A stretch of DNA of 32,000 nt from an uncultured delta proteobacterium. GTDB taxonomy: Bacteria; Myxococcota_A; Polyangia; Polyangiales; Polyangiaceae. The stretch lies in assembly GCA_963826085.1 (NCBI GenBank), contig CAWGVN010000001.1:44962-76961 (forward strand), given 5' to 3'. This document shows, in pieces, positions 1 through 32,000 of the stretch (position 1 is the first letter of the stretch; each line of letters begins with the position of its first letter). The position numbers and the translations under genes were made by a program. The notes under the pieces are model-generated. The model was given only the letters and a program-made list of their open reading frames with translations. It was not told where the DNA came from and made no database searches.

Positions 1-208
1 CGAGCCAGGCCCGGAGCAGGAGCTTGTTCACGTCCGCAAGCTCGACCGGACGCCCCAGCCGCTCGCGCAGGAAGCCCGACAGCTGAGCGAGATCCCGGCG
101 ATAGGCCTTCACGGTGTTCGGCGAAGCGCGCTTCTCGCTCTCCAGGTAGTCCACGAAGCGCTGGATGCTCCGGCCGAGGCCGTCCGTTTCAGGAGCCGCA
201 CCGCCCAC
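1..208 (-). CDS. Tyrosine recombinase, XerC/XerD family, N-terminal (SAM-like core-binding) part; the gene runs off the left edge
   Basis: Reverse-strand translation from a GTG at 208-206 gives VGGAAPETDGLGRSIQRFVDYLESEKRASPNTVKAYRRDLAQLSGFLRERLGRPVELADVNKLLLRAWL. This matches the N-terminal 'F..YL..E+..S.NT..AY.RDL..F' signature of Xer/phage-integrase recombinases. It is absent from the ORF track because no stop falls inside the window. Confidence 0.6.
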   Translation of the reverse strand, partial: MGGAAPETDGLGRSIQRFVDYLESEKRASPNTVKAYRRDLAQLSGFLRERLGRPVELADVNKLLLRAWL

Positions 209-218
209 GGCTTTCGTT

Positions 219-869
219 CTACGCCCTCCACACCGCAATAGTCCAACAAGCTGCACCGACGATCGTCAAGATCAGCCCGAGCCGCGCCTGCACCAGCACC
301 AATTGCCCGTCGCGCGTGACGCCGCGCAACGCCACCAGCGTGAGACCGCCAAGCGCCAGCAGGAAACCCAGCGAAAGCAGCACCACCCACATGGCCGCTG
401 GCGCGGTATCGCGCTGCAGCTCCGCCAGCGCGCGCTTGTCGATCTGCTGCTGCGCGGTCCCGCTTGCCGCGCCCGATGATGCCGCCTGCAGCCGCGCCAG
501 GTTCTGGTTCGCGCGCGCGAGCTCCGCGCGCTCCGGGATCCAGACGTGCCGGGTCTCCAGCGCAGCACCCCGCACAGCCTGCCAGGCCGTTCGGGCCGTC
601 TCCGCCTGTCCGCCGGCTTCGGCGCCCAGCGCGATGGCTTCAAGGCGCGCATAGGCCTCCGCGACGTGCGGCGCGCCCGGCGCATACAGCACGGCGGCGC
701 GCCGCGCGTGATCGATCGCCTGCCCGAGATCGCCACGGTTGAAGGCCCGGTCGCTCAGCTGCATCTCGCGGTTGCCGTCGATCACCGCGCGCGCGGTCAG
801 CGCCGCCACGGCCATCACGAACAACATCATCGCGAGCGCGACGCCCCGGAGCCAGCGCCCTGCCGTCAT
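219..869 (-). CDS. Hypothetical integral membrane protein (one N-terminal and two C-terminal TM helices, helical middle)
   Basis: Internal ATG (869-867) of track ORF 219..1310. It forms an ATGA start/stop overlap with the upstream permease gene (stop 868-866). The product begins MTAGRWLRGVALAMMLFVMAVAALTARA and ends with the hydrophobic stretches MWVVLLSLGFLLALGGLTLVAL and LGLILTIVGAACWTIAVW. The 147 codons upstream of this ATG overlap the permease gene and read as Arg/Gly-rich wrong-frame sequence. Confidence 0.6.
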   Translation of the reverse strand: MTAGRWLRGVALAMMLFVMAVAALTARAVIDGNREMQLSDRAFNRGDLGQAIDHARRAAVLYAPGAPHVAEAYARLEAIALGAEAGGQAETARTAWQAVRGAALETRHVWIPERAELARANQNLARLQAASSGAASGTAQQQIDKRALAELQRDTAPAAMWVVLLSLGFLLALGGLTLVALRGVTRDGQLVLVQARLGLILTIVGAACWTIAVWRA

Positions 870-1798
870 AGGAAATCGCGTCGGCGGAAGATCAGGCTCG
901 CCGCCGCCAGGAGCCCCACGCTCCAGGCAAGCGCCTGCCCCGCAGCAAGCGCCACATAGTGACCGAGCGTGGGTCCCGACGCGGCACCGGTGAGCAGCGG
1001 GCGCGGCGGCACGTACAGCATCAGGTTGGGCACGACCTTCGCCAGCACCACGCCCACGTGTTGGATGGCGTGCCCGAATACGCGCGACGGCAGGTGTGCC
1101 AGCGTGTCGGCCGAGCGCCCGACGAGAAACACGCCGAACGTCAGCACCGCAGTAAGGAACGGCGACGAGAACGACGAGAACAGAGTCGCGATCGCCGCAA
1201 CGATGGCCACCTCGCACAGCGTGAGCAGCGCCGAGCCGAGCACGACCCGGCGGTCGTCGGGTGCATTGGCCGCGAGCCACCAGCCGGCAAGCGACAGCGC
1301 GATGACCCACGGGATGGGCAGGTAGCTGCGCCAGCGCGGAACCCGCCAGCCGATCAGCCCCACGGCGGCCACGCTGCCCAGAGCCAGGCCCAGAACGAGC
1401 GCAAGGGAACGCCCCGACAGCACGCCCAGCGCCAGCAGCAGCGCGGCCGAGTTGGCGGCGATGAACACGAAGAGTGTGAGCAGAGTGCCCACGTATTTGC
1501 CGGTCAGGTACTCCCCACGGCCGATCGGGCGCGCCAGGATCGGAAACACGGTTTTCAGCTCGAGCTCGCGGTACAGCGAAGTACCGCCCAGCACGACCGC
1601 GACGATGATCCCGTAGATCGAGATCGAGGCGGAGCCGATATCGCTGACGGCACGCATGGTATTGCGGACCGCGAACGCTCCGACAACCAGCGCGTAGCCG
1701 AGCGTGCCAATCGCCAGCCCCAGCAGCCCGTGGAGCACACGGGCGCGCACCGCTTCGCGGTAGGTATTGAGCATGACAGCGCTGACGCGCGCCAACAT
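866..1798 (-). CDS. ABC-2 type (NosY/GldF-like) transporter permease
   Basis: 310-aa polytopic hydrophobic ORF with about six TM segments. It has the typical N-terminus MLNTYREAVRARVLHGLLGL and the segment YRELELKTVFPILARPIGRGEYLTGKYVG seen in ABC-2 permeases. No ATPase partner gene lies in the window. Confidence 0.75.
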   Translation of the reverse strand: MLARVSAVMLNTYREAVRARVLHGLLGLAIGTLGYALVVGAFAVRNTMRAVSDIGSASISIYGIIVAVVLGGTSLYRELELKTVFPILARPIGRGEYLTGKYVGTLLTLFVFIAANSAALLLALGVLSGRSLALVLGLALGSVAAVGLIGWRVPRWRSYLPIPWVIALSLAGWWLAANAPDDRRVVLGSALLTLCEVAIVAAIATLFSSFSSPFLTAVLTFGVFLVGRSADTLAHLPSRVFGHAIQHVGVVLAKVVPNLMLYVPPRPLLTGAASGPTLGHYVALAAGQALAWSVGLLAAASLIFRRRDFL

Positions 1799-1921
1799 GG
1801 CTCCCTCAATACCTCAACCTGGCGGGTGATACGACCTTCGGAACGGACGAAAGCAGGTCAGAACGCGCGCCGGCGAAGCGACGGCGAGCCCGCGCCGGGC
1901 AAAGCGAGGCGCGTCGGGGGT

Positions 1922-1942
1922 CCGGGGGCGGCGAGCCCCCGG
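1922..1942 (-). terminator. GC hairpin downstream of the SRPBCC gene (possible U-tract-less terminator)
   Basis: ccggggg (1922-1928), 7-nt loop cggcgag, cccccgg (1936-1942). This perfect 7-bp stem lies about 35 nt past the stop at 1977. No T/U run follows it. Confidence 0.25.
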
Positions 1943-1956
1943 CGGAGGATTCCGGT

Positions 1957-1973
1957 GGGGGTGGGCGGGCGGG
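1957..1973 (+). other. Canonical G-quadruplex motif with three 1-nt loops
   Basis: gggggtgggcgggcggg: G5-T-G3-C-G3-C-G3 on the + strand, which is the template strand for the flanking minus-strand genes. It starts 4 nt beyond the SRPBCC stop codon. Confidence 0.4.
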
Positions 1974-1976
1974 ATG

Positions 1977-2669
1977 TCAACGATTGGCGTAGGCGCGGGG
2001 CTCGATGAAGGCGCGGATGCGCCCCGGCGTGCCCAGGATCGCGTTCTGGATGCGCCCCTCGAACAGCATCCGCGCCAGCCCCGGCCCGAGGTCCAACGCC
2101 ACCGCGACGGTGACCAGGCTGCGCTCGGCGTCGAACGGCTCCACCCGGAAGTAGCCCCACACGTCCTCGATTCCGTGTGGACGGCTCCGGTCGAGCCAGA
2201 AGCGCAGCTCCGACTCCCCCTCGATCCGCCGCGCCCGGACGGTGTAGCTCGCGCTCACCAGACCGTTGCCTTGAGTCAGCTCGATGCGCACGTCGCGCCC
2301 TACCCTGCCGACGCGCCGGGCGCGCTTGGTGTGCGGCAGCATGAACGGCAGCTGGTTCACATCCTCGAGCGCCGAGATCACGGCGCGCGGCGACGCGCGT
2401 ACCAGCTGGTACGACACGCCGCCGACGTAGCGCGCCGAGCGACGATCGAACACGAACGGACGTGCGACGGTCGAGCCGCCGAGCAGCGCGCGTCGCTCCG
2501 CGCGGGTCAGCACGTCGGCGCGCGGAGCTACGCGCAGCAGAGTCGTGCGGCGCGCGGGCGGGCGCTCCAGCACGCGGAACGCCTGCGCGTGCGCGGCGAC
2601 CGGCATCGCCATCGCGGCGACCCAGGCCGAAATGCCAAGCAGCAGGTCTCTGACCCCCTTGCCACGCAC
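1977..2669 (-). CDS. Secreted SRPBCC/START-like (polyketide cyclase/dehydrase fold) protein
   Basis: Track ORF 1977..2738 opens at a TTG. I prefer the GTG at 2669-2667, which gives a clean signal peptide (M)RGKGVRDLLLGISAWVAAMAMPVAAHA/QA. The mature part (VISALEDVNQLPFMLPH, VRIELTQGNGLVSASYTVR, ELRFWLDRSRPHGIEDVWGYFRVEP, SLVTVAVALDLG) has the alternating beta pattern and length of SRPBCC proteins. Confidence 0.55.
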   Translation of the reverse strand: MRGKGVRDLLLGISAWVAAMAMPVAAHAQAFRVLERPPARRTTLLRVAPRADVLTRAERRALLGGSTVARPFVFDRRSARYVGGVSYQLVRASPRAVISALEDVNQLPFMLPHTKRARRVGRVGRDVRIELTQGNGLVSASYTVRARRIEGESELRFWLDRSRPHGIEDVWGYFRVEPFDAERSLVTVAVALDLGPGLARMLFEGRIQNAILGTPGRIRAFIEPRAYANR

Positions 2670-2753
2670 GCCGGCGAGGATACCAGCTCCGGACTCCGAT
2701 TCGCACGCCCGGAGTGCGCGTCCGTCAGCGCGCAGCAATATCGGACAGATACG

Positions 2754-4928
2754 TCACGGATCCGCAACGAACACGTCCAGCATCCACGACCCCTGGGCGC
2801 CGGCGTAGCCGTCGATCTGCACGTAGTAGTCACCCGGATCGAGCGTCAGGTCGAGGTAGCTGCGATCGCCGACGTAGCCGGCAGCGCAACCCTGGGTGAC
2901 CTCCTGGCCCGGACACGACGGCCCGCGCCGCACGTCGAGCAGCGTGTTGTAGCTGCTGCCTTTCATGTCGAAGATGACGCGCTGCTGCTTGGCAAGCGAG
3001 AGGTGCAGCATCTGGTCCGGCGCGCCGCCGGGAGGCTGGGCTCCCAGGTCGCACCCGGCCTCGTAGTCGGCATTGGCGTTCGCCGTCGTGCCCTGGAAGC
3101 GGCCGCCGCCCGGCGGAATTTCCACGGCCTCGGCGCAGGTATCGGCAAAGGGCACGAACACGGGCGGCGCCGCCGGGCGCGTGAAAGCGGTGAGCTGGGT
3201 GGGCGTCGCTCCGACGGACTCGACCACGGCGCGGTAGCTGCCCGGCGCCACGCCGTACGTTGCCGCGCGATTCGGGCTGCTACCCGACGTGCCGCAGGAC
3301 AGCACGTCCCCCGGCGCGCAAGGCGCCTTGTCGAGCCCCACCCCGCCGGTATCGCCGTTGGAGATGCGCTCGACGAGCAGCACGTCGGACTTCTGCGCCA
3401 GGTCGAGCGTGTAGGCGGCATCCGGCGCGCCTGTCACGCAGCCGAGCTGGATGTCGTCCGTGTGCGCGAGCAGCGGCACGTCGACGGTCTTTCCCGGGGT
3501 CAGCGCAGGCGAGCCGCTACAGGTCTCGTCGGCCGGCGGTGTGGTGGCGGCAGAGAGCTGCAGCACGAGGTCGATCACGGTGGGGGCGTCCGCGCTGACG
3601 GCGACGTAGTAGTCGCCCGCCGGCAGCGCACGCTCGAACAGATCCACGGCGGAACCCACACGGCACGTCAGCTCGTCCGTCTTGCCGGAACACGCCGCGT
3701 CGCGCAGCGACAGCGACGGCCGCCCGTAGCCGTCGAGCGAGCTGGCGTACAGGTGCACATCCTGCGGAGCGGACAACGTGAACGTGTAGACCAGCTCGCC
3801 GAGCGTTGCGTCGCAGTCGCTCGGTACGTCCTCGGTCGCGTCGATGACCGGAACCTGCACGTGCACACCGTCGGTGAGCGGGGCCGCCGTGCCGCAGGTC
3901 TCGTTCGTGGGCGCGGGGGACGCCGGCAGGAACTCGACCGCCAGCTGCACCTCCTGGGAGCCGTCGCCAAAGACATACAGCGGGTAGTTCCCGCTCGAAA
4001 GCGAGTGCAAGCGGATCCGGGCGATGGTGCCGCCCGCTGGCGCCGTAACGCTGGCCTCGCAGCCGATCTCGCTCGACGGATCGCCGCACTGCGTGGCCGA
4101 GGCGAGGGCCAGCTGACCCGATGCGGTGGTGGCGGTGATGTCGACGTCCACGGCGGGCCCGGAGGGGACCTCGATCGCCGCGACGACGTCGCGCCACGTC
4201 CCTCCACTGCCGGCACAGCTCGCCGCGTAATCGCTCGAAGCGGCGACCAGCGACATCGAGTAGTTGCCGGACGCCTTGATCACGAGCGGATCCACGCAGG
4301 TGTCGTGCTGTGGCGAGCTGCACGGCTTCTCGTCCACCTTGCCGTTGCAGTTGTCGTCGATTCCGTTGCCGCAGATCTCCGGGCTCTTGCTGGAAACGAG
4401 CGGGTCGTTGTCGTTGCAGTCGCCGCCGCCGGGGCAGTTCCACGGCGGGTCGCCGTCGCCGTCGGCGTCGCGGGGCGTGTGCTCGCAGCTCCTGGTAGCC
4501 TCGACGCAGCGATCCACCGTGCAGGTGTTGTCGTCGGAGCACGACACGGGCGGGCCCGCGATGCAGCCGAGCTTGAGATCGCATATCTCGGCGCCGTCGC
4601 AGTAGACGCCGTTGTCGCACGCAGCATCGTTCGCCGTCGAACGACATCGGCCGAGCTTCGGGTCGCACTTGTCCACCGTGCAGTCGATGCCGTCGTCGCA
4701 CTGCGAGTCGTCCAGGCACGGCCCACCGAGCGACGAAGCGTCGCCGCCCGCATCCGCCCCGCCGGGGCCGCTATCGGCGGCGTCGGAAGCGCCCGAGTCA
4801 CCGATGAAGGGGTTCGGTGCCGTCGATCCATTGCATCCGATCAGCAGCAGCACCGCGAACAGGGCGGCCCACGCCGGCAGGGCTGCTGCCGCGCGACGGA
4901 TGTTCCGGCAAAGGATGGGTGCTCCCAT
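2754..4928 (-). CDS. Lipoprotein with N-terminal cysteine-rich repeats (Myxococcus-type and MopE-like metal-binding motif) and four tandem PPC-like beta-sandwich modules
   Basis: ATG at 4928 (the track ORF opens 2 codons earlier at a TTG). Lipobox LLLIGC. Cys-rich block: CLDDSQCDDGIDCTVDKCDPKLGRCRS, CDNGVYCDGAEIC, CSDDNTCTVDRC, then DADGDGDPPWNCPGGGDCNDNDPLVSSKSPEICGNGIDDNCNGKVDE. Four repeats of about 130 aa follow, each opening with (D/E)TC..(A/P) and closing with GNYPLYVFGD, GDYYVAVSAD, GSYRAVVES or GDYYVQIDGY. Confidence 0.8.
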   Translation of the reverse strand: MGAPILCRNIRRAAAALPAWAALFAVLLLIGCNGSTAPNPFIGDSGASDAADSGPGGADAGGDASSLGGPCLDDSQCDDGIDCTVDKCDPKLGRCRSTANDAACDNGVYCDGAEICDLKLGCIAGPPVSCSDDNTCTVDRCVEATRSCEHTPRDADGDGDPPWNCPGGGDCNDNDPLVSSKSPEICGNGIDDNCNGKVDEKPCSSPQHDTCVDPLVIKASGNYSMSLVAASSDYAASCAGSGGTWRDVVAAIEVPSGPAVDVDITATTASGQLALASATQCGDPSSEIGCEASVTAPAGGTIARIRLHSLSSGNYPLYVFGDGSQEVQLAVEFLPASPAPTNETCGTAAPLTDGVHVQVPVIDATEDVPSDCDATLGELVYTFTLSAPQDVHLYASSLDGYGRPSLSLRDAACSGKTDELTCRVGSAVDLFERALPAGDYYVAVSADAPTVIDLVLQLSAATTPPADETCSGSPALTPGKTVDVPLLAHTDDIQLGCVTGAPDAAYTLDLAQKSDVLLVERISNGDTGGVGLDKAPCAPGDVLSCGTSGSSPNRAATYGVAPGSYRAVVESVGATPTQLTAFTRPAAPPVFVPFADTCAEAVEIPPGGGRFQGTTANANADYEAGCDLGAQPPGGAPDQMLHLSLAKQQRVIFDMKGSSYNTLLDVRRGPSCPGQEVTQGCAAGYVGDRSYLDLTLDPGDYYVQIDGYAGAQGSWMLDVFVADP

Positions 4929-5093
4929 GTTCAAGCGGCCCTAGCCTAGCGGGCCCACCGCGCCGGGGCGACAGCCGCACGAAAACGCCCCGGCCACGGC
5001 CTTCTGCGCTCGGCGCGGTGGCTCGTGCAGCGATTTTTCCGGCCCGCAGGCACGCGTAGCGGTGGCGCGGGAGGCATGGCATGATGCTGCGGC

Positions 5094-6467
5094 GTGTCGA
5101 ACGAACGCCTGACCCGGCAGGAGCTGAGCTGGCTGCTTGCGCAGGAAGCGCGAGGCGCGGCCAAGAAGCTGCGCCAGGGCGTCAGCCAGCTCAAGCAACC
5201 CGGCCCGGCCATCACGACCACGCAGCCGGTCGAGACCACGCTCGACACGCTGGACGAGGCCATCAGCAAGCTGAGCGAGCTGCAGAGCGGCGCCGGCAAG
5301 GCCGCTCGCCGCGGCCGGATCGATCTGGCCGCGCTGCTTTACGACCTCGCCCCCGGTGCACGCATCGCGATCGAGCCCGGTGCCGGCACGGAGGTGTTCG
5401 GCGAGGAGTCGGAGCTCCGGCGCATGCTGCACGTGCTCGTCAACCAGACCAACAGCAACCCGGCGGTGCCCAGCACCAGCTCTTCGCCCGAGGTGCGCAT
5501 CCGGCGCCAGGATCAGTGGGTGCGCATCAGCGTGGATCTCGGGCCCGACAGCTCGGCAACTGCCGAGCTCGAAAGGCGTTGGCTGAGTCGCATGGCGACC
5601 AGACACGGTGGTCGTCTGGAGCTGGAAGGCGGGACGCAGTCCGTGCTGCTGCCCGCCGACGGCGCCAGCGATCAGCGTGAAGTCGTGGAGCTCAAGAAGG
5701 AGCTCGAGCAGGCGCAGCAGCTCGGCGAGGCCTACGCCCGGGAGCTGGCAGCAGCGTTCGCTGCCATCCCGCCCTCGGATCTCCCGCCTCCCAACGAAAC
5801 GCGTGACAGCACCGAGCAGCGTTTCGAGCTGCTCGTGTCGACGGCGACCGCGCTGTCCCGCGGGATGCGCGAGATGCTCGAGGGCCTGCGCGCCGACGCT
5901 GCGACGGCGAGCGAAGAGCTCGGCGAGGACTCCCCGCTGGCCGAGCGCCTGTCGCGCCGCGTGACGGCCGCGTTCGAGCTCTCGCGCGAGCTGTCGCGGA
6001 TCGCGGAATGCCCACTCGACGAGCGCCCGGCGGCACTCGACGCGTGCCAGGTCGCGCGCGACGCCATCGCGGAGACGACGACGCTTGCCGCACGCCACGA
6101 AGTGGAGCTGGTGCTGGACGCCCCCGGGAAGCTCGAGCTCCCGCTCCGGCGAGCCTGCTTCGAGCTCTTCTTGCGCACGTTGCTCGATCACGCCGTGGCG
6201 GCTACTCCGCATGGCGGCCGGGTCCTGGTGCAGCTCGCCGGGGGCGGCGCCGGCATGCAGCTGGTCGTGCAGGACGGCGGGCCGCCCATCCCCGATGTTT
6301 CCCGGCAGGGCGTGCTCGCGCACCGGGTGGACCCCGCCTCCCTGGGTCGCCCGGGCGGCATCTCCCTGCTTGCGGCGTCCGTACTGGCCAGCTACCAGGG
6401 CAGCAGCCTGGCCCTGGCGGAGAGCCCGGACGGTCACACCGAGGTCCGGGCGCTGTTCGGCGGGTGA
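5094..6467 (+). CDS. Histidine-kinase-like protein with two tandem degenerate HATPase_c-like modules and no recognisable H-box (putative pseudo-kinase)
   Basis: GTG start, no TM segment. Module 1: RRMLHVLVNQTNSN (N-box-like), VDLGPD (G1-like), HGGRLELEGG. Module 2: FELFLRTLLDHAVAAT, VVQDGGPPIP, GRPGGISLLAASVLA. Each module is preceded by a coiled helical segment. I found no H-E-L-R-x-P type phosphoacceptor motif. Confidence 0.7.
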   Translation: MSNERLTRQELSWLLAQEARGAAKKLRQGVSQLKQPGPAITTTQPVETTLDTLDEAISKLSELQSGAGKAARRGRIDLAALLYDLAPGARIAIEPGAGTEVFGEESELRRMLHVLVNQTNSNPAVPSTSSSPEVRIRRQDQWVRISVDLGPDSSATAELERRWLSRMATRHGGRLELEGGTQSVLLPADGASDQREVVELKKELEQAQQLGEAYARELAAAFAAIPPSDLPPPNETRDSTEQRFELLVSTATALSRGMREMLEGLRADAATASEELGEDSPLAERLSRRVTAAFELSRELSRIAECPLDERPAALDACQVARDAIAETTTLAARHEVELVLDAPGKLELPLRRACFELFLRTLLDHAVAATPHGGRVLVQLAGGGAGMQLVVQDGGPPIPDVSRQGVLAHRVDPASLGRPGGISLLAASVLASYQGSSLALAESPDGHTEVRALFGG

Positions 6468-6534
6468 TCCGAATATCCGCCCGGCGTTCGGGTTTCCAGC
6501 GACGCGCGCCCGATCTGGGTTAATATCCTGCGAC

Positions 6535-6915
6535 ATGCGCATTCTCGTCGTCGAGGACCAGGACTCGATCCGCCGCATGATCGAGGCGCTGGTCCACGCC
6601 CGCGGATACGAGGTGGAGGCGGTGGCATCCGGCACCAAGGCCATCGACGTCGCGATGATTCGCCCGCCGGATCTGGTGCTGCTCGATCTGATGCTGCCCG
6701 GCCAGTACGACGGGTTCGAGGTGTGCCGCCGGCTGCGCACCGATCCGGGCACGAAAAACGTCCCGGTCGTCATCATCAGCGCTCTGGACGACGCCGATTC
6801 CCGCGCGCGCGCGAGCCAGGCCGGCGCTACCGCGTACTACACCAAGCCGTTCAGCCCGATCGCGCTGCTCAAGGAGATTGACCGACTGAAAGCGCTGGGC
6901 GAAGGCGGCGGCTGA
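6535..6915 (+). CDS. Single-domain CheY-like response regulator
   Basis: Internal ATG of track ORF 6085..6915. The product starts MRILVVEDQDSIRRMIEALV and carries all receiver signature residues: ED near the N-terminus, phosphoacceptor Asp in LVLLDLMLP, Ser in VVIISA, Lys in YYTKPF. It starts 68 nt downstream of the kinase-like gene. Confidence 0.9.
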   Translation: MRILVVEDQDSIRRMIEALVHARGYEVEAVASGTKAIDVAMIRPPDLVLLDLMLPGQYDGFEVCRRLRTDPGTKNVPVVIISALDDADSRARASQAGATAYYTKPFSPIALLKEIDRLKALGEGGG

Positions 6916-6925
6916 CCGCGCTCGT

Positions 6926-7312
6926 CTACTCCTGCATATTGAGGAAGCTCTTCGCGCGCTGCTCGGCGGCGGCGATCAGGCCCTTGGCCTCGGTGGCTGG
7001 GATGTTGAGCCGGTGACAGAGCCGCTCGATGAGCGCCTTCTCCGTCTCGTGCTGCTCGCCGTCGATAAAGGTCAGGAGCACGGCATGTTGCAGTAGCACA
7101 CGACGATCATCGAAACTGAGGTCGGTCAGCGGGATGTCCTCGAGCTTCTTCGGCGTGGCGGCGTACTGGCGGACCTCCTGCGCTTCGCTGGGCGTCGCAT
7201 TGAACGCCGACAGCAGCGCCTCGATGACTTCCTTCTCCTCTTCAGCGACGTGACCGTCGGCCCAGGCCACGCTCACGAGTCCCTTGAGGATCGCCATGTT
7301 CTGGTCATGCAT
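6926..7312 (-). CDS. TerB-like (tellurite-resistance TerB / DjlA N-domain fold) protein
   Basis: 128-aa acidic helical protein with the TerB-type motif ILKGLVSVAWADGHVAEEEKEVIEALL and a second half-repeat LLQHAVLLTFIDGEQHETEKALIERL. Confidence 0.75.
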   Translation of the reverse strand: MHDQNMAILKGLVSVAWADGHVAEEEKEVIEALLSAFNATPSEAQEVRQYAATPKKLEDIPLTDLSFDDRRVLLQHAVLLTFIDGEQHETEKALIERLCHRLNIPATEAKGLIAAAEQRAKSFLNMQE

Positions 7313-7342
7313 GGCCGGAGAATCGCATACCCGTGCGCGGCG

Positions 7343-8827
7343 TCAACGCGCCTCGCACGCCGCTGGATCCGCCGCCGATTCGTCCGCGGCTTCGGAGCCG
7401 TGGGCGTCGGGGGGCGGCGGCGTGGGCTCCAGCCCTGCGATGCGCTTCAGGTCTCCCCTGAGCTCGTTGTCCGAGCGCGTCTCCGCCACGGCGAAGGCGG
7501 CGAGCAGCTCGGACACGTCGCTCCGGCGGGGAGCAAACCGGGGCGGCGCGCTCTCGACCTGCTCGACGCCGGGGACGCGGGGCGGCGGCGTGGGCTCCGG
7601 TGGCGGAGGAGCCGGCTCGGGGTCCGCTTCGGCTCCGCGGACAACGACCACGGAGGGCCGCCAGCTGGATGCGACGCTGGGTGGATTGGCAGAAGGTGCG
7701 GTGGCAAATGGCTCGCCGGCACGACAGACCGCCGGCTCCGCGCTCGGCTCCACGTCGATCCACTCGATGTCCTCGTCGTCCAGCTCCTCCAGCAGTTCAT
7801 TCTTCTGCACCAGCTCGGCCGTCCCGGCCACGCCGGCCGCGACTTTGACCAGCGGGATGGCGCACGTCGGCTCGGGATCGAGCTCGAGCGGTCGCGTCTC
7901 CTCGGCGTCGAACACGGGCGGCGCGCGATCGGTCCGGTCAGAGTCGACCGCATCGCCCTGGCCCTGCACGATGTGCGGATCGCAGAGCGTGCCGATCGTC
8001 GGCGTGCGGAGCGCAGCAGCTTCCGCGGGGGGCGCTTCGACCTCGATCGCGAGATCCGTTGCATTCGCCGCCGGCTCCAGCGCGACTTCCATCACCGGTG
8101 GCGACAGCTCCAGTACGACCTCCGGCCTGGGAGCGCGCGCGCGCGCCACGACGGGTTCAGGAGCGGTCTCGTCTTCGCGGCGCTCCGACGGCACCTCTCG
8201 CGCCCCGGACCGGAGCTCGGCCTCGGGAGGCTCGGGACTTCCCTGGAGCACGGCGAGCGGCACGCTCCACTCCTGCGGCTCGGGATCCGGCGCGGCCGGC
8301 GCGGGCGCCGCCACCGGCTCGAGGCGCGGCGGCGGCTGCTCTGGAGCAGGCTCGTGCTGCTGCGGGTCGCCGGGCGCCATGGCTTCGAACGCGGCCACGT
8401 CGACCCGCCCCGACTCGATGGCGCGTGCCGTCTCGCGGTGCAGCCGCGACAGCGCGCGCCGCGCCGCTGCGCGGTTGACCGGGATCAGAGCCGTTTCCAG
8501 CTCGCGGATCAGGGCGTCGACACCCGCGCCCGCCGCACGCTGGGTGGAACGGAAGAGCGCCGGCGTCGCCGAGCTCGCCACCTGCATCAGCTGGCTGAGC
8601 AGCCCGCGCAGCGCGCGCTCGGCGGCATCCGAAGCGCACGCCGTTCCCGCCCCGACGAGTCGCACCGAGCCGTCATCCGCAAGCATCACGTCCGTCGCGC
8701 ACATCTGCCGCGGCGCGCCCGCGCTCTGATCGGCAGCTCCCAGCACCAGGTAGCCCGCAAGCTCGGCAACCAGCGGCGCGCGCCGCGCCTGGGCTGCGGC
8801 CATCACCTCCAACAGCGTGACGCTCAT
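7343..8827 (-). CDS. Hypothetical protein: small N-terminal globular domain (possible kinase-core remnant) and a long acidic, proline-rich disordered region
   Basis: ATG at 8827-8825 (MSVTLLEVMAAAQ). The longer track ORF to 9028 would overlap hisF. The C-terminal ~340 aa are rich in P/E/A (PEPQEW, EPAPPPPEPTPPPRVPG, EPTPPPPDAHG). GC3 is high throughout this frame. Confidence 0.65.
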   Translation of the reverse strand: MSVTLLEVMAAAQARRAPLVAELAGYLVLGAADQSAGAPRQMCATDVMLADDGSVRLVGAGTACASDAAERALRGLLSQLMQVASSATPALFRSTQRAAGAGVDALIRELETALIPVNRAAARRALSRLHRETARAIESGRVDVAAFEAMAPGDPQQHEPAPEQPPPRLEPVAAPAPAAPDPEPQEWSVPLAVLQGSPEPPEAELRSGAREVPSERREDETAPEPVVARARAPRPEVVLELSPPVMEVALEPAANATDLAIEVEAPPAEAAALRTPTIGTLCDPHIVQGQGDAVDSDRTDRAPPVFDAEETRPLELDPEPTCAIPLVKVAAGVAGTAELVQKNELLEELDDEDIEWIDVEPSAEPAVCRAGEPFATAPSANPPSVASSWRPSVVVVRGAEADPEPAPPPPEPTPPPRVPGVEQVESAPPRFAPRRSDVSELLAAFAVAETRSDNELRGDLKRIAGLEPTPPPPDAHGSEAADESAADPAACEAR

Positions 8828-8867
8828 GCGTTGCCTCCAAACATGCAGCCCGTGGCGGCCGGTCGCG

Positions 8868-9641
8868 TCATGCCGCTTTCTCCGCGCCGCGCACCAACAC
8901 GCCGGCCGCCCGCAGATATCGCTTGGCGTCGCCGATCGTGTACGTTCCGTCGTGGAAGATGGACGCCGCCAACGCCGCGTCCGCACCACCCTCGCACAGT
9001 CCCTGCTTGAGATGCTCGAGCGCGCCAACGCCGCCCGACGCGATCACGGGGACGGGCACCGCGTCCACGACCGCCCTGAGCAGCTCGAGATCGTAGCCCG
9101 AGAGCGTACCGTCCCGATCCATGCTGGTGAGCAGGATCTCGCCTGCGCCCAGGGCTGCCACGCGCTCGCACCACTCGACCGCATCGAGCCCCGTGGCGCG
9201 GCGCCCGCCGTGGGTGAACACCTCCCAACCGCCTTCCATCCTGCGCTTGGCGTCCACCGCCACGACCAGTGCCTGCGAGCCCCAGGCTCCGGCAACAGCA
9301 GCGATGAGGTCGGGATCGGCGACGGCAGCCGTGTTGACGCTCACCTTGTCGGCTCCCGCGTGGAGCAGCGCCCGCACGTCGGCCGGCGAGCGCACGCCGC
9401 CCCCCACGGTGAGCGGGGTGAACACCACGTCGGCGGTGCGCCGCACGACGTCCAGGAGCGCCCCACGAGCTTCGTGCGAAGCCGTGATGTCGAGAAACGT
9501 GATCTCGTCGGCACCGTCGGCGTCGTAGCGACGAGCCACCTCGACGGGGTCCCCGGCGTCGCGGATATCGACGAAGTTGACGCCCTTGACCACACGCCCG
9601 TCTCTCACGTCCAGACACGGGATGATGCGCTTAGCCAGCAT
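8868..9641 (-). CDS. hisF: Imidazole glycerol phosphate synthase, cyclase subunit HisF
   Basis: Full-length collinear match to HisF hallmarks: [78 protein letters not shown]. Confidence 0.95.
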
Positions 9642-9780
9642 GCCCTTGTCCTTTCCTCATATCGGAGGGTCGGTCCACTGGACAAAGACCTTGCAGCCCG
9701 CGGCGGCCGGCGAGCCGGAGCGCAAATTCGGGGGTCCGGAGGCCCAGCAAGACCGGCCGAGCGGAGGTATAGTGGCCGCG

Positions 9781-11736
9781 ATGGCATTCTGCCCGCGCTG
9801 CGGAACGGAGAATCCGCCCGCGCAAGCGGCATGCTCCGCGTGTGGCAGCCCGCTGCCGGGCGGCGTGCCGGCAGCGCCGACTCCCGCCGCACCCGCGGGA
9901 GCGAACCCGATGAAGACGATGCTCGGGATGGGAGCCGTCGGGGCGCCGGCCGCGCCGGCGAGCGGCGTGTCGCCCACATGGCCCGACGGGCCCCCCGCAC
10001 AGCCGGCGTCGGGCGGGACGGCGCCCACGTGGCCGGGCGAATCGCCGCCAGCCCAGGCCCCGGCGCAGGCGGCCGGCCAGCACAAGACCATGCTCGGCAT
10101 GGGCGCCGTGCCCGCTCCGGGCGGAGCCCCGCCCGCAGTGCCCGCGGCCAGCCCTGCGCAGGGCCAACCGGCGGGCGGGCTGCAACGCACCATGCTCGGC
10201 ATCGCGCCTCTGGCGCCGCCGGCGGCTGGCGCCGGCGCTCCATCCGCACCCAGCGCGCCGGCTGCCGGCGCCCAGCACAAAACCATGCTCGGCATCGCAC
10301 CGGGACAGCCCGGCCAGCCGCCGACGGCCGCGCATCCCCCGGCGTCGGCCGCGCCCGGTTCGAGTGCGCTGCCTTCGCAGCAGAAGACGATGCTCGGCAT
10401 CGCGCATCCCGGCATCGCACCGCTTGCCCCGACCGCGCCCAAGTCGGCACCCGCCGCGGCGCCACAGTGGACTCCGCCGCCGCCGCAGCCTGCCATGCCC
10501 ACGGCAGAAGACCTCTCGGTTCTTCCGGGACGGCAGCGGCGGCGTGTCCCGGTGGTCGCGCTGCTGGCGATAGCTGGGTTCGTTGTGCTGCTGGTCGGCG
10601 TGGTGGTGATCGCCGTGCTCTGGAAGGGCAGCGGACCCGTGTCGGCCAAGGTCTCGCTCGATGCCCAGAACCACGAGCAGCTCGAGCTCGGCTGCAAGGA
10701 GTGTCCGGACGGTACCCAGGCGGCGCTCGGCAAGGCGAGTACCACCTTCAAGAGCGGTCACGCGGTCCTGCCCGTGGATCGCCCGCTGAAACTCGGCGAC
10801 AACGATCTGCAGATTGCGCTCACGAAGCCCGGACAGACGCGTGCCTCCACCGTGGATCTCACCGTCCCGGTCGACTACCGCGTGCGCGGCGATCTCTCGC
10901 AGCTGTCGAAAAGCCCGCCCGCGCTCAGGGTGATCGTGCAGGCCACGAAAGGCTCGGTGGTGAGCGTCGACGGGAAGCCGCTGGCGCTCGCTCAGGACGG
11001 CACCGCCCACTGCGACATCGACGTGTCCAAGCAGCTGTCCGGCGCGGCCTCCGGCGTGCTTCCGCTGGAGCGCAAGGTTGCCTACAGCGTCAAGGCTTCC
11101 GGCGAAAAGCAGGCCGACACGGGCGAGGTCAAATTCCAGCTCGGAATCGTGCCGCTCGTGATCGATGCGCCGGGTTCGCGCATCATAACAGATGCTCGAA
11201 CTTTCATGCTTGCCGGCCACACCGAGAAGGGTGGCTCGGTCAGTGTCGGCGGTCGGCAGATCACGGTCGACGCGCAGGGGAGCTTTGCCCAGCTGATGAA
11301 CGTCTCGGCAGTGGGGCAGACGACGATCAACGTCCGCGCATCCGCCAAGGACCGCGCGCCGCGGCTGTTCCCTCTGCAGGTCAAGCGGGTGGACAGCCTG
11401 GCCAAAGAGGCGGCGACGTTCGAGAAGCAGGCCACCCAGAGCTACGCCGGCATCTCGAGCGACATCGACACGAAAAAGGGCTGGGCGGTCGTGCTCCCGG
11501 GCAAGGTCGTCGAGTCACGCGTGGACCATCACAAGAGCTACGTACTGTTCGACGTGTCCGCGGGGTGCCAGCGTGCGCCGTGCCTGGCGCGGCTGGTCTC
11601 TGGCGAAGCCGAGAAGCTCGCCAAGGGCGACAAGATCACCGCCTACGGACACATCACCCGCGGCGTGGACGGACCGCGGCGGGGCACGACGATTCCCGAG
11701 GTGGACGTCGATTTCCTGATGAAGGGGCCGCGGTGA
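9781..11736 (+). CDS. Zinc-ribbon membrane protein with KTMLG-motif repeats, one TM helix and a beta-rich extracytoplasmic domain
   Basis: ATG 9781 within track ORF 9577..11736. N-terminus MAFCPRCGTENPPAQAACSACG (CxxC...CxxC zinc ribbon). A Pro/Ala-rich cytoplasmic linker carries five (K/R)TMLG(M/I) motifs. Then RQRRR and a TM helix VPVVALLAIAGFVVLLVGVVVIAVLW, followed by a ~370-aa beta-rich domain. Confidence 0.8.
   Translation: MAFCPRCGTENPPAQAACSACGSPLPGGVPAAPTPAAPAGANPMKTMLGMGAVGAPAAPASGVSPTWPDGPPAQPASGGTAPTWPGESPPAQAPAQAAGQHKTMLGMGAVPAPGGAPPAVPAASPAQGQPAGGLQRTMLGIAPLAPPAAGAGAPSAPSAPAAGAQHKTMLGIAPGQPGQPPTAAHPPASAAPGSSALPSQQKTMLGIAHPGIAPLAPTAPKSAPAAAPQWTPPPPQPAMPTAEDLSVLPGRQRRRVPVVALLAIAGFVVLLVGVVVIAVLWKGSGPVSAKVSLDAQNHEQLELGCKECPDGTQAALGKASTTFKSGHAVLPVDRPLKLGDNDLQIALTKPGQTRASTVDLTVPVDYRVRGDLSQLSKSPPALRVIVQATKGSVVSVDGKPLALAQDGTAHCDIDVSKQLSGAASGVLPLERKVAYSVKASGEKQADTGEVKFQLGIVPLVIDAPGSRIITDARTFMLAGHTEKGGSVSVGGRQITVDAQGSFAQLMNVSAVGQTTINVRASAKDRAPRLFPLQVKRVDSLAKEAATFEKQATQSYAGISSDIDTKKGWAVVLPGKVVESRVDHHKSYVLFDVSAGCQRAPCLARLVSGEAEKLAKGDKITAYGHITRGVDGPRRGTTIPEVDVDFLMKGPR
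9913..10401 (+). repeat. Five dispersed copies of a coding short linear motif (K/R)TMLG(M/I)
   Basis: Copies begin near 9913, 10083, 10186, 10279 and 10384, with shared nucleotide core ac(g/c)atgctcgg(g/c)at. A pair of (S/A)PTWP(D/G) motifs lies between copies 1 and 2. Confidence 0.8.
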
Positions 11737-13865
11737 GCGAGTCTGTCGCGGAGCTGATGATCTGTCCGGCCTGCCGGGCCCGGAACCTCGGCGACGCGCG
11801 CTTCTGCAGCCAGTGCGGGATCCGTCTGGAAACCGGCCCGCTCGACGACGCGGCGCCGGAGTCGCAGGGCGGAGTCGACAGCATGATCAGCCTGGTCGGC
11901 GCCGCCACGCTTGTCGGCGATACGCCGAGCGAAGACGGCACGCGCATGGCCGACCCGCTGATCGGCGTGGTGATCGCCGATCGGTATCGCATCATCGAGC
12001 CGCTGGGCCGCGGCGGCATGGGCGTCGTCTACAAGGTCGAGCACGCACGCATCGGCAAGCTGATGGCGCTCAAGATCCTCACCGGCGAGCTCAGCCGCAA
12101 CGAGGAGCTCGTCGCGCGTTTCAAGCGTGAAGCGCTGATGGCGAGCAAGCTCTCGCACCCCAACACCGTCCAGGTCTTCGACTTCGGAAGCTCGGAGGGC
12201 ATGACCTACCTCGCGATGGAGCTCCTGCGCGGCAACGACCTGGGCCGCATCGTCCGTCGTACGGGGCCGCTCGGGGCCGCGCGAACGTCGCGCATCGTGA
12301 TCCAGATCTGCAGCTCTCTGGCCGAAGCGCACGACCACGACATCGTGCACCGCGATCTGAAACCGGAGAACATCATCATCGTCAGGGGTCAGGCGGGCGA
12401 CGATGTGGTCAAGGTCCTCGACTTCGGTCTGGCAAAGCTCCGTGAATCCAAGGAGCTCGGTGAGGTCACCACGCGCGGCGCGATCGTGGGCACTCCCTTC
12501 TACATGTCGCCCGAGCAGATCCGGGGCGAGGCCGTGGACCCGCGCAGCGACGTTTATTCGCTGGGGGCCTTGATGTACACCTGCCTGACGGCCCAGCCGG
12601 TGTTCGATTCGGCCACGCCGATGGGCATCCTGACCAAGCATCTGACCGAAGCACCTGAAGCGCCGACCCATCGCTTCCCGGCCCTCGGCATCCCGCCGGC
12701 GCTCAGCTCGATAGTGCTCAAGGCGCTGCAGAAGGATCCCGAGCGCCGCTACCAGAGCGTGCGTGATCTGCAGCAGGCACTGGTCGACGAGCTTCGCGGC
12801 GCCGGGCAGAGCAGCGTGGATCTCCTGCTCGACTCGAAACAGATGCGGGAGCTCGCCAGCGCCGACGAGGAAGCAGCGACGCGCGGCGAGATCGAACGCT
12901 ACGAGCGGAGGCTCAAGCGCCGTGGCCAGTACGCGATGGGGGTGTTCGGGCTGGTCATCGTAGGGCTCGGGTTCGGCGGCTACCGGATATGGACTGCGAC
13001 GAGCAACTCCCACGAGTTCTCGGGCACGGAGGTCGAGCCGAACAACTCGCCCGGCACCGCGACGCCGCTACCGTTCGGCAGCGAGGTGCGCGGACAGATC
13101 GGACGGCGGATCGACCGCAACCAGAGCGACCGCGACTTCTACCGCGTGACCGTGCCGTCTGGCACCCAGGCCGTCAGCCTCGAGACGACGGCGCTGCCCA
13201 ACATGGCGCTGTGCACGTTGGTCTACCGGGTCGGCCTCGACACTCCGCTCGGGCGCTATTGCCCGGGCACGCCCGGCCAGGACCTCCGGGTGGACTCGCT
13301 GGAGCTGGATTCGGGAGACTACCTGCTGGCCGTGATGCAGGATCGCGAGCGCTACGCCGAAGAGCCAGCGCCGCCGGTGCTCGAGAACATCTCGGACGTG
13401 TACCGCCTCCAGCTGTCCCCGGCGAAGACGCGCGCGGGCGAGGAGGTCGAACCCAACGATGCGGCCCGCGACGCCAACACGATCAAGCGCGGGCAGTCGC
13501 TTCGCGGCCAGTTCGCGTGGATGCACGACGTGGACTTCGTGTGCGCTGCCCCTGGAAGCGGCGGCGTGCGTTTCGTGGTGGAAGACGCCGTGAACGCGCC
13601 GAGACCCGAGCACGCGGTGCTGCAGATCACGCCCGTCGGCGGCCCGGATGACGGCATTCCGGTGCGCGTGCACGGCAAGGACACGAACTTCACGGCGTCC
13701 GCGCGCGACGTGAAGAGCCCATGGCACGGACCGCAAACGCCGCTCGGCAAGAGCCCGGGCAGCGCCTGCCTCAAGCTCGAGCTCGTGCCCAATCCGTGGG
13801 CACCCACGCCGCATCCGCGAGTCGCACCGGCCGGCAGCGAGGAGTACCTCGTCCATGCGGAGTAG
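11733..13865 (+). CDS. Ser/Thr protein kinase: N-terminal zinc ribbon, Hanks-type kinase domain, one TM helix, extracytoplasmic PPC-like domains
   Basis: The GTG at 11733 overlaps the upstream stop (GTGA); an alternative ATG lies at 11757. Zinc ribbon: MICPACRARNLGDARFCSQCG. Kinase motifs: LGRGGMGVVYKV, MALKIL, HRDLKPENIII, DFGLAK, GTPFYMSPEQ. TM helix: YAMGVFGLVIVGLGFGGYRIW. The ectodomain has two modules opening EVEPNNSPGTATPL and EEVEPNDAARDANTI, plus DRDFYRV and GDYLLAVMQ. The upstream 972 codons of track ORF 8817..13865 are an open-frame artefact. Confidence 0.9.
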   Translation: MSESVAELMICPACRARNLGDARFCSQCGIRLETGPLDDAAPESQGGVDSMISLVGAATLVGDTPSEDGTRMADPLIGVVIADRYRIIEPLGRGGMGVVYKVEHARIGKLMALKILTGELSRNEELVARFKREALMASKLSHPNTVQVFDFGSSEGMTYLAMELLRGNDLGRIVRRTGPLGAARTSRIVIQICSSLAEAHDHDIVHRDLKPENIIIVRGQAGDDVVKVLDFGLAKLRESKELGEVTTRGAIVGTPFYMSPEQIRGEAVDPRSDVYSLGALMYTCLTAQPVFDSATPMGILTKHLTEAPEAPTHRFPALGIPPALSSIVLKALQKDPERRYQSVRDLQQALVDELRGAGQSSVDLLLDSKQMRELASADEEAATRGEIERYERRLKRRGQYAMGVFGLVIVGLGFGGYRIWTATSNSHEFSGTEVEPNNSPGTATPLPFGSEVRGQIGRRIDRNQSDRDFYRVTVPSGTQAVSLETTALPNMALCTLVYRVGLDTPLGRYCPGTPGQDLRVDSLELDSGDYLLAVMQDRERYAEEPAPPVLENISDVYRLQLSPAKTRAGEEVEPNDAARDANTIKRGQSLRGQFAWMHDVDFVCAAPGSGGVRFVVEDAVNAPRPEHAVLQITPVGGPDDGIPVRVHGKDTNFTASARDVKSPWHGPQTPLGKSPGSACLKLELVPNPWAPTPHPRVAPAGSEEYLVHAE

Positions 13866-15090
13866 CCGCTACATGCGCGGTGCGCTGGCCGCGTGCGGGC
13901 TCGTTGCAGCCGCGGCGTGGGCGCGGGCGCAGCCACTGGATCCGACGTTGCCCCAGCAGCGCGTGCTGGGCCTTCCCGCTGCGCCGGCCGCGATGACGCG
14001 CCTCGATCCCGGCCGCACCGGACTCTGCAGGGACCCGCTTCCTACGGCTCCACGCGTGCTGTGGCGCGCGCGCGCGCAGGGAGGCATCGGGCACGCGGTG
14101 CGCGTCGACCGGACTGGCGCGATCGTGATCTCGAGCTCGATTGCGCAGATGGTACAGATCGATCCCCGCGGCAAATCCGCCTGGACGGTGCGTACCGGCA
14201 GCGGCGCTCCGCTCACCTCGCCCGTCATTACCAGCGACGGCACCCGCGTCGTGATTGTCCCGGGTCCGGAGCTCCTGGGCATCAACGCGGCGGGACACCA
14301 ACGGTTCAAACGCGCGCTGCCCGCGACCGGACACACTCCGTCGTCGGTGAGCGCGCTGCTTCCGCTGGCCAGCGGAGGGCTGGCTCTCTCGCTCGGCAAC
14401 CGCGTGCTGGAGGTCGGGCCGCGCGGGCGCGTCATCTCCGTCACGGATGCGCCGGAAACGGTGCAGGCGCTCTTGAGTCGCCGGGGGTCGCTGCTCGTCG
14501 TCACGCAGCGAGGCAACGTGTTGTCCTGGCACCCGCCAGGAGAGGCTTCGCGCGTCGGCAGCTTCGGCGGAGAAGTCAACGGTTGGCCCGTGCTGTGCTC
14601 GCCGCGCAGCCTGTGTGCTTCGGTCGACAATCACCGGCTCGTGGAGCTGGATCTGCAGACCGGGACCCGGCACGTACGTCTCGACGACAGCTCGATCCTC
14701 TTGCTGGGCTCGCCTGCGGTCCGGCGCACGCACGACACCCTGACACCCACCGGGGACGGCCTGCTGCTGGGACACGATGCCACCGGGAAGGAAACGCTGC
14801 GCGTCGCGCTGATCCCCGGCAGTGTGTCACCCGACGGTGGCGTAGGAACGTTGGTTCGACGCGCGACGCTCCCGCCCGTGATCGTCGACGGCGCGGGAAC
14901 GATCGGGTTCTCGCGGCCCGGGCTCGACGCCGGCGTCGTGACGTTGACGGGTGACCTGCGCACCGCGCCCGGCACCGCCTGCGCCGACCCCATAGGCGTG
15001 GCACCAGCCGGCCCCCACCGCATGGTCGTCGCCTGCCGCTCCGGCCTGCTGTGGCTGCTGGGCGACCAGGCGAAGCCCCAGCCGCGCTAG
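13855..15090 (+). CDS. Secreted PQQ-like/BamB-like beta-propeller repeat protein
   Basis: The ATG at 13855 overlaps the kinase 3' end by 11 nt. Signal peptide: MRSSRYMRGALAACGLVAAAAWARA/QP. Repeated short strand units of the type G.I..SS.., DG.RVVIV, G.LLVVTQRGNVLSW and GLLWLLG suggest a propeller. This is a pattern-level call only. Confidence 0.6.
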   Translation: MRSSRYMRGALAACGLVAAAAWARAQPLDPTLPQQRVLGLPAAPAAMTRLDPGRTGLCRDPLPTAPRVLWRARAQGGIGHAVRVDRTGAIVISSSIAQMVQIDPRGKSAWTVRTGSGAPLTSPVITSDGTRVVIVPGPELLGINAAGHQRFKRALPATGHTPSSVSALLPLASGGLALSLGNRVLEVGPRGRVISVTDAPETVQALLSRRGSLLVVTQRGNVLSWHPPGEASRVGSFGGEVNGWPVLCSPRSLCASVDNHRLVELDLQTGTRHVRLDDSSILLLGSPAVRRTHDTLTPTGDGLLLGHDATGKETLRVALIPGSVSPDGGVGTLVRRATLPPVIVDGAGTIGFSRPGLDAGVVTLTGDLRTAPGTACADPIGVAPAGPHRMVVACRSGLLWLLGDQAKPQPR

Positions 15091-15869
15091 TGATAGAGCG
15101 CGGTGAACAGGATGGTGATCGCCCGGATGTTCGCGGTCTGCTTGGGTTCGGTGGATGTGGCTGCGTGTTCGGTGCGCGCGCCGGTGAGCCGAAGCATGCC
15201 GCCCATCGACCACTCGGGCGCGATCCACGCTGCGTAGCCGACCCATAGCCCGGCGCCATAGCCGGTGAACGTCGTGGTGCTGCCGCTGCCGCCCGCGTTG
15301 TCGTCGAGGGTCATGCCGGCGAAGCCCAGCGTGCCGCCCACGTGGAACCCGCCTTTCGGATCGGGGAAACCGTCGATGAATGGACCGAGCGTGCCGAACC
15401 CCAACGTCGCGTTCACGTCCTGCTGTTTGCCGTCGATCTCGAAGCTGGGGTTGGGCGCGTTGTTGCCCAGGAGCGCGCCGCCGATCACCACGCCGGGCGC
15501 CGGCGTACCGCCAATCATCAGATCGAAGGCTCCGCCCCCGCCCGACAGCGTGACGTTGCCCAGACCGTTCTGGCTCACGGTGCTACCGACAAAGCCGCCG
15601 CCCAGGCTCATGCGCAGGTAGAAGCCGGTGTGCATGTGGTAGGTGCGCGCCCGCGGCGGGGGCGGCGGCGGCGTCTCGACCGACATGCTCGCGGGCGGTG
15701 GTGTCGCGGGCGGCGGCGGCGTCGAAGGCGGCGGAGGCGGCGGAACCTCGCGAGCTTCCGCCCCCGGAGCCGTCTGCTGCGCGCGCGCTGGCGAGCCCGC
15801 GAGCAGCAAGCCGACCGCCGCGAACGCCGACAACAAACCGGCCCGAGTCCCAGTGCAGCGCTCTGTCAT
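15087..15869 (-). CDS. Secreted protein with Pro-rich linker and Gly-rich amphipathic beta-strands (small outer-membrane beta-barrel candidate)
   Basis: ATG 15869 (the track ORF opens one codon earlier at a GTG). Signal peptide: MTERCTGTRAGLLSAFAAVGLLLAGSPARA/QQ. Linker: PPPPPPSTPPPPATPPPASMSVETPPPPPP. Alternating strands follow: FYLRMSLGGGF, AFDLMIGG, FHVGGTLGFAG, GAGLWVGYAAWI, MGGMLRLTG, AITILFTALYH at the C-terminus. Confidence 0.6.
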   Translation of the reverse strand: MTERCTGTRAGLLSAFAAVGLLLAGSPARAQQTAPGAEAREVPPPPPPSTPPPPATPPPASMSVETPPPPPPRARTYHMHTGFYLRMSLGGGFVGSTVSQNGLGNVTLSGGGGAFDLMIGGTPAPGVVIGGALLGNNAPNPSFEIDGKQQDVNATLGFGTLGPFIDGFPDPKGGFHVGGTLGFAGMTLDDNAGGSGSTTTFTGYGAGLWVGYAAWIAPEWSMGGMLRLTGARTEHAATSTEPKQTANIRAITILFTALYH

Positions 15870-15927
15870 CACGTCTGAAGGAAGGGTCTGCGCCGCGCCC
15901 GCGTCAAGGCCCCCCGACCAGCAGCGA

Positions 15928-16740
15928 TCAGGGGCGCCCGGTCGGGGCCCGACCGAGCAGCATGTGTCCGTGGACCCACTCGAGCGCGCCCTTCATGCGA
16001 GCGTAGAGCTCCGGGCTCGGAACGGTAGCGGCCAGCGCGTGCGCGCTCGAGCTCGACCCCTGCACCCCCACCAGCGAAGCGTCATCGACCAGCACGTTGT
16101 CCTCCGAGGTCTTCAGGTAGAGGCACGGCTGGGCGGTCATCGGGGAGTGCGAGCCCGTCAGCTGGCACCAGCCGGTCTTGTCCGGCTTGCTCTGGACCGG
16201 CGTCAGGGTCGACAGCACGATGGGCAGCGAGTTGGAGCATTCGATGAGCGTGGCGTTGACGACGTGGCAGTCGCTCTTCGGCGGCGGCTTGATCCACAAA
16301 CTGATGTCGATGTTCTCGTTCGCCGGCGCGGCGGCCTGCCCAAGGAAGTCGGTGCCCTTCATCATCACGCCGCACGCCACGCCGGAGTGACACAGACCGC
16401 CGGTCTCGCGCACGAGGTTCGCCTGCTGCCCCTGCGCGATCGCATACCAGCCGTACTGACCTTGTGCGCCGGTGAACTCGAAGTCGCCGTCGACCATCAG
16501 GTTGTCGATGTCGGTGTGGCCGTAGGGGTTTCGCTGCTCCACGGTGCGGACGCGTTCGGCCGTCTGGGCCGGCGGGACCGACGTCTCTCCGCCGCCGCCC
16601 GACGCATCAGCCGCGTCCGCGCCGCTGTCCGCGCCTGCGCTGCCGCCGGAGCCGAGGGGATTCACGTTCATGTTCCCGGTGCAGGCCACCACGGCCAGCG
16701 GGAACACCGCGGCCAGCGCCAGGATCTTCGTGGGGCTCAT
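15928..16740 (-). CDS. Six-cysteine lipoprotein, copy B (paralog of 18782..19615); jelly-roll/CBM4_9-like opening motif
   Basis: The ATG at 16740-16738 overlaps the stop of the upstream peptidase gene (ATGA). Lipobox: FPLAVVAC. Blocks shared with copy A: QRNPYGHTDIDNLMVDGDFEF, CHSGVACG, SLWIKPPPKSDCHV, LIEC, DKTGWCQL, QPCLYL, LVDDASLV. Confidence 0.8.
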   Translation of the reverse strand: MSPTKILALAAVFPLAVVACTGNMNVNPLGSGGSAGADSGADAADASGGGGETSVPPAQTAERVRTVEQRNPYGHTDIDNLMVDGDFEFTGAQGQYGWYAIAQGQQANLVRETGGLCHSGVACGVMMKGTDFLGQAAAPANENIDISLWIKPPPKSDCHVVNATLIECSNSLPIVLSTLTPVQSKPDKTGWCQLTGSHSPMTAQPCLYLKTSEDNVLVDDASLVGVQGSSSSAHALAATVPSPELYARMKGALEWVHGHMLLGRAPTGRP

Positions 16741-18785
16741 TTGAGGTGCCCCCTCACCCACGCCAGCGCGGCCTCGTACGGAAGGTCCTTGCCCTGCATG
16801 AGCGCCGTCTGCGTGTGGTCCACGATCACGTCCGGCTGGATGCCGTGACCTAGAAGCGCGTTGCCCTGGTAGTCGATGGTGTCGCCGCTCGCCATCTGGA
16901 ACGAGAGCCGCGACCAGTATTGGAACTGGTAGAACGACGAGAACGCGCCAGCAGTCTGGTGCGGTCCGAAGATCTTCACGTCCGGCGCGCCCTTCATGCC
17001 GAGCGGCAACCAGTCGCTGGCCGACCCGTCGCGATCGATGATGAGCGCGACCGGCAGCTTCAGGTCCGGATTGTCGCTGCCGACGTGGTAGAGCGTGCCG
17101 TTGCCCGTCTGGAATATCTGCAGCCCCTCGGCCTGCGTGTCGGGCCCGTCGTAGTCGGCGACCGACATGAACTTGGGACCAATCGAGAGGTCGAACGGCT
17201 TGCGCACCAGCTCCGTGAGCTTTTCCGGTGCATCGATGGTGCCGCCGTTGCCGGCGCGGTGGTCGAGGATCACGCCGCGCGCGTTCTGCCTGAAGAAATC
17301 GATCGAATCCTGGAGGAACTGATCCACCTGCGGGCCGTAGAGCGAGTCCCAGGTGATGCCGTAGATGTCCTCGCCCGGCTTCGAATCGACGACTGCGTCG
17401 CGCCAGTCGTAGAAGCCCGCGTAATGCAGCGAGGTCGCCTCCGGCGAGGGCGGATTCGCCAGGTGATAGGCCGGGCGGTTGTCGCAGTACGCCACCTGGC
17501 CGCCGGGAGGCAATTCGGGCACGTCGGTGACCGGAATGGTCTCGATGGTGTCCGAGCAGGTCATCGTCGAGGAATCGCAGCGGATCACGCTGAAGTTCCT
17601 CGCATAGCTCGTGATGAGGTCGCGCATCGCCTCGACGAAGTCCGCATCGACGTGCGGATCGTCGGCCGCGTGATAGCCCCAGTTCGCGTGCGTGAGCGAG
17701 CGCGCCCACTCGATGGGGTTCTCCCCGTCGACCGCGACCAGGCGGTCGCCCGGGTGCAGCCCCATCGTGTTGTCGGGTCCCGTATAGGCGACCAGCACGT
17801 CCTCGTGACCCGCCGTACTCGGCCAGGTGGAATGCGACAGGTCGCCCTGCCCCTCGACGAAGCAGACACCCAGACGCCGTGGGCTCGTGTGGATGCCAAT
17901 CGCCGAGCTGGTGTCGGTATGCCAGTCGTGCAGCAGGCGGACACCCTGGAAGTAGTCGTTCCAGAAGCTCCACGGCGTCGTCGCCGTCCGCATCTCGTCC
18001 ATCTCGGCTAGCGCGGTGGGCAGATAATGCGTACGCGAGTAGTGCCCGCCGAAGAAATGCTGCACGCGCCCGATCATGTAGTCGACGACGCTGTTCCGGT
18101 AGGCGATGGGCGGCAGCGGGGGCACGTAGCGAGCGCCCTGGCGGCAGCGCTCGGAGACGCACACGCTGTCCGGACCACACACCGGATCGAACGCGCCGAG
18201 ACACGGGCTGCCGGGATCGTAGTCGCCGGCCGGCACGGCCTCGATGGCGTCGACATCCGCCTCGGTGCTGTCGAGCCGCACATAGGCGCGGCTGAGATCG
18301 CTCCCGGTGACGCTGACCGGATTCGACGCGAGCTCCACCCATCCGTCGCTGGTCACGCGCCCGGTGGGGAACATGTACCCGACCTCCGAGTCGCGCTCCG
18401 CCGACGTGTATTCAAACACCGCGCGCGCCGAAGCGCGCCCGTGGCGGACCCAGACGCGGAACACGTACGAGGCGTCGACGCCGGGCAGCGGCAGGTCCAC
18501 GTCGAACGGATCCTGGATGGCGTTGATGTGGACGTAGCGCGAGCCCTCCAGCGCGAGCTCGTCGCCGGGCTCTCCCCCGTGCGTCTCCCAGGCGCAGGTC
18601 TTGTCGCAGGTGACCTGGAAGGTGCCGCCTTCGGCCGTGCTTCCGGAGTCCTCGAACGACTGCACCGCGACCGCAGCCGGATCGAAGACCAGATGCCCTG
18701 CGGGATCGAACGTCGCAGCTCGCGCGACGCCCTGGTGCATCAGCACCACGGCAGCGGCCCCTGGCGCCAGGCTGCGCCAGCTCAT
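16737..18785 (-). CDS. Secreted S41-family-like peptidase with PDZ-like segment, copy B
   Basis: The ATG at 18785-18783 overlaps the upstream stop (ATGA). Weak signal peptide: MSWRSLAPGAAAVVLMHQGVARA. An N-terminal beta domain and a Cys knot (CLGAFDPVCGPDSVCVSERC) are followed by a PDZ-like segment, GLHPGDRLVAVDGENPIEWA. S41 signatures: GVILDHRAGNGGT and VALIIDRDGSASDWLPLGMKGAPDVKIFGPHQTAGAF. Confidence 0.8.
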   Translation of the reverse strand: MSWRSLAPGAAAVVLMHQGVARAATFDPAGHLVFDPAAVAVQSFEDSGSTAEGGTFQVTCDKTCAWETHGGEPGDELALEGSRYVHINAIQDPFDVDLPLPGVDASYVFRVWVRHGRASARAVFEYTSAERDSEVGYMFPTGRVTSDGWVELASNPVSVTGSDLSRAYVRLDSTEADVDAIEAVPAGDYDPGSPCLGAFDPVCGPDSVCVSERCRQGARYVPPLPPIAYRNSVVDYMIGRVQHFFGGHYSRTHYLPTALAEMDEMRTATTPWSFWNDYFQGVRLLHDWHTDTSSAIGIHTSPRRLGVCFVEGQGDLSHSTWPSTAGHEDVLVAYTGPDNTMGLHPGDRLVAVDGENPIEWARSLTHANWGYHAADDPHVDADFVEAMRDLITSYARNFSVIRCDSSTMTCSDTIETIPVTDVPELPPGGQVAYCDNRPAYHLANPPSPEATSLHYAGFYDWRDAVVDSKPGEDIYGITWDSLYGPQVDQFLQDSIDFFRQNARGVILDHRAGNGGTIDAPEKLTELVRKPFDLSIGPKFMSVADYDGPDTQAEGLQIFQTGNGTLYHVGSDNPDLKLPVALIIDRDGSASDWLPLGMKGAPDVKIFGPHQTAGAFSSFYQFQYWSRLSFQMASGDTIDYQGNALLGHGIQPDVIVDHTQTALMQGKDLPYEAALAWVRGHLK

Positions 18786-19615
18786 CGCGCCGCCCTCCAC
18801 GCGCGGTAGGCTCGAAGCGCGGGATTGGGCGGGCGGTTGGTCGGCTTCAGGTACGCCCGCAGGATCTTCTGCATCTGCTGCACAGCCGCCACGTCGCGCG
18901 GCGCCGGCGGACCGTAGGCGATGTAGGGCTGGGCGCCTGTGGGCGCCGCCTGCACCACGGCGTCGTCGATGAGCGCCACCTTGGCCCCGCTGAACTTGGC
19001 GTCGAAAAGCATGCACGTGGCAGACGAGCGCGCCGCAGCAACGGCCTCGACATGACACCAGCCACTCGTGTCCGGCTTGCCATCGGCGTCGACGAGCGGA
19101 ACGTCGGGCTCGCCGGACGCGCGACAGTCGAAGAGCTGCACCTGCACTTCGGAGCACTTGCCCGACGGCGGCTTGACCCACGCGCTGGCGCTGATCCCGG
19201 CGCCGCTCGGGGACACGCCGATGGCGGTAGCCTTGTTGTTTGCCTTCAGGTAGCCGCACTTCATGCCGCTGTGGCACTCGGCGCCGATCCGGATCTCCGG
19301 AAACGTCCCCACGCTGGTGAAGAACGAAGCGTCGACCCACCCGTACTCGTCGCCGAAGGCGGTCTGCCACTCGAAGTCCCCGTCCCAGAGCATGTTGTCC
19401 GTCGCGGCAATGTCGCCGTAGGGGTTGCGCTGGAAGACGGTGCGCTTGACCTCCGTGGGCGCGGGCGGCGTGCCCGGCTTGTCCAGCGGGCCTGGAACGC
19501 CCGTGTGCCGACCGGCGTCGCGCGTCCCGTGCGCGAGCGGATTGACCCGGCTCTGGCTGCCGCAGGCCATCACGACCGTGCCGACCAGCAGCGAGAAGAC
19601 CAGCGCCCGCTTCAT
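18782..19615 (-). CDS. Six-cysteine lipoprotein, copy A (paralog of 15928..16740)
   Basis: The ATG at 19615-19613 overlaps the upstream stop (ATGA). Lipobox: GTVVMAC. Shared blocks: QRNPYGDIAATDNMLWDGDFEW, CHSGMKCG, SAWVKPPSGKCSEV, LFDC, DTSGWCHV, ATCMLF, LIDDAVV. The C-terminal tail is basic and helical: AAVQQMQKILRAYLKPTNRPPNPALRAYRAWRAAR. Confidence 0.8.
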   Translation of the reverse strand: MKRALVFSLLVGTVVMACGSQSRVNPLAHGTRDAGRHTGVPGPLDKPGTPPAPTEVKRTVFQRNPYGDIAATDNMLWDGDFEWQTAFGDEYGWVDASFFTSVGTFPEIRIGAECHSGMKCGYLKANNKATAIGVSPSGAGISASAWVKPPSGKCSEVQVQLFDCRASGEPDVPLVDADGKPDTSGWCHVEAVAAARSSATCMLFDAKFSGAKVALIDDAVVQAAPTGAQPYIAYGPPAPRDVAAVQQMQKILRAYLKPTNRPPNPALRAYRAWRAAR

Positions 19616-21693
19616 GGCTTGAGCTCCGATCGCACCCAGGCGAGCGCGGCGTCGTAGACCGTGTCGTGTCCGGCGAGCAGATCGGACTGCAGCGGTACGA
19701 CCTTGACGTCCGGCTTCACGCCGTGGCCGTTGAGCATCTCGCCGCTGGCACTGACCGTATCGCCGACTGCGATCGAGTAGCCGATCCCGAGCCAGTAGGC
19801 GAACTGGAAGCGCGTGGAAAAACCGCCGGCCGTCTCGTAGGGCGCGAAGATGCGCGCCTTGGGGGCACCCTTCACGCCGAGCGGCAGCCAATCGCTCGCG
19901 GATCCGTCGAGCGTCGTGAGCAACGCCACCGGAACGTCGAGCTCGGGATTGGACCCGCCGGCGAATTCGGTCTCGCCGAGCTGGTCCAGCTTGTTGAACA
20001 GCGCGAGGCCTTCCGCTGCGTTCTCTGGCCCCTGCTGTTCCGAGGTGTCGCGGAACATGAAGACATCGAGTGGCGTCGGCTTGCGGACGAAGTCCCAGAT
20101 CTTCTGCGGGCCGAGCGATGTGCCGCCGTAGCCGGTGCGGTGGTCCAGAATCACGCCGCGCGCCTTCTGCCGCCACAGCGACACCGCCGCGTCCAGGTCG
20201 GGTCCTACGTCGCCCTGCCCCCCCGTCCCGGTGACGTACAGCGAGCCCCACTGCAGACCGTAGATGGCTTCGGTCGGGTTGCTCTCGTCAGCCAGCCCCG
20301 AGAAGGTGCCACCCGAGGAGTGATGGGCACCCGGAACGTGGAGGAAGGGACGATTGTCGCAGGAAGCGCCCCCGTTCGTGCCGGGCGGAGACGGCGGAAG
20401 ATCGCTGATCGAGATTGTCTCGGGCGTGGACGCGCAGCTGCCGCTGTTCGAATCGCAACGCAGCACCTGGATGTGGTCGGCAAAGCGCGCGATGAGCGAC
20501 CCCAGCCGCGACGCGTCCTCTGCGTGCGTGTTGTGGTTGGAGGCCGTCCAGAATCCGCTGTCGACACCGATCAGCGACCGCGCCCATTCGATCGGCTGCT
20601 GGCCGTCGACGCTGACCAGGCGGTCGCCGGTGTGCAGACCGAAGGTGTTCACGTCGCCAACGTGCGAGACCAGCACGTCCATGTAACCGGGGGTGGACTT
20701 TGCCGCCGTCTGCGATGCGTCCGCCTTGCCCTCGATGAAGCACACGCCGATGGGCTTGGGATTGTCGATCACGTAGCCCGCGAGGTCGCTCTCCTGGGTG
20801 TGCCAGTCGTGCAGCCTATGAACAGCCGCCTTGAAGTGCTTCCAGAAGTCCCAGGCGTCGCTGGCCGAGCGCATCGCGTCGATCTCGGCGCGGGCGTTGG
20901 GCAGATCACGGCGGCGATTCTCGAACGGACCGAACAGGTAGTGGAAGCGCGCGTCCAGGTAGCTGACGAGCTGGTCGCGATAGTCGACAGGCGGCAGCGG
21001 CGGAACCTCGGCGGTCATGTTGCGGCACAGGCCCCACTGGCACTCCTGGTCCGGCCCGCATGACAATGGATCGCCCGCACCCGCGCATGCGTTCTCGGCG
21101 ACGGGCGGCCCCGAGACGGAAATCTCGATCGCGTCTACGTCCGCACCAACCGGCGAGAAAAGGCCGACCTGGACAATCTTGGCGCTCGACACATCGAACG
21201 AAAATGCGTCCGTCGCCAGCTCGTACCAACCGTCGCTGGTCATCCGGCCCGTCGGGAACAGCTGGCCGTACTGGTCGATGCGCCCGTTCTCGTAGCCGGC
21301 TTCCACGGTCGCGATCACCTCGCCGCGGGCCCACAGGGTCACGCGGTAGGTGCCTGGTGTGGTCAACGTGACCGGGATGTTGATGCCCTGGTACTGCGCG
21401 ACGTGCAGCACATGACTGCCTTCAATCGCCGCCGGGTCCTTGCCGATGTCCAGCGGGGGCCCGGCGTCCACCGCGCCGCCCGCGTCCCCGCCGTCGGGCG
21501 CCCCGGCGTCGACAGCGGGAGGGGCTGGTAGGTTCGGATCTCCCGGCTCGAAGCCGAGGGTCCACGCCGCGTGCGGGTCGAGCACGAGCATACCGGCCGG
21601 ATCGAAGCTGGCTGCCGACGCGACGGTCGAGCACGACAGCAAGGCCAGCGCGGCAAGGCCGCTGACCATCGAGAAATGGCGGCGCAAAAACAT
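19612..21693 (-). CDS. Secreted S41-family-like peptidase with PDZ-like segment, copy A
   Basis: ATG at 21693 (MFLRRHFSMVSGLAALALLSCSTVASA/AS); the track ORF extends 16 codons further upstream. It is collinear with copy B: FDPAGMLVLDP, CAGAGDPLSCGPDQECQWGLC, GLHTGDRLVSVDGQQPIEWA, GVILDHRTGYGGT, VALLTTLDGSASDWLPLGVKGAPKARIFAPYETAGGF, ALAWVRSELKP. Confidence 0.8.
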   Translation of the reverse strand: MFLRRHFSMVSGLAALALLSCSTVASAASFDPAGMLVLDPHAAWTLGFEPGDPNLPAPPAVDAGAPDGGDAGGAVDAGPPLDIGKDPAAIEGSHVLHVAQYQGINIPVTLTTPGTYRVTLWARGEVIATVEAGYENGRIDQYGQLFPTGRMTSDGWYELATDAFSFDVSSAKIVQVGLFSPVGADVDAIEISVSGPPVAENACAGAGDPLSCGPDQECQWGLCRNMTAEVPPLPPVDYRDQLVSYLDARFHYLFGPFENRRRDLPNARAEIDAMRSASDAWDFWKHFKAAVHRLHDWHTQESDLAGYVIDNPKPIGVCFIEGKADASQTAAKSTPGYMDVLVSHVGDVNTFGLHTGDRLVSVDGQQPIEWARSLIGVDSGFWTASNHNTHAEDASRLGSLIARFADHIQVLRCDSNSGSCASTPETISISDLPPSPPGTNGGASCDNRPFLHVPGAHHSSGGTFSGLADESNPTEAIYGLQWGSLYVTGTGGQGDVGPDLDAAVSLWRQKARGVILDHRTGYGGTSLGPQKIWDFVRKPTPLDVFMFRDTSEQQGPENAAEGLALFNKLDQLGETEFAGGSNPELDVPVALLTTLDGSASDWLPLGVKGAPKARIFAPYETAGGFSTRFQFAYWLGIGYSIAVGDTVSASGEMLNGHGVKPDVKVVPLQSDLLAGHDTVYDAALAWVRSELKP

Positions 21694-21851
21694 GGGAAGC
21701 GTGAAGCGAGTGTCCTCGTACCACGCGTTATCCGGCACCACCAGACGCGGCGGAGGCCTGAAAAACAGCTCGAAAGACTGCGAGCGCCGGTGCCGGAAAA
21801 TGGCGACTGCGCTGGATCATGGGGACCCTGGCGGTAGCGCACGCCGATGCG

Positions 21852-21857
21852 TATACT
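21852..21857 (+). promoter_or_regulatory. Possible -10 element (TATACT) for the Fe-S carrier gene
   Basis: tatact sits in a locally AT-richer patch about 70 nt upstream of the ATG at 21926. The best -35 candidate 17 nt upstream (tggcgg) is poor. Confidence 0.25.
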
Positions 21858-21925
21858 CTTGGGTGACCAGACACCGGTCGTGCGGGCGAAGGACTGCACG
21901 ATCCGCACGGAGGACCAGCATTCCG

Positions 21926-22249
21926 ATGATCTCGATAACCACGCTTGCAGCAGACAAGGTCAAGGACATCGCCCAGGCGGAAGGCCTCGAGGGCCAGGGC
22001 TTGCGGCTGCGCGTCATCGGAGGCGGCTGCGCCGGCTTCCAGTACGACCTGTACTTCGAGGACAAGCCGACGGACATGGACGAGACGTTCGAGTCCCACG
22101 GCGTGCTGCTCTACGTGGACCCGCTGAGCTTCCAGTATCTCGACGGCACGGAGATCGACTACGTGGACGGCGTCCATGGGTCCGGCTTCAAGTTCGGCAA
22201 CCCGAACGTGACCGGCACCTGCGGGTGCGGCTCGTCCTTCCAGGTCTGA
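21926..22249 (+). CDS. erpA: A-type iron-sulfur cluster carrier/insertion protein (ErpA/IscA/HesB family)
   Basis: Internal ATG of track ORF 21440..22249, preceded by ggagga at 21909-21914. The 107-aa product carries the family signatures LRLRVIGGGCAGFQY and the C-terminal TCGCGSSFQV, with the three conserved Cys. Confidence 0.88.
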   Translation: MISITTLAADKVKDIAQAEGLEGQGLRLRVIGGGCAGFQYDLYFEDKPTDMDETFESHGVLLYVDPLSFQYLDGTEIDYVDGVHGSGFKFGNPNVTGTCGCGSSFQV

Positions 22250-22317
22250 TCCGGCTCCGGGCCGTCAGGCTCCAGGCTGCAGTACGGAGCCGCAGCGAGG
22301 TGCTGCGGCGTTGCTGT

Positions 22318-22337
22318 GATCTGCCGCGATCTGCCGC
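22318..22337. repeat. Perfect tandem 10-bp direct repeat gatctgccgc x2
   Basis: gatctgccgc at 22318-22327 and again at 22328-22337, inside the long intergenic region upstream of the sigma factor gene. Confidence 0.7.
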
Positions 22338-22429
22338 AATTTCGCGGCGGTTTGCCACGCTGCGCGCTGATTCGAGCCCGGCGTCGGGCGGCGTCTTGCT
22401 GCGGCATCCAGCCTGCGCGGCCCTGAAGT

Positions 22430-22664
22430 GGTGGAGCCCGGAAAAAATCGACCTGGCCCTGGAAACCTTTGGGCTGCTAGAGCGTACTAAAAATCTAGTG
22501 GACCCCAACCATAGAGGTATCAAGGATTTGAAGGGTCACCGGGCTGCGCTTGACAAGTTAATGTCCAGGACACACTAGGGACATAACAGTCGCGGAGCCG
22601 CTCCTCGCTTTGGTAGCAAGCACTCCGTCACCTAGAAGTCACGTTACGTAAGGTAATAGAAGCC
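22430..22664 (+). promoter_or_regulatory. AT-rich leader/promoter region of the sigma-32-like gene
   Basis: G+C is markedly lower here than in the rest of the window. A perfect TTGACA lies at 22550-22555 with no convincing -10 at 16-18 nt. A perfect 8-bp palindrome TTACGTAA lies at 22644-22651, 13 nt before the ATG. Four CTAG tetramers occur within about 150 nt. The only ORF here has non-genomic, low-GC3 codon usage. Confidence 0.35.
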
Positions 22665-23552
22665 ATGGCACGCGAAATCGACTCCTCAGTGTCCCGCTAC
22701 ATGTCGACGGTCCAGCACTTCCCCAAGCTCTCGCGCGAGGACGAGCTGGAGCTCGCGCTGCGCTGGAAGAACGACGCCGACGAGTCTGCCGCCGACGCAC
22801 TGGTGCGCGCACATCTGCGCTACGTCGTCGCCATTGCGCTCAAGTACCGGCGCTACGGGTTGCCGATGGCCGAGCTCATTGCCGAGGGGAACTTCGGCGT
22901 GGTGCATGCGCTGCGCAAGTTCGAGCCGGAGCGCGGCAATCGCTTCGTCACGTACGCGGCGTACTGGATCCGCGCCTACATCCTCAACTACATCATCCGC
23001 TCATGGAGCCTGGTGGGTGTGGGCTCCGGCGCGCTTCGCTCGAAGATGTTTTTCAAGCTGCGCCGCGAGAGGGTGCGCATCACGAACCTCGTCGGAGAAG
23101 GCGAGCATGCCGACGAGCTGCTGGCCGAGAAGTTCGGCGTGTCGCGCCCGCAGATCGTAGCGATGATGCAACGTCTCGAGGCGCGCGATGTCTCGCTGGA
23201 CACCAAGGTGTTCGACGACTCCGCGACGAGCCTGGTGGACACGCTTGTCTCGCCGGACATCGATCAAGAGCAGACCGTGGCCGGCACCGAGGTGCAGGAT
23301 CGGCTGCGCGACACGGTCCGCGTGGCAGTCGAGGCGCTCGACAAGCGCGAGCGCTACATCGTGGAGAACCGGCTGATGGCAGATTCGGAAGACGAGCTGT
23401 CACTCGCCGAGATCGGGCGCCGGCTCGGCGTGTCGCGCGAACGAGCGCGCCAGCTGGAGGCCCGGGCCAAGCGCAAGCTCAGGACCCGCATCACCGATCT
23501 GACCGGTCCCGACGCTGGCGACTTCCTCGAATTCACCGGCGCCGCCGCTTGA
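22665..23552 (+). CDS. rpoH: RNA polymerase sigma factor, sigma-32 (RpoH) family
   Basis: Collinear with RpoH. Region 2: HLRYVVAIALKYRRYGLPMAELIAEGNFGVVHALRKFEPERGNRFVTYAAYWIRAYI. RpoH-box-like: RSKMFFKLRRE. Region 4: LSLAEIGRRLGVSRERARQLEARAKRKLR. Confidence 0.85.
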   Translation: MAREIDSSVSRYMSTVQHFPKLSREDELELALRWKNDADESAADALVRAHLRYVVAIALKYRRYGLPMAELIAEGNFGVVHALRKFEPERGNRFVTYAAYWIRAYILNYIIRSWSLVGVGSGALRSKMFFKLRRERVRITNLVGEGEHADELLAEKFGVSRPQIVAMMQRLEARDVSLDTKVFDDSATSLVDTLVSPDIDQEQTVAGTEVQDRLRDTVRVAVEALDKRERYIVENRLMADSEDELSLAEIGRRLGVSRERARQLEARAKRKLRTRITDLTGPDAGDFLEFTGAAA

Positions 23553-23581
23553 GCCGCCCGGCGTGTGCTACGCTCCGCGGC

Positions 23582-23959
23582 GTCGCAGCAGTCCAGGTGA
23601 TCGCTCGTGCTTGTCGCGAGAGGAAAGTCCGGGCTCCGCAGGGCAGGGTGCCGGGTAACGCCCGGTGAGGGAGACCTCGAGGAAAGTGCCACAGAGAATA
23701 GACCGCCCGGACCGGCTCGCCCGCTCCGGGCAAGGGTGAAACGGCGGGGCAAGAGCCCACCGCGCAGCCGGTAACGGCTGCGGCACGGCAAACCCCACCC
23801 GGAGCAAGGCCGCGTATAGGGGCGTTCGAGGGCTGCCCGCCCGAGCCCCAGGGTAGGCCGCACGAGGCGTCCGGTGACGGGCGCCCAAGATGAATGATCG
23901 CCAGCTCCACCGGGGCGACCGGGTGGAGCGACAGAACCCGGCTTACGGACAGCTGCGAC
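23582..23959 (+). ncRNA. rnpB: RNase P RNA, bacterial type A
   Basis: Universal blocks are present in order: GAGGAAAGTCCGGGCTCC, GGGTGCCGGGTAACGCCCGG, GAAAGTGCCACAGA, AAGGGTGAAA, CCCACCCGGAGCAAGGC, AGATGAATGA, ACAGAACCCGGCTTA. P1 is formed by 5' gtcgcagcagtcc (23582-) pairing with 3' ggacagctgcgac (-23959) with one mismatch. Ends are good to about 5 nt. Confidence 0.92.
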
Positions 23960-23960
23960 C

Positions 23961-24006
23961 GCGCCGGTGGAGCTCACGCTCCGCCGGCGCGCGACTTTTG
24001 TCGCGC
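23961..24006. terminator. Two adjacent GC hairpins between convergent rnpB and the AgmX-like gene (possible bidirectional terminator)
   Basis: Hairpin 1: gcgccggtgg (23961-23970), 10-nt loop, ccgccggcgc (23981-23990). Hairpin 2: gcgcgac (23989-23995), tttt loop, gtcgcgc (24000-24006). No U-tract follows on either strand. Confidence 0.35.
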
Positions 24007-24013
24007 TCGACGC

Positions 24014-25696
24014 CTACTGCGACGCGAACACGAACGGCACCTTCACCGTCGTCGAACCGCTCGACGCCGGGAACCGCCAGCCACGAACCCGGCTGGCGAT
24101 GCAACCGGCGAGGCCGTGATAGCCACTCGGGTCGCCGGTGGTGCTGACGCCCTGCACGGCTCCCGAAGGCGCCACCTGGATGGTCACGGAGACGCGCGCC
24201 GACGACGGCGCGCTCTTGTCGCGCGTGTCGAGCGCCGGCTGCCAGCAGCTGCGCTTCACGCTGCCGGTGTAGCGGCCCACGGTGCGCTGCACCGCTGACG
24301 AGTCGAGCGGCTGTCCGGCACTGGCGGAGTTGGTGCCACCGGAGGGACCGACATGCGGTCCGCCCTGTAGGCCCGACAAACCGGCGAGGCCAGTCAGCCC
24401 CCCACTCTTCTCCTCCTTGGTCTTCGCCGCGGAGCCGGTGGCATGCGCCGCGGCATGCGTGGTGCTGCCCTTGGCTGTCTTGCCGTCGTTCGTGTCGTCC
24501 TGCTGGTCGGGCTGGTTCGTGTCGTCCTTCTTGTCCGCGTTGTTGTCGGCGGTCTTCTCGCCGCCCTTCGCCGGTACCTTGATGTACTTGATGATCTGCT
24601 GCGCGGGCTTCTGCCTGCTGAACAGCACGAAGCCGATCGTCAACCCGAACATGAGCGCGACCACAACGGCGATCCAGGGGGCAAACGAGCCGCGGCGCCT
24701 GGGGACGATCGCCTCCAGATCGACGTCGCCCAGGCCGTCCTTCTCCGTGACCACCGCCGGGCCCGTCGCCGGAGCACTGGCCGTGGGAGCCGCCGCGGCG
24801 GCAAAGGGATCGCCGACCTCGCCGACCGATGAGGTCGCTGCCGGCGCGGCGAAAGGGTCCGCCAGCGGCGTAAACTGCGCCGCTGGCGACGAACCGGCGT
24901 TCGGGCTGAGAGGCGTGAGCGAGGCCCGCGCGCTCGACACGCCCTCGTCCACGATCGCCACCAGCTCCGGGAACGTCTTGAGCGGCATCCACTCCTCGAA
25001 CCCGTCGCGCCAGACGAGCGAGTCCACGGTGATGGCTCCGGCAGCGGCCTTGGAGCGGAGCTCGCTCAGACGGATGGGCCCGACCGGAACGCCGTTGATA
25101 CCGACGTACCATTCCTCCGATCCGATCAGGTCCGGCAGCGCGCTCGACTCGGGAGCCTGGACGGCCTGGGCAAACGCGCCGGCCAGCGCGCCCGCGCCGG
25201 CGATCATCGTCCGCTCGTCGTCGTCGTTGTAGCTGACGATGCCCGCCGCCGACGACGAGCCGTTCGAGCCGTTCCCGCCGCGCGCGTAGACGTTCGAGAT
25301 CCGTTGCTCGCCCGTTGTCATCGCACCCGGCGAAGGTGTCGGGCGCATAGGCTCTGCTGCGAGTGGCCCGCCCTGGTCGAGCGCGCGTCCGGCGGCGGGC
25401 CGTGGAGGCGGCGCAGCGTGCCCCGGGCGCGGCGGCGCGGCGCGCGGCACTGAAGGTGATGGCGCTCGCCGTGGCGCCGGCGGAGCGGGGCCGGGTGTCC
25501 GCGCAGCGGGCGCAGCGAGAGCGGGCTCGTCGGCCGGCGCGTCCGCCGATCTGGGCGCGGCCGAACCCTCCGTCACCGCCTTGCTGATCTGGATCATGTA
25601 GCCGCACTTGCGGCATTTCATCCGCACCGAGCGGCCCGCGACTTTTTCGTCGGCGATCTGGTACTTCGCCTTGCAGCTGGGACAGAGGAACTTCAT
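24014..25696 (-). CDS. AgmX/GltJ-like membrane protein: MJ0042-type zinc finger, GYF_2 domain, Pro-rich linker, TM helix, AgmX/PglI-type (TonB-C-like) C-terminal domain
   Basis: N-terminus: MKFLCPSCKAKYQIADEKVAGRSVRMKCRKCGY. GYF_2: EEWYVGINGVPVGPIRLSELRSKAAAGAITVDSLVWRDGFEEWMPLKTFPEL. TM helix: FAPWIAVVVALMFGLTIGFVLF. C-terminus: VQRTVGRYTGSVKRSCWQPAL, VTIQVAPSGAVQGV, LAGCIASRVRGWRFPASSGSTTVKVPFVF. Confidence 0.8.
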   Translation of the reverse strand: MKFLCPSCKAKYQIADEKVAGRSVRMKCRKCGYMIQISKAVTEGSAAPRSADAPADEPALAAPAARTPGPAPPAPRRAPSPSVPRAAPPRPGHAAPPPRPAAGRALDQGGPLAAEPMRPTPSPGAMTTGEQRISNVYARGGNGSNGSSSAAGIVSYNDDDERTMIAGAGALAGAFAQAVQAPESSALPDLIGSEEWYVGINGVPVGPIRLSELRSKAAAGAITVDSLVWRDGFEEWMPLKTFPELVAIVDEGVSSARASLTPLSPNAGSSPAAQFTPLADPFAAPAATSSVGEVGDPFAAAAAPTASAPATGPAVVTEKDGLGDVDLEAIVPRRRGSFAPWIAVVVALMFGLTIGFVLFSRQKPAQQIIKYIKVPAKGGEKTADNNADKKDDTNQPDQQDDTNDGKTAKGSTTHAAAHATGSAAKTKEEKSGGLTGLAGLSGLQGGPHVGPSGGTNSASAGQPLDSSAVQRTVGRYTGSVKRSCWQPALDTRDKSAPSSARVSVTIQVAPSGAVQGVSTTGDPSGYHGLAGCIASRVRGWRFPASSGSTTVKVPFVFASQ

Positions 25697-25844
25697 TCAG
25701 CTGGGGGCCCGGGCCTCGGTGGTGTTTCGGACTGGGAGAGGATAGCGCGAGGCCCCACCCCGCGCGAAAGCTCTTTCGTGCGGTTCGGGTGGCTTTTCCT
25801 GCCGAGTCCCGGGCGGGCCCGGCCATCACCCCGCTTCCCGACCG

Positions 25845-27347
25845 TCAAAGCAGGCTCAGAAGATGCTGCTTGATCGACTGGCGCGTGCCCTCGTCGGGCG
25901 CCAGGCCGAGCGCCCGCTCCCACATCTCCGCGGCCTTGTTCCTGAACCCGGCCTTCTGGTAGAGGATTGCGAGGTTCTTGACGGCCGGGAAGTGGCGGGA
26001 GTTGATTTCCACCGCCGTCTCCAGCTCGCTGATGGCCTCGTAGACCTCGCCCTTCTTGCCGAAGAGCAGCCCCAGGTGGAAGTGCAGCCGGTAGGCTAGC
26101 GGGTCGATGCCTATGCCGCGCTTGAGGTGCTCGATCGCCTCGTCGACGCGCCCGGCCTGGTAGGCCGCCACGCCGGCGGCCAGCGCCTTCTCGGCCTCGG
26201 CGGAGATCTCCCGCGCCCGCTCGCTGTCGCTGGGCTGCTCCTCCGCAAGGCACGTCTCGACAGCCCGGAGCACATCGGCGATGCGGAACGGCTTCTCGAT
26301 GTAGTGGTCGACGCCGCAGCTCTGCTTGAGATCCTCCGCGTAGCGCCACCCGCGGTAGACGGCGCTGACCATGATGATGGGCACATGGCCGTAGAGCTTG
26401 CTGCCCTTGATGCGGCGCGCAATGTCGAATCCGTGCACCTCGGGCAGCATGGCATCGAGCACGATCAGGTCCGGGGCGTGCTCCTTGACCATCCTGAGCG
26501 CGAGCAGACCGCGGTCCGCCTCCAGCACGCGGTAGCCGCGCGTCCCCAGCAGGCGCTTGAGCATCTTGCGGATGTCCGCCTCGTCGTCGACCACGAGGAT
26601 CGTCCTCGCGTTTTCCGGCGGCGGCTGCGATTCGAGCTCGTGTTCGGGGAGGTCGGTGACGACGCTGAGGTCCCGCGACATGTCGCCGAAATCCGTGTCG
26701 GAGATCTCGTCGGTCTGCGACACCCTGCCCACGGCATCGTCGACGACGACACCCGGCGACTCGAAGCCCCCGGATTCCGTACGCTGCGGCATCGCCCCGG
26801 TCGGGGGCGCGGGCTGTGGCTCGACCAGCGGCGTCCCGTCGGGAGCAAGACCGACCTTTTCCAGCACCTCGGGCGGACAGCGCGGACCGACGTAGAAGTC
26901 CTCCCCGCGCACCTTCTTCGAGTAGGCGTCGTCGATGACGTGCGCCAGCACGGTCTCGAGCGCGACGTACGGATAGACCTTCTTTCCCGTCACGAACTCC
27001 AGCTCGTCGATGACCTTCTTCTCGCGCGGGTTCGCCATCGCGATGAACAGGCGATCGTCGCGCACGAGCACGGGAAGAATCAGGTGCTTCTCCGCGATCT
27101 CGCGCGGCAGCAGATCGAGGTCCTCGAGCTTGAGACAGATCTGGCCGAGATCGATCCCGGGGATGCCGTGCTGCTCGCTCAACGCCTTGAGCGCCGACAC
27201 GTCCGAGATCGTCCCCTGCTCCATCAGCCGCGACGCGAGGCGATGGCCGGTCGCCTTGTCTGCCAGCGCCTGCTCCAGCTGTTGCGGGCTGAGCGCCTTC
27301 TGCTGGAGCAGGATCCGGCCGATCTGTTTCCGCGATCCGGAGGTCAT
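25845..27347 (-). CDS. Response regulator with N-terminal T2SSE_N/MshEN-like domain, receiver domain and C-terminal TPR repeats
   Basis: N-domain: IGRILLQQKALSPQQLEQAL, RLASRLMEQGTISDVSALKALSEQHGIPGIDL, LILPVLVRDDRLFIAMANP. Receiver: ILVVDDEADIRKML, LIVLDAMLP, IIMVSA, IEKPF. TPR: AIEHLKRGIGIDPLAYRLHFHLGLLFGKKGEVYEAISELETAVEINSRHFPAVKNLAILYQKAG. Confidence 0.85.
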   Translation of the reverse strand: MTSGSRKQIGRILLQQKALSPQQLEQALADKATGHRLASRLMEQGTISDVSALKALSEQHGIPGIDLGQICLKLEDLDLLPREIAEKHLILPVLVRDDRLFIAMANPREKKVIDELEFVTGKKVYPYVALETVLAHVIDDAYSKKVRGEDFYVGPRCPPEVLEKVGLAPDGTPLVEPQPAPPTGAMPQRTESGGFESPGVVVDDAVGRVSQTDEISDTDFGDMSRDLSVVTDLPEHELESQPPPENARTILVVDDEADIRKMLKRLLGTRGYRVLEADRGLLALRMVKEHAPDLIVLDAMLPEVHGFDIARRIKGSKLYGHVPIIMVSAVYRGWRYAEDLKQSCGVDHYIEKPFRIADVLRAVETCLAEEQPSDSERAREISAEAEKALAAGVAAYQAGRVDEAIEHLKRGIGIDPLAYRLHFHLGLLFGKKGEVYEAISELETAVEINSRHFPAVKNLAILYQKAGFRNKAAEMWERALGLAPDEGTRQSIKQHLLSLL

Positions 27348-27448
27348 CTCGAAACGCGCTGATTATTCCACGATGCCGGCGCATTCGCCTGGAATTTCGC
27401 CCGGATCACGGTATCGGGCGAGATGGCCGCTGGAACGTGCCCGCGGGA

Positions 27449-27675
27449 TCAGGGCTGGAAGCCCGGGAAGGAGCAGGGCCCGCCGCAGGTGTTGTCGACC
27501 TTGCCCGTCTTGAGGAAGGTGTCCGTCTGCTCCTGGTTCTGCGGCAGCTTGCGGACGTCCCCGTGGACGTTGTTGTCCGTGTACGGCGTGGCGTTGGTTG
27601 CGGGCGGCTGCGTCCGCCCCAGATCGTAGAAAGTCAGCGCCAGACCGCCTCCTCCCTGCGTGGCGTCGAGACCCC
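27449..27675 (-). pseudogene. Out-of-frame, coding-like C-terminal continuation of the hydrolase gene (frameshift, sequencing error or real)
   Basis: The 27449..28309 track frame reads GLDATQGGGGLALTFYDLGRTQPPATNATPYTDNNVHGDVRKLPQNQEQTDTFLKTGKVDNTCGGPCSFPGFQP* with genome-typical GC3-rich codons. It joins the hydrolase frame if one base is added in the C4/G4 run at 27672-27675. Confidence 0.5.
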
Positions 27676-29448
27676 GAGACGTTCGAGCGCAGAGGGGGAC
27701 AGCAGCGGGGTGCCGAGCGTCCGCGCCTGGATCTCCGTGGCCAGATTGCTCACCTGGCAGTCGCCAACTCCGGCCTGGAACAGCAGCTGCTTCTTCGGGG
27801 TATTCGGCAATGGCGGATGGGTGCCTTCGGCGTAGGCGGTGCCGGAACCCTCGGACATGTCGAACATCGACTGCCAGAGCGCCATCACGAGCTGCTGATC
27901 GACGCGGTCGCCGTATCCGTTGTGCAAGGACGGAGCGAACTCGTTCCAGTCGACGCTGCGCTGGATCATCAGCGAGTAAGCGGTCCCGCCTACCTGCAAC
28001 ACGCCGCGCGGGATGTCCGGCGAGTACGCCAGAAGGCTGGCGCCCAGTATGCTGCCCTGAGAGATGCCGTAGTAATAGACCTGGAACGGATCCACGACAG
28101 CACTCTTGCCGTTGATGAGAGCCTGCGGGTCCTTGACGATCTGCTTGGCCGTGCGCGTCAGCACCATGAAGTTGATCATGGCCTGCTGCAGGCGATCGCC
28201 CACCCAGGGGAAGTGGTTCACGTCGTTCACCGCGGAGATCGCAGCCGCGTTCGCGCCCACGCCCGCCGCCTCGGTGTAGGACATGCCGATCCAGTCGGTC
28301 GCGATGCACACGTAGCCCTTGTCGTTGCAGAAACCGCGCGTGTGGCCGCTGTCGACCTCGCTCATGTCGCCCAGCAGCCCATGGCCGTAGACCAGAAGCG
28401 GGTACGGCCCGTTCGTCTCGGCGCTCTTGGGGATGACGAGCTCGAAGGGATATTCGGCGTTTTCCACGAACGCGGGCTTGCCGTCATTGCCCGTCGAGAG
28501 CTCGGTCGGCGCGACGGAGCGGTCGTTTTCGGTGAGAAAGCTCGGCACTGTGAACGTGCCCGTGATGCGCTTCGAGACCTCGGGTTGGGGGTCCGACTCG
28601 ACGGTATCGATGTGGTAGCCGATCCCCGTCGCGCCGACCTTCTTCAGGGCCTGGTCGCGCATGGACAGCACGTTACCCGTCATCTGCTGGAGGCTCGCCG
28701 TGCGGAAGTCCCAGGCGAGCAGCAGGTCCTTCTTCTGCACGCCGACCTTGGCCAACGACGACAGCACCTCGGGCAGGTCGTCGATCATCCGCTTGTAGCG
28801 CGGGTCGTCGCTCCTGGCGCCGGCCAGCGCGCTCTTGAAGCCCGGCGGCATCGCCGGCGTGGTGCCGTCGACGGCCTTCAGTGTGCGTGTGATGCCCACG
28901 GCGTAGCGGTGGTCCGGCTTCAGGATGATGGCAGGGCGGATCATCATCGGCTGCCGCTCGTCGGAAGTGATGTCCGACGACAGATCCACCTCGCTGAAGT
29001 GCGGAACGGCCTTGTTCGTCTCCATGTCGACGAGCACGGTGGCGCTGGTCGGCTGCAGGCTCTTGTCGTAGTCCGAGCGTGGGGGCAGAGACTTCGCGTC
29101 GATGCGCTTGTTGAAATAGACCAGGATCGGCGTCGCCGGCGAGAAGCCGTCCAGCTGGTTCCAGCGAGTGGGATCGAAAGGCTTTGCGTCCGGCGCCGCG
29201 GATTGGGGTATCGCGTCGGACGCCAGGTCGAGTCGGTAGCCCGTCGTGCTGGTCGGGTCGGCCTTCTCGTACGCCATCGACGGGAACGGCAGAGCGCAGG
29301 CCCCGGCGGTGCGGAACGGGTTGCAGCTCGCCGGCAGATTGTCGGCCGGCAGTTGGAGCTTCTTCGGCCCCTCCGCGGAGCTCCCACACCCCACCAGAAG
29401 CAGAAGCATGGCGCACAGCCCGGAAACGCTCGCCCTCATGTTCCGCAT
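27634..29448 (-). CDS. Alpha/beta-hydrolase-fold lipoprotein (esterase/lipase-like), as annotated up to the first in-frame stop
   Basis: ATG 29448 (MRNMRASVSGLCAMLLLLVGC lipobox). VYGHGLLGD matches an oxyanion-region pattern, and YYYGISQGS is a GxSxG nucleophile elbow. GC3-rich throughout. Confidence 0.75.
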   Translation of the reverse strand: MRNMRASVSGLCAMLLLLVGCGSSAEGPKKLQLPADNLPASCNPFRTAGACALPFPSMAYEKADPTSTTGYRLDLASDAIPQSAAPDAKPFDPTRWNQLDGFSPATPILVYFNKRIDAKSLPPRSDYDKSLQPTSATVLVDMETNKAVPHFSEVDLSSDITSDERQPMMIRPAIILKPDHRYAVGITRTLKAVDGTTPAMPPGFKSALAGARSDDPRYKRMIDDLPEVLSSLAKVGVQKKDLLLAWDFRTASLQQMTGNVLSMRDQALKKVGATGIGYHIDTVESDPQPEVSKRITGTFTVPSFLTENDRSVAPTELSTGNDGKPAFVENAEYPFELVIPKSAETNGPYPLLVYGHGLLGDMSEVDSGHTRGFCNDKGYVCIATDWIGMSYTEAAGVGANAAAISAVNDVNHFPWVGDRLQQAMINFMVLTRTAKQIVKDPQALINGKSAVVDPFQVYYYGISQGSILGASLLAYSPDIPRGVLQVGGTAYSLMIQRSVDWNEFAPSLHNGYGDRVDQQLVMALWQSMFDMSEGSGTAYAEGTHPPLPNTPKKQLLFQAGVGDCQVSNLATEIQARTLGTPLLSPSALERLGVSTPRREEAVWR

Positions 29449-29523
29449 GGTGCCGAAGCCGGCGCCCCCCGGCAAGCTGTCGCTCGGCGCTGGCGGCCCC
29501 TGGAGCCTGGCGCAGGGCCCCGC

Positions 29524-30630
29524 TCAACCGCTCGTGCCGAGCTCCGCGAGCCTGGCCTCGGCGAACCGCTGGTAGTCGCCGTCGAGGACGGCCTGACGCG
29601 CCCCGGCCACGAGACGCTCGTAGAAGTGGAGGTTGTGCAGCGTGATCAGACGATGCGCGAGGATCTCCCGCGCTATGTACAGGTGCCTGAGATACGAGCG
29701 CGTGTAGCCCGCGCTGCAGACCGGACAGGGGCAGCCCGGTTCCAGCACCGACAGGTCATCGCGATAGCGAGCGTTCTTGATCACGAGCTTGCCGCCGGCA
29801 ACGAAGACCTGGCCGTTGCGCGCGTTGCGGGTCGGCATCACGCAGTCGAACAGGTCAACGCCGCTGGCGATCGCGCGCAGGAGGTCGGCGGGCGTGCCGA
29901 CGCCCATCAGGTAGTGCGGTCGTTCGGGGTCCAGGCGTGGTCCCACCACGGACAGCGTGCGATGCATGTCCTCGGGAGGCTCGCCCACGCTGAAACCGCC
30001 GAGGGCCAGGCCGTCCACGGCAAGCCGCGACAGCGCTTCAGCGTGCGCGAGCCGGAGCTCCACGTCCGTTCCACCCTGTACGATGCCGAACAGAGCCTGG
30101 CCCTCGTTCTTCGCCTCGAGGCAGCGCTCGGCCCAGCGCGTGGTGCGCTCGACGGCCTGCACAAGGACGTCCCGCTCCGACCGACCCGGCGGACACACAT
30201 CGAGCTGCATCGCGATGTCCGAACCCAGGAGACCCTGCACCCGCATCGATTCCTCGGGCGAGAGCAGGTGCCGCGCACCGTCGAGGTGCGACGAGAACTC
30301 GAAGCCGTGCTCGCCCAGCTTCGCCCGCTGGGCCAGCGAGAACGCCTGGAAGCCGCCGGAATCCGTTGCGATGGCGTGCGGCCAACGACTGAACTCGTGC
30401 AGGCCGCCGTGCGCGGCGACGACCTCGGGGCCCGGGCGCAGCCACAGGTGATAGGTGTTCATGATGAGGAGGCGAGCGCCGGTGCCTGCCACCTCGTCCG
30501 GCGTCAGCGCCTTGACGGTGCCCTGTGTGCCCACGGGCATGAACGCGGGAGTGGGAACGTCGCCACGACGCGTGTGCAGCACGCCGGCGCGCGCAGCGCC
30601 GGACTTCCCCAGAAGCTCGAAGAAGCTCAC
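29524..30630 (-). CDS. tgt: Queuine tRNA-ribosyltransferase (tRNA-guanine transglycosylase)
   Basis: The GTG at 30630-30628 overlaps the queA stop (GTGA) and gives (M)SFFELLGKSGAARAGVLHTRRGDVPTPAFMPVGTQGTVKALTPDEV. This aligns with the E. coli Tgt N-terminus MKFELDTTDGRARRG...TPCFMPVGTYGTVKG. Other hallmarks: DSGGFQ, the zinc site CPCPVC...YLRHL. The track ORF opens 7 codons earlier at another GTG. Confidence 0.93.
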   Translation of the reverse strand: MSFFELLGKSGAARAGVLHTRRGDVPTPAFMPVGTQGTVKALTPDEVAGTGARLLIMNTYHLWLRPGPEVVAAHGGLHEFSRWPHAIATDSGGFQAFSLAQRAKLGEHGFEFSSHLDGARHLLSPEESMRVQGLLGSDIAMQLDVCPPGRSERDVLVQAVERTTRWAERCLEAKNEGQALFGIVQGGTDVELRLAHAEALSRLAVDGLALGGFSVGEPPEDMHRTLSVVGPRLDPERPHYLMGVGTPADLLRAIASGVDLFDCVMPTRNARNGQVFVAGGKLVIKNARYRDDLSVLEPGCPCPVCSAGYTRSYLRHLYIAREILAHRLITLHNLHFYERLVAGARQAVLDGDYQRFAEARLAELGTSG

Positions 30631-31676
30631 GCCAGCCGCTCCGGAATCCACATGGCGTCGCCGTACGAAAGGAAGGCATAGGACCGGCGCACGGCTTCCT
30701 CGTACGCGCCGAGCGTCCGCTCCCTGCCGGCAAATGCCATCACCAGCGCAAGCAACGTGCTCCTCGGCATGTGGAAGTTGGTGAACAGCCCGTCCACAAC
30801 CCGGAAGCGGTATCCAGGCTGGATGAGCAGGCGCGTTTCCCCGGCGAACGGTCGCACTTCGCCAGGATGCTGCGGGTCCGCGGCGCTCTCGAGAGCGCGC
30901 ACGACCGTGGTGCCTATCGCGATCACCGCTGCACCGCGCCGCCGCGCCGCTCTCACCTGCCCGGCCAGCGCGGCGCCCACGTCGATGCGCTCGGTGTGCA
31001 TGGGGTGGTCGTCGAGATCATCCGCAGCCACCGGCCGGAACGTGCCGACTCCCACGTGCAGCACGAGCCGGCCGAGCTCGACGCCACGCGCTTCGAGCCG
31101 GGAGAGCAGCGCGGTCGACAGGTGCAGCCCCGCAGTCGGCGCAGCGACCGAGCCCGGGTGGCGGGCGTACACCGTCTGGTAGCGCTCGATGTCCTCGGCG
31201 TCGTCCTCGCGGCGGAGGTAGGGCGGGATCGGCACATGCCCGTGACGCTCGAGAGCGGCCTCCACGCCGCCCTCGGCGTGCACGTCGACGTGCAGCGTGC
31301 CGTCGTCGTCTCGTGATTCGACCTCGATCTCGAGCGGACCGACATCGATCCGCGTTCCCGACCGGAGCGGCTTGTTCGCCCGACCCAGCGCCGTCCAACG
31401 CTCGATCCCGCCCCGTCCGCCTTCCCTCGCGAGCAGCAGCAACTCGACGCGCCCGCCCGTACCGTGCCGCGCTCCGATCAGCCGCGAGCGGTAGACCCGG
31501 GTGTCGTTGACGACGACCACAGCCCCCTCCGGCACAAGCTCCGGGAAGTCGGCAATCTGGCGGTGCTCGTAGGCGTCGCGACCAGCGACCAGCAGACGTC
31601 CGCCGTCGCGCTCGGCCGCGGGACGCGACGCGATCAGCTCTTCCGGAAGCACGTAGTCGAGCTCCGCAGTCTTCAC
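30627..31676 (-). CDS. queA: S-adenosylmethionine:tRNA ribosyltransferase-isomerase
   Basis: MKTAELDYVLPEELIASRPAAERDGGRLLV, VVVNDTRVYRSRL, PIPPYLRRE, YQTVYA, GSVAAPTAGLHL, LHVGVGTFRPV, HMH(T)E, GTT..RALES, LITNFHMPRSTLL motif equivalents are all present in order. Confidence 0.95.
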   Translation of the reverse strand: MKTAELDYVLPEELIASRPAAERDGGRLLVAGRDAYEHRQIADFPELVPEGAVVVVNDTRVYRSRLIGARHGTGGRVELLLLAREGGRGGIERWTALGRANKPLRSGTRIDVGPLEIEVESRDDDGTLHVDVHAEGGVEAALERHGHVPIPPYLRREDDAEDIERYQTVYARHPGSVAAPTAGLHLSTALLSRLEARGVELGRLVLHVGVGTFRPVAADDLDDHPMHTERIDVGAALAGQVRAARRRGAAVIAIGTTVVRALESAADPQHPGEVRPFAGETRLLIQPGYRFRVVDGLFTNFHMPRSTLLALVMAFAGRERTLGAYEEAVRRSYAFLSYGDAMWIPERLA

Positions 31677-31729
31677 CGCCGAAACCTGGCACAGCCGCTA
31701 CGCCGCGGCACGTCCGGGCTCAGCGTTTC

Positions 31730-32000
31730 CATTCGACCTGGTAGCTGAGCCCGAGGGTGAGGATGCGTTGCAGGAGCGCCGAGTAGCCGATCCCCGCGCT
31801 CTCCGCGCTCTCGGCGAAATCCTCGCCGTATTTCAAGTCGGGGTTCGGATTCGCCTCCAGCACGTAGACCTGTCCGTCCTCCGAGAGCCTGAGGTCCATG
31901 CGCGCGTAGCCGCTCAGGTTCAGGACGCGATAGATGCGCTTGCAGAGTCGCGCGATGCCGGCTTCCTGCGCCGGCGACAGGCCCTCGGCTCGCTGCGTCT
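31730..32000 (-). CDS. D-alanine--D-alanine ligase family ATP-grasp protein, C-terminal 90 codons (gene runs off the right edge)
   Basis: Reverse translation gives ...LSPAQEAGIARLCKRIYRVLNLSGYARMDLRLSEDGQVYVLEANPNPDLKYGEDFAESAESAGIGYSALLQRILTLGLSYQVEWKR*. This is collinear with the Ddl C-terminus (G.GR.D..L..DG..Y.LE.N..PG). The stop is at 31730-31732. Confidence 0.65.

Follow-up and report, generated by a model that had tools for sequence, protein, structure and literature searches.

Do two tandem gene pairs, each encoding an S41-like peptidase and a small lipoprotein, specify envelope proteases with dedicated partners, and if so, of what kind? In Prc-NlpI and CtpA-LbcA, an S41 protease acts together with a lipoprotein; systems of this kind keep cell-wall hydrolases and envelope quality under control, and to our knowledge the partners known so far are TPR proteins. 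The pairs analysed here lie in a window of 32,000 nucleotides from an uncultured member of the Polyangiaceae (contig CAWGVN010000001.1, positions 44,962 to 76,961), and all nucleotide coordinates below are those of this window. A previous sequence-only reading had proposed a protease-lipoprotein partner system of a new type, and its individual claims are taken up below together with the results that bear on them.

Gene order and junctions

The locus comprises the following genes and junctions, the latter read in the sequence:

19612-21693, minus strand: bigA, secreted S41-like peptidase, 693 aa (open reading frame and translation)
18782-19615, minus strand: smallA, lipoprotein, 277 aa
16737-18785, minus strand: bigB, S41-like peptidase paralogous to bigA and with the same architecture, 682 aa
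15928-16740, minus strand: smallB, lipoprotein paralogous to smallA, 270 aa
19612-19615, minus strand: ATGA, bigA stop and smallA start
18782-18785, minus strand: ATGA, smallA stop and bigB start
16737-16740, minus strand: ATGA, bigB stop and smallB start

The alternation of large and small genes on the minus strand was confirmed at these coordinates, as was the ATGA start/stop overlap at every internal junction (3/3), and independent public gene calls list the same four products with identical lengths. Both pairs are paralogous as proposed, with 42% protein identity between bigA and bigB (E = 1e-161) and 32% between smallA and smallB (E = 9e-25); on codon-aligned nucleotides the large copies are 56% identical and the small copies 51%, in line with the moderate identity reported for the copies. 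All motifs listed for the large pair are present (FDPAG.LV.DP, GLH.GDRLV.VDG..PIEWA, GVILDHR.G.GGT, DGSASDWLPLG.KGAP, ALAWVR..LK, and the Cys knot). Those of the small pair are present as well, but W(V/I)KPP...C holds only approximately, with four instead of three residues before the Cys in smallB.

Conservation of the pair across genomes

The arrangement is far more than chance: it was met again at 44 loci in genomes and 79 in metagenomes. Among genome loci in which the small gene had upstream DNA, a large gene was located directly upstream in 42 of 43, so that homologs of the small lipoprotein do preferentially adjoin an S41-like gene; when loci were seeded with the large protein, the small gene came next after 69 of the 71 large genes with room downstream, and the two exceptions were scoring artefacts. 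The in-frame NTGA overlap is found at 75/76 large-to-small junctions (44 related loci plus the window) and has been kept despite a protein divergence of ~50-63%, and the small-to-large junctions retain an ATGA-type overlap in 28 of 35 cases. The strict 1:1 adjacency with a 4-nt overlap that had been read from this single locus is nearly universal, whichever gene seeds the search. The loci with a named source belong to Polyangiaceae and related Polyangia, except for one contig binned as Acidobacteria, and include a cultured host, Minicystis rosea DSM 24000 (locus L016; CP016211, about 11.60-11.62 Mb). Within one group of myxobacteria, the large and the small gene are obligately linked, and this pairing suggests a kind of protease-plus-partner system that has not been described before.

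In a midpoint-rooted NJ tree of the large genes, built without support values, all first-position genes (42/42) form one clade and all second-position genes (42/42) the other, with bigB falling inside the second-position clade. The duplication is ancient and the order of the modules, A then B, is fixed; both copies have been kept, as previously supposed. Clade membership (A or B) matches gene position without exception, which indicates that the module was duplicated as a unit. Cognate pairs co-vary somewhat more than non-cognate ones (partial r of 0.45 and 0.30 vs. 0.19 and 0.06), although this mirror-tree signal is weak and paralogue pairs co-vary as strongly as cognate pairs.

We also considered the gene that follows the second module on the same strand:

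15087-15872, minus strand: putative beta-barrel protein, 261 aa, downstream of smallB, possibly co-transcribed here

It begins 55 nt downstream with a GTG start or 58 nt with an ATG start, the latter being the distance noted before. For a beta-barrel there is only a Pfam OMP_b-brl match below threshold (18.9 bits; cut-off 28.7). Just six loci, all of them close relatives, have a homologue behind the module, and we regard this as local synteny and not as part of the system. Around the module loci, no third conserved gene family was found, and neither was a conserved glycoside hydrolase or other degradative gene.

Family, fold and putative active site of the large proteins

Profile searches place the large proteins inside the S41 family: PF03572 (Pfam Peptidase_S41; curated cut-off 24 bits) is matched with 24.4 bits by bigA and 31.2 bits by bigB, and by 49/49 large-protein homologues (best E = 7.5e-11). 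The AlphaFold model of bigA (pLDDT 91, pTM 0.89) has the S41 fold, with an N-terminal helical part, an inserted PDZ and a C-terminal catalytic alpha/beta domain, in the following order:

bigA, about aa 28-197: N-terminal beta-sandwich, after the signal peptide
bigA, aa 203-225: 4-Cys mini-domain
bigA, aa 236-293: helical domain
bigA, about aa 300-411: PDZ domain
bigA, aa 413-480: conserved coil insert
bigA, aa 497-693: S41 catalytic C-domain

Foldseek searches with this model retrieved CPAF, D1P, CtpA, CtpB, Prc, 4ghn, 4l8k and 8vcb with E-values from 1e-15 to 1e-8, the best match being CPAF (3dor, E = 3.8e-15, about 560 aligned columns). The PDZ domain is seen at the profile level too, through Pfam PDZ_6 in 10/49 members and a match to the PDZ of RseP (E = 0.014); a sequence search with the N-terminal region found no S41 structure. 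The Pfam profile, the 49 homologues and the fold of the model thus agree on S41 proteins with a PDZ domain, as the sequence-only reading had it.

The sites relevant for catalysis are:

19888-19905, minus strand: bigA G-S598-A-S-D-W; S598 pairs with the catalytic Ser in an alignment to Helicobacter pylori CtpA
17010-17027, minus strand: bigB equivalent of G-S598-A-S-D-W
19816-19833, minus strand: bigA T-A-G-G624-F-S, counterpart of T-F-G-K-G-S in Ser-Lys S41 enzymes
16938-16955, minus strand: bigB site matching bigA G624 (Ala there)
20797-20811, minus strand: bigA H-D-W-H298-T, just ahead of the PDZ domain; H298 may act as general base
17916-17930, minus strand: bigB equivalent of H-D-W-H298-T
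20137-20148, minus strand: bigA L-D-H518-R, within ILDHRxGxGGT; H518 is a second candidate base

The assignment of S598 was obtained by profile alignment against PDB 9ku0 and 9ku3, the catalytic Ser being the residue mutated in 9ku3, and this nucleophile, set in the S41 motif G-S-A-S-x-(E/D), is invariant (49/49 sequences). The position of the canonical catalytic Lys, some 25 residues after the Ser in S41A enzymes, is occupied by Ala in 32 and by Gly in 17 of the 49 sequences, and by Lys in none. The likeness to Prc and CtpA that had been drawn earlier consequently holds for the S41 fold, the PDZ domain and the Ser, but not for the Ser-Lys type, and an assignment to the S41A Ser-Lys dyad peptidases (Prc, CtpA, CtpB, D1P) was rejected because the Lys of T-x-G-K-G is missing (G624 in bigA, Ala in bigB). 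H298 and D296 are invariant in all 49 sequences. ILDHRxGxGGT is the counterpart of LDLRxNxGG in the S41 oxyanion-loop region, and its H518 is likewise invariant in the large proteins, with Leu in CtpA and Val in 4l8k at that place. D662 (Ser+64) is invariant too. In the CPAF/tricorn type, the His base is expected to come from the part preceding the PDZ domain, and the acidic third residue to lie about 59 residues after the Ser. The general base of the large protein is most likely a His, as in CPAF and tricorn, with H298 and H518 as the candidates. Tricorn, like CPAF, works without a catalytic Lys, through a Ser-His arrangement similar to that of CPAF.

The small lipoproteins

Each small protein carries a lipobox (M-A-C18-G in smallA, V-A-C20-T in smallB), whose Cys is present in 180/181 small-family sequences. 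In smallA it is followed by a Pro/Ala/Gly-rich linker of ~40 aa, a jelly-roll beta-sandwich bearing DGDFE and DDA motifs plus conserved Cys pairs, and two C-terminal helices that form an extension separate from the jelly-roll (aa 239-277). The six conserved Cys described before are present in both proteins in addition to that of the lipobox, but only four of them are invariant family-wide (98-100% of the 181 sequences). The smallA model is confident for residues 106-277 only; aa 58-105, where the small protein is conserved most strongly, is modelled with low confidence. At the extreme C-termini, which are mostly basic, both length and sequence differ between the small proteins.

With residues ~106-235 of smallA, Foldseek recovered CBM16 (2zew, E = 3.5e-4), CBM4/CBM4-2, CBM22, CBM61 and MAM domains, with a target-normalised TM of ~0.5. 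The suggestion of a CBM4_9-like protein is therefore retained at the level of the fold, a jelly-roll like that of carbohydrate-binding modules, but not at the level of the profile, as a Pfam search at E ≤ 1 gave no CBM family for any of 34 small-family members. The strand motifs, xDGxFE on the N-terminal and DDx on the C-terminal side, are typical of jelly-roll carbohydrate-binding modules. A TPR partner was rejected: there is no Pfam TPR match, the model shows a beta-sandwich plus two helices, and the structural matches are CBM/MAM jelly-rolls. Lipobox, jelly-roll model and conserved disulfide Cys instead agree with the Cys-rich, beta-type lipoprotein anticipated from the sequence. A PDB profile search with the small protein gave nothing relevant. 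The small family comprises ~325 clusters at 50% identity, and no Pfam or NCBIfam family matches its members; neither a database name for it nor a paper on the large-small pair was found, which speaks against an already annotated, characterised family. Two unnamed protein families, a large peptidase and a small lipoprotein, are hereby defined.

Comparison with known systems

The pairs have the S41 fold, the inserted PDZ and, presumably, the envelope location in common with Prc-NlpI (Escherichia coli, 5wql) and CtpA-LbcA (Pseudomonas aeruginosa, 8sxe), and a dedicated lipoprotein (lipobox in 180/181) is the likely partner here too. In those systems the partner is a TPR protein, whereas here it is a disulfide-bonded jelly-roll; the genes are adjacent and overlapping, unlike prc and nlpI or ctpA and lbcA, which are unlinked. 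As the known S41 adaptors are TPR proteins and their genes do not adjoin that of the protease, the analogy is functional only. Prc and CtpA also possess the catalytic Lys that is missing from the large proteins, which in turn carry two additions, a beta-sandwich at the N-terminus and a Cys-rich mini-domain.

CPAF (Chlamydia CT858; 3dor, 3dja) is the best structural match to bigA, with a sequence identity of only ~13%. CPAF is secreted as an effector by an intracellular pathogen and becomes active by autoprocessing, and it has neither a lipoprotein partner nor the N-terminal sandwich. Its S41 fold is active without a Ser-Lys dyad, using a water-mediated His105-Ser499-Glu558 triad (PMC8787135). 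Among Bacteroidetes S41 enzymes, catalytic domains near that of bigA are found in 4ghn (TM 0.72) and in 4l8k and 8vcb (Q5LIA5; rmsd ~3.6 Å), and 4l8k, which matches the large protein at profile level (E = 1.2e-3), also lacks the Lys at the aligned position (TGGGSG). These enzymes belong to a different phylum, have a different N-terminal domain and no separate partner, and are themselves predicted lipoproteins (bioRxiv 10.1101/2025.01.15.633241). Fluorophosphonate probes label poorly characterised S41 lipoproteins of Bacteroides fragilis, including Q5LIA5 (bioRxiv 10.1101/2025.01.15.633241), which shows only that there is an active serine hydrolase among the structural relatives. The small protein resembles CBM4_9, CBM16, CBM22 and MAM domains at the level of the jelly-roll fold (smallA), and differs from them in standing alone, in its lipid anchor, in its four invariant Cys and in the helical hairpin at its C-terminus.

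Function of the pair

Our preferred reading, to which we assign a probability of roughly 0.45, is that each pair constitutes an envelope protease module of two genes, in which the lipoprotein is a dedicated anchor or regulator. From the features above we infer that the large protein would be exported, probably by the Sec pathway, rich in disulfide bonds, and catalytically competent as an S41-fold serine peptidase (N-terminal beta-sandwich, PDZ, catalytic domain) that keeps the nucleophile Ser and the oxyanion-loop motif, has lost the Ser-Lys dyad and would most likely rely on one of the candidate His bases. The small protein would be made in a fixed proportion to it from one mRNA by means of the start-stop overlap, and would sit in the membrane by its lipid anchor on a flexible linker of ~40 residues, its jelly-roll possibly being stabilised by Ca2+. 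There it would bind the cognate protease in a physical complex and tether, position or gate it at the membrane, doing the job of NlpI for Prc or LbcA for CtpA with an unrelated fold. Modules A and B, as products of the ancient duplication, presumably have different substrates. If the pairs do form complexes, the logic of an S41 protease with a dedicated lipoprotein would have arisen independently with a completely different fold, on a Lys-less, CPAF-like catalytic core, and would have become fixed as a translationally coupled gene pair.

A role as inhibitor, chaperone or substrate would account for the linkage and coupling of the genes as well as a role as adaptor does. The small protein as a cognate inhibitor or 'immunity' lipoprotein, which would keep its protease blocked in the periplasm up to the moment of export or activation, is an explanation we consider unlikely, even though it has several points in its favour: the genes are strictly adjacent, their overlap implies that both products are made 1:1, every protease paralogue is matched by a small paralogue of its own, and the small protein is a compact beta-domain that evolves faster than the large one (mean distance 0.63 vs. 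0.49), as cognate inhibitors often do. Periplasmic AprI/Inh, which act on the serralysins, and the staphostatins of the staphopains are small beta-protein inhibitors encoded beside the protease gene, and CPAF, the nearest structure, is a regulated zymogen. Against this, neither sequence nor fold searches linked the small protein to a known family of inhibitors, DGDFE, DDA and the Cys pairs resemble structural jelly-roll and Ca-site residues and not a reactive loop, and a lipid anchor with a long tether fits positioning better than stoichiometric neutralisation. C-terminal processing suggests another role, that of a dedicated substrate or pro-protein, for example one whose C-terminal two-helix tail is removed under PDZ guidance; many S41 enzymes are indeed C-terminal processing peptidases with a PDZ, and the small protein does have a separate helical extension. 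We judge this quite improbable, as the variable and mostly basic C-termini are unlike the non-polar tails that the PDZ domains of Ctp/Prc usually bind, and a stoichiometric, translationally coupled substrate would be unusual for an enzyme.

The Polyangiaceae that host the module are known for degrading macromolecules, and with a CBM-like jelly-roll in the small protein and a beta-sandwich at the N-terminus of the large one, both could be co-expressed extracellular or surface degradative factors that have a common polysaccharide or cell-wall target, bound by these two domains, without forming a specific complex. Taken as a whole, this scenario appears rather improbable to us, given the 0/34 CBM matches and the lack of a conserved degradative gene nearby, and considering that the near-perfect conservation of the overlap and the A-A/B-B pairing exceed the needs of simple co-expression. 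The missing Lys in 49/49 sequences and the presence of IRBP among weak profile matches would also be compatible with non-catalytic S41-fold binding proteins like IRBP, the pair then being a structural or binding complex; this we hold to be very improbable, since the Ser, the GxGGT loop, H298 and H518 are invariant in both ancient clades, which is hard to explain without catalysis, and CPAF and tricorn function without the Lys.

A more far-reaching variant of the protease module, which we put forward as a speculative and rather doubtful idea, is a split protease of which the small lipoprotein would be an obligate subunit, the Lys-less S41 protein being inactive by itself and switched on or gated only once its cognate jelly-roll lipoprotein has docked. 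The poorly modelled aa 58-105 of the small protein might then be the docking element, and, if true, the module would represent a new architectural class, a partner-dependent envelope protease with two ancient specificities, A and B.

The small protein also shows a weak, collinear similarity to the sandwich-plus-helices at the N-terminus of the large one, which hints that the small protein may be derived from the protease's own N-terminus.

Organization of the four-gene array

Four consecutive genes with alternating large and small products occupy the minus strand between positions 15928 and 21693 of the window (G+C ~70%), and independent public gene calls on a 3.8-Mb contig give exactly these four products, all without a name.

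19612–21693, minus strand: bigA, ORF of 693 aa (large S41-like PDZ peptidase)
18782–19615, minus strand: smallA, ORF of 277 aa (small lipoprotein)
16737–18785, minus strand: bigB, ORF of 682 aa (large S41-like PDZ peptidase)
15928–16740, minus strand: smallB, ORF of 270 aa (small lipoprotein)

The start of each following gene overlaps the stop of the preceding one as ATGA at all three internal junctions, and both this arrangement and the motifs quoted in the sequence-only reading were recovered in the window ORFs and proteins. The proposed paralogy also holds, as bigA and bigB are 42% identical (E = 1e−161) and smallA and smallB 32% (E = 9e−25), with codon-aligned nucleotide identities of 56% and 51%, respectively. 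A promoter and terminator scan of positions 14900–22100 gave no signal above shuffled expectation. The signal peptide of bigA contains a twin-arginine-like motif, L-R-R-H-F-S (aa 4–10, window 21664–21684), which is absent from bigB and from the family consensus and is probably incidental.

Linkage and translational coupling

A scan seeded with the small protein (one genome per species) retrieved 44 loci, hosted by Polyangiaceae, Polyangia or “Myxococcales” MAGs, by the cultured Minicystis rosea DSM 24000 and by one 2.9-kb contig binned as “Acidobacteria”. In 42 of the 43 loci with DNA upstream of the small gene, its immediate upstream neighbour is a bigA-type gene (locus L036, which has none, was left out of this count), and the full bigA-smallA-bigB-smallB set is present in 32 loci. 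When metagenomes were scanned with the large protein (79 loci), 71 large genes had downstream sequence of 450 nt or more, and 69 of these are followed by a small gene, both misses being scoring artefacts (an overlap beyond the threshold and a duplicate hit). An in-frame start codon overlaps the stop at 75 of 76 large-to-small junctions (45 ATGA, 24 GTGA, 6 TTGA, with TGATG at the single exception), and a 4-nt overlap also occurs at 28 of 35 small-to-large junctions; these overlaps were kept despite a mean protein divergence of ~50% for the large and ~63% for the small proteins. ORF clustering over 123 loci revealed, besides the large and small proteins, no family in more than 16 loci. The gene-neighbourhood check suggested in the sequence-only reading thus came out in its favour, and the large and small genes are established as a self-contained, obligately linked pair, which is almost certainly co-translated.

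The sole small gene lacking a large gene upstream is that of the Acidobacteria-binned contig (locus L012, positions 1–2915 of JABFRY010000039.1). Its product is 40% identical to smallA, and the upstream ORF encodes a TonB-dependent-receptor- or outer-membrane-protein-like product of 659 aa ending in LDLRFRF; the contig could be mis-binned or chimeric, or could carry a genuinely solitary homologue outside Myxococcota. A 953-aa homologue from a Minicystis sp. MAG (P0110, annotated as “S41 family peptidase”) was considered as a large-small fusion and rejected, since the frame shifts ~25 codons before the large stop, replacing the last ~25 residues of the large protein with out-of-frame sequence that runs into the signal peptide of the small protein. 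It is most likely a frameshift or assembly error, or a pseudogene.

Duplication and co-variation of the modules

A neighbour-joining tree of 153 large proteins, rooted at its midpoint and calculated without bootstrap support, divided into two clades, one containing 42 of 42 first-position genes and the other 42 of 42 second-position genes. This split by gene position indicates that the two-gene module was duplicated once, before these lineages diverged, and together with the moderate nucleotide identity between the copies it bears out the old duplication with retention of both copies that had been proposed. Several loci carry one module only, with representatives of both clades among them. The order of module A (bigA-smallA) followed by module B (bigB-smallB) has been retained since the duplication, and either module also occurs alone. 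At two loci the modules are 1.8–2.8 kb apart with other DNA between them (L014, 10807–13641; L022, 8262–10091), and from these and the single-module loci it follows that the modules are separable.

After removal of the shared phylogenetic signal, distance-matrix co-variation reached 0.45 and 0.30 for cognate large-small pairs vs. 0.19 and 0.06 for non-cognate ones, while paralogue pairs co-vary alike (0.48 and 0.36); the comparison weakly supports a cognate association.

Fold and predicted catalytic residues of the large proteins

The assignment of the large proteins to S41-like peptidases with a PDZ domain was upheld at both the sequence and the structure level. The Pfam Peptidase_S41 cut-off (24 bits) is narrowly passed by bigA (24.4 bits) and bigB (31.2 bits), the model is matched by all 49 aligned homologues (best E = 7.5e−11), PDZ_6 is also matched by 10 of the 49, and some database records already auto-annotate the large proteins as “S41 family peptidase”. 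A PDB search with bigB as single sequence gave spurious matches only. The profile built from the 49 sequences matched Helicobacter pylori CtpA (9ku3, an S300A/K325A/Q329A mutant chain, E = 1.7e−4; 9ku0 and 9jr1, E = 2.9e−4) and a Parabacteroides S41 structure (4l8k, E = 1.2e−3), with weaker matches to RseP PDZ domains, IRBP and CPAF. The AlphaFold model of bigA (pLDDT 91, pTM 0.89) consists, from the N- to the C-terminus, of a signal peptide, a beta-sandwich (~aa 28–197), a four-Cys mini-domain, three helices, a PDZ domain, a conserved coil insert and an alpha/beta catalytic domain. Its top Foldseek match in the PDB is mature CPAF (3dor, E = 3.8e−15); next come the D1 C-terminal processing protease, 4ghn from Bacteroides (target-normalised TM 0.72), CtpA, CtpA in complex with LbcA, adaptor-bound Prc, CtpB, 8vcb and 4l8k. 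These matches and the confident model establish the S41 fold.

In the profile alignment, S598 of bigA (in G-S-A-S-D-W) aligns with the catalytic Ser of H. pylori CtpA that is mutated in 9ku3, and the catalytic Lys of CtpA (T-F-G-K-G-S) aligns with G624 (T-A-G-G-F-S). Among the 49 homologues, which come from both paralogue clades, the latter position is Ala in 32, Gly in 17 and Lys in none, so that the catalytic machinery, as predicted from the alignment, is different from the Prc/CtpA type. Invariant in the same set are S598, S600, D601, H298, H518, D662 and S626. H298 is located immediately ahead of the PDZ domain in L-H-D-[W/G]-H-T; tricorn, which resembles CPAF in its catalytic arrangement, also has its His just before the PDZ domain. 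H518 belongs to I-L-D-H-R-x-G-x-G-G-T, where CtpA has L-D-L-R. For CPAF, PMC8787135, citing Huang et al. 2008, describes a water-mediated His105-Ser499-Glu558 triad. From the Lys-less position, the invariant His residues and CPAF as the best structural match we infer a His-assisted serine mechanism, for which H298 or H518 would be the candidate general base; a profile of bigA aa 228–335, used for assigning the catalytic His, gave no S41 match among PDB sequences. A catalytic Lys provided in trans by the C-x-S-G-x-K-C loop of the small protein was rejected, the position being Lys in 105 of 181 sequences, Arg in 53 and another residue in 23, and Ala in smallB.

A conserved segment separates the PDZ domain from the catalytic domain (bigA aa 445–475, window ~20269–20361, minus strand) and has an equivalent in bigB. 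It follows the pattern C-D-N-R-P-x-x-H-x5-H ... E, with C445, D446, R448 and E475 invariant and H452 and H458 almost so, and is modelled without regular secondary structure at pLDDT > 90. It could bind a metal, line the active site or act as an internal regulatory segment like that of CPAF.

The small lipoprotein family

No Pfam or NCBIfam family was matched by smallA, smallB or any of 34 aligned members, and a profile search of PDB sequences gave no match. A word-indexed search returned 51 matches, all source-named ones being Myxococcota, and an exhaustive profile search of 1.84 billion representatives returned 325 clusters (297 at E ≤ 1e−10). Most members of this small family of uniform length have 250–300 aa, and the few that deviate in either direction look like fragments or products of mis-called starts. 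In a 181-sequence alignment, the lipobox Cys, R58, G67, N74, D78-G-D80, E82, W93, C114, G117, C120, C154, C187 and D217 (smallA numbering) are 98–100% conserved, closely followed by F81 and P65 (97% each).

The smallA model is confident at residues 106–277, a beta-sandwich followed by two helices, and poor at residues 19–105, which comprise a linker and the most conserved segment. This segment (aa 58–105, window ~19301–19444, minus strand; RNPxG...N.LWDGDFEW...YGW) has a pLDDT < 50, compared with > 88 for the rest of the domain, and the low value may reflect a shallow alignment or a segment that folds only against a partner. Foldseek placed the model among jelly-rolls (CBM16, CBM4-2, CBM22, CBM61 and MAM; E ~3.5e−4, TM ~0.5), and a DGDFE...DDA pattern is typical of such modules, in which it marks the initial and final strands together with the structural Ca2+ site. 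The description of the partner as a CBM4_9-like, six-Cys lipoprotein is thus supported at the level of fold and not at that of sequence families.

In a profile-profile comparison, smallA aa 134–277 align collinearly with bigA aa 110–276, i.e., with the N-terminal sandwich and first helices (W-x-R/K strand, (S/A)DGW, VDA/DDA, PP, helix, P, helix), a similarity that is not significant in hhalign (E = 0.11, probability 0.5%; E = 0.012 and 3.7% with larger alignments).

Possible roles of the pair

The evidence establishes that the pair combines an atypical S41 PDZ peptidase, devoid of the catalytic Lys, with a lipid-anchored protein of jelly-roll fold that belongs to an unnamed family. Most strongly supported is the reading as a protease module tethered to the membrane, where the lipoprotein would anchor, position or gate its cognate peptidase. 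Such a function would be analogous to that of NlpI-Prc (5wql) and LbcA-CtpA (8sxe), whereas the partner fold is unrelated and the catalytic residues are different. The evidence is also compatible with a small protein that inhibits its cognate peptidase or serves it as a dedicated substrate. A shared-ligand model, to which the CBM-type jelly-roll might lend itself, is less likely, and so is a pseudo-enzyme, despite the missing Lys: S598 is invariant. The Bacteroides protein Q5LIA5 (8vcb, among the structural matches) is labelled by fluorophosphonate probes (bioRxiv 10.1101/2025.01.15.633241), from which it follows that poorly characterised S41 structural relatives can be active hydrolases.

S41 proteases that have a lipoprotein as partner are a familiar theme, so that the system as a category is not new. 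Its novelty lies in the family and fold of the partner, the lost Ser-Lys dyad, the strictness of the translational coupling and the ancient two-module arrangement; neither Pfam and NCBIfam nor the literature searched gave a description of the pair. With M. rosea DSM 24000 (CP016211, ~11.60–11.62 Mb) as a cultured host, the module is a testable lead.

Neighbouring genes

The module neighbours in the window include, among others, Ser/Thr kinase, BamB/PQQ-like, IscA/ErpA-like, sigma factor and RNase P RNA genes.

11706–13865, plus strand: Ser/Thr protein kinase carrying a zinc ribbon at the N-terminus and a long extension at the C-terminus
13855–15090, plus strand: BamB/PQQ_2-like protein, its start overlapping the kinase end by 11 nt
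15087–15872, minus strand: beta-barrel-like gene, directly downstream of smallB
23585–23960, plus strand: bacterial RNase P RNA class A (Rfam RF00010, 274 bits, full-length)

The beta-barrel-like gene was rejected as a third component, a homologue following the module in six closely related loci only. The kinase and BamB/PQQ_2-like genes both converge on the module and are syntenic downstream of it in ~10 related loci. The next most frequent ORF clusters (at most 16 of 123 loci) represent local synteny, and neighbours were dismissed as functional clues because synteny is confined to close relatives. A cluster of spurious ORFs at 23585–23960 is explained by the RNase P RNA encoded there.
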